Source: an uncultured Leptospirales bacterium (GTDB lineage Bacteria > Spirochaetota > UBA4802 > UBA5550). Taken from it: a stretch of DNA of 64,000 nucleotides. Of this stretch, positions 1-64,000 are shown piece by piece; positions within the stretch are counted from its first letter, which is position 1, and the number at the start of each line of letters is the position of its first letter. The DNA lies in assembly GCA_964529415.1 (NCBI GenBank), contig CAZGWD010000013.1, forward strand, positions 29,466 to 93,465. The letters are read 5' to 3'. Both the position numbers and the translations under genes were made by a program. Under the pieces are notes generated by a model. That model was not told the origin of the DNA. It saw only the letters and a program-made list of their open reading frames with translations, and did no database searches.

Positions 1-605
1 TTCGGATTATAGATATTCGTGGACATGGAGATTCTGAAGGTAAACGTGGTGATGTTCCATCCTCGAACACTCTTATTGAAGATTTATCCCAACATATAAA
101 AGATTTAAAATCAAAAAATCATGAAATGAAAATTGTAATTGGGGGACATTCGATGGGTGGAGGTATCTGCGGACGGTATCTTGAATATTCTGGTTATGAT
201 TCCGTAAAGGGCGTTGTCTATATCGCTCCTTTTTTCCATTATATGCAGCCGGGGATGAAAAATGCTGGATATGTGGATGTAAATATCTTAACCGTTCTAT
301 TCGGCAAAGACCATGCTGTATCACAAATATACCATCCAAGCAGTGATGATCCGAAATTAGTAAAAGAATATACCAACATTATGAGTAAAGCATCAATGGT
401 GTCAGATTTCACAAAATTTAGGAAAAATCATACTACTAAAACAATGTTTATTATAGGTAAAAATGATGAACTTTTTGATATAGAAAAATCAATGAAGATA
501 TTTGATGATAAAAGTATTAAATATATATTACTGGATGAAACTGGACATATAAACTATAAACCAGAATCATTTAATGGAATTCTAAAGTTTATTAATGGCA
601 TTTAA
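1..605 (+). CDS. alpha/beta hydrolase (lipase/esterase-like), 5'-partial
   Basis: The reading frame runs from the window edge through the listed ORF 126-605. It carries a GHSMGG nucleophile-elbow motif and an upstream RGHGDSEG segment typical of lysophospholipase-like hydrolases. Confidence 0.6.
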   Translation, partial: RIIDIRGHGDSEGKRGDVPSSNTLIEDLSQHIKDLKSKNHEMKIVIGGHSMGGGICGRYLEYSGYDSVKGVVYIAPFFHYMQPGMKNAGYVDVNILTVLFGKDHAVSQIYHPSSDDPKLVKEYTNIMSKASMVSDFTKFRKNHTTKTMFIIGKNDELFDIEKSMKIFDDKSIKYILLDETGHINYKPESFNGILKFINGI

Positions 606-810
606 TATAATTCTGAGTTATTCGACAGTCTCAACATGGTGTAAATGCTGTTCTCGCGAAAGGACTCGCTTGGTCTCGCCATGCAAGGAGGCGCATTGCT
701 GCAAAGCCGCAACGTTGTTTACACCAGGCAAGATAGTCTCTTGAATACAGATCAGTGTTTGATATTAGTTTTTACATCTTTTATAAATTACTTGATATAA
801 TCTTTCCTCG

Positions 811-838
811 TTGACATTTTAAGCCTCAAAAATAATAT
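811..838 (+). promoter_or_regulatory. sigma70-like promoter upstream of the ORF at 904
   Basis: TTGACA at 811-816 is followed after a 16-nt spacer by TAATAT at 833-838, about 65 nt upstream of the ATG at 904. Confidence 0.4.
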
Positions 839-903
839 TATTTCCGCCTTAGCTGAATATTTTTAATAAAAGATGAAGATTAATTTTCCGGAGAGAATAT
901 AAA

Positions 904-2079
904 ATGAAAAAAGATAATTATCGGCGTATATTTTTTATAGGTGCGGTGGTACTGGCTCTTATTCTTGCATGCGGCACTGTTTTTATATTTACCACTCAGC
1001 CTAATCGTGATGCTGATGCTGCTCCGGGAAAACTTACACAGCAGAGTATTGATTTAAATAAAACTTCAAGGTTCCTGGCAGGCCTGCTTACCCAGCAGGA
1101 ACTTGCTTTTCTGCCGGAAAGGGACCGCGTAAGATATAAAAAAATTTCAGAATCCATAGCTAAAAGCTGGAGCGGTTTTTTTACTAAAAATAAAAATGAA
1201 ATAACAGCGTGGCGGGAAAATAACATACCCGAAAAGAATATTGCCAGGGTGTTTTATCCATTCAGCGGTCCTGATGTGCTTCACCCGCTGCTTTTCTTTC
1301 CTAAAGCAGATGAAATTCTAATGTTTGGTCTTGAACCTACCGGAGGAATTCCTTCAATGGAAGCTGTTCCCCAGGCGGCTCTTGTATCTCAGGTTGAATC
1401 TCTGCTCGATGCGCTTAATTTTGTACTTAACCATTCATTTTTTGTTACAAGCGATATGTCTTCAAAGGTAAAAAGAAGTTCTCTCAACGGAGTTGCTGCA
1501 CTGATGTGCTTTTTTCTTGCTCGTGACGGTTACACTATTCTTGACGCCAGGGAAATTTTTATTACGCCTGAGGGTGTAACAGGTTATGATTTTAAAAATA
1601 AAATCGCAGGTAAAGATCATGTATCCGGCATTGAGATAATTTTCATGGGTGCTGATCAGAAACACAGAAGGGCGAGCTACTTTCAGATTAATGTTTATAA
1701 TAAATCTGCACAGCTTCCGAGATTTTTTGCAATGATTGAAACTTTTAATCCTCAGGCTGCCATTATAAAGTCAGCTTCTTATCTCATGTCAGACAAAAAT
1801 TTCAGCAGTATCAGAGAACAGGTGCTTGCAAAAAGCCCGATAATAATTCAGGACGACAGCGGGATCGACTATCATTATTTTAAAAAAACCGAATGGGATA
1901 TCACATATTTCGGAAAATATCATAAACCGATACCTTTATTCAATCACCAGTACCAGAAATCCCTGGAGAATGATGTTGCAAAATATTCCAAGGGACCGAT
2001 TAATTTTGTTTATGGATATGGTTACGGGTATCCTGATATGACATATCATCTTATTATAGCCAGAAAGAAGAAACCTTGA
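904..2079 (+). CDS. hypothetical membrane-anchored protein (N-terminal TM helix)
   Basis: 391-aa ORF with a hydrophobic N-terminal anchor (IFFIGAVVLALILACGTVFIF). I recognise no conserved family motif. Confidence 0.5.
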   Translation: MKKDNYRRIFFIGAVVLALILACGTVFIFTTQPNRDADAAPGKLTQQSIDLNKTSRFLAGLLTQQELAFLPERDRVRYKKISESIAKSWSGFFTKNKNEITAWRENNIPEKNIARVFYPFSGPDVLHPLLFFPKADEILMFGLEPTGGIPSMEAVPQAALVSQVESLLDALNFVLNHSFFVTSDMSSKVKRSSLNGVAALMCFFLARDGYTILDAREIFITPEGVTGYDFKNKIAGKDHVSGIEIIFMGADQKHRRASYFQINVYNKSAQLPRFFAMIETFNPQAAIIKSASYLMSDKNFSSIREQVLAKSPIIIQDDSGIDYHYFKKTEWDITYFGKYHKPIPLFNHQYQKSLENDVAKYSKGPINFVYGYGYGYPDMTYHLIIARKKKP

Positions 2080-2114
2080 TTAAGAATATGCAATAAACTG
2101 CATGGAGAAATAAT

Positions 2115-4094
2115 TTGGATTTACATAATCTTGATGAACTTATAGTAGAAGATAATCCGCTGCTTACTGATGAATTCGGTGAACTGAAATATAAAGTTGC
2201 GACTTATTTTTCTGATGGATTAAAGGAAACTATTTTTTCAGGCCCGACCATTCACCCTGTAATCAAAATTTATTATCTGGCGCGTATTGAATCATTGCGC
2301 GCCGAGGCAGGTCTGCCGGCACTTACGGAAACAGAAACGGAAGGGATTATAGCTCAGGCTGTAGATCTGGTTATAGAACGCAATATGGTATATATCCGGT
2401 CATCAGCAAGAAGCATGAATCAGGCCTTCCGCGCAGATGCTTATCTGCAGAGTATCGGGATTCCGCGTTCTTCTGTGCGTTTTATTGACGTATATAACGA
2501 TGATGTTCGTGGTGCCATCAAGAGGCGTGGGGAAATCTGGCGGCTTCAGGAAACTCCAAAATCTTCAGAAGAGATTATTTCCTTTATCAACTCCTCGCGC
2601 ATCCAGCTTGGAGCCAAAACTGTGTATTACTATTCGCGCACAACCGGCGTTAAGTATCTGACATGTGCAGAGTTTATGAAAATCGAAAGACTGCCGGAAG
2701 CTGATATACGCGCATGTCTTGAGGAGATTAAGGATTTATCTGCGCGCAGGATTGAAGACGGGAGCCCTGCGGTTGTTTTTTTCAAGGCGCATAATTTTGG
2801 AAATTATAATTTTAAGGCCTTTGACTTTTCAGCTGCGGATTCACATATGATGAACCATTATAATCTTTTAAAGAAAAATTTTGTTATGTCTGCAGAACAG
2901 TATTTTCGGGAGGATAATTGTAATGATCCTGTATGGCAGGCTGAAATGTTTCAATGTCTTATCGGAGCCGGCAGGGATGAAAACGGACATCGGCGTCTTG
3001 AGGAGGATATTGTTGGGCTGTCAGATGAATTCCATTCCAGGGTGACATGGCTGCCGGGATGTTCAATCAATGGTGACGAACCGATGTTTGACGCGGCATT
3101 TGACTCTGCTGAATTTGAAAAAGATGATGTCATCCGGAGGCTCCTGGACCGGAATGTCATGGGTATTATAAAGAACTTTGTTAATGCAGTGCCGGGCATT
3201 GAGTATATCAATGTAGCCCGCATTGAAAGCACTCTTTCAAAACGCGCATCGAGAAAGATTATCATGCCTGGAAGACGATGCGTGTATATTGCAGTTTTTC
3301 ATCGAACCGGGGATATCGAGGAAACAGTTAAAGTTATCCGGTTTCAGAAACGTGATGTGTATTATTTTCTCGATAACGGGCTTGGGCTCAGGGAGGCAAT
3401 AGCTGCTTCGGAAAGCAACCGTACATTTGTAAACAAACGTCATGAAGCGTGTGTGCGCCTGGGGCTTAACCTTTCCAGTGTTGAGATCAGGAGCATCAAC
3501 GAATTTTATGACGGGGCCAATTTGAAATTTCGCGGGAAGGAAATTACAAGCTGTTATTATGAACGCGATTACGAGTTCGGCTATGCAACGGACAAGATTC
3601 CTGCGGACTGGTATCATGCTGAAAAGAATTCAACAGAGTTTGCAAAGCTTCTCGGCCGGACAGCAGCTGCGAGTTTTATTACGGGCCGGCTTTATGACGG
3701 CGAAGTCATTTTTGATGACGGTGACGAAATAGTGGTTGTAGACTTCGGGGGCGCGCCGCTTGATATTGTGATAACCGAAGGTACTGCTTCCTTTAATGAA
3801 TTGGACGTTCCGCTTTCTGAATTTGCTGTTGATTATGCCCAGTCTGTGATTAAACGCTCCGGACTGGTTCCTGACTTCGAACTGTTCAGGGACAGTTTTA
3901 TCGAGGCATTCATAACAAGATTTGTGGAAATTCAGAACGCATTTAGAAATAACAGAGCGGAATATGAAAGTCTTTTCGAGGATGATAAACCAGGAGACAA
4001 CTTTTATGAGAAATGGCAGCTGGCTCTGCGCAGGCTTGACGGCGCTGATGCACAGGAGCTTGCTTTTCTGATAATTAAAGAATGCGGACGATAA
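2115..4094 (+). CDS. hypothetical protein, possibly AceK-like (isocitrate dehydrogenase kinase/phosphatase family) kinase fold
   Basis: 659-aa ORF. Several segments resemble the E. coli AceK kinase region as I remember it. TVKVIRFQ matches VFKVIKDRF, SINEFYDG matches DTQEFENF, and AAASFITGRLYDGEVIFDDGDEIVVVDF matches [36 protein letters not shown]. Confidence 0.4.
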   Translation: MDLHNLDELIVEDNPLLTDEFGELKYKVATYFSDGLKETIFSGPTIHPVIKIYYLARIESLRAEAGLPALTETETEGIIAQAVDLVIERNMVYIRSSARSMNQAFRADAYLQSIGIPRSSVRFIDVYNDDVRGAIKRRGEIWRLQETPKSSEEIISFINSSRIQLGAKTVYYYSRTTGVKYLTCAEFMKIERLPEADIRACLEEIKDLSARRIEDGSPAVVFFKAHNFGNYNFKAFDFSAADSHMMNHYNLLKKNFVMSAEQYFREDNCNDPVWQAEMFQCLIGAGRDENGHRRLEEDIVGLSDEFHSRVTWLPGCSINGDEPMFDAAFDSAEFEKDDVIRRLLDRNVMGIIKNFVNAVPGIEYINVARIESTLSKRASRKIIMPGRRCVYIAVFHRTGDIEETVKVIRFQKRDVYYFLDNGLGLREAIAASESNRTFVNKRHEACVRLGLNLSSVEIRSINEFYDGANLKFRGKEITSCYYERDYEFGYATDKIPADWYHAEKNSTEFAKLLGRTAAASFITGRLYDGEVIFDDGDEIVVVDFGGAPLDIVITEGTASFNELDVPLSEFAVDYAQSVIKRSGLVPDFELFRDSFIEAFITRFVEIQNAFRNNRAEYESLFEDDKPGDNFYEKWQLALRRLDGADAQELAFLIIKECGR

Positions 4095-4185
4095 TTTTTT
4101 TAACAAAAATTTTAAATTTTTTTTGTCTGTTCGTATTAATAATAAAGGCTCATTTCTGATTCTTGGAAAAATGATATTCAATTAT

Positions 4186-4383
4186 CCCCCCGTCCCCCGA
4201 AGGGGGCGAGTTTAAAGAAATTTAATAAATTGAATTTCTGAAAAATATTGAAATTGAAATATTGAGTATCAAAAATGAAAATGAATAAAAAATATTTCAA
4301 ATATTACAAAAATGATAAAATATGCATTATCGATGAAGTAATTATTTATCACATTTTTTCGCCCCCTTTGGGGGACGGAGGGC
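4186..4383. repeat. intergenic element bracketed by 25-nt GC-hairpin inverted repeats (copy 1)
   Basis: The left arm ccccccgtcccccgaagggggcgag (4186-4210) matches the reverse complement of the right arm at 4358-4383. Each arm contains its own ccccc-gaa/ttt-ggggg hairpin. The interior is AT-rich with aatatt/ttgaaa repeats. Confidence 0.6.
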
Positions 4384-4464
4384 TTTAGGGTGACAGGGCA
4401 CTATAACTAAAAAATATAATAACCCCTAAGAATCAGGAAAGAGTAATAATAAACAGGATAAAAA

Positions 4465-5142
4465 ATGAAGAATAAAGCAGTAATATTATTAAGCGGAGGG
4501 CTTGATTCAGCAACTGTTGCAGGTATAGCCATTAGCGAAGATTTTGAGCTATACGCTTTATCATTTAATTACGGGCAGAGACATGGCATTGAGCTTGAGT
4601 GTTCCGGAAAAGTTGCAGCTTTTTTTAAAATTAAAAATCATATTACAATTGATATACCGGCTGAGATTTTTAATTCAGCTCTTGTTAAAAATTCAGGTAT
4701 AGCTGTGCCGAAATCGGGCTTGGATCCTTTAAAAATTCCTTCTACGTATGTGCCTGCAAGAAATATTCTTTTTCTTTCATATGCGCTTGCTGCTGCAGAG
4801 AGTTTCGGCGCATCAGATATTTTTATCGGGGCAAATGCAGTTGATTACAGCGGGTACCCTGACTGCAGACCGGAATTTTTTACTTCTTTCGAGAATATGG
4901 CAAATATAGGAACTAAAGCTGCAATCGAAGGTAAGCCGTTTAAAATTCATACCCCAATTATTGATTTAAAAAAAGCAGAGATTATTAAAAAAGGGATTTC
5001 ACTCGGAATCGACTATTCAATAACACACAGCTGTTATGATCCGGATGCATCGGGTCTGGCCTGCGGTGCCTGCGACAGCTGCATTCTGAGAAGAAACGGA
5101 TTTGCTGATGCCGGAATTCCTGATCCGACAAAATATATATGA
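4465..5142 (+). CDS. queC: 7-cyano-7-deazaguanine synthase
   Basis: PP-loop motif LLSGGLDSAT at the N-terminus and a C-terminal Zn-binding cysteine cluster (CGACDSC), at a typical QueC length. Confidence 0.9.
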   Translation: MKNKAVILLSGGLDSATVAGIAISEDFELYALSFNYGQRHGIELECSGKVAAFFKIKNHITIDIPAEIFNSALVKNSGIAVPKSGLDPLKIPSTYVPARNILFLSYALAAAESFGASDIFIGANAVDYSGYPDCRPEFFTSFENMANIGTKAAIEGKPFKIHTPIIDLKKAEIIKKGISLGIDYSITHSCYDPDASGLACGACDSCILRRNGFADAGIPDPTKYI

Positions 5143-5849
5143 CTGTTTTTTACATCTTATTTGATATTATTTTCCCGTCAAAATGCGCATGCTGCTCATC
5201 TCCTGTTTCATTTAGTGATAGAAATTTATGTAAATCCTGTGCAGGAAAAATAGAATATATAAAAGATGAATGTACTGTATGCTCAGGAGTAATTGAAAAT
5301 AATATCTGCGTTATATGTTCCGGAAGAAAATTCTATCCTGCACGTCATTTTTCCCTGATTGATTATTCGCAGGAAGTTCGGGAACTGCTTCACGGAATAA
5401 AATACAATGGCCTGAAACGTGCATTAAAGATTTTGTCGGATATAGCAGTTGCCTGGCCTGGATTAAACTGCATAGAGTGCGATATAATAACATCTGTTCC
5501 GATGAATCAGAAGAAGTTATGGAAAAGAGGATTTAACCAGTGCGAATTGATAGCGAAATCTATTTCAAAGAAAATAAAAGCTCCATATGAGAATATTTTA
5601 TTGGAAAAAACAAATGCAGGGAAACAGAATGAGCTCGGCTATAGAGACAGATTTCTTAATGTTATCGGCAGATACAAAGTGCAGTCAAAGTCAAAATTTA
5701 TGGGTAAAACAGTGCTTTTAGTTGATGATATTTTTACTTCTGGAGCAACTGTTAATGAATGTGCCAGAATTCTGCTGGAAAATGGAGCGTTTCAGGTTTT
5801 TTCTCTTTCTATAGCCAGAACTAAAATAAAAAGGCTTGAAATTTTTTAA
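5139..5849 (+). CDS. comF: ComF family protein (phosphoribosyltransferase domain with N-terminal Zn-ribbon)
   Basis: N-terminal CxxC pairs plus a C-terminal PRTase motif VLLVDDIFTSGATVNE. It overlaps the queC stop by 4 nt (ATGA). Confidence 0.7.
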   Translation: MTVFYILFDIIFPSKCACCSSPVSFSDRNLCKSCAGKIEYIKDECTVCSGVIENNICVICSGRKFYPARHFSLIDYSQEVRELLHGIKYNGLKRALKILSDIAVAWPGLNCIECDIITSVPMNQKKLWKRGFNQCELIAKSISKKIKAPYENILLEKTNAGKQNELGYRDRFLNVIGRYKVQSKSKFMGKTVLLVDDIFTSGATVNECARILLENGAFQVFSLSIARTKIKRLEIF

Positions 5850-6045
5850 TATTAATTATTCATAAGTATATACCTGATTATATTTATAATAATTTAAAAG
5901 AAAAATAATATTTGCTTATTAATGGCTTTAAGTCTCTTGAAGCTGAGGGGATTTCTTTTATTTAATAGTCAGGATTAAATTTTTTTATCGCCAATACAGT
6001 TTTTTAACCGTATTTTTTAAAAAAAATTCTTTCAGGAGCCTTACA

Positions 6046-6375
6046 ATGAAAAGGATCTCAGAAGAAAATGTTGAGATAATAATACTTGACGGAAGAATCG
6101 ATCAGGATGCTTCCGAAGAGCTTGAAGGCGTGCTTCAGGACTGTCTCAACAAGAAAAAGCACAACATATGCATAGACTTGATTAATGTAAAACACATCTG
6201 CAGTTCTGCTCTTGGTGTTTTTGTGGCTGCAAAAAGAAAAATCAAGGACAGTGAGGGCGATATAAAGCTGATTATTGTTAATGATAATCTTCTTAAATTA
6301 TTCCAGACCACAATGCTTGATAAAGTTTTTGAAATATTTGAATCACAGAGAGAATGTCTTGCCACCTTTGACTGA
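6046..6375 (+). CDS. STAS-domain anti-sigma-factor antagonist
   Basis: 109-aa protein with the SpoIIAA-like signature (CIDLINVKHICSSALGVFVAA) at the typical size. Confidence 0.7.
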   Translation: MKRISEENVEIIILDGRIDQDASEELEGVLQDCLNKKKHNICIDLINVKHICSSALGVFVAAKRKIKDSEGDIKLIIVNDNLLKLFQTTMLDKVFEIFESQRECLATFD

Positions 6376-7354
6376 TAAACCAACCAGAACCATAAAAGAA
6401 ATACTCTCTCCGGTTGAGCCGTATTTAAGAGCTGTAGATGAGGATATTAAATTAAAACTCAGAACAGATGTTCCTCTTATTAATGATGGAGCAATGCATC
6501 TTTTTAAAAGCGGCGGCAAAATGGTCAGGGCCGCGCTTGTTATTTTATCAAGCGGTTTGAAAGGCCCTGTTCCGGACAAAACTGTAATGATTGCAGGCGC
6601 GACAGAGATCGTTCATGCAGCTACTCTTATTCATGATGATATTATCGACAAGGCATTTTTAAGAAGAGGGGATATCTCTGTTTCTGAAAAATGGGGCAAT
6701 AAAGTTGCAGTGCTTGTAGGTGATTTCATGTACACAACCGGCCTCGACATTGTTGTATGCGACGGTAACCCGGCTCTTTTTCCTGTAATTGTAGCAGGCA
6801 CAAGCGACATGGTTCAGGGTGAATTGTATCAGCTTCAGTATTCAAATATTGATTCAATAAACGAAGAGCATTATTTTAAAATTATCGAACTTAAAACTGC
6901 GCGCTTCATGGCTGCGTGCGTGAAACTTGGTGCGGTAAAAGCGTCCTGTGCTCAAAAAGAATGCGATGAATTATATTCATTCGGATTGAACCTGGGAATG
7001 GCATTCCAGATTATCGACGATATGCTGGATTTTACAAGTATCGGAGCTGATACAGGAAAGGATGCCTCCAACGATATTATTGACGGTAAAATAACACTTC
7101 CGTTATTGTATCTTATAAACAGATCAACAGCTGAGGATTCAAAAGCAGTGCTTGAATTCTGCTGTAATCCGAATCTTGAATCCATGCCGGATATTATTAA
7201 AAGGCTTGAGAATTCCGGAGCTTTCGAATTCTGCAGGGAAAAAGCAGCAGGGTATATAAACAATGCTCTTAAAATTCTAACGCCTTATCCTGAGAGCAAA
7301 TTTAAGAATGTATTGATTGAGCTTGCTCATTTTTTTCTTTACAGAAAAAATTGA
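6368..7354 (+). CDS. ispB: polyprenyl diphosphate synthase (IspB/HepT-like)
   Basis: Contains the FARM motif region LIHDDIIDKAFLRRG and the second DDxxD motif (FQIIDDMLDF). The listed ATG at 6275 would overlap the STAS gene by 100 nt. The conserved family N-terminus begins near LTDKPTRTIKEIL, so I propose the TTG at 6368 as start. The exact start is uncertain. Confidence 0.75.
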   Translation: MTDKPTRTIKEILSPVEPYLRAVDEDIKLKLRTDVPLINDGAMHLFKSGGKMVRAALVILSSGLKGPVPDKTVMIAGATEIVHAATLIHDDIIDKAFLRRGDISVSEKWGNKVAVLVGDFMYTTGLDIVVCDGNPALFPVIVAGTSDMVQGELYQLQYSNIDSINEEHYFKIIELKTARFMAACVKLGAVKASCAQKECDELYSFGLNLGMAFQIIDDMLDFTSIGADTGKDASNDIIDGKITLPLLYLINRSTAEDSKAVLEFCCNPNLESMPDIIKRLENSGAFEFCREKAAGYINNALKILTPYPESKFKNVLIELAHFFLYRKN

Positions 7355-7584
7355 TTATATTTAACTTAACTTGAAATTTGAGTTAGACATTTTTCAATTG
7401 CCCTTTTTTTTAATTTGTAATTGCCGGTAAAAATGTGTAAGAGAGGGAGATATAAGAGATGGATGAGATAATGGGGATAAAAGATCTTAAGTAAGAGGGA
7501 TATTATAGCTTATAAAATAAATAAAAAATCTCCGCATCTCTTACATCCCCATATCTCCTATTCTTACACATATATTGACTGAAA

Positions 7585-7821
7585 TTGATGGAGGCTTATA
7601 TGATAACAAAGGAAAAAGAAGAAGTATTGCAATATTACAATCTGGGTCTATCTGCATATAAGCAGAGAAAATGGGATGACGCCATGAAAGCTTTTGAGAT
7701 GGCCCTTAAGATTGATCCAAATGACGGCCCGTCAAAGCTTTATCTTGAAAGAGCTCAGAATTACAAGCAGTCTCCTCCAGGTGATGATTGGGACGGCGTT
7801 TTTACTATGACAACAAAATAA
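7585..7821 (+). CDS. small TPR-like protein
   Basis: 78-aa ORF with a TPR-like helix pair (LGLSAYKQRKWDDAMKAFEMALKIDPND). Confidence 0.4.
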   Translation: MMEAYMITKEKEEVLQYYNLGLSAYKQRKWDDAMKAFEMALKIDPNDGPSKLYLERAQNYKQSPPGDDWDGVFTMTTK

Positions 7822-7839
7822 GCGTTTACCGGAGTTTTT

Positions 7840-8265
7840 ATGGCAAAGAAGATTATACAGGTTAATAAAAATCCTGTTTACGATTTTGGCATGGTATCAA
7901 CAGTTTTCGGGAAAGATACAGAATTTTCAGGAGATCTTGAATTTAAGGAATCCCTGCAGATAAATGGTTTGTTCAGCGGAGAAGTTCTTTCAGGAGGATA
8001 TCTCATTGTTGGCGAGAGCGCTGTTGTTAAGGCCAATATCAAAGCTAAAACTGTTTTATTGTATGGTACAGTTCATGGAAATATAGAAGCAGTGAACAGG
8101 CTTGAAATTTATCCTAATGGAAAACTGTATGGAAATATCCGTACAGGGAAACTTAAAATTTCAGACGGTGTTGTTTTTGAGGGCAAGTGCGAGATGATAA
8201 AGCCTGAGGAAAAAAAGAGCAGGAAGGAATCTTCCCAGTCAGAAGATGCTAAAGAATCAGCCTGA
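7840..8265 (+). CDS. bactofilin (polymer-forming cytoskeletal protein, CcmA-like)
   Basis: Repetitive beta-helix pattern typical of bactofilin/DUF583 (GEVLSGGYLIVGESAVVKANIKAKTVLLYGTVHGNIEAVNRLEIY). Confidence 0.65.
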   Translation: MAKKIIQVNKNPVYDFGMVSTVFGKDTEFSGDLEFKESLQINGLFSGEVLSGGYLIVGESAVVKANIKAKTVLLYGTVHGNIEAVNRLEIYPNGKLYGNIRTGKLKISDGVVFEGKCEMIKPEEKKSRKESSQSEDAKESA

Positions 8266-9256
8266 AATAAAAGAAGCTCTATTCTATGAAAAAAACGGCA
8301 GTGACGTTAAATGCCTGCTCTGCCCGCATAACTGTAAAGTACTGCCTGGAAAATCCGGTATATGCGGCGTAAGATCAAACCATGACGGAATTCTTAAAAC
8401 AGAAATCTATGGCATGGTAACCGGATCCTCTCTTGACCCTATTGAAAAAAAACCTTTGTATCATTTTTATCCCGGGAGCAGTATATTTTCTATAGGCACA
8501 AGGGGCTGCAATATGAAATGCCCCTACTGCCAGAACTGGCACATATCTCAGAACCTGAAAGCCCGCGCATCATACTATTCGCCGCAGCAGATTGTAGAGG
8601 CTGCATTAAATTCCAATTCAATAGGAATCGCATATACATATTCAGAGCCTGTTATATGGATCGAATATGTACTGGATGCTTCAAGGCTCGCTGCAGCAAA
8701 GGGGCTGAAAAATGTCCTTGTAACAAACGGATATATCAATAAAGAACCGCTTGATGAATTGCTGAAAACAACACATGCAATGAATATAGATCTTAAAACA
8801 TTTAAAGAAGATACGTATAAAAAAATCCACAAAGCCGGTCTGGCTGATATCAAGGCATCAATTGAAACTGCTTTCAGCAAAGGCTGCCATATCGAAATTA
8901 CCACCCTTATAGTTACAGGCGTTAATGATGATATGGACGAGATGATGGCTATAGCAGATTATATTGCATCAATCGATAAAAATATTCCCTGGCATATATC
9001 ACGGTACTATCCGAATTATAAATACGATAAGCCTGAAACCAGTTTGGATTTTTTACTTGGTGTTTACAAGGCCGCATCGGGTAAACTGAATTTTGTTTAT
9101 ACAGGAAATATACCTTATAATGCATCAGGATCGGATACGGTTTGTTCTTCATGCGGAAATGTTTTGATAAGGCGAAAAGGCTACAGTATAGAAATAAAAG
9201 GGATGAAGAATAATAAGTGCGGAAAGTGCGGACACGATGCAGAAATAATAATCTAA
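8246..9256 (+). CDS. AmmeMemoRadiSam-type radical SAM enzyme
   Basis: The N-terminus EALFYEKNGSDVKCLLCPHNCKVLPGKSGICGVRSNHDG matches the family's characteristic N-terminal Cys-rich region. It is followed by the radical SAM cluster CNMKCPYCQN. The gene overlaps the bactofilin 3' end by 20 nt. Confidence 0.6.
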   Translation: MLKNQPEIKEALFYEKNGSDVKCLLCPHNCKVLPGKSGICGVRSNHDGILKTEIYGMVTGSSLDPIEKKPLYHFYPGSSIFSIGTRGCNMKCPYCQNWHISQNLKARASYYSPQQIVEAALNSNSIGIAYTYSEPVIWIEYVLDASRLAAAKGLKNVLVTNGYINKEPLDELLKTTHAMNIDLKTFKEDTYKKIHKAGLADIKASIETAFSKGCHIEITTLIVTGVNDDMDEMMAIADYIASIDKNIPWHISRYYPNYKYDKPETSLDFLLGVYKAASGKLNFVYTGNIPYNASGSDTVCSSCGNVLIRRKGYSIEIKGMKNNKCGKCGHDAEIII

Positions 9257-9293
9257 AATAAAAAAGCACTAATCTATTCGTTAAATGTTATAG

Positions 9294-10448
9294 TTATAAT
9301 TTTTTTATACAGATTATTGTGATGTCATCCTCCTGTATTGAGTAGTCGGTAAATTCATAATATGAGCTTAGAACATCAATTATAACAGAATTTGAACTGG
9401 TTTTGTCAGAGTTAAGCATGGCATTTATTAATCGTTCCTCTCCAAACATTTCAGTTTTATCACCTGACCAGGCTTCAGTTATACCATCAGAATACATCAG
9501 TAATATGTCGCCGCTTTCCATCGTGAATTTCGTATCAAGATATTCTGCATCTTTTAATACTCCGAGCATTGTACCTTTTGTTTTTACCCATGAAAATTTC
9601 CCTTGATCGGCGTGGTACAGCAAAGAGGGCGGATGACCCGCAGAGCTGTATGTTATTTCTCCGTTTCCCGCATTAATATCACAAGTTGCTGCAGTTGCGA
9701 GATAATAACTGTTTGATAGATTATTTGTCATGTCATTATTGACTCTTTGGATTATTTCAGATGGCCGCAGCAGTTCTTTCTGGAAAATCCGGAAAAGGCT
9801 TCTTATTTCATTACCTATATATGAAGTGGCAATACCATGGCCTGCGACATCACACACTATGAGGCGGGTGTTATTTTCCGAATATCTTATCCCGTCGAGG
9901 AAATCTCCGGATAGGTCTTCTGCAGGCAGCATTGAAAATGTTATATCAAAATTTTCAGTGCTTTTAAAATCAGGCAGAGATGACGCCTGTATTTCGCGGA
10001 CTTTGAAGATTTCTTTTTTATATCGATCCATCTCATGTCTTTCGTATTGTTTTAGTCTGTTGTATTCAACCGCTTTAAGAAGAGTTTTCTTAAACATCTG
10101 AGAGTCAATAGGTTTTATTATATAGTCAAAAACACCCAGCCTCAATGTATTTATTATTGCATTTGAGGTATCAACAACAGTCTGGACAAGTATCACAGGA
10201 TCTGCTGCAATTTCTTTTATGGCTGATATTAATTCATATCCGTCCATGTCCGGAAGAATCATATCTATTATAAAAATTGAATATTTATTTTTACGGATAA
10301 GCTCGATTGCGGGTTTTCCATCAGCTGCAGTATCTATCGGCAGACCAATTTCAATGCAGAGGTGTTCAATAAATTTTCTTGCTGTTGCTGAATCCTCTAT
10401 AATTAAAACAGGGTCAATTGTTTTTATATATCTATTAAGTTTATCCAT
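9294..10448 (-). CDS. response-regulator receiver domain fused to PP2C/SpoIIE-type phosphatase (RsbU-like)
   Basis: N-terminal CheY-like receiver (VLIIEDSATARKF...IIDMILPDMDGYEL) and a C-terminal PP2C region with CDVAGHGIATSY and MYSDGITEA motifs. Confidence 0.75.
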   Translation of the reverse strand: MDKLNRYIKTIDPVLIIEDSATARKFIEHLCIEIGLPIDTAADGKPAIELIRKNKYSIFIIDMILPDMDGYELISAIKEIAADPVILVQTVVDTSNAIINTLRLGVFDYIIKPIDSQMFKKTLLKAVEYNRLKQYERHEMDRYKKEIFKVREIQASSLPDFKSTENFDITFSMLPAEDLSGDFLDGIRYSENNTRLIVCDVAGHGIATSYIGNEIRSLFRIFQKELLRPSEIIQRVNNDMTNNLSNSYYLATAATCDINAGNGEITYSSAGHPPSLLYHADQGKFSWVKTKGTMLGVLKDAEYLDTKFTMESGDILLMYSDGITEAWSGDKTEMFGEERLINAMLNSDKTSSNSVIIDVLSSYYEFTDYSIQEDDITIICIKKL

Positions 10449-10793
10449 TCTGGTTATAAATTTATATAATTAAAAAAATGAAAGCATAATTTTATTAATA
10501 AAATGTTTCTAATAACATGCAGGTTTTTTTTAAATAAGTTATACTGACATTTGTTAAATTATTAAAATTTATTATAAAATTACAGTAAATAGGCATAAAG
10601 AAGAAGACATTAACATTATTAGACTAATATTCAACAAATAAACGGGTAAATCCTTAATTTCCAATAAAAAAATTTAAAATTCTTATAAATTCTTTAAAAA
10701 AACTTTATATGTTCATGCGTACATCTTTTTTTAATTGACATCTGGTAAAATTTAAAAAAAGATGTAGTTATATATTGAAAAACTGGAAATGAA

Positions 10794-11528
10794 ATGAAGA
10801 AACCCCGATCGATTATACCGAATTTATTTACAATGGCAAATATGCTTATCGGTTTTGTAGCTATAATTTTTGCAAGCAGAGGCGACTCGGTTTCACTTGC
10901 ATATGCCGGGATTATGATTTTTATCGCATCTTTTTTTGATCTTGCTGACGGCGCAATTGCCCGCGCTTTAAATGTCCAGAGTTCAATGGGAGTTCAGCTC
11001 GATTCTCTTGCTGATGCGATTTCATACGGCATAGCTCCGGGTATAATTGTATATCAGGCATTCCTTATTAAATTACCGGAAATAGGATGCGGCTTTAATT
11101 ACGGTATTTTAATTGCTTCAATTTATCCAACTTGTGCTGTTTACAGGCTTGCGCGGTTTAATTTATCAGAAAAAGCCAAGGGATTTAACGGACTGCCTTC
11201 ACCTGCTGCTGGAATATTTATTACCTCATTTGCTGCTTTATCTCCATTGAATCTTCCTGTTATAGGAGATATTGGCTATAATCTGCCAATTGAGGTATTT
11301 ATTGTAATTTATATTATAGTAAGTTTAATAATGGTAACCACAATCGATTACAGCAAAATTTTTAATGATGTAGTGAAAAAAGGTGTTGTTCCAATAATCG
11401 CAACAATAATCTTTATAGTTCTAATGCTGGTTTTCCTGAAAATGTGGGCTGTTCTTATAGTAACAGGAATTTATATTTTTGGTGGAGTCCTTATTCATCT
11501 GGTTAAGTTTTTTTTGAAAAAGAAATAG
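10794..11528 (+). CDS. pssA: CDP-alcohol phosphatidyltransferase (phosphatidylserine synthase-like)
   Basis: CDP-OH transferase motif DLADGAIARALN...GVQLDSLAD and multiple TM helices. Confidence 0.75.
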   Translation: MKKPRSIIPNLFTMANMLIGFVAIIFASRGDSVSLAYAGIMIFIASFFDLADGAIARALNVQSSMGVQLDSLADAISYGIAPGIIVYQAFLIKLPEIGCGFNYGILIASIYPTCAVYRLARFNLSEKAKGFNGLPSPAAGIFITSFAALSPLNLPVIGDIGYNLPIEVFIVIYIIVSLIMVTTIDYSKIFNDVVKKGVVPIIATIIFIVLMLVFLKMWAVLIVTGIYIFGGVLIHLVKFFLKKK

Positions 11529-11670
11529 CTTAACTCCTGTCTAAATTTCTTTTTATAATAATTCATTATTTCAGATGAATTACCTCCTTCAATTGTTTTT
11601 ATTCAAATAAACCAATCAATTTTCCATACTGCTTTATTCAGCATTTAAATTTTTTATCAGGAGAAAAAAA

Positions 11671-12150
11671 ATGGAATTTTCCCATTATTCAAAAGATGGA
11701 ACATCGGTAATGGTGGATGTTTCAGATAAAAAAATTACTTTCAGAACTGCAAAGGCATACGGTTTTGTTAAAATGAAACCGGATACGCTTGATCTTATTG
11801 AAAAAAATCTTCTTCCAAAAGGGAATCTTTTTGAAACTGCAAGAATAGCTGGGATTCTTGGTGCGAAAAAAAATTCTGAATTAATCCCCATGTGTCATCC
11901 TCTGAATATTTCCTATATTGGTGTTGATCTTAAAATGGATTATAAATTATGCGGTATCTCCATTTTTTCTGAAATCAGACTGGAGGGGAAAACCGGCGCT
12001 GAAATGGAAGCGCTTGCTGCTGTTTCCATTGCCGCTCTTACAGTTTATGACATGTGTAAGGCTGTTGATAAGGAAATGATTATTGAAAATATTAAATTAA
12101 TTGAAAAAACCGGAGGAAAATCAGACTATAAACTTGATAATCTTAATTAA
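11671..12150 (+). CDS. moaC: cyclic pyranopterin monophosphate synthase accessory protein MoaC
   Basis: Conserved MoaC segments (MVDVSDK...AYG, PKGNLFETARIAGILGAKK, IPMCHPL). Confidence 0.85.
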   Translation: MEFSHYSKDGTSVMVDVSDKKITFRTAKAYGFVKMKPDTLDLIEKNLLPKGNLFETARIAGILGAKKNSELIPMCHPLNISYIGVDLKMDYKLCGISIFSEIRLEGKTGAEMEALAAVSIAALTVYDMCKAVDKEMIIENIKLIEKTGGKSDYKLDNLN

Positions 12151-12266
12151 TGTCGATTAATTTGAATTTCTTCGAAATTCGGTGTTATTCTGTCTTATAG
12201 CGATATAATTAGCTTTAATCATTTATAAACGCCTATAATTGATGTTGTTGATTTTATAAATCTGAT

Positions 12267-12320
12267 ATATTATTATCTTGTTAGCACTCGCTTTAATGAG
12301 TGCTAACAAGATAATAATAT
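12267..12320. promoter_or_regulatory. CIRCE-type HrcA operator upstream of groES
   Basis: A perfect 23-bp inverted repeat atattattatcttgTTAGCACTC / GAGTGCTAAcaagataataatat separated by an 8-nt spacer (gctttaat). It contains the canonical CIRCE half-sites, which usually flank an N9 spacer, and lies about 90 nt upstream of the groES start. Confidence 0.8.
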
Positions 12321-12407
12321 TTCGTGATATATTTTAAAAATGAGATTTAAATCACGTAAAAACATCTATTTATGTTTAAAATAATCAAAAAATTTTAGGA
12401 GGCTAAA

Positions 12408-12695
12408 GTGGCAATTAAACCAATTGGAGATCGTCTGCTTGTTGAAGTTCTTGAAGCAGAAGTAGAAAAAGTCGGTTCGATTTATGTACCTGATACAGCT
12501 AAAGAAAAACCCAATCAGGGTAAAGTAGCAGCTGTTGGTGAAGGCAGAAGAGGAGAAAATGACAAGCTGATTCCTTTAACTGTTAAAAAAGGCGACAAAA
12601 TTCTTTATGGAAAGTATTCAGGAACAGAGATTGAATATGAAGGTAAAAAATATCTGATTATTCAGGAAAGTGAAGTTCTTGCTGTGATTGAATAA
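12408..12695 (+). CDS. groES: co-chaperonin GroES
   Basis: GTG start 5 nt after AGGAGG. Protein [14 protein letters not shown]...[17 protein letters not shown] has classic GroES length and motifs. Confidence 0.95.
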
Positions 12696-12735
12696 TCCGG
12701 CAAAAATTAAAATTATTATTATTAAATATCATTAA

Positions 12736-14394
<1,659 letters not shown>

Positions 14395-14427
14395 GATTAA
14401 AAATTTAAAAAAAGAATTATTTCAAAA

Positions 14428-14458
14428 GAGGCGCCTGAAAGGGTGCCTCTTTTTTTTG
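14428..14458 (+). terminator. rho-independent terminator after groEL
   Basis: gaggcgcc-tgaaa-gggtgcctc stem-loop followed by a T9 run. Confidence 0.75.
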
Positions 14459-14516
14459 TTCAGAAAATAGCGTCATTTTATATTTCAGCAAGTTCAGATA
14501 AAAACCGATTAGATAT

Positions 14517-15422
14517 ATGGGAAATCATTTTTTTATAGAGGGATTATTGTCTGAAGAAATTCAAATCCAAAACTCACTGCGCGATCAATTCGGTTTTGAG
14601 GAAATAATCCGGAATCAGGAGAATATTTATAAGCATGGTTCTTCTCTTGATTTAACTAATATTTCATTCATTGAACCATATTCAATGCTCTCCCTTCTGC
14701 TGATTGGACGGAATTTTCTAAGGCAAAAGGGTGAAAGGCTTAAGCTTGTAAATATTCCGTTAAATATACTTCAATATCTTGATAGAATGGATTTTAATAA
14801 AACCGGAATTTTTGAAATCAATGAAAAAATTCCGGATCAGATGCTTTTGAAAAGAAGTTCTCAAAGCAAAAGCATAATTGAAATAAAAGAAATTCCAAAT
14901 AAAGAAAGAGAAAGCGTTAAAGTGATATCAGAAGTAATAAAACTTTTCAGGAAACGGGCTTCATATATATTACGATTCTGGTTTGATGCAAATATAATAG
15001 ATTATTTTGTTACTGTGATCTCGGAATTATGCCAGAATATTTTTGAGCACAGTCTTGATTCAGGTTATATAACTCTTCAGAGTTATTCTAACGGCAGAAC
15101 GAATACAGTTCGCCTTGTTATTTCTGATTCAGGTATCGGTATAATTAAAAGTTTTGAAAAAACTGATGTTGAGTATTCAAGTTCAGCGGATCTGATCAAA
15201 AAGTCAATGACTACTCCCATATCGAGCAAGAGAAAAAACGGTTATGGTCTGTGTCAGGTTTATTCAATCATGGAAAAAATAAACGGTGATATATTTATAA
15301 GATCTGAAAATGCATCTGTAGCAATTTTATTCAGCAGAAATAAAAATACTCCACATGTGTTTGTAAAAGATGATCTGGATTATTTCAATGGAACGCAGAT
15401 TTCTCTTTCTCTAACAGCTTAA
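14517..15422 (+). CDS. STAS-like domain fused to GHKL/HATPase serine-kinase-like domain (RsbW/SpoIIAB-like)
   Basis: The N-terminal ~100 aa look like an anti-sigma antagonist (SLDLTNISFIEPYSMLSLLLIGRNFLRQKGERLKLVNIP). The C-terminal part has an N-box ELCQNIFEHSLDSG, a G-box ISDSGIGI and GYGLCQV. Confidence 0.5.
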   Translation: MGNHFFIEGLLSEEIQIQNSLRDQFGFEEIIRNQENIYKHGSSLDLTNISFIEPYSMLSLLLIGRNFLRQKGERLKLVNIPLNILQYLDRMDFNKTGIFEINEKIPDQMLLKRSSQSKSIIEIKEIPNKERESVKVISEVIKLFRKRASYILRFWFDANIIDYFVTVISELCQNIFEHSLDSGYITLQSYSNGRTNTVRLVISDSGIGIIKSFEKTDVEYSSSADLIKKSMTTPISSKRKNGYGLCQVYSIMEKINGDIFIRSENASVAILFSRNKNTPHVFVKDDLDYFNGTQISLSLTA

Positions 15423-15432
15423 AGGTAAATGG

Positions 15433-15981
15433 ATGATAATAACAATATTAAAAAAAGTAAAAGACTTAAAAATTTCTGCACCTGATCTTATTACAAGACC
15501 TTCAGGTAAAAAAGTTTTTGAAAGCGTAAAATCATCACTGGATATTATCTCGGAAAATGAGACTATTCTGATTGATTTTAAAGGTATTGGAGTTATTGAC
15601 TCTTCATTTATAGACGAATTCATTGTAAAGCTAATATTGGAATCAAAAAAAGAAGAAAAGCCGTTTTTTATTAAATTGAAAAATATATCCGATATTGCTG
15701 AAATTAATATTGACTCGGTATTTAAATCCTATTCTAATTACAACAAAGAGAGAATGGTTGTTATTACAGACGATATCAGAAAAAATAACAGTTTTTTTAT
15801 CGGTACTCTGGAAGAATTTGAAAAAAGTTTGCTGGCATTCTTAAGAGTAAATAAAAATGCCGGAGTTGATGAGCTCGCATCTAATCTCGAAAAATCAATA
15901 GATGAAACAGCATCAATTCTTGACAGGCTTTATGCAGAACGGTTAATAAAAAAAATTAAAGGATATTATTTCTTCATATAA
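15433..15981 (+). CDS. STAS-like (DUF4325-like) protein with C-terminal winged-helix-like segment
   Basis: ILIDFKGIGVIDSSFIDEFIVKL resembles STAS/DUF4325. The C-terminus (VDELASNLEKSIDETASILDRLYAERLIKK) looks like an HTH. The gene starts 11 nt after the previous one. Confidence 0.4.
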   Translation: MIITILKKVKDLKISAPDLITRPSGKKVFESVKSSLDIISENETILIDFKGIGVIDSSFIDEFIVKLILESKKEEKPFFIKLKNISDIAEINIDSVFKSYSNYNKERMVVITDDIRKNNSFFIGTLEEFEKSLLAFLRVNKNAGVDELASNLEKSIDETASILDRLYAERLIKKIKGYYFFI

Positions 15982-15989
15982 ATAATTTT

Positions 15990-16451
15990 ATGAAACCTTT
16001 AGCCGCCAAACAAAAAACCGATGACAGTCTTTTTGGTCTTTTAGCCGCCTATAAAACATATGTAACATACTTAAGAGTGCTTGTTTCTAAAGAGGAAAAA
16101 AAAATAGTGGTCCAGATTACATCCAATCCCGGAAACTGGTTGAAGAATACGGATGACAGTTATAAAAATTTCAGAGCTATGAGAAGACTTGAAATCGGTG
16201 CATCAAAACTTTCTATAAAATATCTGCTTCCTGAGCATATATTGAAAATTATCGGTCCGACTTTAGGAATTGATATTCCTTTAAATTCAATTGCAATATT
16301 TAATAATATTGAACAGAATGGAATTCTATCCCTTGAGGCGCATATTAAATATGAAAGTAAGATACTGCATGCTTTAAACAGACTGCTAAAATCAAGCCCC
16401 CAGAAAAAATATGAAATTCTGGAGAAATGTATGGCTGAATCACAGGTATAA
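15990..16451 (+). CDS. hypothetical protein
   Basis: 153-aa ORF tightly packed in the same operon (8-nt gap). No recognisable motif. Confidence 0.4.
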   Translation: MKPLAAKQKTDDSLFGLLAAYKTYVTYLRVLVSKEEKKIVVQITSNPGNWLKNTDDSYKNFRAMRRLEIGASKLSIKYLLPEHILKIIGPTLGIDIPLNSIAIFNNIEQNGILSLEAHIKYESKILHALNRLLKSSPQKKYEILEKCMAESQV

Positions 16452-16456
16452 ATGAA

Positions 16457-17473
16457 ATGGAAGAACAGATTAAAAGTATAGATATTGCCCTGAAATATAC
16501 AAACGGGGATATAACTAAAGCAAAAGAAATGGCTGCAGGTCATATCAACGATATCGTTGTTGTTAAAGGAAAATTTCTTGATATAGCATCGTCCCAGTCG
16601 GGACTTGTTCTTATTTTTTTTAATGTTGATTTTGAATACATTGCCAGCATAGAATCAATGATTGCAAATAACTCTGGAATTTTTGACAGGGCAAGAATTT
16701 TTGATGACTGGAAAGCTTTATATCTTGATCTGAAAACATTTCAGAATGGGCCTGAGTCAATTGAGCCCTCCGCATTTAATAATTCAATACTTCCTTCTGT
16801 AGCTCAGAATGATCTGTTTAAAAATGTTGAAGACGGTGATCTTGAGAGTATAAAGAAAAAATTGAATGCAGCAATATCTGCTTTTTATTCGGCTAAATCT
16901 GTACAGTTGCAGATTGAACTAAATAAAACAAATTCCATAGCACTTGATGTTGCAGGTCTGATTATTGACATACCGGGAAAAAAAGAAAAAGAGGATAATG
17001 AAAAAGAAAATCAGGCTGAAGAGACAGAATCCGAGAAAAGAATGGCTAAAATTGAACAGGATGCAATGTATGTTGTTAAAGGCAATTCTATTGTTTCTCC
17101 TGTTAGAGGTAAATTTATCAAAGATCTTCTGATTGGAGATAATATTAAAGTTGTATTACCGGATAAAGATATGGTAACACAGAAGATTCTTGATGCTGTT
17201 AATGCATACGATCAGGATAAAAAACCTTTGCCTGTTAAAGGAAGAGTGAAAGAGATAATTCCTCTTGAGAAAAACGGTTTTGTTATCTATACTCTTGTTG
17301 CAAAAGGAATACTTGCAAAACTCTTTGAAGAAGAAAACTTTAAGCTTATGATGTTCAATGAGCAAATGACAGACCAGAATCTTGAAAAAAGCGATCAGAA
17401 AATAATTTTTTTAGTATCCCTGCTTATTGGACTGATTTTACTTGCGGGAATAGTTTTAATCAAACTTCTGTAA
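16457..17473 (+). CDS. hypothetical protein with C-terminal TM anchor
   Basis: 338-aa ORF with an acidic low-complexity middle and a C-terminal hydrophobic helix (IIFLVSLLIGLILLAGIVLI). Confidence 0.45.
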   Translation: MEEQIKSIDIALKYTNGDITKAKEMAAGHINDIVVVKGKFLDIASSQSGLVLIFFNVDFEYIASIESMIANNSGIFDRARIFDDWKALYLDLKTFQNGPESIEPSAFNNSILPSVAQNDLFKNVEDGDLESIKKKLNAAISAFYSAKSVQLQIELNKTNSIALDVAGLIIDIPGKKEKEDNEKENQAEETESEKRMAKIEQDAMYVVKGNSIVSPVRGKFIKDLLIGDNIKVVLPDKDMVTQKILDAVNAYDQDKKPLPVKGRVKEIIPLEKNGFVIYTLVAKGILAKLFEEENFKLMMFNEQMTDQNLEKSDQKIIFLVSLLIGLILLAGIVLIKLL

Positions 17474-18369
17474 TGCATTACTGCAGATATTATATTTTAT
17501 TATTTATTGCTTTTATTCCGGTATTATTGCTTGCTCAAATGCCGGATTGGAGATTTTTTAAAGATAGAGAGGGCAATAAATATTTTTTTGATTCCGCCGG
17601 GAAAATTCATATTACATCACTTCCTGCATCAAATCGTAAAATTGTTTCAGCAGATGGTATTGATTATTATATAAATCTTGCAGAAGAAATTCTAAGCAGG
17701 AAAAAAATTGTAGAATCACTTCTTCTTTTCAAATCAATACTGGCCCTTCCGGACAACAATAACAGAATATACTCAGCAAGAGTCAGAGCCGCAAAAAATA
17801 TTGATAATTTGAGAAAAAAGAACGGTGACAGGTTCGAAAAATACAATATTGAAGCTTCTCTGCTTTTATATAAAACCGGAGATAGATCAATTATTCTAAA
17901 TGACTCTATGTTTTATTCTATGTCAAGCAAAGGTAAAATAAAATTAATCCGTTTTAAAATCAGGAATGAAAAGGATGAAATCTATCACGGAGCTTCTGTG
18001 GGAGTAAATTTCCAGGAAAAAGAAATCGCTGACAATAAATATGAATCTATAGTCGCTCTTGACGCGGTTAAAAAAAAGCATTCTATTTCATCTTTGGAAG
18101 AAATGATCGAAAACTGGAAAATGATTTTAGGAAAAGATACGCTTGTGCGTAATGAATTATTCAGGGATAAAGATACAGTTATTTATGAATTCAATTCTGG
18201 AATAAGTGATGAAAATTCGCAGATTTATAAAGGATTTGAAGTTCAGAAGTTTAACGGGAATTTTATATATTATTTAAGAATAGTTTCTTCAGGCATGAAA
18301 TTTGAAAAGAATAAAGATTCAATGAGGGATATGGCTCTCAGCTTTAAAACAGTTGCATTTGCAGAGTAA
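17473..18369 (+). CDS. hypothetical secreted protein (signal peptide)
   Basis: TAATG stop/start overlap with the upstream gene. The N-terminal signal peptide is YILLFIAFIPVLLLAQ. Confidence 0.45.
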   Translation: MHYCRYYILLFIAFIPVLLLAQMPDWRFFKDREGNKYFFDSAGKIHITSLPASNRKIVSADGIDYYINLAEEILSRKKIVESLLLFKSILALPDNNNRIYSARVRAAKNIDNLRKKNGDRFEKYNIEASLLLYKTGDRSIILNDSMFYSMSSKGKIKLIRFKIRNEKDEIYHGASVGVNFQEKEIADNKYESIVALDAVKKKHSISSLEEMIENWKMILGKDTLVRNELFRDKDTVIYEFNSGISDENSQIYKGFEVQKFNGNFIYYLRIVSSGMKFEKNKDSMRDMALSFKTVAFAE

Positions 18370-18371
18370 GT

Positions 18372-18827
18372 TTATCCCAGATAAACCATTGGAGTTTCGC
18401 CGCAGGTTTCCATGTTTTTGCATTTTACGCAGTCTTTCCATATTTTTTCAGGCAGAGTGTTTTTTTCAACTTCTGCGAATCCGTTTTTTTTGAAAAATTC
18501 CGGGGAATATGTAAGTGCAAATATTTTAGGTTTTGATTTTTCTGTAACAGTTCTGATTAAATATTTGACCAGTTCAGAGCCAATACCGCTGCTTTTAAAA
18601 TTTTTATCAACAGCGAGAGAGCGGATTTCTATTAATGCAGGACCGTAATCATAATAAGATACAACTCCTTTTAGTGCGGAATTATCGACTGCAATAAAAA
18701 ATTTATCTATAGACCCGGAAATTTCATCTTTTGTTCTTTCAAGGATAGTTCCATCAATGGAATATCTGATCAGGAGATCAAATATTCCATTGACATCTGC
18801 AGATGAGGCTTTATGTATTTTTATCAT
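18372..18827 (-). CDS. GNAT family N-acetyltransferase
   Basis: GNAT motif A region LAVDKNFKSSGIGSELVKYL in a 151-aa protein. Confidence 0.7.
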   Translation of the reverse strand: MIKIHKASSADVNGIFDLLIRYSIDGTILERTKDEISGSIDKFFIAVDNSALKGVVSYYDYGPALIEIRSLAVDKNFKSSGIGSELVKYLIRTVTEKSKPKIFALTYSPEFFKKNGFAEVEKNTLPEKIWKDCVKCKNMETCGETPMVYLG

Positions 18828-19459
18828 TAAATTCTCTTTACAATTCGGCTGTTTGATGCTATTGAATATTCATTATATCCGGAGAATTTATTCAGAGAAG
18901 ATTTTGCGTCAAGTTGATTTTTAAAAGGGCCAATATAGATTTTAAAGGAATCTTTTGCTGTCTTTGAAAGTATAACTGTATGGCCCTTTGAGCTGAGAAA
19001 GCCTGCAATTTTCTGAGATTCTGCTTTATCGTATTCGCTTCCAACTTTAATTATAAACGGATAGTCTTCTTTTGGAAAAACATTTTCTTTTTGTCTGGCG
19101 TTTTGTGACTCATCTGCAGCTTTTGATCCGTTTGAATCTTTATTTATCAGGCCGGTAACTTTATTGCTTAATCCTGAAACTGCCTGTATGGTTTTATCAT
19201 CAACAATTTTTCTGTCGGAGCCGCCTGCAAACTTTATGCCAATCACAAGCCCTGCGGTAAACGAAATTATGCAGAGCGCTATTATAACGAACATCATCCG
19301 GTTGGCTTTTTTTCTGTGTTTCTCATTTTCACGCGGAGCAAAATCATTTGCCCGTGAATTATATTCAGTCATCCGAGGATAGAATTCCGGATCAATTCTT
19401 TCAAATTGAGCCGGATTATTTCTTAAATTTTTACCTTCATAAAAATCAATATTCTGCAT
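18827..19459 (-). CDS. SPOR-domain protein (single TM, C-terminal peptidoglycan-binding SPOR)
   Basis: A TM helix (MMFVIIALCIISFTAGLVIGI) and a C-terminal SPOR-like segment FIIKVGSEYDKAESQKIAGFLSSKGHTVILSK...YIGPFKNQLDAKSS. Confidence 0.6.
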   Translation of the reverse strand: MQNIDFYEGKNLRNNPAQFERIDPEFYPRMTEYNSRANDFAPRENEKHRKKANRMMFVIIALCIISFTAGLVIGIKFAGGSDRKIVDDKTIQAVSGLSNKVTGLINKDSNGSKAADESQNARQKENVFPKEDYPFIIKVGSEYDKAESQKIAGFLSSKGHTVILSKTAKDSFKIYIGPFKNQLDAKSSLNKFSGYNEYSIASNSRIVKRI

Positions 19460-19809
19460 ATTATCATCCTTTATAATAAGAGCGCTTCCGGAAATTCACA
19501 GCTGCATGACTTAATTTCTGATTTTATATTTAATTATTCACTTATATTTTCGTCAGAAATCTGCAGAATGTTTAATTTTTCATGAAGTTTTATTGATCTT
19601 TTGGAGCTTCTTTTTGATATAATTTATTAACTTTCCGAGCATATTTTTTATATTGACTATTTCCAATATTTAATATTATTATACATATCTAAAATTGAAA
19701 TATGCAGCAGACTAATGCTGAGCTTGGCTGAAGTTGAATCTGAGCCCCTGCGGCTGAATAGCTGAACAATTACATTTAAAAAAATAATTTTAAAAACAAT
19801 GAGGATTAA

Positions 19810-20649
19810 ATGATAAAATTTTTAAAAATGCAGGGCACAGGAAATGATTTTATATATATTGATGCACTTAAGCAAACAATTGCCAAACCGGAATCGCTGG
19901 CTGTTAAAATGTGCGACAGACATTACGGCATCGGCGCTGATGGACTTATTCTTATTCTGAAATCAAACAAGGCTGATTTTAAGATGAGAATTTTTAACTC
20001 GGATGGAAGTGAAGCTGAAATGTGCGGTAACGGCATAAGATGCTTTGCGAAATATGTATATGATAACGGGCTGATATCAAAAAAAAATATTACAGTTGAG
20101 ACACTTGCAGGCATTCAGGCTCTTCAGCTGTTTTTAAAAAACAAGAAAGTTGATAAAGTTACAGTTGATATGGGTGAGCCAATTTTATTGAGGGAAAGAA
20201 TCCCTATGCTTGGTGATCCAGGCATGGTGATTGATGAGATCCTTCAGCTTGATGATGGAGCTAAGTTCAATATAACATCTGTATCCATGGGAAATCCTCA
20301 TGTTGTAATTTTTGTTGAAGATATAGAAAATTTTCCTGTTGAAAAATATGGAAGAATGATCGAGAATCATTCTTTATTTCCTAAAAGAACAAACGTTGAA
20401 TTTGTTAAAGTCGTTAATGATGGAGATGTGATTCAAAGGACTTGGGAACGGGGAGCTGGTGAAACTTTTTCATGCGGTACAGGCGCTTTAGCTGTTACTG
20501 TAGCGTGTATATTGAATAAAAAGACATCCAGGAAAATAAAAATACAATTAACAGGCGGCGAGCTGCTCACGCAATGGGATGAAAAAGATAATCATGTTTA
20601 TCTTACAGGCCCTGCTGTTGAGGTTTTCAGCGGAGTCTGGAAAGATTAA
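19810..20649 (+). CDS. dapF: diaminopimelate epimerase
   Basis: MIKFLKMQGTGNDFIYID, active-site NSDGSEAEMCGNG and second-half GAGETFSCGTGA motifs. Confidence 0.9.
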   Translation: MIKFLKMQGTGNDFIYIDALKQTIAKPESLAVKMCDRHYGIGADGLILILKSNKADFKMRIFNSDGSEAEMCGNGIRCFAKYVYDNGLISKKNITVETLAGIQALQLFLKNKKVDKVTVDMGEPILLRERIPMLGDPGMVIDEILQLDDGAKFNITSVSMGNPHVVIFVEDIENFPVEKYGRMIENHSLFPKRTNVEFVKVVNDGDVIQRTWERGAGETFSCGTGALAVTVACILNKKTSRKIKIQLTGGELLTQWDEKDNHVYLTGPAVEVFSGVWKD

Positions 20650-21317
20650 ATATCCTCCCACAGGCGCTTGCCGTAAACACCTGAGTTTAGTATCATAACT
20701 TTTTTTACAGATTTAATGTTTTCTCTGATAGTAGTATCTATTGCTGCCTTGAATTTATCTTCAGAACCTGCTATTATTTTCATATCCTGGTCTAAAATTT
20801 TATTTTCAATATCAATTACACAAATTGAATCACCTTCCCCGTGCATCCATATTTTTTTAATCAGAAGCTCTGAAGGGATAAGTACTGATGTGTTTTCATA
20901 TATAGAACCCCTGGCAACTGTTTTGAATAAATATTTTATGAATCTTTCGTTGTCGGAAAAAGAAGGAGCCATTCTTGTTTCTTTAATCAGATTCTGGCCT
21001 TCAAGAGACGGGAGATACACTGATATTTCTTTCTGGTCGCTCATTGCAGGTATAGATGGGAATATATTGAAAATATTTTTATCTGTAAGGTAGCTGAACA
21101 TTACGTAATCTGCAATGAACAGAAGCGATAAAGAAATTATTAAAAATCTGTTTCTATATTGCATATCAGCTTCAAGTTTTTTCTTTAAAGGCAATAGTTT
21201 TTTATTTATATCATTTATAACAGGAGATATTTTTTCAGATAATTTTTTAATATTTTTTTTGATATAATCAGTAGCTTTGTCGAATTTCTTGGCAATTTTT
21301 TTTAATATTTTTTTCAT
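20646..21317 (-). CDS. hypothetical membrane protein
   Basis: ORF listed to 21341. The internal ATG at 21317 (MKKILKK) is preceded by GGAGG and is the preferred start. There is one TM helix (FLIISLSLLFIADYVMFSYL). Confidence 0.45.
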   Translation of the reverse strand: MKKILKKIAKKFDKATDYIKKNIKKLSEKISPVINDINKKLLPLKKKLEADMQYRNRFLIISLSLLFIADYVMFSYLTDKNIFNIFPSIPAMSDQKEISVYLPSLEGQNLIKETRMAPSFSDNERFIKYLFKTVARGSIYENTSVLIPSELLIKKIWMHGEGDSICVIDIENKILDQDMKIIAGSEDKFKAAIDTTIRENIKSVKKVMILNSGVYGKRLWEDI

Positions 21318-21498
21318 GTATATTTCCTCCAAAAATAGCATAATATTTATAATATGATTTACCTTGCAAGAACTTTTATTGAATAACAGACGGTAAAATC
21401 AATGATTAATTCCTTAATGCCGAGAAAAATTATTTGCAAATAATACATGAAAAAAAATATATAGGCTATTGCATTTTAATATTATTCCGGGGGAATAT

Positions 21499-22122
21499 AT
21501 GATACATAAAAACGTTATAACAGATTTCTCGCCCAAAGAATTTACTCCAGTTTTGGATGAAACCGCTTATGTGCATCCGCTTGCAGCTGTAATAGGAAAT
21601 GTTATTCTCGGCAAAAATGTTATGGTATCGCCTTTCGCATCGATCAGAGGTGATGAGGGGCAGCCGCTTCATGTCGGAGATGATTCAAATGTTCAGGACG
21701 GTGTAATTATACATGCACTTGAAACTGAGCATGAAGGACATCCGGTTGAAAAACATACAGTAAAGGTAAATGGAATATCTTATGGTGTTTACGTGTCCAG
21801 GAATGTTTCTCTGGCGCATCAGGTTCAGATACACGGACCGGCTTTTGTAGGGCATGATTCCTTTATAGGTATGCAGACTCTGGTTTTCAAGGCCAAGGTT
21901 GGAAATAACTGTGTTATAGAACCGGGCTGTATTATTCTCGGAGTTACAATCCCAGACGGACATTATATCCCTGCAGGAAGCGTTGTGAATGAACAGTCAA
22001 AAGCAGATTCACTTGCAAAAAAAATAACAGATGATTATGCATTCAAGGACCTGAACAAGGGAGTAATACATGTTAACGTGAACCTTGCTGCAGGCTACAA
22101 AAAAGCAGATTTAAAACTGTAA
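21499..22122 (+). CDS. gamma-class carbonic anhydrase family / hexapeptide-repeat protein
   Basis: Left-handed beta-helix hexapeptide pattern (VHPLAAVIGNVILGKNVMVSPFASIRGDEG...VGDDSNVQDGVIIH) with His ligand spacing as in gamma-CA/PaaY-like proteins. I set the start to the ATG preceded by GGGGGA. Confidence 0.55.
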   Translation: MIHKNVITDFSPKEFTPVLDETAYVHPLAAVIGNVILGKNVMVSPFASIRGDEGQPLHVGDDSNVQDGVIIHALETEHEGHPVEKHTVKVNGISYGVYVSRNVSLAHQVQIHGPAFVGHDSFIGMQTLVFKAKVGNNCVIEPGCIILGVTIPDGHYIPAGSVVNEQSKADSLAKKITDDYAFKDLNKGVIHVNVNLAAGYKKADLKL

Positions 22123-22157
22123 TTTGATCTTTTGCTAATATACAGGTATTATTAAAG

Positions 22158-22195
22158 AAGCTGATTTCATTTTAATCAGCTTCATATTTTTTATT
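22158..22195 (+). terminator. rho-independent terminator
   Basis: aagctgatt-tcatttta-aatcagctt hairpin followed by a T-rich run, 36 nt after the stop at 22122. Confidence 0.65.
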
Positions 22196-22224
22196 TATGT
22201 AGTTTTTACTTAAATATTATTAGT

Positions 22225-22689
22225 ATGATGAATGATATAGATTACATGAAAGCCGCGCTTAACGAAGCGCAGATTGCATTCTCTGAAGAGGAAATTCCTG
22301 TTGGTGCTGTTATTGTTAAAAACGGGAAAATTATATCAGCCGGAAGAAACTCAAACAGGATGGAAAACTCTCCAACACGTCATGCTGAAATAAGCGCAAT
22401 TGAAAAAGCAGCAAAAGTTCTTGGAAATGAAAGACTTACAGGCTGTACTCTTTTTGTGACAAAGGAGCCATGCGCTATGTGTTCAGGAGCAATTGTTCAC
22501 TCAAGAATTGAAAGGGTTGTGATCGGATCAGCTGATATAAAGTACGGTGCATGCGGAACTGTATTGAATGTCTGCGGAAATAAAATAATGAATCATGTTC
22601 CGGAAATAGTTTTCGGCGTGCTTGAAGAGGAATGTACTGAATTGATAAAGAAATTTTTTATTAAGCTACGAGGAAGAGATAACCTTTAA
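22225..22689 (+). CDS. tadA: tRNA-specific adenosine deaminase
   Basis: CDA fold zinc motifs HAEISAIEKA and PCAMCSGAI in a 154-aa protein. Confidence 0.85.
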   Translation: MMNDIDYMKAALNEAQIAFSEEEIPVGAVIVKNGKIISAGRNSNRMENSPTRHAEISAIEKAAKVLGNERLTGCTLFVTKEPCAMCSGAIVHSRIERVVIGSADIKYGACGTVLNVCGNKIMNHVPEIVFGVLEEECTELIKKFFIKLRGRDNL

Positions 22690-23565
22690 TTTTTCAAGCA
22701 GAGCTTTGGCAGGATTTGATAAGGTTCTGTTTTTCTGATATACCGCATAGAAATCTCTGGTGATGCTGAAGTCGTCAATCTTAATGATTTTTAATTTTTT
22801 CAGTGAAACTTCTCTCTTAATGGCGAGGCTCGATATAAATGATACGCCAATGCCTGCAATTACCGATTCTTTTACTCCTTCAGAAGTTGATGATTCAAAA
22901 ACGATGTTCATTTTAGAATGGGTAATTCCCTTTGAGGAAAGGTTATTCTCGTAAGCTGTTCTTGTTCCTGAGCCATTTTCCCTTGAGATAAATTTTATTT
23001 TATGCAGATCGTTAATTTTTATTTTATCAGGAAAATCTGCAGGGCCGATTAAAACAATTTCATCACTGCTGATTTTTATATAGCTGAGAAGCTTATGTTT
23101 TAAATTTTTACCGACAATGCCTATTTCCGCTGTACCTTCTTTTACGCTCTCAACTGCCTCGCGGCTGTCGGATATTATTATTTTGTAATAGTATCCCAGA
23201 TTTATTTTTTTTACAAACGCAATTGCTTCAGGCAGAATGTATGTGGAAGGTATGGTGCTTGATGCAATGATTATTTTCCCGTCTGTTTTTTCTTTTTGAA
23301 AATCGTTCTGTATCGAATTGATTTCAGCTGAAAATTTATCGCAGAATTTTTTAAATATAAGCCCTTCCTGGGTTAATGAAAGATCTTTTCCTTTTCTATT
23401 AAATAATGTAACGCCGAAAGTATCTTCCAGGCCTGCAATATGATGGCTGATTGTTGCCTGGCCTATTTTGAGTTTCCTCGAAGCTTTTGTGAAGCTGTTT
23501 TCGTTTACTGTTTCAACGAAAGAATGGATCTGCTTGAAATCGAAATTGAAGTCTTTGTTTTTCAT
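22666..23565 (-). CDS. LysR-family transcriptional regulator
   Basis: N-terminal HTH FSFTKASRKLKIGQATISHHIAGLEDTFGVTLFNR plus a LysR substrate-binding domain. The 3' end overlaps the tadA 3' end convergently. Confidence 0.8.
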   Translation of the reverse strand: MKNKDFNFDFKQIHSFVETVNENSFTKASRKLKIGQATISHHIAGLEDTFGVTLFNRKGKDLSLTQEGLIFKKFCDKFSAEINSIQNDFQKEKTDGKIIIASSTIPSTYILPEAIAFVKKINLGYYYKIIISDSREAVESVKEGTAEIGIVGKNLKHKLLSYIKISSDEIVLIGPADFPDKIKINDLHKIKFISRENGSGTRTAYENNLSSKGITHSKMNIVFESSTSEGVKESVIAGIGVSFISSLAIKREVSLKKLKIIKIDDFSITRDFYAVYQKNRTLSNPAKALLEKLKVISSS

Positions 23566-23744
23566 ATGAAGAAGTTTAAAACCAGTGTATAAAAAATAAA
23601 GTAAAAAATATATTATTTTACATTTTGTTAAACGAATAATCCTTTACATAATATGATATTATTGCTTATAATTCCATTGGTAATTTTAAATTAACAGCCT
23701 GCAATTTTTTTATAGAAATTATTAATTTTTACAGGAGGAAAAAA

Positions 23745-24206
23745 TTGAATATAAAAAATGTCTCTATAATTTTATTATTATTTATAGCACAATTTTCGTG
23801 CGGGAAAAAAACTGCGGGTACTCCTGAAGAAGTTTTTGAAAAGCTTGCAAAAACAGATAATTATAATGAGGCAAAATTATATTTTACAAACGGCACAATT
23901 AAACTGGTGGATTCAGCTGTATCAAAAGGTATGCTTGATGAAAAGGACAGAACGGATTTTCTTCACCTGTTCAATAAAAAAACAAAGTGGGTTATAACCA
24001 ATACTTCGAATTACGGAAATGCAGCAGGGATTACTCTTCGTTTTACGAAACATCCTGTAGAAAATCTGAAAGGAACTGATATGACATATAATCTTGTAAA
24101 AGAAGACGGCTCCTGGAAGATTGATCTTGAAAAGGAGATGAAAGATTCTCTTTCGTCTTATACGCCGAATGATGCTGAGAAATATTTGAAAGATATGCTG
24201 AAATAA
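23745..24206 (+). CDS. hypothetical lipoprotein
   Basis: Signal peptide with a lipobox (LLLFIAQFSCGKK). Confidence 0.4.
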   Translation: MNIKNVSIILLLFIAQFSCGKKTAGTPEEVFEKLAKTDNYNEAKLYFTNGTIKLVDSAVSKGMLDEKDRTDFLHLFNKKTKWVITNTSNYGNAAGITLRFTKHPVENLKGTDMTYNLVKEDGSWKIDLEKEMKDSLSSYTPNDAEKYLKDMLK

Positions 24207-24234
24207 ACTTTATAAGATTTTAAAATACACAATG

Positions 24235-24642
24235 GAACGCGGATGACGCGGATGATTATGATGATCGCGGATTTTTAAAGGATTTTAAGGGGTTTAGTAA
24301 TCCCCCCGTCCCCCAAAGGGGGCGAGTAGGAGTGGAATACAGGTGTTTTTTGAAAACCAAAGAAATATAGTACCTGCTTATATTTTTGAGCTTGTAGGAA
24401 ATCTATAAATCTATATGACAGAAACAAGATTGTATTTCTGATAAGTCTTGAAATAGAAACTTTGTGTATTGAAGTTGAATATGATAATATACGGTTTATA
24501 AATGAAGTTATAATTAATGACGTGCCCCCTTCGGGGGTCAGGGGGTTTTGAATAAAAAAAAGATATAAGAGGGCATGAGAATTTAATTGATAATTTTATT
24601 TTTATCTTAATAAATCATAAACAATCCGCGTCATCCGCGTTC
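24235..24642. mobile_element. MITE-like nested inverted-repeat element (copy 2 of the GC-hairpin element inside 19-bp perfect TIRs)
   Basis: Perfect 19-bp terminal inverted repeats gaacgcggatgacgcggat (24235-24253) and atccgcgtcatccgcgttc (24624-24642). Inside them, GC-hairpin arms at 24302-24326 and 24522-24545 are homologous to those at 4186-4210 and 4358-4383. No ORF. Confidence 0.45.
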
Positions 24643-24671
24643 TATTGCTTTTTTTTTGAGAAGATAAAATT

Positions 24672-25226
24672 TCAGTAGTTCGATATGGCGAGGTTGAGAA
24701 TAATATCTTCCATCATCTCTTTGGCTTCAATGCTCTCAGGGTTCATCTGCATATAGTTCTGGCATGAAATAAGCGCCATGAATAGCGATCCTGCTTCAAT
24801 GTATAGGCTGATCAGATTTAAATGTGTCTCGTCAATGTCCGGTTCGCTTTCAAGAGATTTTGTGTAATTGTAAACTGCTTTTTCAAAATCGCCCATTTCC
24901 CAGAAAACTCCTGCTAAATTTGCAAGTGTAATCGCATCGTCCGGATTGTGGCGCAGGGCTTTTTCAAGAACAATTTTTGATTCATCAAGCTTGCCCAATT
25001 CGCAGAGACTGATTCCAAGGCCGTTTAAAATGTCGGGGTCTGTATCGTCTATGGACGCTCCGAGGCTGAAAAGCTTTAATGCTTCCTCGTAATTTCCATT
25101 TTCTACAAATTCATATCCTGTATCTATGAGAAGATTGGGATCATTTTCGAAATCGTCTATATCGAGAGATTCTTCTCTCATGAGCAGGTTTTTTAAGTTG
25201 CTGTTGAATCTCTGTTTATCTTTCAT
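24672..25226 (-). CDS. TPR-repeat protein
   Basis: Multiple TPR-like helical repeats (YEEALKLFSLGASID, GLGISLCELGKLDESKIVLEKALRHNPDD, ANLAGVFWEMGDFEKAVYNYTKSLE). Confidence 0.6.
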   Translation of the reverse strand: MKDKQRFNSNLKNLLMREESLDIDDFENDPNLLIDTGYEFVENGNYEEALKLFSLGASIDDTDPDILNGLGISLCELGKLDESKIVLEKALRHNPDDAITLANLAGVFWEMGDFEKAVYNYTKSLESEPDIDETHLNLISLYIEAGSLFMALISCQNYMQMNPESIEAKEMMEDIILNLAISNY

Positions 25227-25751
25227 AGTTTTCTTTTTGGCTTAAAATCAGCCTAAAATGTAATATATCTTCAGAGTTATATTTTGTCAAGGATATTAGA
25301 CTTATTTTAAATTTTAGGGCTCAAATGCAGCTAATCGCATTTCGGCTACACTCAATGTGCGGTTATTGGTGCTTTGGAAGAGTAGGGCTCTGACCCCGCA
25401 TGATTTTGAAGACTGGTAAAGTTTGGAAAATGGGTTTTTTAATGCAGAGTATGAAAAAGGGGTCAGAGCATCCTTGTTTAATTTATTAAAGTAGACATAT
25501 TTTGAATTATTTATATTAAATTATAATGTTTCGAGGACAGTTGTTTAAAGATAGTAAAGCAATAAAGTTTATTTTAAATGAAATAGTGGACTTCCTGAAA
25601 AAGAGTACGGATGCTCTGACCCTTATTACCCTGAAAACGATCCAATTACCCCTTTCATAATATTAATCAATAAATCATCTTATAAATCTTGACTATTTAT
25701 AAAATAAACATAAATTTGTAATTAATACACATTCACAGGAGTTTTTGATAA

Positions 25752-28700
25752 ATGGCAAATATAAATGCGGCTGAGAGCCGTTTTTTCATTGGTATAGATT
25801 TAGGTTCTGTAACAGTAAAAGTTGTACTGCTTGATTCAGGGAAGAATGTCCTTGAGAAATTCTATCTCAGGCATAAAGGACACCCCGGACAGGAATTGCT
25901 GAAAATTCTTGAGGGCCTACTCGACAAATATCCGGCTGAAAAAATTGAAGCAATCGGCATTACAGGTTCCGGAGGCAAACGCCTTGCAAAGGTTCTGGGC
26001 GGAGTTTTTATAAATGAAGTTATTTCAGAGACAATAGCTGTAAGCTCGCTATATCCGGCAGTGAAAACAATTATAAATATCGGCGGGCAGGATTCGAAGC
26101 TGATTCTGGTTGACGGCAAGGCTGAACCAGGAAAATTCATTCTGGAAAATTTTTCCATGAATACCCTGTGCGCTGCAGGAACAGGCGCGTTTCTTGAGCA
26201 GCAGGCAGCGAGGCTTGGAATTTCCATAGAAGATGAATTCGGCGACATGGCTCTCAAGTCAAAGAATCCTCCGAGAATAGCGGGACGCTGTTCTGTTTTT
26301 GCAAAAAGCGACATGATACACCTTCAGCAGAAAGGCACAGCGGATTACGATATAGTTGCAGGACTGTGTTATGCCATGGCGAGAAATTTCAAGGCAACCA
26401 TCGGCAAGAACATGAAGTTTGAAAAGGATGTTGCATTCATCGGCGGTGTTGCGCGCAACAAGGGCATGGTCAAGGCATTCGAGGATGTTCTTGAAATAGG
26501 CGAAGGCAGCCTTGTCATTCCGGAAAACAATGCGCTCATAGGTGCGATTGGAGCTGCGTATAATGTAATTGACAGAACTGATCTTGAATTTATCGGGCTT
26601 GGCGAAATCAGGAAATATCTTAAAGAGCTGGTTGATCTTGATAAGGGGCATGAGCCTCTTTTCCTGAGAGAAGACCATCTTCTTTCAAAAGAAGAGACAA
26701 TTGAGTTTCACAAACCAGGCGAAAAAGTAAATGCGTATTTAGGGGTTGATGTGGGGTCCATCAGCACCAATGTGGTTTTAATAGATGAAAAAAAGCGAGT
26801 GCTTGCAAAAGCATATCTAAGAACCGGCGGAAAACCTATAGACGCAGTAAAACGCGGACTTCAGGAAATTTCAAACGACATCGGCGATTATGTTAATATT
26901 ATCGGCGCGTGCACAACAGGTTCAGGCAGATATCTCACAGGTGATTTTATCGGAGCGGATCTTGTTAAAGATGAAATTACAGCTCACGCACGCGGCGCGA
27001 TTGAAATAGATAAAGATGTAGACACAATTTTTGAAATAGGCGGGCAGGATTCAAAATACATCAGCATTGAAAACGGAGCTATTGTCGATTTCGAGATGAA
27101 CAAGGTTTGTGCTGCAGGAACAGGTTCATTTCTTGAAGAGCAGGCTGAGAGGCTTGGAGTTTCCATTCAGGATGAATTCAGCGATCTGGCTTTATGCGCG
27201 AAGGATCCGAGCAGATGCGGTGAAAGATGCACAGTATTTATGGAATCTGATCTTGTGCATCATCAGCAGAAGGGAGCGCAGAAAGAGGACATCATTGCAG
27301 GCTTGAGTTATTCTATTGCGTACAATTTTATAAATAAGGTTGTTGAGGACAGGAGAATCGGCAATCATATTTTCTTTCAGGGGGGAGTTGCATACAACAA
27401 GGGTGTTGTTGCAGCATTTGAAAAGGTAACGGGAAAGCTTGTTACAGTTCCGCCTCACCATGAGGTAATGGGTGCTTTCGGAGCTGCATTGCTTGCTATG
27501 GATAATGACCAGGGTGTTGTGAGCAGATTCAAGGGGTTTGACTGCACAAAAACCGAATATAAAATCACAACTTTTGAATGTCACCACTGCACAAACTTCT
27601 GTACCATAAACCGGGTACTGATAGAAGGGGAAGGCGATTTTTATTACGGAAGCAGATGCGACAGGTACGATATTAAAAAAAGCGAGAAGGTCAGGCATAA
27701 TGTTCCGGATTATTTTGCCGAGAGGGATGATCTTCTTAGAAATACCTATTCTAAAACTGTTCCGGAAGGTAAAGTAAAAGCAAGAATCGGAATACCTTTA
27801 TCAATGACTATTTACGAAGACTATCCGTTCTGGAAAGCGTTTTTCACTGAAATAGGATGCGAGCCGGTTTTATCGGATCCGACAAACAGAAAGCATATCA
27901 ACAGCGGTCTTGAAACTGTAGTTGAAGAAATATGTTTCCCTATGAAAGTTCTGCATGGACATGTGATTGATCTTATCGAAAAGAAAGTGGATTTTATTTT
28001 CATGCCTCAGATGATAGAACTAAATAATACCAATCCCGATATAAAGGGAAGTTTCCTGTGTCCGTATGTTCAGGGAATGCCGGATGTAATACGCACTGCA
28101 TTTGATTTTGATAAAATAGGAATACCTATTCTCAGGCCTGTTATAAAGTTCACTCTCGGGACTTCATTTCTTGAAAATGAGCTGCATAAATCTATAGGTA
28201 AAAAAGTCGGAGTCCGCAAAGGGAAAATTAAAAAAGCCCTGAAGACTGCTTTCAGTTCTCTTGAAAAATTTACAGCATCTGTTCAGGAAGCAGGCGAGAA
28301 AGCACTGAGTGAAATTAAAAAAGATGAAATTGCAGTAGTAATAGTAAGCAGGCCGTACAACGGATGCGACAGGGGAATCAATCTTGATATACCGAGAAAA
28401 TTTTATAATCTCGGAATCAAGGCTATACCAATGGATTATCTTCCGCTTAATTCTTTCTCTGTTGCAAAAGAGCTGCCTAACATGACATGGTGGTTCGGCC
28501 AGAGAATTTTATCAGCTGCAAAAATAATCCGCACGAACCCTAATCTGTATCCGGTTTATATTACTAATTTTGCATGCGGTCCGGATTCGTTTATAATACA
28601 GTACTTCAGGTATCTTATAGGAAACAAACCTACTCTGTATCTTGAGATAGATGAGCATAGCGCTGATGCAGGAATTGTTACCAGATCTGAAGCTTTTATC

Positions 28701-29963
28701 GACAGTTTGAAACATGCTGTTAGAAAAGCGCCGCTTTATAAAAATCTGCCTGAGTCTGTTCCAACGAGCCTTAAGGGCAGAAAATTATATATCCCGTACA
28801 TGGCAGATCACGCTTATGCTTTAAAAGCTGCTTTCAAGGGTAATGGCCTTGATGCGGAAGTTCTTCCTGAAACAGATGATGAAAGCCTTGAGTGGGGAAG
28901 AAAATATACCAACAGCAAGGAATGCTACCCGTACATTGTCACAACCGGCGATATGATCCGGAAATTAAAATCACCGGATTTCGATCCTGAGAAAACAGCA
29001 TTTTTTATGCCTGCATCGAGCAGTTTCTGCAGGCTCAATCATTATGAGTCATCGCAGAGGTTGATATTGCGCGAACTCGGTTATCCTGAAATACCGGTTT
29101 TCTCTCCTGATGCAGAGGACACGCTGTTTTCAGATCTCGACAGCGTTACCGAGGATTTCACAAAAGATGCGTGGAGAGGCGTTGTTGCAATTGATACAAT
29201 TTTTAAAGCACTTCGCGAAACCAAACCGTATGAATTGAACAAGGGCGAAACAGAAAAAGTTTACAGACGCGGCCTTGAGATGATCTGCAAAACTGTTGAA
29301 GAAAAAGGCGATCTTGTCAACACAATGAAAATAGTCCGCAGGGAATTTGATACAATTAAAACTGATAAAAGTAAAAAGAAACCTCTAATCGGCATTGTAG
29401 GTGAACTGTTCCTGAGATGGCATCCTTACAGCAATGCGCGCGTTGTTGAGCTTGTTGAGGAGCTTGGCGGAGAAGCATGGCTGCCTCCATTTTCTGAATC
29501 ATTGTATTATCTTAATGCTCTTGCAATGCATCATTCAAAGATGAAAAAAAATGTTAATGAATATTTAGGAACTTTTATTCAGGATCAGTATCAGCATATA
29601 GTTGACAAAAAACTTTCTGCAACTTTTTCCAATTACATAGTGAATTATCCTGAGCCGCGAATAAAGGATCTGTTTAAAATCAGTATGCCGTATTTCAATC
29701 CTATTGCTGAGAGCGAATCCCCAATGAGTATAGGCAAGTCGGTAAATTTTATTTCGCAGGGCGCGAGCGGTATCATCAATGTTATTCCATTTACATGTAT
29801 GCCCGGAACAATATCTGCGGCAATATTCAAGCGTTTGAAAGAGGATAACAAGGATGTGGCATTTCTTACATTGAAATATGACGGCAGCGGTGATGTTAAT
29901 ATACGCACAAGAGTTGAAGCTTTCATGCATCAGGCTGCGCAGTATGCTGATATGACGAATTAA
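25752..29963 (+). CDS. CoA-substrate-specific enzyme activase-type protein (tandem BadF/BadG/BcrA/BcrD ATPase domains plus HgdB/DUF2229-like C-terminal region)
   Basis: Two acetate/sugar-kinase-fold ATPase modules, each with GIDLGS/GVDVGS and the [4Fe-4S]-helix motif MNTLCAAGTGAFLEQQA / MNKVCAAGTGSFLEEQA. They are followed by ~800 aa with a CxxC...C region. Total length 1403 aa. Confidence 0.85.
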   Translation: MANINAAESRFFIGIDLGSVTVKVVLLDSGKNVLEKFYLRHKGHPGQELLKILEGLLDKYPAEKIEAIGITGSGGKRLAKVLGGVFINEVISETIAVSSLYPAVKTIINIGGQDSKLILVDGKAEPGKFILENFSMNTLCAAGTGAFLEQQAARLGISIEDEFGDMALKSKNPPRIAGRCSVFAKSDMIHLQQKGTADYDIVAGLCYAMARNFKATIGKNMKFEKDVAFIGGVARNKGMVKAFEDVLEIGEGSLVIPENNALIGAIGAAYNVIDRTDLEFIGLGEIRKYLKELVDLDKGHEPLFLREDHLLSKEETIEFHKPGEKVNAYLGVDVGSISTNVVLIDEKKRVLAKAYLRTGGKPIDAVKRGLQEISNDIGDYVNIIGACTTGSGRYLTGDFIGADLVKDEITAHARGAIEIDKDVDTIFEIGGQDSKYISIENGAIVDFEMNKVCAAGTGSFLEEQAERLGVSIQDEFSDLALCAKDPSRCGERCTVFMESDLVHHQQKGAQKEDIIAGLSYSIAYNFINKVVEDRRIGNHIFFQGGVAYNKGVVAAFEKVTGKLVTVPPHHEVMGAFGAALLAMDNDQGVVSRFKGFDCTKTEYKITTFECHHCTNFCTINRVLIEGEGDFYYGSRCDRYDIKKSEKVRHNVPDYFAERDDLLRNTYSKTVPEGKVKARIGIPLSMTIYEDYPFWKAFFTEIGCEPVLSDPTNRKHINSGLETVVEEICFPMKVLHGHVIDLIEKKVDFIFMPQMIELNNTNPDIKGSFLCPYVQGMPDVIRTAFDFDKIGIPILRPVIKFTLGTSFLENELHKSIGKKVGVRKGKIKKALKTAFSSLEKFTASVQEAGEKALSEIKKDEIAVVIVSRPYNGCDRGINLDIPRKFYNLGIKAIPMDYLPLNSFSVAKELPNMTWWFGQRILSAAKIIRTNPNLYPVYITNFACGPDSFIIQYFRYLIGNKPTLYLEIDEHSADAGIVTRSEAFIDSLKHAVRKAPLYKNLPESVPTSLKGRKLYIPYMADHAYALKAAFKGNGLDAEVLPETDDESLEWGRKYTNSKECYPYIVTTGDMIRKLKSPDFDPEKTAFFMPASSSFCRLNHYESSQRLILRELGYPEIPVFSPDAEDTLFSDLDSVTEDFTKDAWRGVVAIDTIFKALRETKPYELNKGETEKVYRRGLEMICKTVEEKGDLVNTMKIVRREFDTIKTDKSKKKPLIGIVGELFLRWHPYSNARVVELVEELGGEAWLPPFSESLYYLNALAMHHSKMKKNVNEYLGTFIQDQYQHIVDKKLSATFSNYIVNYPEPRIKDLFKISMPYFNPIAESESPMSIGKSVNFISQGASGIINVIPFTCMPGTISAAIFKRLKEDNKDVAFLTLKYDGSGDVNIRTRVEAFMHQAAQYADMTN

Positions 29964-29980
29964 TTTAAGGACCGCATTTA

Positions 29981-30610
29981 ATGGTAAATATACAGACTCT
30001 TGTTGAGTTTTTTTCAACATATGGATATGCTGCAGTATTCGGCATTTTAATTCTCTGCGGATTCGGGCTTCCTATTCCTGAGGATATTTCTCTGGTATCA
30101 GGTGGAATAATTTCCGGACTTGGCTACACGAATGTACATGTGATGTTCGGTGTTTCAATGACAGGAGTTTTAATCGGCGATTTTACAATGTATAATCTTG
30201 GCAGAAAATTCGGCCCGAGATTTTTAAATCTAAGACTGGTTAAAAGAACACTCACACCTGAAAGATATGAAAAAATTAAATGCAATCTCGATAAAAACGG
30301 GAAGTGGGTCATATTTGCAGCGCGTTTTATGCCGGGGCTTAGGTCTCCAATTTTTGTAACTGCAGGAATAACGAAATTTGTTACGCCTGCCGAGTTTTTA
30401 TTAATTGACGGAAGCGCTGCTTTAATAAGCGTACCTGCATGGGTGTATCTCGGTTTTTTCGGGGCGCACCAGAGGCAGCTTCTGTTAAAATGGATTTCTC
30501 ACAGCCAGTTTGGAGTTGGAATTTTAATTATTTTAATTATTGCAGCTTTTTTCATTAAAAAATTTATTAGTAAAAAAATTAAAGAAAAAGAAGAATGTAA
30601 AATAGAATAA
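29981..30610 (+). CDS. DedA/SNARE-associated family membrane protein
   Basis: DedA signature YGYAAVFGILILCGFGLPIPEDISLVSGG and FVTPAEFLLIDGSAAL. Confidence 0.8.
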   Translation: MVNIQTLVEFFSTYGYAAVFGILILCGFGLPIPEDISLVSGGIISGLGYTNVHVMFGVSMTGVLIGDFTMYNLGRKFGPRFLNLRLVKRTLTPERYEKIKCNLDKNGKWVIFAARFMPGLRSPIFVTAGITKFVTPAEFLLIDGSAALISVPAWVYLGFFGAHQRQLLLKWISHSQFGVGILIILIIAAFFIKKFISKKIKEKEECKIE

Positions 30611-30619
30611 AGGTGGGTC

Positions 30620-31126
30620 ATGGCTTACAGTCTTGTATATTACGGGAATGAAACATTAAAGAAAGTCGCTGAAGAAGTAAAAAACATTGATGATGAAATT
30701 CTCAATCTGGTTGATTCAATGTTTGGAGTTATGTATAAAGCGAAGGGTATAGGCCTGGCTGCACCCCAGGTTAATGTTTCAAAAAGAATAGTAGTTATTG
30801 ATATTAAGGATTTTAACGGCAAGCCTCCTCTTGTGCTGATAAATCCTGTAATACAGGAATCATCAAATGAAATTGAGCCTTATGATGAAGGATGTCTTTC
30901 ATTGCCTGGAATAACTGCAGACGTAATAAGACCGTCCAGAGTGAAAATGCAGGCACATGATATTTCAGGTAAGAAAATTGAAATAGAAACAGGCGGACTT
31001 CTTGCCAGGGTTCTGCAGCATGAGATTGATCATTTAAACGGCATTGTTTTCATAGACCATCTGGAGGAATTTATCCGCAGGGAACTACGGCCGGAACTGA
31101 AAAAAATTAAAAAGATGAATGTATAA
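30620..31126 (+). CDS. def: peptide deformylase
   Basis: Motifs GIGLAAPQV, EGCLSLPG and HEIDHLNG. Confidence 0.92.
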   Translation: MAYSLVYYGNETLKKVAEEVKNIDDEILNLVDSMFGVMYKAKGIGLAAPQVNVSKRIVVIDIKDFNGKPPLVLINPVIQESSNEIEPYDEGCLSLPGITADVIRPSRVKMQAHDISGKKIEIETGGLLARVLQHEIDHLNGIVFIDHLEEFIRRELRPELKKIKKMNV

Positions 31127-31134
31127 ATATTTAT

Positions 31135-32067
31135 ATGAAAATCGGATTTTTCGGAACACCGAAGATAGCGTCATACTGCCTTGAAAGGCTGTATAAAAAA
31201 TATGAAATACTTTTTATCGTAACTGCTGAAGATAAACCATCCGGCAGAGACATGAAAATCCAGTTCAGCCCTGTTAAAAATTTTGCCATTGAAAAAAATA
31301 TTCCTTTTTTCCAGCCGGTTAGTCTGAAAAATGAGGATCTCTTATCAGACTTAAAAAAATACTCTGCTGATATATATGTTGTAGTGGCATACGGCAAGAT
31401 TATACCTGAAGCGATTTATAATTATCCTCCTTTTAAAACAATAAATCTTCATCCATCGCTTCTGCCGAAATACAGAGGAGCTGCACCTATACAGTGGGCG
31501 CTGATAAATGGTGAAACTCTTACAGGAGTTACAGTTCAAAGGATCAATGATAAGCTTGATTCAGGCGATATCATATTGCAGAAAAATATTGAACTGGGAA
31601 TTTCAGTTAATGCAAAAGAATTATACGATATGGTTTTGCCTATGGGTGCGGATCTTCTGCTTGAAACCATACAGAACTTCGATTCAGGTTCTGCAGTTTT
31701 ATCAAAACAGAACGAGGATGATGCGACTTATTGCAGCAAGATAAATAAGGAAACCGCACGCATAGACTGGACAAAGAGTGCATTTGAAATCCATAATCTG
31801 GTTAGGGGTCTTAATCCAAAGCCCGGAGCATGGAGCCTTTTCAGAGGTAAAAATTTTAAAATCTGGAAAACAATTCCGGCTGATAATAAAGCTGAACTTT
31901 CCCTGAAGCCCGGAGAGGCAGCCTGCTATATGAAAAAAAGATTATTAATCGGAACAGGCAGCGGGCTGATTGAAATACTTGAAATACAGCAGGAAACAAA
32001 AAAAATCATGGACAGTGTTTCATTTTTAAACGGCTGCAGGCTTGCTGATGGAGAATTTTTTAATTAA
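31135..32067 (+). CDS. fmt: methionyl-tRNA formyltransferase
   Basis: MKIGFFGTP N-terminus, the formyltransferase core INLHPSLLPKYRGAAPIQWALING, and its position directly after def. Confidence 0.92.
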   Translation: MKIGFFGTPKIASYCLERLYKKYEILFIVTAEDKPSGRDMKIQFSPVKNFAIEKNIPFFQPVSLKNEDLLSDLKKYSADIYVVVAYGKIIPEAIYNYPPFKTINLHPSLLPKYRGAAPIQWALINGETLTGVTVQRINDKLDSGDIILQKNIELGISVNAKELYDMVLPMGADLLLETIQNFDSGSAVLSKQNEDDATYCSKINKETARIDWTKSAFEIHNLVRGLNPKPGAWSLFRGKNFKIWKTIPADNKAELSLKPGEAACYMKKRLLIGTGSGLIEILEIQQETKKIMDSVSFLNGCRLADGEFFN

Positions 32068-32714
32068 TTCGCCAGTATCAGTTTTTCAAGCTTGTCCTTC
32101 GGGCAATTCAATATCAGTTCATAAGACATTTTTGCATGACGTTTCATAAGTGAAACTGTTTTCTTGCGCGAATCGAACTGCAGTTTGTTGTAAGACACTA
32201 TGATTCCTGTCATGCTGATGTAAAAATGACGTGAGAGCGTTCTTGTATTTTTTTTAAATCCCAGCGATATGAATACTTTATCAAGAATATCAAGTATGTT
32301 TTTTAAAACATTATCAATTTCCCTGTATGACTCTTTCTTTATATTTCCCTGGGACATTAATATCGTCATCATTTGAAAATATGAATTATTTTCAGAAATA
32401 TAATCAATATATGCATTTATTAATTGATCAAATGCTTTTAACGGCGTATCAATATTTTTAATCTGTATCTTTTCCATTATTGCAATCCAGTTTTTTGTAG
32501 TCCTGATAGCTGCTTCAACAATGAGTGCTTCCTGATCCGGGAAAAAACGGTAAATCGAAGAAACAGAAATGCCCGCCTCATCTGCTATTTCCCGCATGCT
32601 TGTCTTGTCATACGGCTTGGTCGCGAAAATCCTTTCAGCTGCATCAAGAATCATTTTCTGGCGCGCTTCTTTTTCACTATTTTTAAGAGTCTGCAGGGTT
32701 ACTTTTTCTTTCAT
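32064..32714 (-). CDS. TetR/AcrR-family transcriptional regulator
   Basis: N-terminal TetR HTH (ILDAAERIFATKPYDKTSMREIADEAGISVSSIYRFF). It is divergent from the acyl-CoA synthetase gene. Confidence 0.8.
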   Translation of the reverse strand: MKEKVTLQTLKNSEKEARQKMILDAAERIFATKPYDKTSMREIADEAGISVSSIYRFFPDQEALIVEAAIRTTKNWIAIMEKIQIKNIDTPLKAFDQLINAYIDYISENNSYFQMMTILMSQGNIKKESYREIDNVLKNILDILDKVFISLGFKKNTRTLSRHFYISMTGIIVSYNKLQFDSRKKTVSLMKRHAKMSYELILNCPKDKLEKLILAN

Positions 32715-32832
32715 TTCTATCCTTCAATGCAAATAATTTTACCAAATATATTAACATTTCCAATAAGCAAGTATATAAAAATATACATTTATTAAATTTC
32801 TTTTAAAAAAAAGTCAATACAAAAGAATTAAG

Positions 32833-32864
32833 TTTGACAAAAAGAACAGTGTTCTCATTTATAA
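32833..32864 (+). promoter_or_regulatory. promoter of acyl-CoA synthetase gene with embedded palindromic operator candidate
   Basis: TTGACA at 32833-32838 and TATAAT at 32859-32864. The near-palindrome gaacaGtgttc (32843-32853) sits in the spacer, consistent with a TetR operator. Confidence 0.4.
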
Positions 32865-32997
32865 TGATTGTTTACAAAAAGGTGTATTGTTCATTCAATT
32901 CAAGTTTTTTAAAGTGATCCAAAGAATAATATCTTAACGGAATTTTAATAATTTTCTGCCTTATAAAATTTACATTATTTTTTTCAGGAGGAATTAA

Positions 32998-34791
32998 ATG
33001 AATCAATTGGTAAAGCCAGACAATGTTGTGGAAATTCTTGAGAAATCTATATTGAAATTTCCTCAAAGACCATATCTGGGTACAAAAAATAAAAAATTGA
33101 AACAATATGACTGGATATCCTATTCTGATTTCGGGAAACGAGTGGATAATGTCAGAAGCGGACTGAGTGATCTGGGTATCAGGAAAGACGATGCTGTAGG
33201 GATCATCTCGAATAACAGTACTGAATGGGCAGTTTGTTTTTACGCAACAAATGGTTTAAATGCAAGATTTGTTCCAATGTATGAAGCTGAGCTGGTTCAG
33301 GTATGGAAATATATAATTAATGATGCAAAAGTAAAAGTGCTTTTTATAAGCAAAAAAGAAATATATGAAAAAATTAAAGACGTAATTAAAGCTATAACAA
33401 CATTAAAAAAAGTAATAATAATGGAAGGTGACGGAGCAGATACACTTGCGGAATTAGAAAAAAAAGGTTCTGCCATGAAAGTTAAAAGTATTTATCCTGA
33501 ATTTTCTGATATAAGTATACTGATATATACATCGGGTACCACAGGCGATCCGAAAGGAGTGCTGCTTTCCCAGGGCAATATAACAAGCAACGCTCACGCA
33601 ACTGTAGCTAATTACTCGGATTTTAATGAAGAAGATAGTGCACTTTCCATATTGCCATGGGCGCATGTTTATGGACTCGGAGAACTTTTTGTATGGTGCA
33701 TTATAGGCGCATCAATGGGGCTTGCGGAAAGTGCACTTACCATTGGAGAAGATCTGCTTTTAGTTAAACCTACTTTTATGAGCGCAGTTCCCAGAGTATT
33801 CAATAAAGTATATGACGGGTTATGGACAAAGATGAATGAAGAAGGCGGGCTGCCCAGAAAACTGTTTGTTATGGGAGTGGAAAGTGCGAAAAAGAAACGG
33901 GAACTTGCAGAACAGGGAAAAACAAGTTTTATGATAAATCTGAAGTTTAAAATAGCTGACGCTATTGTTTTCAAGAAAATCCGAGAAAAGCTCGGAGGCA
34001 GATTAAAGGGTTCCATGACAGGAAGCGCTGCCATGAACAGGGAAATTTCTCATTTTTTCTGGGATCTCGGTATACCTCTTTACGATGCATACGGATTGAC
34101 CGAGACATCACCCGGAGTAACGCAGAACTGTCCTAAAAAATATAAAATCGGCAGTATTGGCCCGGTAATGAGCAATTGCAGAATAGTTATCGATCAGTCT
34201 GTTGTTGAACCTGGAGCAAAAGACGGGGAGATAATTGTTTACGGTCATAATGTTATGCAGGGGTACTATAATAAACCGGATGCCACAAAAGCGGTTATGA
34301 CTTCTGACGGCGGATTCAGAACAGGCGACCGGGGACGTCTTGATGAAGAAGGCTTTCTGTATATAACAGGAAGGCTTAAAGAACAGTTTAAACTCGAAAA
34401 CGGCAAGTATGTATTTCCTGTAGCAATTGAAGAAGATATTAAACTGAATCATTATATTGAGAACGCCATGATATACGGGGAAGGCCGTGAGTTTAATATC
34501 TGTCTCGTAATTCCTGATTTCATAACACTGGATAAATGGGCTGAAAAAAATAATTTTTCCAAGAACCATACAGAGCTTCTAAAATCAGATGAGACAAAAA
34601 AATTTCTCGAGAATGAAATTATAAATTCATTAAAGGAAAAATATGGAAATTATGAAATTCCAAAAAAATTTATTTTTATAGATGAACCTTTTACTCTTGA
34701 AAACGGCACTATGACACAGACTATGAAATTGAAGAGGCGGGTTGTGTTTGAAAAATACAAAGATCAGATTAATGCGGCATATAGCAGATAG
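32998..34791 (+). CDS. long-chain fatty-acid--CoA ligase (AMP-binding enzyme)
   Basis: AMP-binding motif IYTSGTTGDPKGVLLS, the YGLTE motif, and a C-terminal domain in a 597-aa protein. Confidence 0.85.
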   Translation: MNQLVKPDNVVEILEKSILKFPQRPYLGTKNKKLKQYDWISYSDFGKRVDNVRSGLSDLGIRKDDAVGIISNNSTEWAVCFYATNGLNARFVPMYEAELVQVWKYIINDAKVKVLFISKKEIYEKIKDVIKAITTLKKVIIMEGDGADTLAELEKKGSAMKVKSIYPEFSDISILIYTSGTTGDPKGVLLSQGNITSNAHATVANYSDFNEEDSALSILPWAHVYGLGELFVWCIIGASMGLAESALTIGEDLLLVKPTFMSAVPRVFNKVYDGLWTKMNEEGGLPRKLFVMGVESAKKKRELAEQGKTSFMINLKFKIADAIVFKKIREKLGGRLKGSMTGSAAMNREISHFFWDLGIPLYDAYGLTETSPGVTQNCPKKYKIGSIGPVMSNCRIVIDQSVVEPGAKDGEIIVYGHNVMQGYYNKPDATKAVMTSDGGFRTGDRGRLDEEGFLYITGRLKEQFKLENGKYVFPVAIEEDIKLNHYIENAMIYGEGREFNICLVIPDFITLDKWAEKNNFSKNHTELLKSDETKKFLENEIINSLKEKYGNYEIPKKFIFIDEPFTLENGTMTQTMKLKRRVVFEKYKDQINAAYSR

Positions 34792-34859
34792 AATTTATGT
34801 AATTTTCTTTAAGGCATTTTAAATTGTTTCAAATTTTTTATAAAAAGGAGAGTATCGAT

Positions 34860-35363
34860 ATGTCAGAAGTAAAAGGGTTCAAGAAAAAAACAATTATTGC
34901 AGCAGTTGTTGTTGCTGCATGGCTGGTTGTTACATTGGTTGTTCTGGGAATATTCAATATACATCATGCATGGCCTGCATTTTTAACACTCTTGTTTTTC
35001 TTTGAAAAAGGAGGAGATGTTAAAAACCTTCCCAATATTTTTATTGGCTCTGCAGTCGGGATATTATTGGCAGCACTTGTGCCGCTGGGTGTAGGTTTTA
35101 TTTCTCCTTTCATTGGAGGTGTAACTGTTGCTACTCTTTTAATAGTTTTTATAATGGTATTTTCTATAATAGCATTGGGTGATGTTGCTCATATGTTTTT
35201 CAACAATTACGCATTCATGTATTTTACAATATGCCTGATATTCGGAAAGGAACAGATGACAGTTCAGTGGCTGATAGTTCTTGCTGCAGGCGGAGTTTTT
35301 TTTACAGGCGGAGTTCTGGTTTTTGCCAAACTGCTTGGTATGAGTACTGAAATTGAAAAATAA
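34860..35363 (+). CDS. hypothetical polytopic membrane protein
   Basis: The ORF is listed from 34824. The ATG at 34860 is preceded by AAGGAGAG and is the preferred start. The protein has 4-5 predicted TM helices. Confidence 0.4.
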   Translation: MSEVKGFKKKTIIAAVVVAAWLVVTLVVLGIFNIHHAWPAFLTLLFFFEKGGDVKNLPNIFIGSAVGILLAALVPLGVGFISPFIGGVTVATLLIVFIMVFSIIALGDVAHMFFNNYAFMYFTICLIFGKEQMTVQWLIVLAAGGVFFTGGVLVFAKLLGMSTEIEK

Positions 35364-35379
35364 TTAAGTATAGGTTTAA

Positions 35380-35412
35380 ATTGGGGGATTAAGAAACCCC
35401 CAATATATTTTC
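35380..35412 (+). terminator. rho-independent terminator
   Basis: attggggg-attaagaaa-cccccaat hairpin followed by a T-rich tail, directly after the stop at 35363. Confidence 0.7.
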
Positions 35413-35523
35413 CCCGATGTAATGCTTCGGTATCGGCCAATATAATTCATTCGATGTTTCTTCAATTATTTATTGACACCGTTTTTTTTCAATTATTCAT
35501 TATAATCTCCTGAGGGGATAATA

Positions 35524-36621
35524 ATGAATAATTCACAAACTGCTAACCGGTTGAAAAGTTTAGATGCGTTACGTGGCATTGCTGTTATCCTTATGGTGCA
35601 GCAGCATCTTGGTTACTGGCTTTGGGATATGGATAGAAAAACCGTATCCATGTATGATATGCTGCAATCACATCCTTTGTTTGTTGTATTCAACGGACTG
35701 GGAGGTATTGCTGCGCCTCTTTTTATATTTCTCGCCGGGTGCGGCACTGTTTTTTTAAAGAAAAAAAATGACAATAGTAACAGAATATTTTTTATTCGCG
35801 GAGTTGCAATCATTCTATTCGGATACATGCTTAATATTGCAGTGCCAAGCTGGTTTTCACCTGGATCATGGTATGTGCTTCATTTGATCGGATTTGCTTA
35901 TGCTCTATCACCTTTATTGCTGAAATTAAAAACGGACATTCTTGCAGTGTTGTCAGTGCTGGTTCTTGCTGTTTCAGTGATGCTGCAGTATTATTTTGAA
36001 ACACCTTTTGTTCTATCCAATGACCGCATGAGCAATTATTATTTACCCGGTGGTCTATTGAGGCTTGCCTTTTTTGAAGGCCACTTCCCTATATTTCCAT
36101 GGATGATATTTTTTCTGTCAGGAATTGCCGCTGGCAGGTGGATTACAGAAAAAAAAACAAAATATCTTTTTTATTCCGGTATCGTATGTTTTGCTTTTGC
36201 TGTTATCATTGTTACTGTTCCGAAATTTCAGGGAATTGATTATAATGTGTCTTCATTTTTTAAACGGGCTTTTTCCCTGTCATTCAATATTTATCCGGCA
36301 TTGCCGCCGCTGGTAATCGTTCTTCTGGGAATATCCTTCAGTATGACTGCGCTTTCCATTAAGATTGAGGAAGTTTTTCCTTCAATAGTTGATAACCCCC
36401 TGATTTATCTGGGACGATCGTCTCTTACTATTCTTATTGTTCACACAATTTTTTTTCGAAATTTAACCAGAACTGCCCGGCTCGCGCAGTCTTTTAACGC
36501 TGATATGACCGCTATATTGATTATAATTGTTATGTTGATATTTACTTTACTTGCGGTTATCTGGCAGAAATTCAATTATCGCTTTGGATTCGAGTGGCTC
36601 ATTAGAAAGCTTTCCAGTTGA
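35524..36621 (+). CDS. DUF1624/HGSNAT-like acyltransferase-family membrane protein
   Basis: N-terminal RLKSLDALRGIAVILMVQQH signature of the heparan-alpha-glucosaminide N-acetyltransferase-like family and about 10 TM helices. Confidence 0.65.
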   Translation: MNNSQTANRLKSLDALRGIAVILMVQQHLGYWLWDMDRKTVSMYDMLQSHPLFVVFNGLGGIAAPLFIFLAGCGTVFLKKKNDNSNRIFFIRGVAIILFGYMLNIAVPSWFSPGSWYVLHLIGFAYALSPLLLKLKTDILAVLSVLVLAVSVMLQYYFETPFVLSNDRMSNYYLPGGLLRLAFFEGHFPIFPWMIFFLSGIAAGRWITEKKTKYLFYSGIVCFAFAVIIVTVPKFQGIDYNVSSFFKRAFSLSFNIYPALPPLVIVLLGISFSMTALSIKIEEVFPSIVDNPLIYLGRSSLTILIVHTIFFRNLTRTARLAQSFNADMTAILIIIVMLIFTLLAVIWQKFNYRFGFEWLIRKLSS

Positions 36622-36810
36622 TTTTTAAACATTCGCCTTTTTTGAAATTCAATTCCAACTGTCTGGAATGCTGTGTCATTACATAAAGCTGCTTGAAATC
36701 CATTTTTTCACTTAAAATTTATGTTGTCATTGCCGAAAAATTCATTCAAAGCATCCTCAATTATTTATTGACACTATTTTTTTCAAATATTAAAATATCC
36801 GAAATAAAAT

Positions 36811-37155
36811 ATGAAAAGAGATAAACGCAGCAAAAGGGACGAAGGAGTTGTCTCCTGGCCTGGATTTTATGGTGATGATTCTTTTATAAATAGAGAAAAG
36901 AACAGGGCAAGAGAACTCAGGCAGTCTGCATGGTGGAAGAAGAAAATTTCATATGGATTATGCTACTACTGCGGCGGAAAATTTTTACCCTCGGAACTTA
37001 CCATGGATCATAAAATTCCGCTATCTAAAGGCGGAAATTCCGATAAAGAGAATATCGTTTGTGCGTGTAAAGAGTGTAATAATAAGAAGAAATATATGCT
37101 TCCTGTAGAATGGGATGAATATATGAATAAGATAAAGGGTGATGTAAATGGCTGA
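36811..37155 (+). CDS. HNH endonuclease
   Basis: CYYCGG...LTMDHKIPLSKGG...ENIVCACKECNNKK, the HNH Zn-finger/His-Asn-His core, in a 114-aa protein. Confidence 0.75.
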   Translation: MKRDKRSKRDEGVVSWPGFYGDDSFINREKNRARELRQSAWWKKKISYGLCYYCGGKFLPSELTMDHKIPLSKGGNSDKENIVCACKECNNKKKYMLPVEWDEYMNKIKGDVNG

Positions 37156-39607
37156 AAACGGAGGAGAGCTTTATAAAAAAGGCAGAGTCCTGGTAGTTCA
37201 GGGAACTGCTTCTGGCGATGTTTTCATGCTGCAGGACGGGACAATTGAAATTTTAACCGGCCCCCGGGAATATAATGGACTTGATCAGGATATAGTAATA
37301 TCAAAAAGCAGAAGAGCGGGAATTATTTCCGGAAAAACAGCACTTGTCGGATTCAGCAGAAATTTAAATGAACCATATTGCGCAACATTCAGAGCTTTAA
37401 CAGATTCAACAGTATCAAGGTATTCTTTGCGCGGCGGCGGTTTCAGAGAGCTTGCCTCATCTGATATTGGAACTGCAGTTCTTATATTGAGAAATTTATA
37501 TTCGAGACTAACCACTTCTGTTGCAGACTCTGTTAAATATGCAAAATTATACCAGAATGTCAGCAGAGTTGATGATAATATTGCGCTGATATACATGGCG
37601 CTCGGGATGCAGAAGGCATCAAGCGATCTTCATTCAACTGCAGACAGCATGCATAAACTTTATAATGCGCGCGGAGGCAGATTTCCTCAGATGTTTGATG
37701 GAAATTTTCTGGTTGCGGATAATGGAAAGTTCCTGAATAAAAAATATGAAGCACCGAAAATTACTGCTGATTCACCTGAGGGGCGCAGAAATCTCGAAAT
37801 ATTTAAAGGCATTTTGAAGCTCGATGCAGGCATACTCAAGGCAATGTTCAATTCTGATCCGACTATTGCTGCAAATATTTTCTCAGCAATGACAGATGAT
37901 TTATTGGCTGCTATTGAATCCATATCAGCAATTCTTGAATATATTGATAATGAAATGACTTCTCTGTTCGGAAGTGCAGGCAGCTGGGCCTCTTATCTTA
38001 TTGATTCGACGGGTCTTGAAGACTGGCTGTTGACCGGCAGGGTTTCGCAGGATTTTATAAGGCATGTGCTTTCAATTGTTTCAAAGATATCAGCAAACTA
38101 TGATGAACTTTCAGGTAAAAGATCAGCGGATTATTTTTCAGGAATTAAAAAACTCCAATCATATGTTCCGAGATCCAAAGAGCCTGAACGTTCTTCTGCA
38201 GGATCATCTTTTGATGAACCGGCACAGATGCGGTCTCCTGCCATACATGCTTCAGGAGACGCAGGTGCTTTAAAGCAGTCGCTTCAGCAGATTTATGAAT
38301 TTGCAGTTGTAGACAAAGAGTTTCAAACAAGGTTCAGCTCGCTTTTAAACGATTTTAAAAAGCAGGCTAATCCTCTTGCCACTGAAGATGAGCCAAGAAA
38401 GCTCAGACGTCAGATAGCCAAACTGTACTGGGATTTGTACAAGAGCGTATATCTGAGATCAAGAACTGAAAGTTCCACGCCCCGTTCTGTAAAATTCATG
38501 CTGAACTACGGGTTCCTTGACGAAACTCTTGTAGACGGCCAGATGATTGCCGAGCTTAATGAAATTACAAGAAGAAGGGAACCTGAATCAGATAATATTT
38601 TTTATGAAGAGGAATTTATTGATTTAATCTATAAGCAGATTGAAGAGCCCAGTATAACTGAAATGGGGCTGAATTACCAGGCACATTTAAGGGAAATTGA
38701 AAAAAGCACGAGTAAAAAAGACAAGCGCGTTGATAATTATGAAGATAATGTTAAACAGGTATTATATGAAATTGAACAGAGAGTTACATCAACATGCGCT
38801 GTCTGCTCAGGTTCAACTTCAACTGCTTTTCCAATACTGAATTCCATGGCAACAAAAGGCTCGCTTGTGCAGATGTACACTTCCAAAAATAAAATACATC
38901 AGGCGCTTAAAGAAATAGTGAATATTGACTACTCCGCATTCTACAGGGAAACTGTTTTAAAAATAGGTGAAGCAAGGGAAATTATACAGGAGGAAATAAT
39001 TCCATATATTATTATTCTTCCTATATCCGGATCTAAGATGCTGCTCTGGCAGGAAATGTCCGGCATTAATAAAAGAAGCAGAGGAAGAATTGTTGTTCCG
39101 GTTTTTTTCATGGGAGATTTTATGAAAAATCTTGCATATTCAATAGCATCATTCAGATGGGAGCTCAATAAAACCATTAAGGGCGGCATGTGGGCAGACC
39201 CGGTTGAGGGCGGTATATCCGGAGAATATTTTGATTATGTTAATACATATAAAAAGAACAGCAGGCTTACTCAGGAAATGAAAGAAAAAATTACTGAACG
39301 TTTCAAAAGCCTTCGAACCAACCGGGACAGATTTGCAGATGATTATCTGCAGTGGATTTTTAATGAAAAAGACGGAATAATGAAACTTAATGTTGTTGTC
39401 AGGGAAATGTTTTATAAACATGTTCCTTTCAGAAAAGAGGTCAGAGACAAACTTGAGGGTATGCCTGCTTACACTCAGATGTCATCAAGGTATAAAAATA
39501 TCAGTGCAAGAAATTATGCCGCATATGAGCGCAAATTCAAAAAATATCTGGATGCAGGCGGATATCCTGAAGAGATCCAGAATTATATGAATTTTCTGAA
39601 ATTGTAA
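37148..39607 (+). CDS. hypothetical large protein (819 aa), possible N-terminal cNMP-binding-like (CAP effector) domain
   Basis: The start overlaps the HNH stop by 8 nt. The N-terminus YKKGRVLVVQGTASGDVFMLQDGTIEIL...IISGKTALVGFSRNLNEPYCATFRALTDSTVSRY resembles the beta-roll of cyclic-nucleotide-binding domains. The rest is unrecognised. Confidence 0.5.
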   Translation: MAENGGELYKKGRVLVVQGTASGDVFMLQDGTIEILTGPREYNGLDQDIVISKSRRAGIISGKTALVGFSRNLNEPYCATFRALTDSTVSRYSLRGGGFRELASSDIGTAVLILRNLYSRLTTSVADSVKYAKLYQNVSRVDDNIALIYMALGMQKASSDLHSTADSMHKLYNARGGRFPQMFDGNFLVADNGKFLNKKYEAPKITADSPEGRRNLEIFKGILKLDAGILKAMFNSDPTIAANIFSAMTDDLLAAIESISAILEYIDNEMTSLFGSAGSWASYLIDSTGLEDWLLTGRVSQDFIRHVLSIVSKISANYDELSGKRSADYFSGIKKLQSYVPRSKEPERSSAGSSFDEPAQMRSPAIHASGDAGALKQSLQQIYEFAVVDKEFQTRFSSLLNDFKKQANPLATEDEPRKLRRQIAKLYWDLYKSVYLRSRTESSTPRSVKFMLNYGFLDETLVDGQMIAELNEITRRREPESDNIFYEEEFIDLIYKQIEEPSITEMGLNYQAHLREIEKSTSKKDKRVDNYEDNVKQVLYEIEQRVTSTCAVCSGSTSTAFPILNSMATKGSLVQMYTSKNKIHQALKEIVNIDYSAFYRETVLKIGEAREIIQEEIIPYIIILPISGSKMLLWQEMSGINKRSRGRIVVPVFFMGDFMKNLAYSIASFRWELNKTIKGGMWADPVEGGISGEYFDYVNTYKKNSRLTQEMKEKITERFKSLRTNRDRFADDYLQWIFNEKDGIMKLNVVVREMFYKHVPFRKEVRDKLEGMPAYTQMSSRYKNISARNYAAYERKFKKYLDAGGYPEEIQNYMNFLKL

Positions 39608-39616
39608 AAAAATCAC

Positions 39617-39645
39617 GTACTGGCGGAGCGTTTATCCGCCAGTAC
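39617..39645 (+). terminator. strong hairpin after the 819-aa ORF (no T-tract)
   Basis: gtactggcgga-gcgttt-atccgccagtac, an 11-bp stem, 10 nt after the stop. Confidence 0.45.
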
Positions 39646-39810
39646 ATTACTACCCGCACAACCCTTCTTCTGAATAAATGTTAATAGACTTTTTAAATAT
39701 TAATATAAAGCATGGTACATCATGCGCTGATGATTATTATGAAGAATCGAACTATTCCGGCCAACATGGTATTGATATGGTATAATTAGCCTGCTTAAAG
39801 GAGAATAATA

Positions 39811-40989
39811 ATGGATGCTTTGTTTTCAGACAGAATTTCAGATGTGCCTAAATCATTTATCCGGGAAATTCTTAAAGTGACTCTTGAAAAAGATGTCATC
39901 TCCTTTGCAGGCGGCCTTCCCAACCGTGAACTTTTTCCTGTAGAAAACCTGCGTAAAGCTACAGATAATGTTTATGCAAAAGCCGGCAGAGACGCCCTTC
40001 AATACAGCAATACTGAAGGTTATTTGGAACTCAGAAAATATATTTCAGATAAATATAAAAAACGCGGTATTGTAATTCCTGTGGAAAATATTATTATTAC
40101 TGCAGGTTCGCAGCAGGGCCTTGACCTTCTCGGAAAAGTTTTTATTAATGAAGGTGATGATATTATAATTGAGGAACCCGGGTATCTGGGTGCTATACAG
40201 GCTTTTTCAGTTTACAGAGCTTCATTTAATACTGTAAAAATTCAAAGTGACGGTCCGGACACTGATGAACTGGAAAAAATATTTTTAACCAGACAGCCCA
40301 AGCTGATCTATACAGTTCCGAATTTTCAGAATCCATCCGGATTAAGCTACTCTCCTGAAAAAAGAAAAAAAGTTTCCGAAATATTAAAAGGGAAAAAAAT
40401 ATTTCTTGTTGAAGATGATCCCTATGGTGAACTTCGTTTCTCAGGTGAGGAATCGCCCAGTTTCAAATCATTTTTACCTGACCAGACTATCCTGCTCGGA
40501 TCATTCTCAAAAACAGTTGTGCCTGGTTTCCGTCTCGGATGGATGGCAGTACCGCCGTCAATACTTGATAAAATTATTGTGGCCAAGCAGGCATCGGATC
40601 TTCATACCAACAATTTCTGCCAGAGAATTGTTTATGAATATATAACCGGATTTGATATTGAAAGCCACATCAGAAATATAGTTTCTGTGTACGGGAAGCA
40701 GCGCGATGCAATGATCCGGAGCATTGATGAATTTTTTCCTGATGGAGTAAAGCATACAGTGCCGGATGGCGGAATGTTTTTATGGGCTGAACTTCCTGAT
40801 AATATATCTTCAATGAAGCTTTTTGATATTGCAATCGGGAGGAAAGTTGCATTTGTTCCCGGAGATCCGTTTTATGTAAACAAAACAGGACCAATCAGCA
40901 CCTTGAGACTTAACTTCACATGCTCTGATGAAGAACAGATAAGAGAAGGAATAAAGCGTCTTGGTGAATCTATATCTGAATTATTATAA
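39811..40989 (+). CDS. PLP-dependent aminotransferase, class I/II
   Basis: Fold-type I aminotransferase with the PLP-lysine region SFSKTVVPGFRLGWMAVP and FLVEDDPYGEL. Confidence 0.85.
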   Translation: MDALFSDRISDVPKSFIREILKVTLEKDVISFAGGLPNRELFPVENLRKATDNVYAKAGRDALQYSNTEGYLELRKYISDKYKKRGIVIPVENIIITAGSQQGLDLLGKVFINEGDDIIIEEPGYLGAIQAFSVYRASFNTVKIQSDGPDTDELEKIFLTRQPKLIYTVPNFQNPSGLSYSPEKRKKVSEILKGKKIFLVEDDPYGELRFSGEESPSFKSFLPDQTILLGSFSKTVVPGFRLGWMAVPPSILDKIIVAKQASDLHTNNFCQRIVYEYITGFDIESHIRNIVSVYGKQRDAMIRSIDEFFPDGVKHTVPDGGMFLWAELPDNISSMKLFDIAIGRKVAFVPGDPFYVNKTGPISTLRLNFTCSDEEQIREGIKRLGESISELL

Positions 40990-41308
40990 TTTTAAAGTGA
41001 TAATTAGTGCTTTATCATTGCGTTCGAATCGATTTGAAGAGCCTTATTATGTTACATTCTGGAAAAAATCTTAGAAATATTTTTATGGTAAATAAAACTT
41101 TACAACCTGTCTTAAATGTCTATAGTATAATTTATTAATATTTCAAAATATATTATTCAAAGTTCAAATGCATCCCTTCATTTACTTCCGGCTGAAAATA
41201 TAATTTAATCTTTTGATTAATACTTGACTTTAATTAAAGCAATGAGCATAAATTAGTTCATTCTTATTTTAGCAAACAGAACTATTATCAGAGCATCGGA
41301 GGTTAAGA

Positions 41309-41680
41309 ATGAAATTCCTGATTATTGACGATTCAATGGTTATACGTTCTATACATAAAAATGTGCTGAAAGACAACAACATCAATGATGCTGATATTTT
41401 TGAAGCTGAAAACGGTAATACTGCAATTGAAATCGCCCAGAAGGAGGATATAGGACTCTTCCTTGTTGACTGGAACATGCCTGGGCTAAACGGCCTGGAA
41501 TTCGTTAAAAGAGTAAGATCATGGCCGAAATATGCAGAAACTCCAATCATAATGGTCACATCAGAGGCAGCCAAGTATAATGTCATGGAAGCCATAGATG
41601 CAGGTGCCACCAACTACATTGTCAAGCCGATTCACGGCGATTTGCTGTGGAGTAAAATATCCAGATATGTTGTATCATAA
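41309..41680 (+). CDS. cheY: CheY-like single-domain response regulator
   Basis: MKFLIIDDS...LFLVDWNMPGLNGLEF...YIVKPI with all receiver hallmarks in 123 aa. Confidence 0.85.
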   Translation: MKFLIIDDSMVIRSIHKNVLKDNNINDADIFEAENGNTAIEIAQKEDIGLFLVDWNMPGLNGLEFVKRVRSWPKYAETPIIMVTSEAAKYNVMEAIDAGATNYIVKPIHGDLLWSKISRYVVS

Positions 41681-41695
41681 CCTGAGGAGCAGACT

Positions 41696-42154
41696 ATGAA
41701 AGCTGAATATATAAACCCTTTTCTTGAAGCATCAATAAATCTTTTCAGAGAGCATTTAAAGTTTGATATTAAAAATACTACCCCGTATATCAACCAGGAT
41801 TCACAGAATCTTAATGAGGTATCTGCCATAATAGGCCTTGCCGGCGATATAGCCGGTGCTGTTGTTCTCAGCTTTACGCGTGAAACCGCGATCGCAATGG
41901 CATCCCGTTTCAGCGGCCAGACGTATCATGCTCTGAGCAAGGAGGTTATTGATGCAGTTGGTGAGCTTGTGAACATCATTGCAGGCAATGCAAAGAAAGA
42001 CCTGCTTGGATTCCGTATTGAAATATCCCTTCCCGGAGTTATCACAGGAAATACATATAAAATCAACTGGCCTCATGGAGTACCGGTTATTACAATTCCA
42101 TTTGAGTCGGATGCCGGAATTTTTTCAGTTAACGTTTCATTTAAGCAGCGATGA
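41696..42154 (+). CDS. cheX: CheX/CheC-family chemotaxis phosphatase-like protein
   Basis: INPFLEASINLFREHL N-terminus and GDIAGAVVLSF...ELVNIIAGNAK, typical of CheX. It starts 16 nt after cheY. Confidence 0.7.
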   Translation: MKAEYINPFLEASINLFREHLKFDIKNTTPYINQDSQNLNEVSAIIGLAGDIAGAVVLSFTRETAIAMASRFSGQTYHALSKEVIDAVGELVNIIAGNAKKDLLGFRIEISLPGVITGNTYKINWPHGVPVITIPFESDAGIFSVNVSFKQR

Positions 42155-44196
42155 GCACCCGAAGTCAGCTCCCGAGACTCAAGTTCATTCATGTTGCAAA
42201 GGGATTTCCCCGCGACCTTGAAAAAGATTATTATGAGGATTTTTTCCGTACATCCCTGCTGATCGTCCGTGTAGCTCTTATCCTCGGCATTGCCCTTTAT
42301 TCTCTTTTCGGCATTCTCGATATCTGGGTTGTTCCCCTGAATAAAAAAGCAGTATGGATTATCAGGTATGCGGTGGTATGTCCTATGCTGGGTGCAGCAT
42401 TGCTTCTGACCTATTTCGATATTTTTAAAAAGTACATGCAGGTCACTCTGTCTGCAGTCGGTTTTTTATCCGGATTCGGTATTGTGCTCATGATCGGATT
42501 TACTGCAGAAACGGAGCTCGGTTTTAAATTTTATTATGCAGGTCTGATGCTTGTTCTCATGTGGATATACGCACTTGTACGGCTCAGGTTTATTTATGCC
42601 ACGCTAATAAGCTGGGCAATTACTGTTTCCTATGAAATTGTAGCACTCGGTATTAATAAACTCCTCAGCACTCCTGATAATGTCACGGTCTTTATCAACA
42701 ATAACTTTTTTTTCATATCAGCCAACATAATAGGCATGTTTGCAAGCTTTACTATTGAATGGTATATGAGGAAGAATTATCTTCTGAGAATGGAAATCGA
42801 GAGATCGTATAATCTCAATAGAAAATATCTTGAAAACATCAGAGAAGGTCTTCTTCTCATAGATGACAGCTACACTATTCTTAATCAGTATTCTTCTTAT
42901 CTTCCCGTAATGTTCAGCAAAAATGAAATTGAGGGAATGAACTTTATTGATCTGGTAATGCCGGACCCGGAAAACATGAAACAGGAGAGAGCTGATCTCG
43001 AAAGATTTTTAAATTTTCTTTTTCATAATAAATCTGCAGATATTGACATGATCATGGATCTTAATCCGTTTGTAAACAGGCAGATCTATGTCAGTAACGG
43101 ATCCGTTGTAAAAGAACTTATCATCAATGCAGATTTTATCCGGATTCAGGATAGGGGCAGTGTAGAATTCGTCATGGCAATATTCCAGGACATGACTGAT
43201 ATAATGAAATTTGAAAAGCAGCTGGATGATCAGAAATCAAAACACCTGCAGGAAGTCGAAACAGTCACTGCAATACTCAGGTCCGGGCCGAAACTGTTCA
43301 GCGATTTTCTTAAAGAATCAGGAGAGATTCTTGATGATATCAGATCAAAAAGCAGCGACCTCGGCAGTTCAGAAACGCTTAATCATGTTTTCAGAGAGGC
43401 GCATTCACTAAAAGGTTCGGCAAAACATCTGGAGCTGAATCATATTTCTTCTACAGCGCATGCAATTGAAGATTTAATGGCGGAAATAAGAGACAGCTCC
43501 GGTTCCAACATAGCAGGGAAAAAATCTGAAATTGACAGGCTTATATCAGATCTCTTTAAAAACTTTGATGAACTAGGAACACTCATTGAAAAAATTTCCA
43601 TGTTCTCTAATCTCGGAAAAAGCAGAGCTGCTGAAAGTACGGAAAATCCGCTTAACGATTTTATTACATCCCTATATACGATGGTAAATAATCTTGCAAA
43701 AGAACTTGATAAAGATGTTCATCTGGTTATTGACAACAAGCTTACGGATGTTCCGTTTCTTGCTAAATTAAAAAATCCTATTATACATCTTATCCGGAAT
43801 TCTCTGGATCACGGGATTGAAGATAAATTTGAGAGACTGACATCAGGAAAAAATCAGACAGGAATAGTTTCAATATCTTTAAATGAAGATGCAGAGAAAT
43901 ATTATATTGAAATTTCTGATGACGGAGCAGGAATTGATTTTGATGCTGTGCGGAAGAAGGCTGAATTATTAGGCTTGCTGCCTTCCGGAGAAAAACCTGA
44001 AAAATCAGCACTTGTGAAGCTTTTATTCACTCCGAGTTTCAGTTCAAAAAACAAGGTAACTGAAATTTCAGGAAGGGGATACGGCCTGGATATTGTCAAG
44101 GTTGCAGTTGAAAGCCTTGGCGGGCAGATATCTGTTAAATCTGCCAGGGGTAAAGGTTCCAGGCTGATTATTTCTGTACCGAAAAATAATAGTTGA
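42151..44196 (+). CDS. membrane-bound CheA-like histidine kinase (6-TM sensor + Hpt + CheA-type HATPase; no CheW/P5 domain)
   Basis: Six N-terminal TM helices. The Hpt motif is FREAHSLKGSAKHLE. The CheA-P4-like ATPase has IHLIRNSLDHGIE, ISDDGAGID and GRGYGLDIV. The protein ends right after the ATPase. It overlaps the cheX stop (ATGA). Confidence 0.7.
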   Translation: MSTRSQLPRLKFIHVAKGFPRDLEKDYYEDFFRTSLLIVRVALILGIALYSLFGILDIWVVPLNKKAVWIIRYAVVCPMLGAALLLTYFDIFKKYMQVTLSAVGFLSGFGIVLMIGFTAETELGFKFYYAGLMLVLMWIYALVRLRFIYATLISWAITVSYEIVALGINKLLSTPDNVTVFINNNFFFISANIIGMFASFTIEWYMRKNYLLRMEIERSYNLNRKYLENIREGLLLIDDSYTILNQYSSYLPVMFSKNEIEGMNFIDLVMPDPENMKQERADLERFLNFLFHNKSADIDMIMDLNPFVNRQIYVSNGSVVKELIINADFIRIQDRGSVEFVMAIFQDMTDIMKFEKQLDDQKSKHLQEVETVTAILRSGPKLFSDFLKESGEILDDIRSKSSDLGSSETLNHVFREAHSLKGSAKHLELNHISSTAHAIEDLMAEIRDSSGSNIAGKKSEIDRLISDLFKNFDELGTLIEKISMFSNLGKSRAAESTENPLNDFITSLYTMVNNLAKELDKDVHLVIDNKLTDVPFLAKLKNPIIHLIRNSLDHGIEDKFERLTSGKNQTGIVSISLNEDAEKYYIEISDDGAGIDFDAVRKKAELLGLLPSGEKPEKSALVKLLFTPSFSSKNKVTEISGRGYGLDIVKVAVESLGGQISVKSARGKGSRLIISVPKNNS

Positions 44197-44221
44197 TAAA
44201 ACTATAAAAGGCAGTGAGTGC

Positions 44222-45664
44222 ATGACTATAAATGAAGAAAAAATTACAAGTCAGATAATGAAAAATTCGATCAGGTTTTCAGGTGAACTTGAAACGCTTT
44301 TTCATGAGGATTATTTTCTTAAATCTCTCGGCTCTGTAAGAAAGGCTCTTCTGCTTGCTTTTATTCTCTACGCATCTTTTGGTTTTCTCGATCTGATGAT
44401 TACGCCGCTTAGCAGCAGTCACACCTGGATTATCCGTTATGCAATTGTATGTCCTGTAATACTTGCTGCATATATAATGACTTATTTTGAAATATATGCC
44501 AGAATATCCCAGTATGTAATAAGCGCAGTTGCTCTAACTGCAGGATTCGGTATTCTCGGAATGATTTTTTTCGCTGTAGAAAAAGAAGGCAAACTGTATT
44601 ACTACGCAGGCCTGATCCTCGTAATAATGTGGAGCTATACGCTTGTCCGCATGAGATTCAGATATTCCACAATCACAAGCTGGACCATAGTTGCAGGTTA
44701 CGAATTGATGACTGTAGTTCTGCAGAATCTTGTTTCAACGCCGGATCTATACCCGAGTTTTATTAACAATAATTTCTTTTTTATTTCATCAAATATTATT
44801 GGAATGATGGCAGGTTATTACATTGAACTTTTCAGCAGAAAGGATTTTCTACAGCGCCTCCTGATTGCTGAAAAGCAGATAAAACTGACAGATGAAAGAA
44901 ACGAACTGAGTTCAAGAATGAATATGATGAACAAAGAACTTAATATGACCAGGATAATTCAGGAGCAGCTTATTCCGCTTGAACATCCGGGGGATTTTAT
45001 ATTTTCACTGTATAAGCCGATGGAGGCAGTTGGAGGAGATTTTTTCGATTTTATAAAATTCAGGGAACCTGACATAATTGGAATTTTCCTGAGCGATGTT
45101 TCAGGACATGGCGTACCTTCTGCTCTCATTACATCTATGGTGAAGGTTACTCTTCTTGAATCCAACAGATACAAGGATGATCCTGCAAAAATTCTGGCGC
45201 ATCTTAATGATCTTCTGGTGGGAATAAGCGGAGGGCATTTTATAACAGCATTTTACGGAGTTTTCGATATGAAGGAAAAAACTCTGGTTTATTCAAATGC
45301 AGGCCATTATCCGCCAATGCTGATTAGCGGAGGTGAGATATTGAATCTTGATAAGGCGTCAACTCTTCCCCTGGCAGTTTTATCCAATGATGAATTAACA
45401 AGCGGCAGTCAGATGTTTGAAAATGCCAGAGTAAAACTTCCGGATCAAGGGAAACTCTTTCTGTTTACAGACGGGCTTGTTGAGGCGAAAAATATTTTTA
45501 ATCCCCAGAATGATTTTTCGAGCATTCTTGACGGGATTTTACTTAAAAATATAGATCTTCCGGCAAAAGAGTTCATCAACGAGCTGTATAAAGAGCTAAT
45601 TTTATATAGAGGCTCTGAAAATTTTAATGATGATATCTGCATGATTGCTCTTGATCTGAACTGA
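44222..45664 (+). CDS. SiaA-like membrane PP2C (SpoIIE-type) phosphatase with the shared 6-TM sensor domain
   Basis: The N-terminal TM domain is paralogous to 42151 (IIRYAIVCP, YYAGLILVIMWSYTLVRMRF, FINNNFFFISSNIIGM). The C-terminal PP2C has LSDVSGHGVPSALIT and LFTDGLVEA. Confidence 0.7.
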   Translation: MTINEEKITSQIMKNSIRFSGELETLFHEDYFLKSLGSVRKALLLAFILYASFGFLDLMITPLSSSHTWIIRYAIVCPVILAAYIMTYFEIYARISQYVISAVALTAGFGILGMIFFAVEKEGKLYYYAGLILVIMWSYTLVRMRFRYSTITSWTIVAGYELMTVVLQNLVSTPDLYPSFINNNFFFISSNIIGMMAGYYIELFSRKDFLQRLLIAEKQIKLTDERNELSSRMNMMNKELNMTRIIQEQLIPLEHPGDFIFSLYKPMEAVGGDFFDFIKFREPDIIGIFLSDVSGHGVPSALITSMVKVTLLESNRYKDDPAKILAHLNDLLVGISGGHFITAFYGVFDMKEKTLVYSNAGHYPPMLISGGEILNLDKASTLPLAVLSNDELTSGSQMFENARVKLPDQGKLFLFTDGLVEAKNIFNPQNDFSSILDGILLKNIDLPAKEFINELYKELILYRGSENFNDDICMIALDLN

Positions 45665-45790
45665 CATCTGCCCCCGGGAAACAGGATTAAAATTCAATTT
45701 TTAACCAATTTACCCATGCAAAAATGAAATATGATTGAAATTTAATCCCCGATTAATTATATTATACAAGTTGCATCAGATATTTATTCG

Positions 45791-46288
45791 ATGGAGTCAT
45801 TCATGTCTGTAAAATTACAGAAACATATTACCTCGCATTGGGATGAAATTGAACAGGCCAGGGAAGACACACGGATTTTCATGAAATCGAATGACTATAC
45901 AGAAGATATTACTGATGCAATTATTATGGTAATCAGCGAACTTCTTGAAAATGCCGTCAAGTATGGTGTATTTACCTCATCTAATGAAGGCATAGATTAT
46001 TCAATTGAAGTGCACAAAGAAGCTATAATAGTAGAAGTGATTAACCCCTATGATACAGTTGCCCTGAATAATTTCAAGAGAATGGATAAAATAATACAAT
46101 GGATCCGCGGTTATCAGAATCCATTTCAGGCCTATATTGAAAAGCTGAAAGAAATTTCAGGAAGATCGCTTGAAGACAGGGAGAGCGGACTTGGGCTGGT
46201 GCGGATAGCATATCAGGGCCGGTCAATTGTTGATTTTTATCTAAGAAATGACAACAGGATATCCGTATCTGCAGTTTATCAGATATGA
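45791..46288 (+). CDS. SiaB/RsbW-like GHKL serine-protein kinase
   Basis: N-box ISELLENAVKYG and G-box ESGLGLVRIA. The ~165-aa size is typical of anti-sigma-type kinases. Confidence 0.55.
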   Translation: MESFMSVKLQKHITSHWDEIEQAREDTRIFMKSNDYTEDITDAIIMVISELLENAVKYGVFTSSNEGIDYSIEVHKEAIIVEVINPYDTVALNNFKRMDKIIQWIRGYQNPFQAYIEKLKEISGRSLEDRESGLGLVRIAYQGRSIVDFYLRNDNRISVSAVYQI

Positions 46289-46309
46289 TTTTAGTTAAAG
46301 GATTATAAT

Positions 46310-46669
46310 ATGAAAACCCATGCCAGCGATCTGCTGAAAATTGAAATTGACGAAAGCAAAGACAGCATTTTGATAAAATGGCTTGGAAAAAGTACGGCAC
46401 GCGATCCCGGGGATTTTATTATTCCAATACTCACTGATGAACTTAAAAAAGCCGGAGGTGATATCCACGTAATACTTGATTTCTGTGATCTTGAATACAT
46501 GAATTCATCTACAATGACTCCTATATCAAAAATTCTCGAGAATGCCAGATCCGGAAAATCCCGTGTATCAATTCATTACAGTAAATCGGTAAACTGGCAG
46601 GAGCTGAATTTTTCAGCTTTGAAAATATTTGAAACCAAAGACAAACGCATTGAGATATCCGGTAGATAA
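46310..46669 (+). CDS. SiaC-like (DUF1987-like) partner-switch target protein
   Basis: 119-aa protein. ILDFCDLEYMNSSTMTPISKILE resembles the SiaC phospho-site region as I recall it (…LDLRLLYLNTSSIKAMMDILD…). Gene order matches siaA-siaB-siaC. Confidence 0.5.
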   Translation: MKTHASDLLKIEIDESKDSILIKWLGKSTARDPGDFIIPILTDELKKAGGDIHVILDFCDLEYMNSSTMTPISKILENARSGKSRVSIHYSKSVNWQELNFSALKIFETKDKRIEISGR

Positions 46670-46671
46670 AA

Positions 46672-48060
46672 ATGACAGCAAAAGAAATATATGATGGCGT
46701 TTTACTCACTGATAACGGAAATATACAGGTTAAAATAAAATATATATCCAGAGTGACCGTTTCTGTGGATTTTCCTGATGACAAAAAGTTTCTGCACGGT
46801 GATGAATTCAATGGACTCATACTTTCATTAGGAATCGATTTTCATGAATTCGGTAGATGCAGGTACATTGTATCAGAGGGAAAAGGAAAATCATCCGGCA
46901 GGCTTGTTTTTCTAAATGATATTTATGATTTCAACTGCCTTTTTTTTGAAAAAAAAATTGTTTCACTCGACAGTTTTCATAATAATCTGGCGCTTATTTT
47001 TTCACAGAGGGATAATCTCAATGAGTCATTTGTAAAATATGTTGCTGACCTTACCTTTGATCTGAAAGTTTACCGTCATTTTTTTAACGATATCGATGCA
47101 AAATATTTTAATGAGGATGAAAATACAAAATCCATTCTTTTCAATGTGGTTCTTGAAAAGGAAGGCAGGAAATTCCTTGATTTTCTTGATGAAAAACTTA
47201 AGGATCTGGAACGTGTAATTGCAGATTTCACCAGAGAGGATCACAGGCTTCACGGATTTTATCTGAGGAAGCAACTGTGGGATGTTATCGAGTGTTCTGA
47301 ATTCATGCTGCACTGCAATCTAAGACCAAGAGGATACGCCGGCGACTCGGAATTGATGAGGATGATATATGAAAATGATTACAGGGGCGATTCAACATTC
47401 TCTAAAATTTTTTATAAGTATTCGCTGGATCATCCCGGAGCAGTAGCTGTCAGAAACAGAAAAATACTGATACCTGAATATCTCAAATCAGTGGCAGGCA
47501 GCAGCAATTTTAAAGGCGGGATCTGTAAATTCATGTCAGTTGCTTGCGGCCCTGCGTATGAGCTGACAGATATTTTTATCAATTCAGATGATATAAAAAA
47601 ATATAATTGCACGCTGCTTGATCAGGACTCTGAAGCGCTTAAAGAAGCTGAAGATAATATCAGAAATATTGAAAAGAAACTCGGAAGTACAATACAAGTC
47701 AAGTATCTTGAGGATTCTGTCCGTACCATGCTTAGAACTCCGGACCTGTCAGCGCAATGGGGGCGTTTTAATTTTATATATTCCATGGGGCTTTTTGACT
47801 ATCTTGCTCCTACTGTTGCAAAAGCTGTAATAGAAAAAATTTATGATCTTCTCGAGCCGGGCGGGCAGCTTCTCATCGGAAATTATCATCTCCTGAATAA
47901 AAGCAAGTGGTTCATGGAATACTGGCATGACTGGGTGCTTTATTACCGCTCGGAGGATGAATTCAAAGCGATTTTGAAAGATACCAATGCAGTTGATATC
48001 GCTATACGCATAGACGACTCGGGCAGCCAGATGTTTTTAAGTGCGAAAAAACCGGAATGA
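46672..48060 (+). CDS. protein with C-terminal class I SAM-dependent methyltransferase-like domain (N-terminal ~270 aa unknown)
   Basis: Motif I FMSVACGPAYELTDIF, the acidic motif II LLDQD, IYSMGLFDYL, and the LLEPGGQLLIGNY motif. It starts 2 nt after the SiaC-like gene. Confidence 0.5.
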   Translation: MTAKEIYDGVLLTDNGNIQVKIKYISRVTVSVDFPDDKKFLHGDEFNGLILSLGIDFHEFGRCRYIVSEGKGKSSGRLVFLNDIYDFNCLFFEKKIVSLDSFHNNLALIFSQRDNLNESFVKYVADLTFDLKVYRHFFNDIDAKYFNEDENTKSILFNVVLEKEGRKFLDFLDEKLKDLERVIADFTREDHRLHGFYLRKQLWDVIECSEFMLHCNLRPRGYAGDSELMRMIYENDYRGDSTFSKIFYKYSLDHPGAVAVRNRKILIPEYLKSVAGSSNFKGGICKFMSVACGPAYELTDIFINSDDIKKYNCTLLDQDSEALKEAEDNIRNIEKKLGSTIQVKYLEDSVRTMLRTPDLSAQWGRFNFIYSMGLFDYLAPTVAKAVIEKIYDLLEPGGQLLIGNYHLLNKSKWFMEYWHDWVLYYRSEDEFKAILKDTNAVDIAIRIDDSGSQMFLSAKKPE

Positions 48061-48097
48061 ATTACCTGACAGGACATTTAAAACGGCAGGCGGAATA

Positions 48098-49450
48098 ATG
48101 GCTGATAGCAGCAATATCGATCCGGAAAAAAAATTTTATAACAGCAATGATTTTAATGAATACCTTATAGGGATTATTCATGACTGGTCAAAAACTCTGA
48201 CTACTCTTGCCTATACGCTTGTTCCTCTTTTTTTTATACTCGATTATTTTACTATGCCCCGGGAGCTGCTTCCCCGCTTCGCGTTCTACCGGGTTATTGC
48301 AACCATTATTGCGCTGATCCAGTATATTGTAGTTAAAAATACAAAACCCAGTAAAATTTCATACGTTCACGGTTATCTTGTTTCATTGATTCTCGGCGGT
48401 GTAATTGCACTAATGACTGTTGATCTCGGAGGATTCAGTTCCGGCTATTATGCTGGACTAAATCTTGTTATAATAGGTGTGAATATTCTTCTTCCATGGG
48501 AGACTTACCATTCCGCCATCAACGGACTCATGACTATACTGATGTATGTTGTTCTTAATGTGGTTTTTGGCGGGAATTTTAATGCAAATGATTTAACCAG
48601 CAATCTTTTTTTTATGAACGCGACTGTTATAATCTCTGTAAGCATTAATCTTGTACGCAGCAAGCTCATAAAAAGAGAGTTCGCTCTGCGCTCGGAAGTT
48701 CAGAATGCAAGGGACGCCCTGTGGGGAGAAATGGAAGTAGCGAAAAAAATTCAGACATCGCTGCTTCCTAAAAATAAACGAATCGGCAGTTATGAAATGG
48801 CGGCACTTATGGAACCCGCAGCAGAAATTGGTGGCGATTACTACGATGCTGTTGAAACAAATGCAGGTGAAAACTGGGTTATGATAGGAGATGTTTCAGG
48901 TCATGGAGTTGAGTCAGGGCTTATTATGATGATGACACAAACGAGTATATTTTCAATTATCAATGACACCCCGGGACAACGTCCAATGAATGTAATTAAT
49001 AATGTTAATTCTGTTATCCGGAAAAATATTTCCAGACTTGGTTCAAACATGTATATGACCCTCTTTGCTATTAGACTTGAAAATGATTCTGTGATGCTGG
49101 CAGGAAAACATCAGGATATAATAATTTACAGGGCAAAGTCCGGAACAGTTGATGTAATACAGGTTCAGGGTACCTGGATCGGTCTTGCGGATGATATTGC
49201 TCCTTTTCTGAGTGATATAAAAATTGAAATTTTCGAAAACGATATCATGCTTCTTTTTACTGATGGAGTTACAGAAGCCATGAACGATAGTGGAGAAATG
49301 TTTAATCAGGACCGTCTCATTGCTTTATTTAAAATATATTCATCTTTATCTCCTGAAAATATTGTCAGGAATATTGCTGAAGACATAGGTAAATTCCAGA
49401 AAAAACAGTATGATGACATAACACTTATAGCACTGAAAAAAAACTATTAA
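48098..49450 (+). CDS. membrane PP2C (SpoIIE-type) phosphatase, divergent paralog
   Basis: The ORF is listed from 48041, overlapping the previous gene by 20 nt. The ATG at 48098 (MADSSNID) is preferred. There are six TM helices (YYAGLNLVII) and a PP2C with IGDVSGHGVESGLIM and LFTDGVTEA. Confidence 0.65.
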   Translation: MADSSNIDPEKKFYNSNDFNEYLIGIIHDWSKTLTTLAYTLVPLFFILDYFTMPRELLPRFAFYRVIATIIALIQYIVVKNTKPSKISYVHGYLVSLILGGVIALMTVDLGGFSSGYYAGLNLVIIGVNILLPWETYHSAINGLMTILMYVVLNVVFGGNFNANDLTSNLFFMNATVIISVSINLVRSKLIKREFALRSEVQNARDALWGEMEVAKKIQTSLLPKNKRIGSYEMAALMEPAAEIGGDYYDAVETNAGENWVMIGDVSGHGVESGLIMMMTQTSIFSIINDTPGQRPMNVINNVNSVIRKNISRLGSNMYMTLFAIRLENDSVMLAGKHQDIIIYRAKSGTVDVIQVQGTWIGLADDIAPFLSDIKIEIFENDIMLLFTDGVTEAMNDSGEMFNQDRLIALFKIYSSLSPENIVRNIAEDIGKFQKKQYDDITLIALKKNY

Positions 49451-49595
49451 ACCATATTAAAAAATTTTCTTAACAAGCATACAGCATTTTGAAAACAAAG
49501 TTTATTTTATTGTCTGTAAAACAAGTAAGATTCTTGACATATTTTCATGATATGGATAATATAAATAAAATTAAACGGTTATTACAGGAGTTCCA

Positions 49596-49988
49596 GTGAG
49601 TATTGAAGTTGAAATTATAAAAGTTACAGCTGTTTCGATTGATATAATAGATTATAATATACTGATCTTCAAAATCAATCCGGAAAAAAGAATTAATTCG
49701 GATAACTCCAATGAACTTTGGATAATTCTAAATACTCTTATTGACGCCGGAGTTAAGAAGATTCTTGTTGATTTAAAGTTAGTGGAATATATTGACAGTT
49801 CCGGTATCGGCATTTTTATTAATGCGACAAAAAAAGTACGGAAGAAACAGGGGGATCTGGTTCTTGCCAATACATCCAAGGAAATAAAGGAAATTTTTAA
49901 AGTAATCAACCTCCAGAATTTCATTAAAATATATAATACAGATACGGAAGCATCTAATTATTTCAGGCTCTCTTTCCCTTCTGAATAA
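49596..49988 (+). CDS. STAS-domain anti-sigma-factor antagonist (SpoIIAA/RsbV-like)
   Basis: ILVDLKLVEYIDSSGIGIFINATKKVRKKQGDLVLANTSKEIKEIFKVINL is a canonical STAS with the conserved phosphorylatable Ser in DSSG. Confidence 0.75.
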   Translation: MSIEVEIIKVTAVSIDIIDYNILIFKINPEKRINSDNSNELWIILNTLIDAGVKKILVDLKLVEYIDSSGIGIFINATKKVRKKQGDLVLANTSKEIKEIFKVINLQNFIKIYNTDTEASNYFRLSFPSE

Positions 49989-49991
49989 GCC

Positions 49992-51821
49992 TCATTGTTG
50001 AAATTTATTTTTTTCTTTTAAATCATTTATTGTACAGTATTCCCTGATTATTCTGATAAATATACTGCCGTAGCGTTCATATTTATTTAAGCCCACACCG
50101 TATATATTCATCATTGAAGATTTTTGCTGAGGGAAATATACTGTCATTTCAATAAGGGTTCTATCGGAGAAAATAATATATGGCGGAATATTTTCCTCAT
50201 CAGCAAGTTCCTTTCTTTTTTTTCTCAGTATGTTAAACAATTCTGTATCGTGATCCTGTTCTATCCTTTTCTGTGATTTATCTGTTTTTTTAATATCATC
50301 CATTACAGGAGCCTGAATTTTTTCTGTTCCTTTCATAATGCTGAATCCGCGCTGAGTGATTTTTAATATTCCGAAGTTGTCCGCGTCCTGTATTAGCGCG
50401 CCTTCTCTTATGAACTGCCTTGCGAGGTGCAGCCAGTATTTTTTTGAATAATCTTTTGCTATGCCCCACGTTGGAAGTTTGTGATGCCCGAAGTCAATAA
50501 TCTTCTTGGATTCCGAACCTCTCAGTATGTCTATTACATGGTTCATTCCGAATCTTTCATCAGTTCTCCTGACACATGATAGAAACATCTGCGCCTTGAC
50601 TGAAACATCTTCCATAGGAACGGCACTGCCGGTGCAGTTGTCGCACGCTCCGCAGTTTTTTACACTGTAATCCTCGCCGAAATATTTTATAAGAGGAATG
50701 CGCCTGCAGGAGGTTGATTCAGCATAATCGATAAGACTTGCAAGATGATGGTTCGCTATTTTCTTTTCGTTGTCATTTTCTTTCTGATCAATGAAATATT
50801 TAATTTTGCGAATGTCGGAGTAGCTGTAGAGTAAAAGGCAGTTTGCCGGAAGCCCGTCGCGTCCGGCTCTTCCTGTTTCCTGATAATAAGATTCTATGCT
50901 CTTCGGCAGATCATGATGAATAACGAATCTTACATTCGTTTTATGTATTCCCATGCCGAATGCAATTGTTGCAACGACAATCTGCACTTCATCCCTGATG
51001 AATAATTCCTGGTTGCGTTTTCTCTGTTCGTCTGAGAGTCCAGCGTGATATGGCCTGACTGAATAACCGTGTTCCAGAAGCTTTTCAGAAAGAGTATCCA
51101 CCTGGTTTCTCGAAAAACAATAGATAATGCCGGACTGGGATGGAAATTTGTTTAAAAATTCAAGTGTCTGCTGCATGGAATTCTGTTTGGGAATAACCTG
51201 AAAAAAAAGATTCTCCCTGTTGAAGCTTGCAATATAACTGTTCGAATCTTTCATTTCAAGATTTTTCAGTATGTCGTTTCTTACGCGCTCTGTCGCAGTT
51301 GCAGTAAGAGCAACGCAGACTGCTGAAGGGATTTTTTTTCTGAATTTCACAATCTGCCTGTATTCCGGACGGAAGTCGTGACCCCATTCAGAAATGCAGT
51401 GAGCCTCATCTATTGCAATGCAGTCAACCTGCAATGAAAAAAGCATCCCGGATATGTCCGGTTTAACCAGTGTTTCAGGCGCAACATATAAAAGCTTAAT
51501 TCTGCTATTTCGGACAAGGTTTTTGTTTTCATGATATTCCTCAAGATCAAGAGAACTGTTAAGCATTACTGCCGGAATATTGAGAATCCTCAGCTGGTCT
51601 ATCTGGTCTTTCATGAGAGATATAAGCGGTGAAACTACAATTGTCAGCCCTTTGAACAGCATTGCCGGAATCTGGTAGCAGACAGATTTTCCGCCCCCTG
51701 TTGGCATTAAAACCAGTGTATCTTTTTTATCAAGAACAGATTTAATTATTTCTTCCTGGAGAGATTTGAATTCATCATATCCGAAAGTTTCTTTTAATAT
51801 TTTATTAGCCTGGTTTATCAT
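49992..51821 (-). CDS. recQ: ATP-dependent DNA helicase RecQ
   Basis: FGYDEFKSLQEEII, Walker A LMPTGGGKS, DEAH (AIDEAHCISEWGHDFRPEY), and Zn-binding, winged-helix and HRDC regions. Confidence 0.95.
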   Translation of the reverse strand: MINQANKILKETFGYDEFKSLQEEIIKSVLDKKDTLVLMPTGGGKSVCYQIPAMLFKGLTIVVSPLISLMKDQIDQLRILNIPAVMLNSSLDLEEYHENKNLVRNSRIKLLYVAPETLVKPDISGMLFSLQVDCIAIDEAHCISEWGHDFRPEYRQIVKFRKKIPSAVCVALTATATERVRNDILKNLEMKDSNSYIASFNRENLFFQVIPKQNSMQQTLEFLNKFPSQSGIIYCFSRNQVDTLSEKLLEHGYSVRPYHAGLSDEQRKRNQELFIRDEVQIVVATIAFGMGIHKTNVRFVIHHDLPKSIESYYQETGRAGRDGLPANCLLLYSYSDIRKIKYFIDQKENDNEKKIANHHLASLIDYAESTSCRRIPLIKYFGEDYSVKNCGACDNCTGSAVPMEDVSVKAQMFLSCVRRTDERFGMNHVIDILRGSESKKIIDFGHHKLPTWGIAKDYSKKYWLHLARQFIREGALIQDADNFGILKITQRGFSIMKGTEKIQAPVMDDIKKTDKSQKRIEQDHDTELFNILRKKRKELADEENIPPYIIFSDRTLIEMTVYFPQQKSSMMNIYGVGLNKYERYGSIFIRIIREYCTINDLKEKNKFQQ

Positions 51822-52107
51822 ATTATCTATTTAGATTTTTTTAATTCACTTTATTATTAATACGAATATAAATCAATTTTTGTAAATTATTCTTATAAAA
51901 AAAATAATGAATGAATAATGCAAACCAAATTTTATTAGCCTGGTTTGATCAGTTCATTGTTATTTCGGCTGTAGCCTCTGCATGCATTTGTGATAAACTT
52001 CACAAAATTTCAGAATCTCACAGATATTGTATAATTATTATAGTCTTTTTTAATTATATATTAAAATTAAACTTGATTATTTTAAAAGAAGAAGTAATTA
52101 TAATAAA

Positions 52108-53550
52108 ATGAAAACAGAATATTTAATATCCAAATCCGGATCCAAATTTTCTATGAAATTTTCCAGGGAACTTGAATCTGATTTTGAGAACTTTTATTTT
52201 GAAAAATCAATCCTGACAACAAGAATAGCACTTATACTTGGAGCAGTTTTATATTCGCTTTTTGCGTTTCTTGATATCTTGATTGCTCCAATTGAAATTC
52301 ATAAAATCTGGATTATTCGTTTTCTGATAGTGGTTCCGCTGCTTGTTCTTTTATTCGCAGCAAGTTTTTTTAATGCTTTCAGGAAATATATGCAGTCATT
52401 GACAGCTTTGGTTTCAATGGCTGCAGGACTCGGGATTCTGGCAATAATATCAATAGCTTCTGAAGCGGAAGGCAAGTTCTATTATTATGCAGGTTTGATT
52501 CTTGTTATAATGTGGACCTACACCCTGGTCCGCCTCCGCTTTATTTATGCAACAGCAGTATGCTGGATTCTTGTTATTATTTATGAATTGATCAATTTAT
52601 TTTATTTTCAGGTGTTTGAAACAGGCGATACGCGCAAGATTTTTTTTAACAATAACTTTTTTTTTATTTCATCAAATATTATAGGCATGTTTGCAGGATA
52701 TTTACTGGAACTATATACAAGAAATGATTTCCTGTATAAAATTAAACTTTCTGAAAAGCAGAAAGAACTGCAGAAAGACCGCGATGAGTTGAAAGCCAAC
52801 AATGAGCGTTTCCAGAGCGATCTGGAAATGGCAAGATCGCTTCAGGAATATCTTCTGCCAATGAAAAGCCCTTATCCTTTCATAAATTTTCTTTATAAAC
52901 CCATGGAAGAGGTAGGCGGGGATTTATACGATTTTATTGCATTTAATGACGGTGAAAGAATCGGGTTATTCATCAGCGATGTTTCCGGCCATGGGGTGCC
53001 TTCTGCATTTATCACTGCAATGATTATTACCGCAATTCACGACCTGGACGAAATAAAACATAATCCTGCTGAATTTCTTCTCAGGCTCAATGATGCTCTT
53101 CATAATCTGATAGAGGAACATTATGCCACTGCTTTTTACGGAATATATAACCTGAAAGAAAAGAATCTTGTATATTCAAATGCCGGACATCCACCGCCTA
53201 TACTTTTTTCAAATGGAGTAATTAAATTGATCGAAGGCGGAAAGAGCAAACCACTTGGAATTTTTGATTCGGATACGCTGAAAAAAATGAATTCTCATTA
53301 TAACAACGCTGAAATAAAATTTCAGTCAGGTGACAGAATACTCATTTATACAGACGGTATTATTGATGCAAAAAATGTAGTCACCCGGGAAAGGTATTCC
53401 AGTATATTAGCAGATAGAATTATTGATTTTTCAGGTCTTTCTTCTAATGAGTTTCTTCAGATCTTATTCAATGATATTATTTCATTCAGCGGAAATAATA
53501 AACTTGATGATGATATATGCATGATGTGTCTTGATGTAGAGAAAGAATAA
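52108..53550 (+). CDS. SiaA-like membrane PP2C phosphatase with the shared 6-TM sensor domain (third paralog)
   Basis: The N-terminal TM domain matches 42151 and 44222 (YYYAGLILVIMWTYTLVRLRFIYAT, FFNNNFFFISSNIIGMFAGY). The PP2C has ISDVSGHGVPSAFIT and IYTDGIIDA. Confidence 0.7.
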   Translation: MKTEYLISKSGSKFSMKFSRELESDFENFYFEKSILTTRIALILGAVLYSLFAFLDILIAPIEIHKIWIIRFLIVVPLLVLLFAASFFNAFRKYMQSLTALVSMAAGLGILAIISIASEAEGKFYYYAGLILVIMWTYTLVRLRFIYATAVCWILVIIYELINLFYFQVFETGDTRKIFFNNNFFFISSNIIGMFAGYLLELYTRNDFLYKIKLSEKQKELQKDRDELKANNERFQSDLEMARSLQEYLLPMKSPYPFINFLYKPMEEVGGDLYDFIAFNDGERIGLFISDVSGHGVPSAFITAMIITAIHDLDEIKHNPAEFLLRLNDALHNLIEEHYATAFYGIYNLKEKNLVYSNAGHPPPILFSNGVIKLIEGGKSKPLGIFDSDTLKKMNSHYNNAEIKFQSGDRILIYTDGIIDAKNVVTRERYSSILADRIIDFSGLSSNEFLQILFNDIISFSGNNKLDDDICMMCLDVEKE

Positions 53551-53974
53551 CTGAAATTAATGCAATAGATTTAGAAAAAAATAATAGTATTGACGTTTTG
53601 ATTTAATATAAATTAATTCAGCAATGCTTTGCCATTTAAGCAATATCAGTTTTAAAAATTAATTATAAATTCGGCAATACCAACTATTGGGGATTATCCT
53701 GGCCTTGTTATGATTATAACTGGATGATAAAAACATCCATTCCAATGTTAAAGTAAAGTTTTGTATTAGAAAGCAAGCCTGTGGTATTAATTGTAACTTT
53801 TCCAAACGGCAGTGTAAGACATTATTTGATTCTTGATAAATAAATTTTACCCAATCTCCGGACTCATTGCCCTTATTAAGGGAAAGGAGTTTAAGTATAT
53901 CTTTTTAATTTGAAATCATATAATTGCACCGATGAAATTTACAAAATTACAGATAAAATAATGAGGTTAAATGT

Positions 53975-55795
53975 ATGACACCAGTAATGTATTTAAGTCT
54001 GATCGTTTTTATAGTTTTTATAGCCGCATTTATCATTTGGTCAATCCTGGGTATTGTTATAATTCCTGAAGACAAGGTCGGTCTTGTAACAAAAAAATTT
54101 GCAATGGGTTCACTTCCTGACGGGAAAATTATTGCAGTAAACAAAGAAGCAGGTTATCAGGCTGATACTCTTTCACCTGGAATTCATTTATGGAAATTCT
54201 GGTTTCAATATGAGATTACAAAGGTAAGATTCACTATAGTGCCTCCGGGATGCATCGGTTTGCTGATTGCCCGTGACGGAGTTGAGATTCCGGTTGGCCG
54301 CATCTTGGGAAGAAAAATTCCGTGCGACAATTTTCAAAGTGCCAGAGATTTTTTAATAAACGGCGGGCAGAAGGGAAGGCAGACTGCATATATAACTGCA
54401 GGTTCTTATCGGATTAATACTAATCTATTTGAAATTAACATAGAACCTATGGTTAAAATCCAGGATAACATGGTTGGAATAATTACAGCTTTTGACGGTG
54501 AGCCTCTTACAAGCGGCCAGATCGCAGGAGAAATGGTTGAAGGTCACAATAATTTTCAGGATGCAGATGCATTTCTGATAAATGCAGGTAAGCGAGGACT
54601 TCAGCAGCAGGTGGTTCTTGCGGGAAATTATAATATCAATCCATGGTTTGTAGGAGTTGAAGAAAAACCCATGACTGATATTTCTATAGGTCATGTTGGT
54701 GTTGTTGTGTCGTTTGCCGGCAAGGAAGGAAGCGACTTGACAGGTGACGCATTTAAACATGGAAACATAGTTGCAAAAGGAAGCAAGGGTGTGTGGGTTA
54801 CTCCTTATGATCCGGGCAAGTATCCTTTGAATACATACATAATGAAAATAGAATCAGTGCCAACTACAAATATTGTACTTAACTGGGCAACCGGCAGAAA
54901 CGAGTCGCACAAGCTTGATGAAAAGCTGTCAACTATATCTGTAATTTCGCGCGATGGTTTCAAGTTCTCTGTTGATGTTTCGCAGATAATACATATTCCA
55001 TCAAAGGAAGCTCCTCAGGTAATTGCACGCTTCGGCAGCATGCAGAATCTTGTGTCGCAGGTGCTTGAACCCATGATAGCAAACTACTTCAGAAACTCAG
55101 CTCAGACACGCGAGGTGATTGATTTTCTCGCAGAACGGGAAATGATCCAGGCTGAATCAAAAAAATATATATCAGGCATATTGAAGGAGTATAATGTAAT
55201 CGGCGTTGATACTTTAATTGGAGATATTGTGCCGCCGCCGGATCTCATGAAAACTCTTACAGATAAAAAAATAGCTGAAAAGCAGAAAGATGCGTACAAA
55301 ACCCAGATGGAAGCCCAGACTGTCAGGCAGGAGCTTGAGAAGCAGACTGCAATTGCAAATATGCAGTCAAGGGTTGTTGAAGCAGAACGGGGTGTTGAAA
55401 TTGCAGAGAAAAATGCCAATTCGCAGGTCAAGAAAGCTGAGGGGGAGTCTAAAGCCATTGAGCTTATAGCCGGAGCGAATGCAAGACAGATCGAACTTCT
55501 TGGCGATGCAGAGGCAAAAAAAATATCAGCAATCGGCGAATCGAATGCGGAAGCATATAAATTAGCTGTAAGCGCTATGGGAGCAAACGGATTTACCTAT
55601 ATGAAAATAATGGAATCTATCGGCAGCAACAAGGTTAAAATTGTTCCAGAAATTCTGATCAGCGGGTCATCGACTGACGGCGGATCTGATAATATCGGCG
55701 CTCTGGTTGGCCTTGAAGTATTAAAGAAAGTTAAAGAGAATTTTACTGATACAAAAAGCATGGGAAACGGATCGAAGCCGGATAATGAAAAATAA
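53975..55795 (+). CDS. flotillin-family (SPFH/band-7, YqiK-like) membrane protein
   Basis: N-terminal TM anchor, an SPFH-like body, and a long Ala/Glu-rich coiled-coil C-terminal half (EAQTVRQELEKQTAIANMQSRVVEAERGVEIAEKNANSQVKKAEGESKAIELIAGANARQIELLGDAEAKK). Confidence 0.7.
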   Translation: MTPVMYLSLIVFIVFIAAFIIWSILGIVIIPEDKVGLVTKKFAMGSLPDGKIIAVNKEAGYQADTLSPGIHLWKFWFQYEITKVRFTIVPPGCIGLLIARDGVEIPVGRILGRKIPCDNFQSARDFLINGGQKGRQTAYITAGSYRINTNLFEINIEPMVKIQDNMVGIITAFDGEPLTSGQIAGEMVEGHNNFQDADAFLINAGKRGLQQQVVLAGNYNINPWFVGVEEKPMTDISIGHVGVVVSFAGKEGSDLTGDAFKHGNIVAKGSKGVWVTPYDPGKYPLNTYIMKIESVPTTNIVLNWATGRNESHKLDEKLSTISVISRDGFKFSVDVSQIIHIPSKEAPQVIARFGSMQNLVSQVLEPMIANYFRNSAQTREVIDFLAEREMIQAESKKYISGILKEYNVIGVDTLIGDIVPPPDLMKTLTDKKIAEKQKDAYKTQMEAQTVRQELEKQTAIANMQSRVVEAERGVEIAEKNANSQVKKAEGESKAIELIAGANARQIELLGDAEAKKISAIGESNAEAYKLAVSAMGANGFTYMKIMESIGSNKVKIVPEILISGSSTDGGSDNIGALVGLEVLKKVKENFTDTKSMGNGSKPDNEK

Positions 55796-55946
55796 ACTTT
55801 ATCCTTTGTGCAAATGTGAATTAAATGACGGCTTTACTGATTTAACCAGAATTTTTCAGAAAAGAAAAATATTAATTGGCTATTCATGCTTGACAATGTA
55901 TATTTATATACTTATGTTGATTGAATAATTTTTTTGGGAGTATAAT

Positions 55947-56189
55947 ATGAAACATCTGCAGCAAACAGTGAAAGCTATTATTACCGAAGGGGATGATTTC
56001 GGATATGTGGGGAGTTGCTTCGGTCTTCCTGTTGTATCTCAGGGAAATACTCTGGATGAAATCGTTAATAATTTAAAACAAGCGATTGAGCTTCATTTTG
56101 AGGGGGAAAATCTTTCAGAAATGGGATTTATTGATAATCCTTCTATTGTTATAACCTACGAGTTAGAACCTGTGTATGCCAAAGCTTAA
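55947..56189 (+). CDS. hicB: HicB-family antitoxin
   Basis: 80-aa UPF0150/HicB-like N-terminal domain (YVGSCFGLPVVSQGNTLDEIVNNLKQAIELHFE). It overlaps the next gene by 14 nt. Confidence 0.65.
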   Translation: MKHLQQTVKAIITEGDDFGYVGSCFGLPVVSQGNTLDEIVNNLKQAIELHFEGENLSEMGFIDNPSIVITYELEPVYAKA

Positions 56190-56418
56190 ACGATTATCCG
56201 GATCAGAGATTGTAAAAGTCTTTGGGAATTTTGGATTTAATATAGTATCTCAAAAAGGCAGTCATATAAAATTGAAAAGATTCATCGAAGGTAAATCCCA
56301 GACACTTACCATTCCAAATCATCGGGAGCTGGACATGGGAACACTTCGTGCAATAGTTCATCAGGCATCAGTTTATATTGATCCAAATTTATTAAAGAAA
56401 GAATTTTATACTGAATAA
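56176..56418 (+). CDS. hicA: HicA-family mRNA interferase toxin
   Basis: LSGSEIVKVFGNFGFNIVSQKGSHIKLKR, the YcfA/HicA dsRBD-like fold with a conserved His. Confidence 0.7.
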   Translation: MPKLKRLSGSEIVKVFGNFGFNIVSQKGSHIKLKRFIEGKSQTLTIPNHRELDMGTLRAIVHQASVYIDPNLLKKEFYTE

Positions 56419-56556
56419 GAACTGATCCCGTTTAGTATCTCTTCTTGCTTGATAAAAGTAGAATTTTTAAAAGTTGATATTTTTTTAGAAAAAAAATTAA
56501 GCCCGATCCGGCTTCCTGAAAACCGGCGGAATATATGTTGTTTAAAATGTAAGTGA

Positions 56557-56590
56557 AAGGGCTGTTATTCTTAATACAGCCCTTTTCTCT
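56557..56590 (+). terminator. rho-independent terminator between hicBA and dnaE
   Basis: aagggctgt-tattcttaat-acagccctt hairpin followed by tttctct. Confidence 0.55.
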
Positions 56591-56707
56591 CCAAAATTAA
56601 TTCAATTTTCCACAAATTAATGCTTGAATTTATGTCCCATTAAAAAAGAATGATTTCAGTCAAACAGCGCATCTCAGCGCAAAATTTAAAAAAACTTTCC
56701 GGTAAAT

Positions 56708-59700
56708 ATGCAATTTGTTCATCTGCACAACCATTCAGACTATTCAATTCTCGACGGTGCAATTACAGTCGATAGACTGATAGACCGCGCGATCGAACTT
56801 GGAATGCCTGCAGTTGCGCTTACTGATCACGGAAACATGTTCGGAGCTATAGACTTTTACCTGAAGGCAAAGAAAAAGGGAATAGTTCCGATTGTCGGCC
56901 AGGAATTTTATATGGCTCCAGGTTCGAGATTTAAAAAAGAATCTGTAAAGGGAACCGGAGAGGAGAATGCACACCATCTTATTCTCCTTGCAAAAAATGA
57001 AACAGGCTATAAAAATCTAATTAAACTTTCTTCAATCGGATTTACCGAAGGATTTTACTATAAGCCGCGAATAGATCTGGAAGTTCTTGAAAAGCATTCG
57101 GAAGGGTTGATATGCAGCACTGCGTGCATTGCCGGTCAGGTGCCGAGAGCTATCATTAAGGGAAATTATAATGAAGCAAAGGAAATAGCAGGAAGGTTCA
57201 GTGAAATTTTCGGGAAGGATAATTTTTATCTCGAGCTGCAGTATCATGGCATTAAAGAACAGGAAATTGCGAACAGGGAACTGATTAAATTATCATCTGA
57301 ACTGAATCTTCCACTGATCGCAACAAACGATGCGCACTATCTGAAAAAAGAAGACGCATATTCGCATGAAGTTCTTCTGTGCATACAGACCGGAAAGACC
57401 ATGAAGGACGAATCGCGGATGAAGTTCGGCGGTTCCGAATTTTATTTCAAGACGCCTGAAGAGATGGCAGCGCTTTTTGCTGATTATCCTGATGCGCTGT
57501 ACAACACCTATTCAATATCCCAGATGATTGATCTTGAGCTGAGTCTCGGCAATCCAATACTTCCAAATTTTATAGTCCCGGAAGGTTTTAATCTCGATTC
57601 ATATCTTGAGCATCTTGTTACAGAGGGAGCGCTGAAAAGATTCGGCGGAGTGATTTCCGGAGAAGTCAGAAAGAGAATAGATTATGAACTTTCTGTAATA
57701 AAGAAAATGCATTTTTCCGGCTACTTCCTTATAGTATGGGATTTTATAAAATACGCAAAAAGTGTTGGAATACCTGTTGGCCCGGGCCGAGGATCTGCAG
57801 CAGGTTCAATCGTTTCATATTCTCTTGGAATTACAGCTCTTAACCCTTTGAAATATAATCTTCTTTTTGAAAGATTTTTGAATCCGGAAAGAAATGAAAT
57901 GCCGGATATGGATATTGACTTTTGCGCTGAGAGGCGCGAGGAGATCATCAGATATATTAAGGATAAATACGGCGATGATAAGGTCAGCCAGATAATAACT
58001 TTCAACAAAATGAAATCGAAACTTGTTATAAAAGATGTAGCGCGTACTCTCGATATACCTTTTGAACGGGCAAATGAAATCAGCAATATGATTGAGGAAA
58101 AAACTCTCGACGAAGTGTTGAAAAAATCCAAGGAATTCAAGGACTCGTATAATAAAGGGATTATTCCGCGGGAGCTTGTTGATATTTCACTGAAGCTCGA
58201 AGGACTTGTAAGATCAGCAGGAAAGCATGCAGCAGGAATTGTAATATCAAAAGGCCCGCTTACTGATTATGTTCCTCTATATAAAGATCCTAAAGACGGA
58301 GGAATATCCTCACAATATGAAAAGGATACACTGGAAAAAACAGGTCTTGTCAAGATGGACCTTCTCGGACTCAAGAACCTTACCATAATTGATAAATGCT
58401 TAAAGAAAATAAAAATAAGCACAGGTGAAGATCTTAATCTGGAAGAGATACCTCTTGATGATAAAAAAACATTCAAGCTGCTTCAGAGCGCAGAAACCAA
58501 AGGCATATTCCAGCTTGAAAGCTCGGGAATGCAGAATCTTCTGAGAAGGCTCGGCCCTTCCGAATTTGAGGAAATTATTGCAATAGTTGCACTCTACAGG
58601 CCGGGTCCGCTCAATTCAGGTATGGCGGATGACTATATAAAGCATAAGAGGGATATGTCGTCTATAAAATATCCTCACAAGGTTCTTGAAACAGTTCTGA
58701 AAGATACTCTTGGCGTTATTGTTTACCAGGAGCAGGTAATGCTTATATCGCAGCTCGTTGCAGGCTTCACTATGCCCGAAGCTGACAAGCTCAGAAAAGC
58801 AATGGGAAAAAAATTAATACATATCATAAACGATCTTGAAAATAAATTTATTGAAGGCGCATTGAAAAAAGGGTTTGAAAAAGATTTTGCTGAAAATATT
58901 TACTCAAACATAAAAAAATTCGGTGAGTATGGGTTTAACAAGTCGCATTCTGCTGCATACGCGCTTGTAACATACCAGACCGCATACCTTAAGGCTCATT
59001 TTCCGATTCAGTTTATGACTGCGCTTCTGTCGGCACAGCCGGACAATCAGAGCGATGTAATACAATACGTTAATGACTGCAGAGCCAAGGGGATAAAAAT
59101 TTTATCTCCGTCAATAAATACAAGCGGCTATGATTTTACAATTGAGGAAAAATCAATCAGATTCGGTCTTGGTGCGATTAAGGGTCTTGGCGGAAAGGTG
59201 ATAGAATCAATAATCAATGCAAGAGAATCCGGCGGGGAATTTAAAAACCTGAGAGATTTTCTTGAAAGGGTTGGTCTTGCTTCGCTTAACAAAGGGGTTT
59301 TTGAGGCGCTGATAAAGTCCGGGTCAATGGACTGCCTCCATCCTGTAAGAGCGGAACTTTTCCTATCAATTGATTATCTGATAGATACTGCAAAAAGAAT
59401 CCAGGAAGACAAGCTTTCCGGCCAGGGAAACCTTTTTGAAATTTTTCAGGCTGCGAAAGAAGGATCAAGCGAGATAATTCTTCCTGTATCTGCCAAATGG
59501 GCTGATAATGAAAAACTTACTCATGAAAAGGAAGTTCTGGGGCTTTATATTTCCGGCCATCCTCTGGCAAAATACGAAGCTGATCTGAGGGCATTTTCGT
59601 CTATGCCTTTATCGGATATTACACCTGAACATCAGGGCAGGGAGCTTTCACTTGCAGGCATTATAACAAATCTGCAGATTAAAAAATCCCAGAAATCCGG

Positions 59701-60157
59701 TAAAAGATATGCAACAGGAACTCTCGAAGATCTGAACGGTACAATAGATATTATGATATTTTCGTCAGTCCTCGACAGGTTCGAGTCGCAGATCACAGCA
59801 TCTTCACCTGTTATGGCAGGGGGTGTTCTTGAAACTGAAAATTCCGGATCATCCGGCAAAAAATTTATTGTTAAGTCTGTTAAGCAGTTAAAGGAAATCA
59901 GAAGACAGGCTGTGTCAGGTATTCATATCAACCTTGATCCTGTAGGTGTGGATGAGAATCTTTTAAACTCATTAAAAAATATTCTGGTCCGCCATAAAGG
60001 CGAATGTCCGATATTTTTTCACGTAAAAGAAAAGGACGGCGAGAAAGTTATAAAAGTTCATTCTGCATTTAATATAGCGCCTACTGAAAAATTTGTAAAT
60101 GATATATCAAAGATTGTCGGGAACGAGTCTGTAAAATATTCTTTCAGCCATCACTGA
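56708..60157 (+). CDS. dnaE: DNA polymerase III alpha subunit
   Basis: PHP domain start MQFVHLHNHSDYSILDGA, the polymerase core (GPGRGSAAGS, FIDFDLDFC), and an OB fold. 1149 aa. Confidence 0.97.
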   Translation: MQFVHLHNHSDYSILDGAITVDRLIDRAIELGMPAVALTDHGNMFGAIDFYLKAKKKGIVPIVGQEFYMAPGSRFKKESVKGTGEENAHHLILLAKNETGYKNLIKLSSIGFTEGFYYKPRIDLEVLEKHSEGLICSTACIAGQVPRAIIKGNYNEAKEIAGRFSEIFGKDNFYLELQYHGIKEQEIANRELIKLSSELNLPLIATNDAHYLKKEDAYSHEVLLCIQTGKTMKDESRMKFGGSEFYFKTPEEMAALFADYPDALYNTYSISQMIDLELSLGNPILPNFIVPEGFNLDSYLEHLVTEGALKRFGGVISGEVRKRIDYELSVIKKMHFSGYFLIVWDFIKYAKSVGIPVGPGRGSAAGSIVSYSLGITALNPLKYNLLFERFLNPERNEMPDMDIDFCAERREEIIRYIKDKYGDDKVSQIITFNKMKSKLVIKDVARTLDIPFERANEISNMIEEKTLDEVLKKSKEFKDSYNKGIIPRELVDISLKLEGLVRSAGKHAAGIVISKGPLTDYVPLYKDPKDGGISSQYEKDTLEKTGLVKMDLLGLKNLTIIDKCLKKIKISTGEDLNLEEIPLDDKKTFKLLQSAETKGIFQLESSGMQNLLRRLGPSEFEEIIAIVALYRPGPLNSGMADDYIKHKRDMSSIKYPHKVLETVLKDTLGVIVYQEQVMLISQLVAGFTMPEADKLRKAMGKKLIHIINDLENKFIEGALKKGFEKDFAENIYSNIKKFGEYGFNKSHSAAYALVTYQTAYLKAHFPIQFMTALLSAQPDNQSDVIQYVNDCRAKGIKILSPSINTSGYDFTIEEKSIRFGLGAIKGLGGKVIESIINARESGGEFKNLRDFLERVGLASLNKGVFEALIKSGSMDCLHPVRAELFLSIDYLIDTAKRIQEDKLSGQGNLFEIFQAAKEGSSEIILPVSAKWADNEKLTHEKEVLGLYISGHPLAKYEADLRAFSSMPLSDITPEHQGRELSLAGIITNLQIKKSQKSGKRYATGTLEDLNGTIDIMIFSSVLDRFESQITASSPVMAGGVLETENSGSSGKKFIVKSVKQLKEIRRQAVSGIHINLDPVGVDENLLNSLKNILVRHKGECPIFFHVKEKDGEKVIKVHSAFNIAPTEKFVNDISKIVGNESVKYSFSHH

Positions 60158-60334
60158 TTTTCAGGCGAATGTTTTTTTGTAAGTTCAAGCTGTGTTTTAT
60201 TTGTCCAGCGGCCGATTACAAAAATTCATTCATTCCGAGATTATTGAATCAAGCTATTCATCATTTATTAATTCACCATCCGGATAAATATTATTTACTC
60301 CAATCCTATAAATAAGGATAGATTTCTCGTGATC

Positions 60335-60991
60335 TTATGCATCATGCTTTGACGCATCAGATTCCGGTGCAGGGGGCTTGATCAGGTTTTCCCTTTCCTT
60401 GATTGCCTGTATATATCCTGTTAATTTCATGCTGATTTCATCATTGCGGATTTCTGTATTAAGGCCCTTTATGGAAAAAAGTCTGCTGAATTTTTTAATA
60501 TCGCTTTTAAGATCTGTAATAAGGTTGTTGATAAATTCATCTTTAGTTGCAAGAAGCCCGAGTATGATCTGAGGATTCGCTTCAATTTTTGTAATTTCCT
60601 GCTTCTGGGAGTTTGTGCCAAGAAGAATGATATTTGCTTTTAGATTCTCAAATCCGTTCCCTTTAGAAAGTATAATATATGAAATCAGAAGTGTTCTTAA
60701 AATTTTCATATGGTCAGGATCAGCTTCCGCTTCGAGGCCCGTGTCTATTTTATAATCTATAATTGCAAGAAAAGGAAATCCATTTTGTTTAATAAATCTG
60801 AGGAGTTCCGATCTTATAAAGTTTGTGCTTTTTGTGCTGTGAATTGCTTTTCTCATCAGAGAAAGAGAATGGAGGTTCAGGAATTCTTCATCAATTTCAA
60901 GAGCAAACGGGCTGATTGCAGCTTTTATTGGCATCGCAATTCTTGAATTATCACTGATTAAAATTATTTTCCGGGATGAATTTACAGGCAT
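60335..60991 (-). CDS. hypothetical protein
   Basis: 218-aa ORF with no recognisable motif. It is convergent with dnaE. Confidence 0.4.
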   Translation of the reverse strand: MPVNSSRKIILISDNSRIAMPIKAAISPFALEIDEEFLNLHSLSLMRKAIHSTKSTNFIRSELLRFIKQNGFPFLAIIDYKIDTGLEAEADPDHMKILRTLLISYIILSKGNGFENLKANIILLGTNSQKQEITKIEANPQIILGLLATKDEFINNLITDLKSDIKKFSRLFSIKGLNTEIRNDEISMKLTGYIQAIKERENLIKPPAPESDASKHDA

Positions 60992-61097
60992 TGATTTTCA
61001 CTCTTATAGTGTAGAATGTAAACATATTTTAATTGATTCTAAATTTTTTCAAGAATATTATTTGACCGGAATCAGGTTATAGATTTTTTTTACAGTT

Positions 61098-61937
61098 ATG
61101 GAAAATATCAAATGCATAATTTGCGGAAGAGACGGAAGATATGTTTTCAGCAAACTGTCCGGAAGAGGTGAAATTTATAAGCTGGTTGAATGCTGTAACT
61201 GTTCCCTTGAGTTCATCTCTCCCAGACCTGACACAGACGAAATTCAATCCTATTATGAATCGGATTATTTTTTAAGAAGAACAGAGAGGGGCTATAATAA
61301 TTATTTTTCAGATGATGTCAGAAGTGAAATAGAACGGGTTTTCAAGATGAATTTAGCGGATCTTGGATTTTTTGAATTTGAAGAAAAGCTGAATAAAGGA
61401 AAAAGATGCCTTGATATCGGATGCGCTGCAGGATATTTCGTGAATTTCATGAAAAGCAGAGCATGGGATTCTTCAGGAATTGATGTTTCAGCAGAATGCG
61501 TGGATTTTGGAAAAGCTCTCGGGTTGAATATGACCCGCGGTGATTATCTTGAAGAAAAGTATGATGGAAAATTTGATCTTATAACGCTCTGGGCTTCAAT
61601 TGAGCATCTTCATTATCCGGAAAAATTTATTAAAAAGATTTCAGAGGAGCTTGATGACAACGGCAGGCTTTATATATCAACTTGCAGATCCGGATTTGGT
61701 TTTAAAACAATCTCCGGAAAGAAATGGAGATACTATAATTTTCCTGAGCATCTTTTCTACTTTTCTATTTCCGCTTTAAGAAAATTACTTGAGAAAAACG
61801 GCTTTAAAATTTTAGAATATAAAACCTACGGAAGCGGTTTCGGAAAACCCGGTTCCATAATCAGAAAGATTGCGGATTATGCAGCGAAAAATTTTTATCT
61901 TGGCGACATGATGATCATATCAGCAAGAAAGGTGTGA
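61098..61937 (+). CDS. class I SAM-dependent methyltransferase with N-terminal Zn-ribbon
   Basis: CIICGRDG...CCNCSLEF Zn-ribbon, then motif I CLDIGCAAGYFV and the motif II region GKFDLITLWASIEHL. Confidence 0.75.
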   Translation: MENIKCIICGRDGRYVFSKLSGRGEIYKLVECCNCSLEFISPRPDTDEIQSYYESDYFLRRTERGYNNYFSDDVRSEIERVFKMNLADLGFFEFEEKLNKGKRCLDIGCAAGYFVNFMKSRAWDSSGIDVSAECVDFGKALGLNMTRGDYLEEKYDGKFDLITLWASIEHLHYPEKFIKKISEELDDNGRLYISTCRSGFGFKTISGKKWRYYNFPEHLFYFSISALRKLLEKNGFKILEYKTYGSGFGKPGSIIRKIADYAAKNFYLGDMMIISARKV

Positions 61938-61940
61938 AAT

Positions 61941-62810
61941 ATGATAATAGCAAAAACTATTAAAGAAGCAAGAGCAGAAATACAGAAAGCGAAAAAAAGC
62001 GGAGCAGTTACAGGATTCGTGCCAACCATGGGATATCTGCATCAGGGACATGAAAGTCTTGTGCATATTTCCAGGGAAAAAGCATCCTATAATATTATGA
62101 GCATTTTTGTTAACAGAATTCAGTTCAATGATCCGAAAGATTTCACGGCATACCCTCGTGAATTTGAAAGGGACGCTGCAATCGCAGAAGCTGCAGGTGC
62201 AGATCTTCTGTTCATTCCGGACGAAAGCGAAATGTACACTGACAGACTCACGTATATCGATATGGACATCCTGACTGAAAATCTCTGCGGAGCAAAAAGG
62301 CCAGGGCATTTCAGGGGAGTGTATACTGTTGTAGCAAAACTGTTTAATATCATACAGCCGGATATTGCAGTTTTCGGGCAGAAGGATATACAGCAGGTGG
62401 TAACTCTTGAGAAAATGGTTTATGATCTGAATTTTCCTGTTGAAATAATTATTGCACCGACCATGCGTGAAAAAGACGGGCTTGCAATGAGCTCGCGCAA
62501 TAAATATCTTACGGGCGAAGAGAGAGAAAGAGCAGGCGTGATATACAAGGGCCTCAAGGCTGCAGAGAGCGCTCTTGCTGCAGGTGAAAGAAAAAGTTCT
62601 GAAATTGAAAAAGCTGTTGTGAATGAAATTAAAAAAGGCAATCCCGCTTCAATCGATTATGTGAGCATTGTAAATTATTCACGTCTTGCGCCCACAGAGA
62701 AGATTGATTCAAAATGCGTTCTTGCTGCAGCGGCATTTTTCGGCAAAGCAAGGCTTATTGATAATATGATAATTAATTATACAAATGGTGATGTGAAATG
62801 CGTTTATTGA
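61941..62810 (+). CDS. panC: pantoate--beta-alanine ligase
   Basis: GFVPTMGYLHQGHESLV HIGH-like motif and GQKDIQQ, in a 289-aa protein. Confidence 0.9.
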   Translation: MIIAKTIKEARAEIQKAKKSGAVTGFVPTMGYLHQGHESLVHISREKASYNIMSIFVNRIQFNDPKDFTAYPREFERDAAIAEAAGADLLFIPDESEMYTDRLTYIDMDILTENLCGAKRPGHFRGVYTVVAKLFNIIQPDIAVFGQKDIQQVVTLEKMVYDLNFPVEIIIAPTMREKDGLAMSSRNKYLTGEERERAGVIYKGLKAAESALAAGERKSSEIEKAVVNEIKKGNPASIDYVSIVNYSRLAPTEKIDSKCVLAAAAFFGKARLIDNMIINYTNGDVKCVY

Positions 62811-63247
62811 AATTTATTCTCCTGATGTCTGTTTTTACGGCATGCACTCCTCAGGCTCCTATTACTCCTTCGGATGCTTTTTATGAGTTGAGAAAATCAT
62901 TTAAAAATAATGATTATGATAAAACTATTTCTCTTTTATCAGATGGGAGCATTTCTAAAATTAAAAAAACTTCAGCAATTTTTTCTTCCATGGACGATAC
63001 TTCGCTTAATTCAGCAGCTTCGGCATATGGAATAAATCCTGATAGATTAAAAAAACTTTCAGTTAAGGATTATCTTGCGGTTTATTCCAAGATGGAAAAA
63101 CAGAATGTTCTTCTTGCTGCTTTTGAATGCAGTATTATAGGCATTAATAAATACGGGAGTGAAGCTGTAATCTCTCTTGATAACGGAATGAAACTCAGGT
63201 TTATCAGAACCGGACCTTACTGGAAATTTGATATGACGGAGTTCTAA
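62798..63247 (+). CDS. hypothetical lipoprotein
   Basis: Signal peptide with a lipobox (LLMSVFTACTPQ). It overlaps the panC 3' end by 13 nt. Confidence 0.45.
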   Translation: MRLLKFILLMSVFTACTPQAPITPSDAFYELRKSFKNNDYDKTISLLSDGSISKIKKTSAIFSSMDDTSLNSAASAYGINPDRLKKLSVKDYLAVYSKMEKQNVLLAAFECSIIGINKYGSEAVISLDNGMKLRFIRTGPYWKFDMTEF

Positions 63248-63861
63248 AGAAAATATTTCCTTAGTTCTTCATACACTTCTTCAATTTTAATTTTCTTCCC
63301 GGTAACTTTTTCTAAAGTAGTCATAGCACATCCGCTTATACCGCATGGAATTATATATTGGAAAGTATCAAGGCTGTTGCAGACATTTAAAGCTATTCCG
63401 TGCATGCTTATTCCGCCTGTAAGATCAAATCCTATTGAGCAGATCTTTTCTTCATCTACCCATACACCTGGATTTTTTTTATCGTAACAGGATTTTATAC
63501 AATAGTCTTTTTCAAGGAAAAATATTATCTTATCAATAATACTATTTACAAATTTACCTGCATTTTTTGATTCTACAGGCAGAACAAAATATACAACAAG
63601 CTGTCCAGGTTCATGTGCAGTGATGTCTCCGCCGCGGGTTGAATTTTTAATTTCTATTCCATGCGAGTTAAGATATTTTGCAGATTTCAGGAGGCTGGAA
63701 GTAGATCCCTGTCTGCCGATTGTAATAACAGGAGGAAAGTGTTCGAGAAAAAAAATGCATCCTGTGCTTCTGCTGTTTAATATCTGCAGCCTTTGTTCAG
63801 TTTGCAGTTTAACTGAGTCTTCATAGCTGATTCTGCCTAAGAATTTTATATCAGGCTGCAT
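63244..63861 (-). CDS. lipB: lipoyl(octanoyl) transferase
   Basis: LipB core RGGDITAHEPGQLVVYFVL and the catalytic Cys region IPCGISGCAMTTL. Confidence 0.85.
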   Translation of the reverse strand: MQPDIKFLGRISYEDSVKLQTEQRLQILNSRSTGCIFFLEHFPPVITIGRQGSTSSLLKSAKYLNSHGIEIKNSTRGGDITAHEPGQLVVYFVLPVESKNAGKFVNSIIDKIIFFLEKDYCIKSCYDKKNPGVWVDEEKICSIGFDLTGGISMHGIALNVCNSLDTFQYIIPCGISGCAMTTLEKVTGKKIKIEEVYEELRKYFL

Positions 63862-64000
63862 TAAATTTTAAAGAATGAAACAGCTTTTCGTAACACATCA
63901 GCAAGAGTTGAAACATTTGTTGCTCCTACTGAAAGCTCTTCAGAGCCGGATGCATTAGCCTGCGTCAATTCGTTTATACTGCTGATTGACCGTACTATTT
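63861..64000 (-). CDS. methyl-accepting chemotaxis protein, C-terminal fragment (5' end outside window)
   Basis: The minus-strand open frame to the window edge translates to ...SINELTQANASGSEELSVGATNVSTLADVLRKAVSFFKI*. This is typical of MCP signalling-domain C-termini. Its stop codon shares 1 nt with the lipB start codon. It is not in the ORF track because no start codon lies in the window. Confidence 0.45.
   Translation of the reverse strand, partial: IVRSISSINELTQANASGSEELSVGATNVSTLADVLRKAVSFFKI

Follow-up and report, generated by a model that had tools for sequence, protein, structure and literature searches.

Two spacers in the window, the 64-kb stretch of DNA analyzed here, each hold a pair of short, GC-rich inverted repeats, which we call arms. 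The first pair (copy 1) lies between a 659-aa ORF without a Pfam match (2115–4094) and queC (4465–5142). The second pair (copy 2) is flanked by two convergent genes, of which one is a 153-aa ORF and the other encodes a TPR protein. The features of both copies are given below by position, strand, and nature.

4139–4146, no strand: left copy of the target-site duplication (TSD), ATAATAAA, 8 bp, identical to 4446–4453
4147–4445, + strand: copy 1, a 299-bp MITE with outer TIRs, inner arms, and a putative DUF559 relic as its core
4147–4170, + strand: left outer TIR, GGCTCATTTCTGATTCTTGGAAAA
4186–4210, + strand: left arm of copy 1, exactly CCCCCCGTCCCCCGAAGGGGGCGAG, consisting of a 5′ C-run tail and a GC hairpin
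4231–4346, + strand: putative DUF559 relic of copy 1 (nhmmer E = 0.011, profile positions 275–391)
4358–4382, − strand: right arm of copy 1, an inverted copy with 3 mismatches
4423–4445, − strand: right outer TIR, CCCCTAAGAATCAGGAAAGAGTA, whose reverse complement TACTCTTTCCTGATTCTTAGGGG pairs with 4147–4170
4446–4453, no strand: right copy of the TSD, ATAATAAA, 11 nt before the queC ATG at 4465
24235–24253, + strand: left outer inverted repeat of copy 2, GAACGCGGATGACGCGGAT, perfect over 19 nt
24302–24326, + strand: left arm of copy 2, 1 mismatch
24371–24512, + strand: putative DUF559 relic of copy 2, N-terminal and C-terminal remnants (nhmmer, protein HMM, and tblastn)
24522–24545, − strand: right arm of copy 2, a T..A variant with the reverse complement CCCCCTGACCCCCGAAGGGGGCAC
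24624–24642, − strand: right outer inverted repeat of copy 2, the perfect 19-nt partner of 24235–24253

The four GC-rich arms of the preliminary description of this DNA are all present. In shuffled sequence, the expected number of matches to CCCCCCGTCCCCCGAAGGGGGCGAG is zero, and within the 64-kb window, CCCCCNNNGGGGG is confined to the four arms. The GC content of the arms is 72 to 84%, compared with 36.6% for the window and 15% for the interior of copy 1 (4211–4357). The left arm of copy 1 is laid out as CCCCCC-GT-CCCCC-GAA-GGGGG-CG. The right arm of copy 2 is the most diverged of the four, yet it fits the pattern of the wider arm family. Folded as a single strand, the whole copy 1 element forms nested stems with a ΔG of −100.8 kcal/mol, far better than shuffled sequence (z = −9.5).

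The arms belong to a repeat family found in several bacterial groups

When one genome per species was scanned for the exact pattern, the arm turned up in at least 112 stretches from >30 genomes, which bears out the earlier suggestion of a repeated mobile family. Among the matches listed, the carriers are Spirochaetota MAGs, many Bacteroidota (Flaviaesturariibacter isolates, rumen Bacteroidaceae and Prevotellaceae, and Flavobacteriaceae), and one Chitinispirillaceae MAG; the 23-nt arm is conserved over all three groups. In CAZBFP01, a Leptospirales MAG, the fetched loci contain 47 arms. Carriage of the arms by phages was rejected, as a search of 2.9 million viral contigs returned 1 match only.

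The arms are short, GC-rich, imperfect palindromes in extragenic DNA, arranged singly, as tight inverted doublets (e.g., L021, L212, and L004), or as pairs 150 to 400 nt apart. Arm-bounded elements of rumen Bacteroidales span whole intergenic spacers, from the stop codon of one gene to 4 to 9 nt before the next start, and Bacteroidota arms frequently have AG just 5′, abutting stop codons.

The arm consensus is CCCCC-Y-G-W-CCCCC-loop-GGGGG-C-R. It describes a hairpin formed by Y-G, a bulged A/T, C5 paired with G5, and C-R, preceded by a 5′ C-run tail. The Y and R positions form a Watson–Crick pair in 135 of 138 arms (48 C:G and 87 T:A), and both states are present in each of the two phyla as well as within the window. 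Because Y and R are complementary within the arm, the conserved structure is each arm's own hairpin and not arm–arm pairing. The hairpin proposed for each arm is thereby upheld, with covariation inside its stem; in part, this covariation could derive from two ancestral haplotypes instead of compensatory changes that arose repeatedly.

We clustered, all against all, 1677 ORFs from the 112 arm-containing loci listed and found no recurrent transposase, RAYT, or recombinase near the arms; only generic large families recurred. At the loci examined, the arm-bounded cassette showed no target duplication, fixed target, or consistent direct repeats.

The arms are the ends of a DUF559 gene cassette

In its full form, the cassette consists of an arm (∼23–25 nt), ∼27 nt of spacer, a 119-aa DUF559 (PF04480) ORF, ∼14 nt of spacer, and an inverted arm. 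Intact genes, whose products are 118 to 119 aa long, are found in three loci (L114, L120, and L125) with the same arms on both sides and constant spacing (∼27 nt from arm to ATG and ∼14 nt from stop codon to arm). These intact cassettes sit between co-directional polysaccharide-biosynthesis genes. Two further loci (L073 and L026) have a 415-nt interior in which one stop or frameshift interrupts a DUF559 gene, and these near-full-length pseudogenes match Pfam DUF559 with E-values of 1.5e-25 and 3.3e-29, respectively. Every full-length arm-bounded gene is DUF559, and searches with a protein HMM and tblastn found N-terminal or C-terminal DUF559 remnants inside arm pairs at ∼25 loci, including one Bacteroidaceae locus. 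That these arms mark the two ends of a cassette with an endonuclease gene was overlooked in the preliminary description.

The catalytic residues of the family, D..ExD..H..D, are invariant across 32 homologues. The DUF559 protein profile matches PDB entry 3HRL with an E-value of 1e-24 and has a weaker match to the homing endonuclease I-Bth0305I (3R3P; E = 0.0014). A PADLOC search for defense systems returned weak partial matches only (DpdF and a methyl-directed REase), and membership of the cassette in a defense system was rejected on these grounds. In the core of the CAZBFP01 copies, the motif TTGAGC-17-TATTAA corresponds to the 5′ UTR and the initial codons of the relic DUF559 gene; a σ70-like promoter reading of this motif was rejected because it overlaps the start of the relic. 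The orientation of DUF559 genes relative to their neighbors had a mild co-directional bias (32 versus 20 upstream, 45 versus 17 downstream), which we did not use because the ORF caller was noisy.

The interiors of both window copies resemble decayed DUF559 genes

The preliminary description took the two interiors to be unrelated, which is wrong: they can be aligned without inverting either one, and the similarity is clearest over the 50 nt beside the right arm. We searched the window with an nhmmer DNA profile built from seven full-length cassette interiors with the arms masked. The three best hits in 64 kb all fall inside the two elements, on the + strand and collinear with the profile, and mark both interiors as likely DUF559 relics. 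The copy 1 hit is listed above; those in copy 2 are at 24414–24482 (E = 0.0011) and 24371–24423 (E = 0.25, which is not significant in itself). At the protein level, the copy 2 interior matched the protein HMM over positions 76 to 112 (E = 0.42, weak) and gave a weak tblastn match at 24414–24512 (E = 0.26), and the copy 1 interior gave no protein HMM match. Weak as these protein-level matches are alone, every hit falls between the arms in collinear order. As the arm-masked hits share order, strand, and placement between the arms, both interiors appear to be decayed, internally deleted DUF559 genes. On this reading, what is left of the gene is AT-rich N-terminal and C-terminal remnants, flanked by arms that are still near the family consensus. 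There is no intact DUF559 gene within the 64-kb window.

Copy 1 is a MITE that recently inserted upstream of queC

In CAZBFP01, the arm-bounded unit is contained in a ∼330-bp repeat with TIRs of its own, GGCTCATTCCGGATTTTTGGGAAA. Four aligned copies of this MITE have 8-bp target duplications, and the fetched CAZBFP01 loci contain 23 matches to the outer TIR. Copy 1 has an outer layer of the same kind. Its left TIR, GGCTCATTTCTGATTCTTGGAAAA, differs from the CAZBFP01 consensus by 4 substitutions, its two TIRs pair, by a count made by eye, at ∼16 of the 20 positions in the terminal stretch, and a matching outer TIR is found in both the CAZBFP01 and DAONFG copies. Copy 1 contains no ORF beyond mechanical ones. 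Two relatives with the same gene order and with QueC proteins 93% and 87% identical (L214 and L215) have a 65-nt spacer from which the element is absent, and this empty site holds a single related 8-mer. Given the empty site in such close relatives, the insertion is recent and the element is not a conserved regulator of queC. These data show that copy 1 is a 299-bp MITE, recently inserted 11 nt ahead of the queC ATG.

This outer layer, comprising the TIRs and the direct repeat ATAATAAA, was overlooked in the earlier reading, which placed the termini of the element at the arms. The outer TIRs with their 8-bp TSD, together with the empty site in relatives, identify the mobile ends of copy 1. The idea of a REP/MITE-like element thus holds insofar as this is a repeated mobile family, but in copy 1, the ends that transpose lie outside the arms.

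Copy 2, the second relic, has an outer palindrome unlike that of copy 1. Its 19-nt inverted repeat is unique in the window, is absent from all fetched loci, and is enclosed by a wider, imperfect repeat of 49 nt; no clear target-site duplication was seen at this copy. A search for an autonomous IS with the outer TIR of copy 1 found no TIR pair at IS length in the fetched loci, and a BLAST search of plasmids with the TIR returned chance matches only. ISL3 elements have ends that read GGCTCTT... and duplicate 8 bp, and copy 1 is possibly an ISL3-derived MITE.

The arm-bounded unit is gained, lost, and inverted

One orthologous site, with a radical-SAM/SPASM gene on one side and a 191-aa gene on the other, occurs in several states. 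It is empty, with a 44-nt spacer, in L210; it holds a solo arm in L207, an arm doublet alone with 24 nt between the arms in L212, and both arms with an intact gene and an extra tandem arm in L120. Where the site is occupied, the host ORF reads into the arm, and no target duplication is visible. These states show that the cassette has been gained, lost, and miniaturized at orthologous sites.

In 4 of ∼13 typed copies of the CAZBFP01 MITE (L017, L064, L092, and L109), the core has the opposite orientation with respect to the asymmetric flanks. Counts of the junctions are 8 for X-B and 6 for Y-A, compared with 3 for X-A and 2 for Y-B, and L017 is inverted at both junctions. This shows that arms have recombined with each other at least once; the copies are paralogues, and a programmed switch is not implied.

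About half of the sampled DUF559 genes have flanking inverted repeats

We examined 69 metagenomic DUF559 loci for which both flanks were available, spanning 32 to 72% GC. The two flanks shared an inverted repeat of at least 15/18 at 36 of the 69 loci, compared with 22 of 300 mismatched flank pairs and none of 33 neighboring ORFs on the same contigs. Relative to their neighbors, DUF559 genes are therefore specifically associated with flanking repeats. The sequence of the arms varies by lineage, and the shared design is a C-rich tail with a C-run/G-run hairpin.

The E. coli protein YcjD is a full-length homologue (E = 2.6e-24; NCBIfam PRK09767). The ycjD ORF of E. coli K-12 continues into a C-run and hairpin arm, and downstream, two inverted arms enclose a relic that duplicates the 3′ end of ycjD. 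The arm sequence is CCCCTCACCC-TAA-CCCTCTCCCC-AGA-GGGGCGAGGGG. The E. coli locus is like the cassettes described above in its full-length homologue, its C-run and hairpin arm, and the dispersal of the repeat; it differs in the sequence of the arm and in the 5′ side of ycjD, which has an unrelated AT-rich hairpin. Whereas ycjD is single-copy and present in 3378 of 5426 E. coli genomes, the arm-like repeat is present in all 5426, at a median of 18 places per genome. We take the repeat adjacent to ycjD to be probably BoxC. Its copy number is consistent with that of BoxC in PMC2267715.

Regulatory signals near queC

The absence of a preQ1 riboswitch upstream of queC, noted previously, was upheld: the region 4050–4520 gave no match even at E-values up to 10, where Rfam returned chance matches to long hairpins only. 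No Rfam family was matched in the whole window at the gathering threshold, and in eight related loci, nothing was matched at the arms. A terminator scan found none at copy 1, and its single match at copy 2 (24526–24545) was marginal. A promoter scan gave 4 matches, with 2.7 expected, which is background level. With no terminator-like site at copy 1, promoter matches at background, and no Rfam match, the transcriptional or RNA-stability role once suggested for the element is left unsupported. The only plausible effect on queC is structural, by way of a strong nested hairpin in transcripts that read into the gene. The GC hairpins upstream of queC are mobile DNA debris, neither a riboswitch nor a conserved regulator.

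Discussion

The original observation of GC-rich arms is confirmed and its interpretation was partly right. We read the elements of the window as two-layer, non-autonomous mobile elements, in which a DUF559 cassette relic with nuclease-cognate arms is carried, for copy 1, within a MITE, and we assign this reading a probability of about 0.7. The identity of the element is well supported. The inner layer appears to be a decayed cassette for a DUF559/Vsr-like PD-(D/E)XK endonuclease that has retained its arms. The outer layer of copy 1 is a 299-bp MITE that transposed into the 65-nt queC spacer and duplicated 8 bp there, after the split from the relatives whose QueC is 93% and 87% identical. Both window copies are probably inert passengers, and as a MITE with a dead passenger, the window element is an ordinary kind of object.

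The arms may be the cognate DNA sites of the DUF559 nuclease. Acting in cis or in trans, the nuclease would nick at or near the arms, and the nicks could promote copying, deletion, and inversion of the DNA between or beside the arms through host repair. Such a mechanism would be analogous to REP or REPIN sequences with RAYT, or to a free-standing homing endonuclease. Recognition and nicking of the arms by a DUF559 nuclease is plausible but unproven. A PD-(D/E)XK nuclease alone does not carry out strand transfer, so the spread of solo arms would require host recombination or replication. The outer MITE could by itself account for the many copies in CAZBFP01. Persistence of the arm-like repeat in E. 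coli genomes without ycjD counts against such a mechanism. In the literature searched, mostly outside subscription papers, we found none that reports a nuclease–arm interaction for any DUF559 protein or that links DUF559 to hairpin repeats.

The arms might instead be inverton repeats, between which a recombinase encoded elsewhere flips the segment and alters queC expression. The CAZBFP01 paralogues do hold the core in both orientations, but a few inversions between 23-bp perfect repeats, followed by copying of the MITE, would yield the same pattern. Copy 1 lies directly upstream of the queC ribosome-binding site, as a switch would; however, close relatives lack the element there, its interior appears to be a pseudogene relic rather than a conserved promoter module (promoter matches being at the background level given above), and no recombinase recurs beside the arms among the 1677 ORFs of the 112 loci listed. 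In a published screen, the DUF559 domain-containing protein was 14-fold enriched among predicted targets of programmed inversion (PMC9881135), which counts toward an inverton and also fits genes that are bracketed by inverted repeats. On balance, we consider an inverton improbable. We likewise doubt that the arms act mainly in RNA, be it as a terminator, an insulator, a hairpin that stabilizes mRNA as classical REPs can, or part of a small RNA gene. The arms are stable GC hairpins with stem covariation, and copy 1 as a whole folds beyond shuffled sequence; the hairpins lack a U-tract, though, and apart from the single marginal site at copy 2, no terminator coincides with them. Elements that fill entire spacers in rumen Bacteroidales, nearly to the next start codon, and intact cassettes inside co-directional operons would suit a role in mRNA, but no Rfam family was matched, the orthologous site in relatives is without the element, and the interior has the character of decaying coding sequence. 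An effect in RNA would then be a by-product, and it would leave unexplained why the arms always bracket a nuclease gene.

It is also conceivable that the arms are ordinary REP or REPIN sequences mobilized by RAYT, a Y1 HUH transposase, and that the link to DUF559 is incidental. Their shortness, GC-richness, imperfect palindromy, extragenic location, and occurrence singly or as inverted doublets agree with this. However, they have a CCCCC-Y-G-W tail and no GTAG tag, no Y1-transposase-like family recurs near them in the set of listed loci, the bracketed gene is DUF559 in each full-length case, and flanking inverted repeats accompany about half of the DUF559 genes sampled (36/69) and no neighboring gene (0/33). 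We regard this explanation as very improbable.

To our knowledge, no function is known for the very common protein family DUF559/YcjD, and several families of dispersed palindromic repeats, including E. coli BoxC and the CGTC-tagged REPs, have no known mobilizing enzyme. The repeats that bracket DUF559 genes, together with gain, loss, and miniaturization of the unit, lead to a testable hypothesis that joins the two puzzles. DUF559 endonucleases and C-run/GC-hairpin repeats may form a widespread nuclease–repeat partnership, similar to that of REP and RAYT, which would drive copying, deletion, and inversion by nicking and host repair. We put this forward tentatively, at somewhat under even odds. 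The proposed partnership would span Spirochaetota, Bacteroidota, Proteobacteria (E. coli ycjD with its BoxC-like repeat), and others. If it exists, it would provide a function for DUF559 and an origin for orphan repeat families that lack a transposase, and E. coli ycjD with its neighboring repeat is an immediate model. We found no description of a Vsr-fold nuclease paired with a dispersed hairpin repeat in the literature searched.

Several known systems share features with these elements. Like REP and REPIN sequences, the arms are short, GC-rich repeats that form a hairpin beside an unpaired tag or tail and that occur both singly and as inverted doublets. As with REP and RAYT, a single-copy gene lies between inverted copies of a repeat of which many more copies are dispersed (in E. 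coli, ycjD occurs once and the repeat ∼18 times). Here, by contrast, the protein is a PD-(D/E)XK, Vsr-like DUF559 rather than a HUH Y1 transposase, and the repeat has a C-run tail in place of GTAG. REPs are usually species-specific, whereas the 23-nt arm is conserved across phyla. Copy 1 resembles bacterial MITEs in its 299-bp length, its TIRs, its 8-bp AT-rich TSD, the lack of an ORF, the empty site, and the copies in a related MAG; it differs from them in holding a second, nested palindromic module, the putative DUF559 cassette relic. No autonomous IS with the ends of copy 1 was found among the sequences searched.

Vsr-like EDxHD homing endonucleases, which are free-standing or carried by introns and include I-Bth0305I (3R3P), have a catalytic domain homologous to that of DUF559, at the E-value of 0.0014 given above, and VSR, DUF559, and 3r3p have been grouped together (PMC3424549). 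They too are encoded by a small gene with presence/absence polymorphism at syntenic sites. The DUF559 cassette differs in lying outside an intron or intein and in having hairpin repeats that also occur alone at many non-homologous sites.

The CGTC-tagged REPs, which "apparently lack a dedicated transposase" (Di Nocera et al. 2013, PMC3733652), have a hairpin after a CGTC or TGTC tag, and the arms correspondingly read C-Y-G-W-C. Another likeness to the arms is that these REPs are mostly head-to-head dimers. Their stems are 8 to 9 bp long and start with A/T pairs, their loops are 4 to 5 nt, they have CCA tails, and they are mainly alphaproteobacterial, whereas the arms have a C5/G5 stem, a 3-nt loop, a 5′ C-run tail, and a W that is often A. 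In sequence, the arms resemble CGTC REPs only in the C/TGTC tag.

Two arm families in one genome

The arms, GC-rich hairpins with a C-run tail that bracket DUF559 endonuclease genes or their relics as inverted pairs, are accompanied by a second hairpin family in the arm-rich Leptospirales metagenome-assembled genome (MAG) CAZBFP01. This hairpin, CCCCCTAAATCCCCC-GGA-GGGGGACTT, directly adjoins the first arm family and was located at three CAZBFP01 loci.

L009, 3300-3400: second hairpin family
L032, 5630-5670: second hairpin family
L014: second hairpin family

The same hairpin type flanks a different DUF559 clade in metagenomes (compare loci L131, L133, L135, and L137). Because the second CAZBFP01 hairpin is thus the arm type of another DUF559 clade, two arm families can coexist within a single genome. 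A further short GC-rich repeat, ..CATTGCGAGG..GCGACAAAGC(A/G)AT.., adjoins arms in two unrelated Spirochaetota contigs (L207 3590-3640; L027 3790-3820) and may represent an additional small repeat family.

Arrangement of arms and flanking sequence

Tandem direct copies of the arm, separated by spacers of 10-25 nt, occur at four loci (L120 2915-2972; L073 1419-1490; L034 120-200; L023 5040-5210). Every tandem copy retains 10-12 nt from the start of the inner flank, and the arrangement suggests local duplication of the arm together with its flank.

Loci L039, L042, L078, L090, L012, L036, and L076, from rumen MAGs of Bacteroidaceae and Prevotellaceae, have whole intergenic spacers occupied by elements whose bounding arms are of an extended form, AGCCCCCCGACCCCCGAAGGGGGCGGCCATCCGG. 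At these loci, the left arm directly adjoins the upstream stop codon (TAG|CCCCCC), and 4-9 nt separate the right arm from the ATG that follows, which places GGGGGG at the Shine–Dalgarno position. The Bacteroidaceae locus L078 also carries a cobalamin riboswitch (1272-1486; 85.9 bits), which is unrelated to the arms and DUF559.

The second arm-bounded DUF559 relic in the window (copy 2) lies between convergent genes whose entire 465-nt spacer forms one large palindrome (24205-24253/24624-24672). The palindrome has a 19-nt perfect core, GAACGCGGATGACGCGGAT, with CGCGGAT present three times on the left side; its inner part, GATGATCGCGGATTTTTAAAGG, is similar to the core of the terminal inverted repeat (TIR) of copy 1, the element upstream of queC. 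The palindrome may be a diverged outer TIR.

At the E. coli K-12 locus of the DUF559 homolog ycjD (L126), the sequence immediately 5′ of ycjD contains a perfect hairpin of 17 bp, TCACCTCATTCTGACAA ... TTGTCAGAATGAGGTGA, that overlaps the start of the gene (NC_000913.3, 1351760-1351810). This hairpin has no relation to the GC-rich arm found at the gene's 3′ end.

Other repeats and paralogs in the window

A 26-nt inverted repeat at 12264-12323 (GATATATTATTATCTTGTTAGCACTC/GAGTGCTAACAAGATAATAATATTTC; 96% complementary, 8-nt spacer) looks like an operator or a terminator-like palindrome. The 50-nt direct repeat at 35444-35493 and 36739-36788 (82% identical), which includes TTATTGACAC followed by a T-run, may be a promoter or operator common to two neighboring genes and located upstream of each. 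Three paralogous genes (42472-45321, 48446-48926, and 52482-53204) have common blocks of 65-83% DNA identity. Within these blocks is the motif GATGTTTCAGGxCATGG, which we read as DVSGHG and take to be typical of PP2C/SpoIIE-type phosphatases.

Follow-up and report, generated by a model that had tools for sequence, protein, structure and literature searches.

A five-gene operon of uncultured Spirochaetota headed by distant homologues of CapK and CapS

The window analyzed here, a 64,000-nucleotide stretch of a contig from an uncultured Leptospirales bacterium, contains at positions 14517-18369 five tightly packed open reading frames, g1 to g5, the first of which combines a STAS domain and an RsbW-like kinase in a single chain. 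Which protein would such a kinase phosphorylate, and what would the phosphorylation control? The preliminary description of this DNA proposed that substrate and kinase are both contained in g1, that the switch operates independently of a sigma factor with a DNA-binding output, and that the architecture was undescribed. The ORF list and the junction sequences agree with that description in every reading frame and junction, and the features of the locus are as follows:

14424..14453, + strand: groEL hairpin resembling an intrinsic terminator, followed by a T-run (terminator scan and sequence)
14484..14512, + strand: promoter-like block TTCAG-N16-CCGATTAG, conserved upstream of g1 (sequence logo)
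14517..15422, + strand: g1, STAS domain (approximately residues 12-115) and SpoIIAB/RsbW/CapK-like GHKL serine kinase (approximately residues 130-301)
15433..15981, + strand: g2, DUF4325-type STAS domain and C-terminal winged helix; CapS homologue
15990..16451, + strand: g3, 153-aa soluble (cytoplasmic), lineage-restricted orphan
16457..17473, + strand: g4, tail-anchored protein; TM helix at the C-terminus (residues 308-337)
17473..18369, + strand: g5, secreted or periplasmic protein with a signal peptide, then the WW-like motif QMPDWxFFxDxxGNxYY

Organization and inheritance of the operon

The terminator-like hairpin of groEL is the upstream boundary of the operon, within which the gaps between g1 and g2, g2 and g3, and g3 and g4 are 10, 8, and 5 nt, and the stop codon of g4 overlaps the start codon of g5 at TAATG. 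An AGAGG sequence precedes TTG 14547 inside the annotated g1, and this codon, rather than ATG 14517, is probably the real start; g1 is 301 aa long when counted from ATG 14517, or 291 aa. The promoter-like block accompanies g1 even where the upstream gene differs, and a search of both strands of related loci, 1.02 Mb in total, with a strict form of the motif gave 33 matches, of which 22 fall in the 300 nt preceding g1. The -10 half of the block is similar to the sigma-28/FliA element GCCGATAA. With only 8 nt between g2 and g3, a promoter dedicated to the cargo could not be accommodated.

The synteny of the locus, for which a check had been called for, is strongly conserved: g1 to g4 are colinear in 68 of the 69 related Spirochaetota loci with enough contig, g5 follows next in 58 of 64, and the spacing between g1 and g2 has a median of 10 nt (n = 84 loci). 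The operon retains approximately 57% identity across the lineage, which exceeds that of the neighboring genes, and all five genes are under purifying selection, with dN/dS values of 0.03-0.14 against a 96% relative. The surrounding genes include groESL upstream in 28/67 loci and, downstream, SPOR genes in 49/57 and GNAT genes in 44/57; these are stable housekeeping surroundings, and the operon is chromosomal and passed on by vertical descent.

Relationship to CapK-CapS and VapKSC

The CapK-CapS and VapKSC systems were described by Chambers, Rani, Min, Villa, and Corbett (EMBO J 2026; PMC13373217), so that the architecture regarded as undescribed has in fact been published. CapK is a signal-activated kinase that phosphorylates the STAS-wHTH repressor CapS; the signal is single-stranded DNA, the fused STAS domain of CapK forms part of the ssDNA-sensing groove, residue N218 is essential, and the N-terminal HTH is dispensable in published assays (PMC13373217). 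The demonstrated substrate site is Ser54 of CapS, a residue on a separate protein (PMC13373217). VapKSC comprises the kinase VapK, the STAS antitoxin VapS, and the PIN toxin VapC, and the phosphate on CapS or VapS disrupts a STAS-mediated interface (PMC13373217). CapK and CapS have so far been described solely beside anti-phage systems carried by mobile DNA, for the most part in Proteobacteria. Most characterized capKS pairs are located upstream of immune operons (PMC13373217), and their cargo is variable.

Domain searches confirmed that g1 unites a STAS domain and an RsbW-like kinase, and in a PDB profile search its best structural matches were the anti-sigma kinases SpoIIAB and RsbW. When the g1 family was compared by hhalign with members of the newly described systems, alignments were obtained with CapK of E. 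roggenkampii (probability 95.8, E 6.9e-9, 237 columns), with a 300-aa VapK-like protein of Deinococcus over nearly the full length (E 2.7e-6, 259 columns), and with an HTH-less CapK-like protein encoded on a Nostoc plasmid (E 2.9e-32). Asn174 (codon 15036-15038), which aligns with N218 of CapK, is invariant in 25/25 g1 sequences; the DSGIG and GYGL motifs are invariant too. The alignment with CapK begins at CapK residue 93, corresponding to g1 residue 48, and the remainder of the STAS domain in g1 would have its counterpart beyond approximately CapK residue 58. Unlike CapK, g1 shows no Pfam HTH match and opens directly with the STAS domain, a difference that it shares with the defense-linked Nostoc homologue and that makes it resemble the two-domain, HTH-less STAS-GHKL kinase of approximately 300 aa in VapKSC. 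The positions of the ssDNA-contacting lysines K237 and K239 of CapK are occupied in g1 by S/N/G or are variable, and both candidate equivalents of W68 (Y/F25 and F27; F51) are conserved aromatic positions, between which the alignment register is ambiguous. Since the CapK-type ssDNA-contact residues are thus either not conserved or not mappable with confidence, the activating signal of g1 need not be ssDNA.

The assignment of g2 as a DUF4325 domain followed by a winged helix was likewise upheld: DUF4325 was detected with an E value of 9e-8 (32.1 bits against a Pfam gathering cutoff of 23) and in 26/26 orthologues, and several orthologues gave weak Pfam matches to the winged-helix families MarR, TrmB, HTH_24, and TFIIE. 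Among solved structures, the g2 profile matched VapS best (9z7o, E 3.6e-4), followed by CapS (9z71/9z72, E 5.4e-4); by hhalign, g2 matched CapS with an E value of 1.9e-5 and the CapS-like protein of the Nostoc pair with an E value of 2.7e-12 over 166 columns. CapS itself gave no DUF4325 match in Pfam, and the "STAS-like domain" label of the Deinococcus VapS-like protein can be read as DUF4325 naming. The Nostoc pair therefore links the g1/g2 family to the CapK/CapS family, and g1 and g2 are distant homologues of CapK and CapS as judged from these profile comparisons.

The spirochaete locus and capKS share the order of a STAS-GHKL kinase gene followed directly by a gene for a STAS-winged-helix protein of approximately 180 aa, the catalytic Asn, an acceptor Ser in a D-x-S-F motif, and the position of the pair at the head of an operon presumably under its control. 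With VapKSC, the locus has in common the DUF4325-type STAS domain and tight gene coupling; it differs in that g2 carries a full C-terminal winged helix (approximately 60 aa) where VapS has only a short C-terminal inhibitory helix, and in that the third gene does not encode a PIN nuclease and is followed by genes for two further envelope proteins. When the possible outputs were weighed, the HTH-less kinase and the DUF4325-type STAS domain of g2, both VapKSC-like, were counted toward a protein-level output, as was the short g2-g3 gap.

A predicted phospho-switch acting in trans

Ser58 of g2 (codon 15604-15606) is present in 81/81 orthologues, aligns with Ser54 of CapS (TDSSF against IDSSF), and lies in the invariant motif D56-x-S58-F59-x-D61-E62; it is the predicted phospho-acceptor. 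Because g2 holds this CapS-type serine and CapK provides the precedent, the substrate of g1 would be g2 in trans and not, as originally proposed, the STAS domain of g1 in cis. The idea of a kinase/STAS switch independent of a sigma factor, by comparison, agrees with the experimentally characterized homologues CapK and CapS.

From the folds, homology, motifs, and operon structure we infer a kinase activity, a phosphorylation site, a signal, and an output, and it is moderately likely that the operon encodes a CapK/CapS-family phospho-switch together with three proteins under its control. In this scheme, g1 would be a cytoplasmic STAS-GHKL serine kinase that is switched on by a signal at or near the interface between its STAS and kinase domains and that phosphorylates Ser58 of g2, located in a conserved acidic patch on helix 2 of the g2 STAS domain. 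The phosphate would break a STAS-mediated interface, either of a g2 dimer or of a complex between g2 and a partner, as in CapS and VapS, and would thereby change the activity or level of a co-transcribed, membrane-associated module composed of the soluble g3, the tail-anchored g4, and the periplasmic g5.

The kinase/STAS-wHTH architecture is already known, and the spirochaete variant differs from it in its cargo, its fixation, and the winged helix of g2. The cargo is fixed and lineage-specific and matches no defense model, and the locus is chromosomal and vertically transmitted, in contrast to the mobile capKS. The kinase/STAS-substrate pair is fixed as a housekeeping operon in about a hundred species-level uncultured Spirochaetota genomes, where it is coupled to three lineage-specific, uncharacterized membrane-associated proteins instead of a phage-defense system, a situation that bears on the origin of immune regulators and on the breadth of output in this family.

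Possible DNA binding or protein docking by g2

The preliminary description assumed a DNA-binding output, which the winged helix of g2 makes doubtful. The DNA-contacting residues N145 and K151 of CapS are replaced by E158 and D164, G169-G170 are absent, and the wing is shortened, with its tip deleted. Helix 3 is acidic and variable across orthologues: the median net charge is -2 and the pI of the domain is 5.3, against +3 and 9.7 in CapS. The motif [QN][NS]AS.RLK[KR]L, common to the CapS proteins of Enterobacter, Vibrio, and Nostoc, is also absent from g2, and the conserved surface of its winged helix is helix 1, not helix 3. The loss of DNA-reading residues stands in clean contrast to the intact phospho-switch patch. 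Where the wing begins, some basic residues are retained (R170, K/R173, and K/R174), so DNA could still be bound by g2.

In the most serious alternative, g2 would be a CapS-like dimeric repressor that binds the g1 promoter and autoregulates the five-gene transcript, and its phosphorylation at Ser58 by g1 would induce g3-g5. The common architecture, the length of 182 aa in each protein, and the homology over both domains argue for such a repressor, as do the weak winged-helix family matches, the strongly conserved regulatory block just upstream of g1, and the basic residues kept at the wing base; the exposed, species-variable helix 3 would also fit the coevolution of an autoregulator with the operator it binds. 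These points are opposed by the missing DNA-contact residues, the acidic helix 3, and the deleted wing tip, as well as by two features of the DNA: inspection by eye of the sequences upstream of g1 revealed no consistently placed palindrome, and the junction sequences contain no intergenic promoter region between g1 and g2 or between g2 and g3 like that of capKS loci; g2 lacks the separate promoter that capS possesses. A repressor of this type is possible but clearly short of probable.

The absence of the CapS DNA-reading residues together with the conserved helix 1 favors control at the protein level, and such control, following the logic of VapS with g3 or g4 as the protein bound, appears slightly more likely than operator binding on these sequence comparisons. 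A partner protein released by phosphorylation would suit a winged helix that does not look like a DNA reader. It is possible, though less likely than not, that a CapK/CapS-type switch, known elsewhere only as a controller of mobile immune operons that responds to DNA damage, has turned in this lineage into a core, vertically inherited regulator, in which g2 would have ceased to read DNA, its winged helix would dock a protein, and phosphorylation of Ser58 would release or engage a lineage-specific envelope complex of g3, g4, and g5. Genome L059, which retains g1, g2, and g5 but is missing g3 and g4, argues against an obligatory complex of g2 with g3 or g4. If the docking reading is true, the cell envelope or division would come under the influence of a cytoplasmic signal, for which ssDNA and DNA damage are candidates, and the family would gain a third mode of output besides the transcriptional one of CapS and the toxin release of VapS.

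Less likely alternatives: sigma factor control and phosphorylation in cis

A classical partner switch, in which g1 would be the anti-sigma factor of a group-3 (sigma-28-like) sigma factor encoded outside the locus, with g2 as the antagonist and sigma-28-like autoregulation of the operon, is quite unlikely. It would account for the structural matches of g1 to SpoIIAB and RsbW, for the CCGATnAT element in the upstream block, whose likeness to sigma-28 promoters was judged against their -10 consensus, and for the PP2C/SpoIIE phosphatases encoded in the genome, two of them within the window; SpoIIAA and RsbV likewise carry their acceptor serine on helix 2 of the STAS domain, the location of the predicted acceptor in g2. 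However, the promoter assignment is by resemblance only, and, consistent with the initial report, no sigma factor was evident within approximately 5 kb of the operon in the translations and in Pfam scans of some neighbors. Among approximately 80 genomes none is linked to the operon, the sole Sigma70 gene seen (in L003/L004) being oppositely oriented and approximately 8 kb upstream, and no dedicated phosphatase is linked to g1-g5 either, in contrast to the SpoIIAB-SpoIIAA and RsbW-RsbV systems. In addition, g1 is far closer to CapK-type kinases, as in the Nostoc comparison, and these target a STAS-wHTH protein; the STAS domain fused to g1 and the winged helix added to g2 are foreign to the single-domain RsbW/RsbV pairs.

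Rv1364c of M. tuberculosis, in which RsbU-like, RsbW-like, and STAS domains are fused and the STAS domain is reported to be phosphorylated in cis, shows that an RsbW-like kinase can share a polypeptide with a STAS domain, and its structure (3ke6) was matched by g1 in the PDB profile search. Its domain order is the reverse of that in g1, with the STAS domain at the C-terminus, and the protein additionally contains PAS and PP2C domains. By analogy, the STAS domain of g1 could be the substrate of its own kinase, and g2 would then compete with it or serve as a further target in parallel; the presence of both domains in one chain and Ser56 (located in the motif FIEPYSM, where STAS helix 2 begins), which is invariant in the spirochaete family and aligned with Ser101 of CapK, are in keeping with this idea. 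The canonical STAS acceptor position in g1 is, however, occupied by Pro54, Ser56 is replaced by Gly in the Nostoc homologue (PYG), and the fused STAS domain of CapK serves the ssDNA groove, making phosphorylation in cis very doubtful.

The cargo proteins

That g3-g5 constitute a new phage-defense or abortive-infection effector under a CapKS-type controller is highly improbable: most characterized capKS pairs do precede immune operons, the Nostoc pair precedes an MBL-fold protein and an E1/E2/JAB immune operon, and the membrane-anchored protein of the set could be an effector, but no significant PADLOC system match was found for any of the five proteins, the operon is inherited vertically among stable housekeeping neighbors (groESL, SPOR, GNAT), the cargo is constant across approximately 80 species, whereas that of capKS varies, and distant plasmid and phage relatives of g1 are few.

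Searches with g3 gave no match in Pfam, NCBIfam, PADLOC, or PDB, and no more than 35 cluster representatives of its family were recovered from 1.84 billion proteins; its dN/dS is 0.085. Its 26 orthologues contain no PIN or other Pfam domain, no invariant acidic triad, and no catalytic-looking invariant residues, which leaves no more than a formal resemblance to VapC.

The topologies first ascribed to the two remaining uncharacterized proteins are borne out by their orthologues, and a switch controlling them would offer a functional handle on orphan envelope proteins. In g4, an N-terminal helical bundle, which we guess to be UBA-like, is followed by an alpha/beta domain, an acidic disordered linker, an SH3-like barrel resembling EF-P domain I, and the TM helix, the C-terminal hydrophobic helix being found in 72/73 orthologues. 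The full length of g4 matched the Leptospira LIC10486 family (NF047678) with 57 bits and an E value of 1.7e-15, against an equivalog cutoff of 500 bits, which identifies g4, on this profile match, as a distant homologue and not a member of that family. A signal-like segment is found at the N-terminus of 59/66 g5 orthologues, and the g5 profile matched a NEDD4 WW domain in PDB (E 0.0046); weak Pfam WW matches occurred in 6 of 20 members.

Organization and conservation of the operon

The five genes, all on one strand of the window, are arranged as follows (lengths from the ORF listing):

14517–15422, + strand, g1, STAS-GHKL kinase, 301 aa
15433–15981, + strand, g2, DUF4325 STAS and winged-helix protein, 182 aa
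15990–16451, + strand, g3, soluble orphan protein, 153 aa
16457–17473, + strand, g4, tail-anchored orphan protein, 338 aa
17473–18369, + strand, g5, secreted orphan protein, 298 aa

The junctions are tight, with gaps of 10, 8, and 5 nt followed by the TAATG overlap between g4 and g5 that the preliminary description reports. On the upstream side lie groES-groEL and then a strong terminator-like hairpin (14424–14453), and a convergent GNAT gene is found at the downstream end. All five genes are real, since each shows a dN/dS of 0.03–0.14 against L006, a 96%-identical relative, and since hydropathy analysis detected one C-terminal transmembrane helix in 72 of 73 g4 orthologues and a signal-like N-terminal segment in 59 of 66 g5 orthologues. 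The domain calls of the preliminary description were also correct: for g2, for example, a Pfam match to DUF4325 (E 9e-8) recurs in 26 of 26 orthologues, and the C-terminal 60 residues of several g2 orthologues give weak matches to MarR, TrmB, HTH_24, or TFIIE.

The operon is well conserved. A total of 283 database relatives of the g1 protein were found, the best 120 of which are full-length with 54–96% identity and, where a source is named, are labelled Spirochaetota, Leptospirales, or “bacterium.” When each GTDB species was scanned through a single genome, 96 relatives emerged; every one of the 80 that were retrieved comes from an uncultured MAG, and all but one are labelled Spirochaetota or a subgroup thereof. 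In a tblastn search of the five proteins against the retrieved loci, g1–g4 were colinear in 68 of the 69 loci with enough contig, and g5 came next in 58 of 64, with median intergenic distances along g1–g5 of 10, 45, 3, and 6 nt. Downstream, a SPOR gene (49/57 loci) and a GNAT gene (44/57) recur, whereas groEL lies upstream in just 28 of 67 loci, genes for an MCP and a peptidase being among the other flanks. What is conserved is the block of five genes and not the gene upstream of it; this block as a whole is inherited vertically, in a housekeeping setting. One retrieved locus (L059:951–3220) contains g1-g2-g5 and is missing g3 and g4; it is either a naturally arisen deletion or an assembly error.

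A stretch of 400 nt in the 5′ part of g3 (window ~15950–16350) is 99–100% identical to L006, compared with ~90% elsewhere, and its dS is 0.08 against 0.37–0.57 elsewhere. Constraint at the nucleotide level, which this seemed to indicate, is contradicted by normal divergence in a third relative, L091 (dS 1.2); the near-identity is likely to reflect recent recombination or an assembly effect rather than function.

Relationship to CapK/CapS and VapKSC

A search of PDB sequences with the g2-family profile matched three 2026 entries: “Escherichia VapS” (9z7o; E 3.6e-4), a 185-aa “MarR family transcriptional regulator” aligned over both domains (9z72/9z73; E 5.4e-4), and a 184-aa wHTH regulator (9z71). 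These originate from a single study (Chambers et al., EMBO J 2026; PMC13373217), which describes CapK as a kinase of HTH-STAS-GHKL architecture that is switched on when single-stranded DNA binds between its STAS and kinase domains, and CapS as a dimeric STAS-wHTH repressor that CapK targets at Ser54. Phosphorylation of Ser54 dissociates the CapS dimer and derepresses the adjacent immune operon; in the related VapKSC system, VapK, which has no HTH domain, phosphorylates VapS, and the PIN toxin VapC is freed (PMC13373217).

For comparison, three loci were used: the plasmid-borne capKS of E. roggenkampii (L086), a locus resembling vapKSC on a plasmid of Deinococcus (L087), and a closer relative on a Nostoc linckia plasmid (L088), located by tblastn with g1.

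Profile alignments (hhalign) of the g1 and g2 families
g1 family, CapK: probability 95.8, E 6.9e-9, 237 columns across STAS and kinase
g1 family, Deinococcus VapK-like protein: E 2.7e-6, 259 columns
g1 family, Nostoc 282-aa protein (no HTH): E 2.9e-32
g2 family, CapS: E 1.9e-5
g2 family, Nostoc 197-aa protein: E 2.7e-12, 166 columns

At the residue level, CapS Ser54, the second serine of TDSSF, is aligned with Ser58 in the IDSSF of g2, which is invariant in 81 of 81 orthologues, as are D56, F59, D61, and E62, while Ser57 varies; likewise, the essential CapK N218 is aligned with the invariant N174 of g1. The operon core is a distant member of the system published in 2026 (PMC13373217), and the earlier view that it was undescribed no longer holds.

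The closest non-spirochaete relative of g1/g2 found is the unannotated capKS-like pair on N. linckia plasmid2 (L088:4938–9972), in which a kinase with no HTH domain is coupled to a STAS-wHTH protein; it is followed directly by an MBL-fold protein and an E2-E1-JAB fusion, a setting that is one of the immune-operon contexts named for capKS (PMC13373217). This pair forms a bridge between the spirochaete family and CapK/CapS. The vapKSC-like trio on Deinococcus gobiensis plasmid P5 (L087:2033–3879) carries generic annotation only (ATP-binding protein, STAS-like protein, and PIN-domain protein).

Several features separate the spirochaete operon from CapK/CapS. The g1 protein shares with the Nostoc protein and VapK the lack of an HTH domain; neither of the CapK lysines, K237 and K239, is conserved in g1, and the alignments gave no assignment for an equivalent of CapK W68. 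In capKS, capS and the cargo have separate promoters (PMC13373217), which the spacers of 10 nt (g1-g2) and 8 nt (g2-g3) rule out here. The helix 3 motif [QN][NS]AS.RLK[KR]L, common to the Enterobacter, Vibrio, and Nostoc CapS proteins, is missing from g2, where the CapS DNA-contact residues N145 and K151 are aligned with E158 and D164, and no positions in the protein are less conserved than the exposed ones of helix 3. The wing, including its GG tip, is shortened relative to CapS, and the winged-helix domain has a median net charge of −2 and a pI of 5.3, as opposed to +3 and 9.7 in CapS; its conserved surface is helix 1 (E130, D132, R138, N140). This winged helix does not look like a DNA reader. 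Finally, the cargo is variable in capKS and fixed in the spirochaete operon, and g3–g5 gave no significant PADLOC match. The operon is a distinct variant: its kinase has no HTH domain, the DNA-reading surface of its substrate is degenerate, its cargo is a fixed set of orphan envelope proteins, and within Spirochaetota it is inherited vertically.

Possible mode of action

On balance, g1/g2 probably constitute a CapK/CapS-family phospho-switch controlling the co-encoded g3–g5, the best-supported reading, to which we give modest preference. In this scheme, g1 would be a signal-activated serine kinase that phosphorylates Ser58 of g2 in trans, and the phosphate would disrupt a STAS-mediated interface, thereby exerting control over the g3–g5 module. 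A VapS-type output at the protein level is slightly favoured over operator binding because the g2 winged helix is unlike a DNA reader.

A strong rival is that g2 is a CapS-like autorepressor, which is possible, if tentative. A classical anti-sigma switch is unlikely, as none of the genomes has a sigma factor linked to the operon and g1 groups with CapK-type kinases. The preliminary description's proposal that the STAS domain of g1 is the cis substrate of its own kinase was not supported and is very unlikely: Pro54 occupies the canonical acceptor position of g1, and Ser56, otherwise invariant, is replaced by Gly in the homologue from Nostoc. A defence function of g3–g5 is highly improbable, the inheritance pattern speaking against it.

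Two PP2C/SpoIIE-type phosphatases, one of them fused to a receiver domain, are encoded in the window (9294–10448, − strand; 44222–45664, + strand). They could remove the phosphate from phosphorylated g2; neither gene is syntenic with the operon in relatives.

Cargo proteins

Among 1.84 billion proteins, g3 has 35 cluster representatives, which are ~150–160 aa or fragments except for two marginal matches in much longer proteins, and no relatives beyond the lineage were detected. Profile searches against the PDB and Pfam scans of 26 orthologues gave no family or structure match for g3; weak AsnC_trans_reg matches were rejected, and hhalign against E. coli Lrp gave nothing.

Over its full length, the g4 protein (16457–17473) is distantly homologous to the Leptospira LIC10486 family. 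Two hypothetical proteins, LIC10486 and LIC10483, are reported to be seroreactive in leptospirosis patients (PMC3798601). The listed matches of a word-indexed g4 search, most of them without a name, include no Leptospira-labelled protein, and no g4 of the relatives scores closer to LIC10486. LIC10483–LIC10487 may conceivably represent this operon in Leptospira. LIC10483 is abundant in the surface fraction, which is not what a kinase would be like.

A conserved (A/S/G)-Q-M-P-D-W closes the g5 signal peptide, and a WW-like motif (weak matches) follows. The predicted mature N-terminus, QMPDWxFFxDxxGNxYY (window 17473–17620), shows strong conservation and a weak likeness to a WW domain, a feature unusual for a bacterial periplasmic protein.

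Upstream region and start of g1

A conserved promoter-like motif, TTCAG-N16-CCGAT(n)AT, is located upstream of g1 in the window (14484–14512) and in the retrieved loci L005–L072, and it stays with g1 where the upstream gene differs. Searching both strands of 1.02 Mb from related loci with the strict motif gave 33 matches, 22 of which lie within 300 nt upstream of g1; the motif has no second occurrence in the 64-kb window. A transcription start would be expected downstream of CCGATTAG. In its −10 half, the motif is similar to the established sigma-28/FliA consensus GCCGATAA, a likeness that serves as a lead. Inspection of the upstream sequences revealed no palindrome at a consistent position across clades. 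The neighbouring groESL promoter is of another kind and has a CIRCE element: an inverted repeat of this type, TTAGCACTC-N9-GAGTGCTAA, lies upstream of groES (window ~12281–12307) and implies control of groESL by HrcA.

In the closest relatives (L089 and L090), the first (annotated) ATG of g1, at 14517, is not in frame, whereas AGAGG followed by TTG (window 14536–14549) is conserved in the window and these relatives. This suggests that the true start is probably the TTG at 14547, yielding a 291-aa protein; a leaderless g1 mRNA was dropped in favour of this start with AGAGG ahead of it.

Follow-up and report, generated by a model that had tools for sequence, protein, structure and literature searches.

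Nested repeats between convergent genes of an uncultured Leptospirales bacterium probably comprise two non-autonomous mobile-type elements, the outer one a gene-less member of a widespread family of heptamer-array palindromes

REPINs and REP elements were reportedly described together with a RAYT gene by Bertels and Rainey in 2011. The RAYT protein is an IS200-like Y1 transposase, and REPs are species-specific. Miniature inverted-repeat elements (MITEs) and mobile insertion cassettes are exemplified by Correia, Nezha and MIC231. The attC sites of chromosomal integrons occur in a very broad range of hosts, which overlaps the range of the repeat family considered here. Intervening sequences of 23S rRNA are small, stem-bounded cassettes that are excised by RNase III, and the intervening sequence of Coxiella contains tandem GACAGAT heptamers (PMC4990558). 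By analogy, the repeat described below appears to come closest to a population of REPINs or MITEs that has a small coding partner. It is set apart by arms that are heptamer arrays, by a PD-(D/E)XK mini-gene that lies inside the palindrome, and by a terminus of 19-23 nt that is common to many phyla.

The repeat was found in a stretch of 64,000 nucleotides (64 kb), which is referred to here as the window. The original prediction placed in it a 408-bp element with perfect 19-bp terminal inverted repeats, and these repeats are exact: GAACGCGGATGACGCGGAT at 24235-24253 (+) has its exact reverse complement at 24624-24642, and the 19-mer had no match, with up to 3 mismatches tolerated, in any of 100 dinucleotide-preserving shuffles of the window. 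In our judgement the 408-bp unit probably represents two non-autonomous mobile-type elements, one inserted in the other, of which the outer is a gene-less copy of a widespread heptamer-array palindrome. The figure of 408 bp itself has to be given up as a unit: that of the family is a palindrome of 80-140 nt, and the unit of insertion or deletion at this site is 24207-24671. The parts of the region and a sibling copy of the inner element are as follows (L001, L123, L126 and L129 are loci of relatives, compared below).

24207-24230, no strand: AT-rich outer flank on the left of the indel unit, missing from the empty site of L129; forms an imperfect inverted repeat with 24647-24671
24231-24262, plus strand: left arm, AATG followed by the 19-mer GAACGCGGAT-GACGCGGAT and by GATTATGAT; three units of 9-10 nt
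24263-24301, plus strand: degenerate inner units of the left arm, GATCGCGGAT, TTTTAAAGGAT, TTTAAGGGGT and others
24302-24545, no strand: inner GC-hairpin element of 244 bp, with the ends CCCCCCGTCCCCCAAAGGGGGCGAGT ... GCCCCCTTCGGGGGTCAGGGGG; left end 24302-24327, right end 24522-24545
24546-24613, no strand: AT-rich rest of the loop of the outer element, which aligns with the loops of L001, L126 and L123; no ORF
24614-24646, minus strand: right arm, ATCATAAAC-A followed by ATCCGCGTC-ATCCGCGTTC and TATT; mirror of the left arm with one bulged A
24647-24671, no strand: right outer flank of the indel unit, as delimited by comparison of relatives; inverted-repeat partner of 24207-24230
24672-24675, no strand: TCAG, the stop codon of the TPR gene (minus strand) plus G
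4186-4382, no strand: sibling GC-hairpin copy, flanked by a 659-aa ORF without family match and by queC; 82 nt separate its end from the start codon of queC (4465) downstream

The inverted repeat is longer than 19 nt. Its core arms occupy 24231-24262 and 24614-24646, and an imperfect extension of the arms (49 nt, 76% complementary) runs to both stop codons. Internal gcggatga direct repeats had been reported in the left arm, and CGCGGATGA indeed occurs there twice in tandem at 24238-24255, with a third CGCGGAT at 24266. The units at 24263-24301 look like AT-decayed heptamer repeats. Members of the family were defined here by inverted arms ending in A(A/T)T(G/A)GAAC and carrying at least two C(G/A)C(G/A)GAT heptamers at a spacing of 9-10 nt. 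The 4-nt extension A(A/T)T(G/A) of the left arm in the window is the family consensus, and both core arms match the consensus of 241 arms as well as the arms found around GxxExxY genes, which are discussed below. No GxxExxY homologue is present within the 64-kb window, where the outer arms occur in a single copy; this copy is a gene-less family member, as are most copies.

The unit is located between convergent genes, as had been predicted, namely a 153-aa ORF (+, stop codon at 24204-24206), for which no family match was found, and a TPR gene (-, stop codon at 24672-24674). The predicted lack of coding capacity is also borne out, the sole ORF of at least 40 aa inside the unit being a 50-aa TTG ORF at 24275-24427 (-) that is probably spurious. 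Folded as single-stranded DNA, the segment 24200-24680 forms nested stems with an energy of -62.9 kcal/mol (z = -5.46).

The strength of this fold would suit a structured non-coding RNA closed by the 19-bp helix, either an sRNA or an RNase III-processed RNA like the 23S rRNA intervening sequences, which are likewise bounded by a stem and excised by RNase III and which in Coxiella carry heptamers similar to those seen here (PMC4990558). We nevertheless regard such an RNA as very improbable. No Rfam family reached its gathering score in the window, and searches of this region (to E values of up to 5) and of 18 family loci returned only chance-level matches with E of 0.7 or more; tRNA and tmRNA genes are also absent from the window. 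The interior is unconserved even in close relatives. Pairs between arms show no wobble bias (916 Watson-Crick, 36 G-U, 40 A-C and 143 other), and the complementarity of inner arms is 0.52 for the two arms of one element against 0.42 across elements, which for the most part reflects the shared consensus. With no excess of G-U pairs, and with own-arm complementarity barely above that across elements, an RNA stem kept by compensatory change is disfavoured.

Six related loci were gathered by exact-protein look-ups and a homologue search with the 153-aa protein. They are given here with the identity of that protein to its counterpart in the window.

L001 (93%): both arms; no GC-hairpin element; the loop is made up of short repeats of the GGATTAAG type
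L126 (81%): both arms, with one mismatch; short loop; no GC-hairpin element
L123 (89%): left arm only, the right arm being deleted; no GC-hairpin element
L127/L128 (83%): unrelated spacer of 115 nt
L129 (85%): no spacer, TAA abutting TCAGTAGTT, with which the TPR gene ends

The content of the site thus differs between relatives: it is filled in the window, L001, L123 and L126, empty in L129, and occupied by different sequence in L127/L128. Both the outer and the inner element are indel-polymorphic in this group. The loops vary as well, and the array of GGATTAAG-type units in L001 is longer than the units at 24263-24301 of the window. In L123 (about 4655-4690, corresponding to 24590-24665 of the window) the right arm has been lost by a deletion of ~50 nt between two ATTTTAT(T)TTT-like stretches, and the left arm is perfect.

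A neighbour-joining tree of the flanking gene has the topology (L127,(L126,(L129,(L123,(L001,window))))), in which the element-bearing L126 branches outside L129 with its empty site. Because of this branching order, the outer element was most likely present before the L126 split and secondarily lost in L129. The ancestor shared by the window, L001, L123 and L126 would already have had it between the convergent genes, its arms would have stayed intact since then, and L129 would have lost it cleanly. Among the element-bearing loci, none of 28 columns of the left arm is variable (window, L001, L123 and L126) and one of 34 columns of the right arm (window, L001 and L126), so that the arms have 1/62 variable columns versus 7/31 in the adjacent flanks; the flanking gene has diverged by up to 18% at the DNA level. 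The arms must therefore have been constrained, or homogenised by exchange with other copies. Since it predates the L126 split and has kept its arms while the flanks diverged, the copy in the window appears to be an old resident and not a recent insertion. No insertion event came to light, and a copy that looks so ancient and conserved also fits a sequence that is beneficial to the host or maintained by gene conversion. In L126 and L001 a second TCAG follows directly upon the stop codon of the other gene, so that the unit is bounded by TCAG...TCAG, and the empty site of L129 has a single TCAG. This arrangement is either a 4-bp target-site duplication followed by later precise excision, or microhomology used in a deletion.

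The near invariance of the arms at four orthologous loci, with flanks and neighbouring gene diverged by up to 18%, might also be due to a host-functional structure between convergent genes that is kept by selection without mobility. Such a structure could terminate transcription in both directions, protect mRNA 3' ends as a hairpin, or offer a host regulator an array of binding sites. A position right after two stop codons, typical of many family members (numerous copies start directly after a stop codon), would agree with such a role, as would the under-representation of the 19-mer inside long open frames (0.41 versus 0.86 at random positions, by a crude measure). The sole terminator-like site of the unit (24526-24545 plus a T run) forms part of the inner element. 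Against a host structure, no T run follows the outer stem, L129 has no spacer at all at this site and L127/L128 have an unrelated one, the loop is hypervariable, and mismatches between arms lack a G-U bias on either strand (36 versus 40). Moreover, the same 19-23 nt have unrelated housekeeping genes as neighbours in over 100 species from many phyla, and a gene-specific regulatory site therefore cannot explain the family. On balance we consider a host-functional origin unlikely.

The reading as nested mobile-type elements draws further on the inner element. As the original prediction had it, the 19-bp repeats enclose a second copy of a GC-hairpin element: the copy at 24302-24545 and its sibling at 4186-4382 have ~30 nt in common on the left and ~60 nt on the right. 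Near queC and the sibling copy, Rfam models at gathering score detected no preQ1 riboswitch. A third copy, very similar to window 24302-24545, is located at about 273-580 of L129, upstream of the 153-aa gene; the window has no GC-hairpin element at the matching position, and the downstream site in L129 is empty. At the orthologous site the inner element is missing from L001, L126 and L123, and its insertion is for this reason taken as specific to the closest lineage of the window. Because copies occur at three different loci, each missing in some relative, the inner element can be regarded as mobile within the group. These comparisons suggest that it is a separate, lineage-specific, MITE-like insertion nested in the outer one. 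The 244-bp element would have inserted into the repeat array of the outer loop once the lineage of the window had separated from L001. Successive MITE insertions had been proposed for this locus. The nesting stands, as outer arms occur without the inner element in L001, L126 and L123, and L129 has an empty site with its GC-hairpin element elsewhere; the assignment to classical MITEs does not, there being no target-site duplication next to the repeats and no transposase among 150 neighbouring ORFs. On this reading the intergenic region is a decayed composite of selfish repeats, neither a gene nor a known regulatory RNA.

Beyond the window, the terminal repeat belongs to a dispersed, multi-copy family, which under the terms of the original prediction speaks for mobility. 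When the exact 19-mer was scanned in one genome per species (596 Gb, both strands), at least 120 loci were recovered, compared to a chance expectation of ~4 matches (4^19). Classified by record title, the loci listed are distributed over Bacteroidota (61), Chloroflexota (23), Planctomycetota (7), Acidobacteriota (6), Calditrichota (4), Ignavibacteriota (3), Desulfobacterota (2) and others (10), and 4 loci among the matches listed are on archaeal MAG contigs (Methanoperedenaceae and Nitrososphaeria). For MAGs, the archaeal ones included, taxonomy is that of the record titles only; for L038 and L093, labelled archaeal, the neighbouring genes were uninformative. Cultured hosts among the loci listed are strains of Flavobacterium, Brumimicrobium and Geomonas. 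Going by these titles, nearly unchanged inverted ends occur in more than 10 bacterial phyla and in some archaeal genome bins. In IMG/VR the 19-mer is present in 6 contigs only, and phages are thus no obvious vector. The neighbours are ordinary genes (150 ORFs with 206 Pfam families).

Most copies are palindromes of 80-140 nt with arms built from CGCGGAT-type heptamer arrays at 9-10-nt spacing, and most of the matches listed are inverted 19-mer pairs 30-140 nt apart. A typical member reads (A/T)T(A/G)GAACGCGGAT GACGCGGAT nnnGCGGAT nnnCGCGGAT TTTT ..., followed by the mirror image. Hardly any variation is seen between phyla in the outermost 23 nt, A(A/T)T(G/A)-GAACGCGGAT-GACGCGGAT, and the inverted repeat stops 4 nt beyond the 19-mer. 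The inner parts of the arms behave differently, with an identity of 0.66 within a genome versus 0.38 between genomes, i.e. they form genome-specific subfamilies; likeness of the inner units within genomes points to amplification or homogenisation there. One Chitinophagales MAG contains 28 arms in 48 kb. In the literature that was searched, no paper was found that contains the 17-mer core or describes the repeats, and the family is apparently undescribed so far, although such absence is no proof.

Some loci depart from the typical form. At 3860-4070 of L021, a Flavobacterium MAG, a 96-nt tandem repeat has one 19-mer per unit in the same orientation, and is thus an array and not a palindrome. 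A composite variant from Saprospiraceae/Chitinophagales (L020 6437-6633, L044 5138-5308, L082 3313-3516, and L111 25-404 and 5288-5430) has a conserved core that forms hairpins of its own (CTGCTGCCTTCGGCAGC ... TTGCCGAAGGCAA) and is flanked to the left and right by several tandem 19-mer units. In L027 (about 470-520) a family member begins right after a tRNA-like 3' end (GGTTCGAATCC...). The neighbouring ORFs of loci L003-L100 include two putative restriction endonucleases of the Uma2 family (PF05685), which is likewise a small PD-(D/E)XK family.

As in MITEs, terminal inverted repeats (exact over 19 nt, 23-32 nt with extensions) surround a short non-coding sequence. The 64-kb window has a single copy of the arms, and multiple copies within one genome are seen in other genomes, e.g. 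in the Chitinophagales MAG. Small size, lack of a transposase, presence/absence polymorphism and nesting are further points of likeness, and the passenger gene carried by some copies recalls mobile insertion cassettes. Target-site duplications, however, do not adjoin the repeats: across 73 elements no direct repeat of at least 3 nt was enriched at offsets of 0-15 nt (k of 2-8; palindromic AT aside). A search for a transposase family with matching ends had also been proposed. The listed Pfam families of the 150 neighbouring ORFs contain no transposase, integrase or recombinase, the Y1 type included, and no autonomous IS with matching ends was found among the neighbours; the gene that recurs between arms instead encodes a PD-(D/E)XK protein of ~125 aa. 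This GxxExxY gene, the candidate coding partner with matching arms, specifies a protein without known transposition activity. Arms that are multi-unit arrays, and a whole element that is one long palindrome, are other differences from MITEs. Because an adjacent target-site duplication and a known transposase are both lacking, the outer element is MITE/REPIN-like and not a classical MITE.

The REPIN side of this likeness is an intergenic, multi-copy arrangement in which a repeated palindromic unit occurs twice, in inverted orientation, and folds into a long hairpin. The two kinds of element also have in common genome-specific populations, the lack of a target-site duplication, a small associated gene that is itself flanked by repeats, and orthologous copies that can persist for long. 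A REPIN/RAYT system proper was rejected, because the flanked gene encodes the PF13366/TIGR04256 PD-(D/E)XK protein and not a RAYT, i.e. not an IS200-like Y1 transposase. In addition, the gene here is inside a single palindrome, the arms are heptamer arrays spaced at 9-10 nt, and the terminal 19-23 nt are common to many phyla, unlike the species-specific REPs.

Integron-type attC sites were considered as well, with the GxxExxY genes as cassettes moved by a tyrosine recombinase. Like attC sites, the elements are imperfect palindromes (80-140 nt, a similar size) whose outer ends carry AAC and GTT, respectively; they are associated with small genes, for which no promoter was identified, and have a very broad host range that overlaps that of chromosomal integrons. 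An attC site, with its R''/L''...L'/R' architecture, stands at the 3' end of a cassette, in arrays beside intI. Here, however, the gene lies inside the palindrome and not beside it; the elements are solitary and form no cassette arrays; no integrase is encoded by the 150 neighbouring ORFs; and the ends, ATAGAAC/GTTCTAT or TTGGAAC/GTTCCAA, do not fit the attC consensus RYYYAAC/GTTRRRY. The attC assignment was therefore rejected, and an integron origin seems to us extremely doubtful.

Three of the at least 120 loci have long loops, and in each of these the loop holds a GxxExxY gene (TIGR04256; PF13366, PDDEXK_3) exactly between the arms; no others were found in the listed 19-mer loci by tblastn. 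The association was also seen among 80 GxxExxY genes sampled independently from metagenomes: correctly oriented 19-mer-like arms stand on both sides of 23 of them, and a further 13 have a single arm. With the two sets pooled (80 + 3), 50 of 83 genes have at least two correctly oriented heptamers on each side, where the background probability per side is 0.005. Variant arm subfamilies around these genes are based on CACGGAT, CGCAGAT, CACAGAT or CGCTGAT, and the two arms of a cassette carry the same heptamer variant in 19 of 28 cases (6.7 expected). The similarity of the proteins tracks arm type only weakly (identity of 0.619 within types and 0.608 between types, a difference of 0.01), for which reason the GxxExxY gene may be a passenger; a specific co-evolution of protein and site is unsupported. 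The start codon often falls in the innermost unit, where ATG AAC GCG GAT encodes MNAD. As the start codon and first residues are provided by the innermost heptamer unit, arm and gene overlap.

The GxxExxY/PF13366 family is huge, with at least 7,996 clusters recovered at an E value of 1e-10 or below. Residues E30, D69, E79 and K81 are invariant in the family, and the E...D...ExK residues are intact. The structural model (pLDDT 90.9) has as its nearest solved folds Cas4, lambda-exonuclease-like enzymes, Hjc resolvase and tRNA-splicing endonuclease, and no sequence-level relative was found in the PDB; the model describes a putative minimal PD-(D/E)XK nuclease. A 2012 survey counts PF13366 among the families of unknown function and reports that it was transferred multiple times between Bacteria and Archaea (PMC3424549). 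Only passing mentions of GxxExxY, PF13366 or TIGR04256 were found in the literature. The cargo seen between arms in the loci examined consists of GxxExxY genes and one AbiJ_NTD4 gene, of which only GxxExxY recurs. The AbiJ_NTD4 gene (277 aa; abortive-infection-type domain, E = 3e-36) lies between inward-facing arms at 1078-2423 of L132, an IMG/VR contig. Many GxxExxY proteins in L157-L214 (e.g. L167, L204 and L213) start with MNAD, MNTD or MSAD.

We suggest that the gene-less palindromes, which are far more numerous, relate to the GxxExxY mini-cassettes as MITEs and REPINs relate to their coding partners. The arms would function as DNA, each presenting a series of binding sites about one helical turn apart, and a protein that reads heptamer arrays on DNA might copy or maintain the palindromes in trans. 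Its substrate could be a duplex, or else a hairpin or cruciform extruded from it. For such a reader the GxxExxY nuclease is the sole candidate seen; it could instead be a passenger, as protein similarity barely follows arm type and an AbiJ_NTD4 gene is also found between arms. A broader proposal is offered tentatively: the CGCGGAT-array palindromes, together with the GxxExxY genes that they bracket, may be undescribed ultra-small mobile elements (about 0.1-0.5 kb) of many phyla, possibly of both prokaryotic domains, whose only protein, the PD-(D/E)XK nuclease of ~125 aa, would recognise the arrays on hairpin or cruciform DNA. Gene-less copies would then be non-autonomous, and 23S rRNA intervening sequences might be relatives.

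Should this possibility hold, a protein family of thousands with unknown function would gain a testable role and a defined DNA partner. It would also add a repeat family with ends of 19-23 nt conserved across phyla, which is unusual for REP- or MITE-type repeats and would imply either that the repeats often spread horizontally or that their recognition site is under strong constraint. The same reading might account for many spurious "hypothetical proteins" and many assembly breaks in genomes of Bacteroidota, Chloroflexota and Planctomycetota, and there would be a lead on the origin of 23S rRNA intervening sequences. These sequences resemble the GxxExxY cassettes in being stem-bounded mini-cassettes of ~0.4-0.5 kb with one ORF of ~120 aa, sporadic in occurrence and horizontally transferred, and the GACAGAT heptamers of Coxiella resemble decayed CACAGAT/CGCAGAT units of the outer family. 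By analogy, a relationship between the two may exist. In contrast to the elements described here, however, intervening sequences sit in rRNA helices from which they are removed by RNase III, and their ORF encodes S23p, a four-helix-bundle protein and not a GxxExxY protein; no S23p gene was seen between arms in the family loci examined.

An unusual setting of a GxxExxY cassette was observed in Ca. Promineifilum breve and activated-sludge contigs (L217 1114-1662; also L216 and L218-L225), where it is located between a 235-aa Fer2_4/Fer4 ORF and a 723-aa molybdopterin ORF. The two ORFs resemble two halves of a formate-dehydrogenase-type alpha subunit, and the sequence arrangement suggests that the cassette may have split a gene of this type. 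In L217 the TAG stop codon of the upstream ORF is part of the ATAG of the element terminus, and AGGAG...ATG follows the right arm.

What the first reader, a model, noticed from the sequence alone, without database searches (positions are those of the whole stretch)
25385..25623. Intergenic region with mutually exclusive long-range pairings (possible riboregulator or small hairpin repeat)
Segment B ggggtcagagcatcc (25459-25473) can pair 11/11 with upstream A gctctgacccc (25387-25397). Alternatively it can pair 14/14 with downstream C ggatgctctgaccc (25609-25622). A and C are direct repeats within a ~20-nt shared context (aagagtaGGgCTCTGACCC versus aagagtacGGatgCTCTGACCC). The region lies in a 525-bp gap between the divergently transcribed TPR gene and the 1403-aa activase gene. 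Competing A:B and B:C helices resemble attenuator or riboswitch-type switching, or a half-duplicated miniature inverted-repeat element.
Basis: seen in the sequence. Interest (0 to 1): 0.5.

Follow-up and report, generated by a model that had tools for sequence, protein, structure and literature searches.

The report
Transposase-linked inverted repeat cluster, not riboswitch
The three pairing segments are copies of one 11-base DNA word (GCTCTGACCCC) that flanks a family of small tyrosine (HUH/Y1) transposase genes in many bacteria, so this is a gene-less cluster of mobile-element end repeats lying between two promoters, not an RNA switch.

Summary
A (25387-25397, +), B (25459-25473, inverted) and C (25609-25622, +) exist as described. 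The shared 10-mer occurs 3 times in 240 bp and nowhere else in the 64 kb window (0.03 expected).

The riboswitch or attenuator reading is not supported.
- There is no Rfam match.
- The block lies upstream of both conserved sigma-70-like promoters.
- In three close relatives (83-94% nucleotide identity) the core word is kept, but its copy number and orientation differ. Two of the relatives have no inverted copy, so neither helix can form there.

The reverse complement of the core, GGGGTCAGAGC, fits the published GGGGWSAS consensus. That consensus describes the terminal inverted repeats flanking TIRYT genes ("TIRtrons"; Di Nocera 2013; TnpA-Y1 subclass 2.1 of Quentin 2018).

Two independent tests tie the word to these genes.
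- Of 119 genome loci chosen only by the motif, 9 encode a Y1 transposase.
- Of 80 metagenome loci chosen only by Y1 protein similarity, 75 carry the exact 9-mer. It usually sits about 70-90 nt upstream and about 20-35 nt downstream of the gene, in inverted orientation.

The window itself, from an uncultured Spirochaetota bacterium, has no Y1 gene.

Verdict: a non-autonomous cluster of TIR repeats, and a new member of a known but poorly studied kind.

The parts
25387..25397 (+). Copy A of the TIR core GCTCTGACCCC (11/11). It is preceded by AGAGTA at 25379-25384. AGAG at 25379-25382 can pair with the CTCT at 25388-25391 inside the core.
   Evidence: Present in the window and L001, absent in L002. 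The small AGAG/CTCT hairpin appears in the DNA fold.
25459..25473 (-). Copy B. The core GCTCTGACCCC lies on the minus strand at 25459-25469. The minus-strand repeat begins GGAT, which reads as ATCC at 25470-25473 on the plus strand; this extension is shared with C. An AGAGTA hexamer lies at 25446-25451 on the plus strand.
   Evidence: Orthologous copy in L002, with the 10-nt core unchanged while the flanks diverge.
25609..25623 (+). Copy C. It has a GGAT extension and the core GCTCTGACCCT (10/11; the last C is a T). It is preceded by AGAGTA at 25602-25607.
   Evidence: Orthologous copy in L002.
25642..25652 (+). Copy D, decayed: CCAATTACCCC, 7 of 11 bases.
   Evidence: It aligns to an intact ATGCTCTGACCCCC in L002.
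25321..25676 (.). Variable middle of the intergenic region. It differs in length and content between close relatives and holds all the core copies.
   Evidence: Alignments A1, A2 and A4. Relatives are 83-94% identical overall.
25262..25290 (-). Sigma-70-like promoter for the TPR gene: TTGACA-17-TATATT, 11 of 12. It lies in the conserved left flank, outside the repeat block.
   Evidence: The -35 element is conserved in all four relatives. Consensus match only; no TSS data.
25689..25716 (+). Sigma-70-like promoter for the 1403-aa activase gene: TTGACT-16-TAAATT. It lies in the conserved right flank, outside the repeat block.
   Evidence: Conserved in all four relatives. Consensus match only.

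Best explanation
A, B, C and the decayed D are copies of the 11-nt core (reverse complement GGGGTCAGAGC) of the terminal inverted repeat that flanks genes for a family of HUH/Y1 tyrosine transposases. These are the TIRYT proteins, RAYT-like, IS200-related class 2 TnpA-Y1. The block at 25387-25652 is a gene-less, non-autonomous cluster of such end repeats, comparable to a REPIN, BIME or MITE. It sits in the dispensable DNA between two divergent promoters.

Shown:
- The core is the only conserved part of the block.
- It is gained, lost and re-oriented between close relatives.
- The same word brackets Y1 genes in inverted orientation in Spirochaetota and Proteobacteria. It is also scattered as singles, dimers and clusters through those genomes.

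Inferred, by analogy with IS200/IS605 TnpA and E. coli TnpA-REP:
- A Y1 enzyme encoded elsewhere in the genome, or formerly present, binds and cuts single-stranded DNA at or next to this word and re-joins it. This copies, deletes and inverts the units.
- The A:B and B:C complementarities are a by-product of having inverted copies. If they matter at all, it is as DNA hairpins on single-stranded DNA, not as an RNA switch.
For: 1. Motif side. Nine of them encode a Y1_Tnp protein (Pfam PF01797 E 1e-10 to 6e-11). These proteins score nearer NCBIfam REP_Tyr_transpos than IS200. A rough expectation from published gene frequencies is about 0.1 loci.

2. Layout around Y1 genes. In L119, L122, L080 and L027 the layout is [GGGGTCAGAGC]x2-3, then the Y1 gene, then [GCTCTGACCCC]x1-2. 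Gene-less clusters have the same layout: 33 cases of minus-then-plus against 3 of plus-then-minus.

3. Protein side, an independent ascertainment. 80 metagenome loci were chosen only by Y1 similarity.
- 75 carry the exact 9-mer.
- Density is 4.96 per kb within 300 nt of the gene and 0.51 per kb farther away. Thirty permuted 9-mers give 0-6 copies near the gene.
- There is an upstream plus copy in 54 of 76 loci, a downstream minus copy in 50 of 78, and both in 42.

4. Plasmid-borne subclass 2.1 genes show the same word or near variants. Skermanella has GGGGTCAGAGT twice upstream. R. rubrum has AAAAGGGGTCAGACC and GGTCTGACCCCTTTT flanking the gene.

5. The word fits the published TIR consensus GGGGWSAS / GGGG[AT][CG]A[CG] for TIRYT genes (PMC3733652 section 16; PMC6006769 section 15). 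The proteobacterial proteins carry the subclass 2.1 signatures NHVH, WE and YIELNP at about 230 aa.

6. Local evolution. The cores of B and C are invariant between the window and L002 while the surrounding DNA is about 72% identical. A, D and the extra copies come and go among relatives.

7. The window is from Spirochaetota (Fmt homologs). This is the phylum in which the second Y1 clade and its repeats abound.
Against: - There is no Y1 gene in the 64 kb window, and the rest of the genome could not be read. A cognate enzyme in this organism is therefore unproven.
- The word is rare here, 3-4 copies in 64 kb and all in one spacer, against about 0.5 per kb in Y1-bearing contigs. These copies may be relics.
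- Single units are not palindromes and lack the GT[AG]G foot of canonical REPs. The recognition mode is unknown.
- No transposition or cleavage by any TIRYT has been shown experimentally. Only two papers in the searchable library mention them.
- The Spirochaetota-type Y1 clade (NHFH, WN, YxxxNP, about 195 aa) has the opposite repeat polarity to subclass 2.1. Its subclass was not resolved.
Confidence: 0.8

Rival explanations
1. A cis-regulatory RNA (riboswitch, attenuator or thermosensor) in which B pairs alternately with A or C to control the activase or TPR gene.
For: A:B (11/11) and B:C (14/14) are mutually exclusive. The segment folds better than shuffles, with z about -3.
Against: - No Rfam match, even at E<=10.
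- The block lies upstream of both conserved promoter-like elements.
- L003 and L001 have no inverted copy and L002 has no A, so the switch cannot form in close relatives.
- The B:C extension is not maintained in L002.
- The same word occurs between convergent genes, inside coding sequences in all frames, and around transposase genes in other phyla.
Confidence: 0.03
2. Binding sites (operators or upstream activating sites) for a host transcription factor that co-regulates the divergent TPR and activase genes.
For: There are three to four copies of a non-palindromic 11-mer between divergent promoters. The core is conserved while its flanks drift. A LysR gene lies 2 kb away.
Against: - Copy number, spacing and orientation are not conserved among relatives that keep both promoters and both genes.
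- Elsewhere the word sits between convergent genes and within genes.
- Its only consistent gene partner is a Y1 transposase, and it brackets that gene on both sides.
Confidence: 0.07
3. Decayed relics of a past insertion. The word came from a Y1 element, but nothing in this genome acts on it any longer and it has no activity or effect.
For: There is no Y1 gene in 64 kb. There are only 3-4 copies, all in one spacer. Copy D has decayed.
Against: The cores of B and C are perfectly kept against about 72% identity in their surroundings. Every one of four relatives has 2-3 intact cores in different arrangements, which suggests continuing turnover or homogenisation.
Confidence: 0.3
4. A genome-wide uptake-signal-like or other host 'word' selected for its own sake, as with DUS/USS or Chi. 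The Y1 association would then be secondary.
For: In some Spirochaetota contigs the word reaches about 0.5-1.2 per kb. It lies inside real genes in all frames and both orientations.
Against: - Its density is ten-fold higher next to Y1 genes, at fixed distances and in inverted pairs.
- The same word occurs in unrelated phyla together with their own Y1 genes.
- It is nearly absent from this window.
Confidence: 0.05

Closest known systems
TIRtrons: TIR repeats associated with TIRYT genes (Di Nocera, De Gregorio and Rocco 2013, PMC3733652; TnpA-Y1 subclass 2.1 of Quentin et al. 2018, PMC6006769; RAYT Group 1 of Bertels et al. 2017, PMC5581495)
   Same: - The core fits GGGGWSAS.
- The repeats bracket a Y1 (HUH plus Y---NP) gene in inverted orientation.
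- They also occur without the gene as singles, dimers and clusters.
- Single units are not REP-like palindromes.
- The proteobacterial proteins found here carry the subclass 2.1 signatures NHVH, WE and YIELNP.
   Different: - The window holds only the repeats, with no gene.
- The word seen here is longer and more exact (11 nt, identical in Spirochaetota, Beta- and Gammaproteobacteria) than the published 8-nt degenerate consensus.
- The Spirochaetota-type proteins are shorter, at about 195 aa. They have NHFH, WN and YI/LxxNP motifs. Their repeats face the gene with the CCCC/GGGG side, the opposite polarity to subclass 2.1.
- Spirochaetota are not listed among the main hosts in those papers.
REP / REPIN / BIME elements with RAYT (TnpA-REP) genes
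   Same: - Short extragenic repeats in inverted doublets and clusters.
- A single-copy-type Y1 gene flanked by its own repeats.
- Turnover between related genomes.
- Hairpin potential on single-stranded DNA.
   Different: Canonical REPs are 20-40 nt imperfect palindromes with a 5' GT[AG]G foot. The units here are not self-complementary, and the conserved part is an 11-nt non-palindromic word.
IS200/IS605 and their miniature derivatives (PATEs)
   Same: A Y1 HUH enzyme of the same fold family, and non-autonomous short derivatives.
   Different: IS200 TnpA (Y---Q motif) uses subterminal hairpins and different left and right ends, not terminal inverted repeats. The proteins here score far below the IS200 model.
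Transcription attenuators and riboswitches with alternative helices
   Same: One segment can pair with either of two others.
   Different: No family match, not in a predicted 5' UTR, the pairings are absent in close relatives, and conservation is of a DNA word rather than of base pairs.

Membership tests
TIRYT-associated TIR repeats (TIRtron family) | Repeat core fits the consensus GGGGWSAS / GGGG[AT][CG]A[CG] | tested here: met
   A and B read GGGGTCAG on the appropriate strand. C reads AGGGTCAG, one base off. The consensus is taken from PMC3733652 and PMC6006769.
TIRYT-associated TIR repeats (TIRtron family) | The same repeat flanks a Y1 tyrosine transposase gene on both sides in inverted orientation | tested here: met
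   Met in related and unrelated genomes, not in the window. See L119, L122, L080, L027, L103 and L018. Of 80 protein-selected loci, 42 have both flanking copies and 75 have at least one.
TIRYT-associated TIR repeats (TIRtron family) | A cognate Y1 gene in the same genome | not testable with these tools
   There is none in the 64 kb window (tblastn). The rest of the MAG could not be fetched.
TIRYT-associated TIR repeats (TIRtron family) | Gene-less copies occur as singles, dimers or clusters, mostly extragenic | tested here: met
   The window has a 3-4 copy cluster in one spacer. Many loci show the same. In low-GC contigs, 36 of 61 distant copies lie in the 27% of DNA outside long ORFs.
TIRYT-associated TIR repeats (TIRtron family) | The associated protein has the HUH and Y---NP motifs of class 2 TnpA-Y1, with the subclass 2.1 signature NHVH/NH[YF]H, W[EQ], YIELNP | tested here: inconclusive
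   The proteobacterial proteins meet the subclass 2.1 signature. The Spirochaetota-type proteins have NHFH/NHIH and Y---NP but WN and YI/L-A/G-Y/F-NP at about 195 aa. Class 2 is met; the subclass is unresolved.
Canonical REP/REPIN-RAYT | Each unit is a 20-40 nt imperfect palindrome with a 5' GT[AG]G at the foot of the stem | tested here: not met
   The 11-mer and its flanks are not self-complementary. GTAG precedes copy A only. C and the L002 copy have GTAC, and most copies have neither.
Canonical REP/REPIN-RAYT | Inverted doublets separated by a short spacer | tested here: met
   A-B has a 61-nt spacer and B-C a 135-nt spacer. Doublets of doublets are seen in many loci.
Riboswitch / transcription attenuator | Match to a curated RNA family | tested here: not met
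   Rfam 15 gave no match at the gathering threshold and only chance-level matches at E<=10. There were also none on 18 other motif loci.
Riboswitch / transcription attenuator | Alternative helices conserved, with compensatory changes, in orthologous leaders | tested here: not met
   L003 and L001 lack any inverted copy and L002 lacks A. Only the core sequence is conserved.
Riboswitch / transcription attenuator | Located in the transcribed 5' leader of the regulated gene | tested here: inconclusive
   The conserved promoter-like elements place both predicted starts outside the block, but no transcript data are available.

The most novel reading that the evidence does not exclude
The exact 11-nt word GCTCTGACCCC may be the shared recognition or cleavage site of a very broad, cross-phylum set of class 2 Y1 enzymes. 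That set would include a large, so far unclassified Spirochaetota clade (over 300 metagenomic members) whose repeats have the opposite polarity to subclass 2.1. In these hosts the word spreads not only between genes but into coding sequences, in all frames, at up to about 1 per kb. That would point to a copy-or-convert mechanism, or a host-level use of the word, different from classical cut-and-paste of REPINs. The turnover seen in this intergenic spacer would be one local trace of that activity.
Probability: 0.25. Interest if true: 0.55.

Novelty: new member of a known kind. Interest (0 to 1): 0.3.

Why it matters
For this window it removes a false lead. There is no riboregulator in front of the activase gene, only mobile-element debris between two promoters.

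More broadly, TIRYT elements are almost unstudied; two papers in the searchable library mention them and there is no biochemistry. The data gathered here give a sharper target word of 11 nt, identical across phyla. They also give fixed distances of the repeats from the gene, two opposite polarities, and a large Spirochaetota clade. This makes a direct in-vitro test of binding and cleavage easy to design. It would also help annotation pipelines to recognise these repeats rather than flagging them as RNA structures.

Tried and rejected
- **Rfam.** Scans of the window at the gathering threshold, of the spacer at E<=10, and of 18 other motif loci found nothing relevant. There are no tRNA or tmRNA genes.
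- **Literature.** A full-text search for the 11-mer returned only eukaryotic primers.
- **Exact-protein look-ups.** P0001 and P0002 were not on record. Cluster members P0122 and P0121 gave the relatives instead.
- **PDB.** Sequence searches with two Y1 proteins gave no hits.
- **Alternative-sigma promoter.** I considered sigma-E-type TCTGA and sigma-32-type CCCCAT. I rejected them because there is no conserved -35 at a fixed distance and many clusters lie between convergent genes.
- **Shine-Dalgarno plus start codon.** I considered reading the reverse complement this way. I rejected it because ATG follows in only a minority of copies.
- **DNA uptake sequence.** I considered this because the word occurs inside genes in L005. 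I rejected it as the primary explanation because of the fixed association with Y1 genes and its rarity in the window.
- **Chance in the genome scan.** Many hits are GC-rich genomes in which any repeat family could contain the 10-mer by chance. This is why the protein-side test and the plasmid check were added.
- **Other hits.** Some hits (tandem 12-13-nt arrays in Gemmatimonadaceae, a 27/54-nt periodic array in Methanotrichaceae) may be unrelated and were not used as evidence.
- **Y1 pseudogene.** tblastn found no Y1 remnant between the copies in the window.

Full report
**1. The observation**

The sequence is as described.
- A is gctctgacccc at 25387-25397.
- B is ggggtcagagcatcc at 25459-25473.
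- C is ggatgctctgaccc at 25609-25622.

A:B is an 11/11 inverted repeat with 61 nt between the arms. B:C is 14/14, extendable to 19 nt at 89%, with 135 nt between the arms. A and C share aagagta..gg..gctctgaccc.

The spacer between the TPR gene (24672-25226, minus strand; TPR families) and the 1403-aa BcrAD_BadFG/DUF2229 activase gene (25752-29963) is 525 bp.

The 10-mer GCTCTGACCC occurs three times in the 64 kb window, all here, against 0.03 expected. The segment folds better than shuffles: z = -3.2 and -3.4 as RNA, and -2.8 as DNA.

**2. Local context argues against an RNA switch**

Rfam gives nothing for the window at the gathering threshold and only chance-level matches in the spacer at E<=10. 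No tRNA or tmRNA gene is present.

The consensus scan finds two sigma-70-like promoters: TTGACA-17-TATATT (25290-25262, minus strand) for the TPR gene, and TTGACT-16-TAAATT (25689-25716) for the activase gene. Both lie in the flanks of the spacer.

Three related loci were recovered:
- L001, 92-94% nucleotide identity to the window.
- L002, from assembly GCA_964392365.1, about 89%.
- L003, about 83%.

In the four-way alignment the promoter-bearing flanks are conserved. The middle (window about 25321-25676) differs in length and content. The A-C block therefore lies upstream of both predicted transcription starts. This is an inference from consensus matches and conservation; there are no transcript data.

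**3. What is conserved is a word, not the pairings**

Every relative has 2-3 copies of (T)GCTCTGACC(CC) in this spacer, but in different arrangements.
- The window has A(+), B(-) and C(+), plus a decayed D at 25642-25652.
- L002 has B(-), C(+) and an intact D(+), but no A.
- L003 has three copies, all plus.
- L001 has two tandem plus copies.

L003 and L001 thus cannot form either helix. Between the window and L002 the cores of B and C are unchanged while the DNA around them is only about 72% identical. The 4-bp extension that makes B:C 14/14 in the window is not kept in L002.

**4. The word is widespread and clustered**

Fourteen are from Spirochaetota or Leptospirales MAGs with 34-59% G+C. 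The rest are from Oxalobacteraceae (Massilia, Telluria), Casimicrobiaceae, several Gammaproteobacteria, Gemmatimonadaceae and others.

Flanks differ by lineage but the core is the same. A layout recurs: [GGGGTCAGAGC]x1-4, a 60-170 nt spacer, then [GCTCTGACCCC]x1-4. Among neighbouring opposite-strand copies 30-300 nt apart, this order occurs 33 times and the reverse order 3 times.

Clusters often lie between convergent genes, which does not fit promoter or operator sites. In contig L005 the word also lies inside real genes (ApbE-like, HAD) in three frames and both orientations. Rfam finds no family on 18 of these loci.

Some GC-rich hits may be chance inclusions of the 10-mer in unrelated repeat families. 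I therefore did not rely on this scan alone.

**5. Link to a transposase**

L005 encodes a 195-aa Y1_Tnp protein (PF01797, E 6e-11) next to copies of the word. tblastn with this and related proteins finds Y1 genes in 9 of the 119 motif-selected loci.

Published figures put class 2 genes in about a quarter of species at 1-2 copies (PMC6006769). From these, roughly 0.1 loci would be expected. This is a rough estimate of my own.

In L119 (Telluria), L122 (Massilia), L080 and L027 the gene is bracketed by 2-3 GGGGTCAGAGC units upstream and 1-2 GCTCTGACCCC units downstream. This is the same layout as the gene-less clusters. It is the relation expected between an autonomous element and its miniature derivatives.

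**6. Independent test from the protein side**

Eighty metagenome loci were selected only by similarity to the Spirochaetota-type Y1 protein: 47-100% identity, 72 distinct gene sequences, drawn from 309 confirmed hits.
- 75 of the 80 carry the exact 9-mer GCTCTGACC.
- Density is 4.96 per kb within 300 nt of the gene and 0.51 per kb beyond. Thirty permuted 9-mers give 0-6 copies near the gene.
- A plus copy lies 40-160 nt upstream of the start (mostly 67-90 nt) in 54 of 76 loci. A minus copy lies within 60 nt after the stop (mostly 9-37 nt) in 50 of 78. Both are present in 42.
- Only (G)GCTCTGACCCC is conserved among these ends.

In this clade the CCCC/GGGG side faces the gene. That is the opposite polarity to the proteobacterial elements.

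Six plasmid-borne homologues of the proteobacterial type were also read.
- Skermanella has GGGGTCAGAGT twice upstream.
- R. rubrum has AAAAGGGGTCAGACC and GGTCTGACCCCTTTT flanking the gene.
- P. aeruginosa has a GGGGACAGAT variant on both sides.
- Two showed nothing clear.

**7. Comparison with what is known**

Di Nocera et al. 2013 described RAYT-like genes flanked not by REPs but by terminal inverted repeats. They named them TIRYTs and TIRtrons. Many of the repeats share GGGGWSAS, and in some species the repeats form moderately abundant families organised in dimers or clusters (PMC3733652).

Quentin et al. 2018 place most TIRYTs in TnpA-Y1 subclass 2.1, which corresponds to Group 1 of Bertels et al. 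Its signatures are NHVH/NH[YF]H, W[EQ] and YIELNP, with a median length of 238 aa. They found no REP-like hairpins there (for the groups).

GGGGTCAGAGC fits GGGGWSAS. The proteobacterial proteins found here have NHVH, LWEGR and YIELNP or YIDLNP at about 230 aa. The Spirochaetota-type proteins have NHFH or NHIH, FWNERF and WY[IL][AG][YF]NP at about 195 aa. That is class 2 (Y---NP), but the subclass is unresolved.

All of these proteins score nearer the NCBIfam REP_Tyr_transpos model than the IS200 model, though below its cut-off.

Canonical REP membership fails. The units are not palindromes and have no consistent GT[AG]G foot.

**8. Mechanism**

Shown:
- The word brackets Y1 genes.
- It is dispersed with and without them.
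- It turns over between relatives while its core is held constant.

Inferred, from the established chemistry of IS200/IS605 TnpA and E. coli TnpA-REP:
- A Y1 enzyme acts on single-stranded DNA at or beside the word.
- Inverted copies can form DNA hairpins.
- Units are duplicated, deleted or inverted as a result.

No TIRYT has been tested experimentally; only two papers in the library mention the name.

For this window, the enzyme gene is not within 64 kb and the word is rare here. The copies may be targets of an enzyme encoded elsewhere, or relics. I put about 0.8 on the identity of the repeats and markedly less on current activity.

The organism is an uncultured member of Spirochaetota. All named Fmt homologues are Spirochaetota or Leptospirales MAGs at 53-58% identity.

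**9. Verdict**

The finding is a gene-less cluster of TIRYT-type terminal inverted repeats between two divergent promoters. It is a new member of a known but poorly studied kind. The riboswitch or attenuator idea is not supported, and the miniature inverted-repeat idea is essentially right.

The by-products are of modest wider interest and directly testable: an exact 11-nt cross-phylum core, two polarities, a large Spirochaetota Y1 clade, and intragenic copies.

Noticed in passing
window 24207-24671: The neighbouring spacer lies between convergent genes. It holds a perfect 19-nt inverted repeat, GAACGCGGATGACGCGGAT at 24235-24253 and its complement at 24624-24642, unique in the window (0 expected). 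The repeat flanks about 370 bp of AT-rich DNA, which also contains GC hairpins (CCCCCAAAGGGGG; CCCCCTTCGGGGG followed by TCAGGGGG). One of these matches GGGGWSAS at 24534-24541. It looks like a separate miniature inverted-repeat element.
   Followed up: partly
window 25767-25781: A terminator-like hairpin, GCGGCTGAGAGCCG followed by TTTTTTC, lies inside codons 6-12 of the activase gene. The stem is kept in all four relatives; L003 changes only a loop base. It could affect translation initiation or early transcription. Not examined further.
   Followed up: no
L005 4350-6141 (same contig as L123) and L124: The 11-nt word lies five times inside two real genes (ApbE-like flavin transferase, HAD hydrolase), in three reading frames and both orientations, without breaking the frames. 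The copies are at the same positions in a second species whose Y1 protein is 85% identical. In low-GC Y1-bearing contigs, 25 of 61 distant copies lie in long ORFs. How a transposon end word enters coding sequence in frame is unexplained.
   Followed up: partly
L076 4821-4889; L021 4811-4880 and 7608-7677; L064, L028, L113: Tandem arrays of the core occur in several loci. An 18-nt period array, (GCTCTGACCCCGAGTTTC)n, lies upstream of a Y1 gene in a Spirochaetota single-cell genome. 12-13-nt period arrays occur in Gemmatimonadaceae. In L021, two six-copy arrays in inverted orientation bracket 2.7 kb with no detectable Y1 gene.
   Followed up: no
L119, L122, L080, L027 versus L123-L202: There are two opposite polarities of the same word around Y1 genes. 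In the proteobacterial subclass 2.1 type the GGGG side faces outward. In most Spirochaetota-type elements the GGGG/CCCC side faces the gene. The window contains one pair of each polarity, A-B and B-C.
   Followed up: partly
window 25379-25384, 25446-25451, 25602-25607: The hexamer AGAGTA lies 2-8 nt upstream of each of A, B and C on the plus strand, whatever the orientation of the core. It also lies next to copies in L001, L002, L150 and L153. With A and C, its AGAG can pair with the CTCT of the core. Its meaning near the inverted copy B is unclear.
   Followed up: no
window 25752-29963: The closest homologues of the 1403-aa activase outside this lineage (57-63% identity) include proteins from Lokiarchaeum / Promethearchaeota MAGs as well as Spirochaetales. 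This hints at inter-domain transfer of this fused activase.
   Followed up: no
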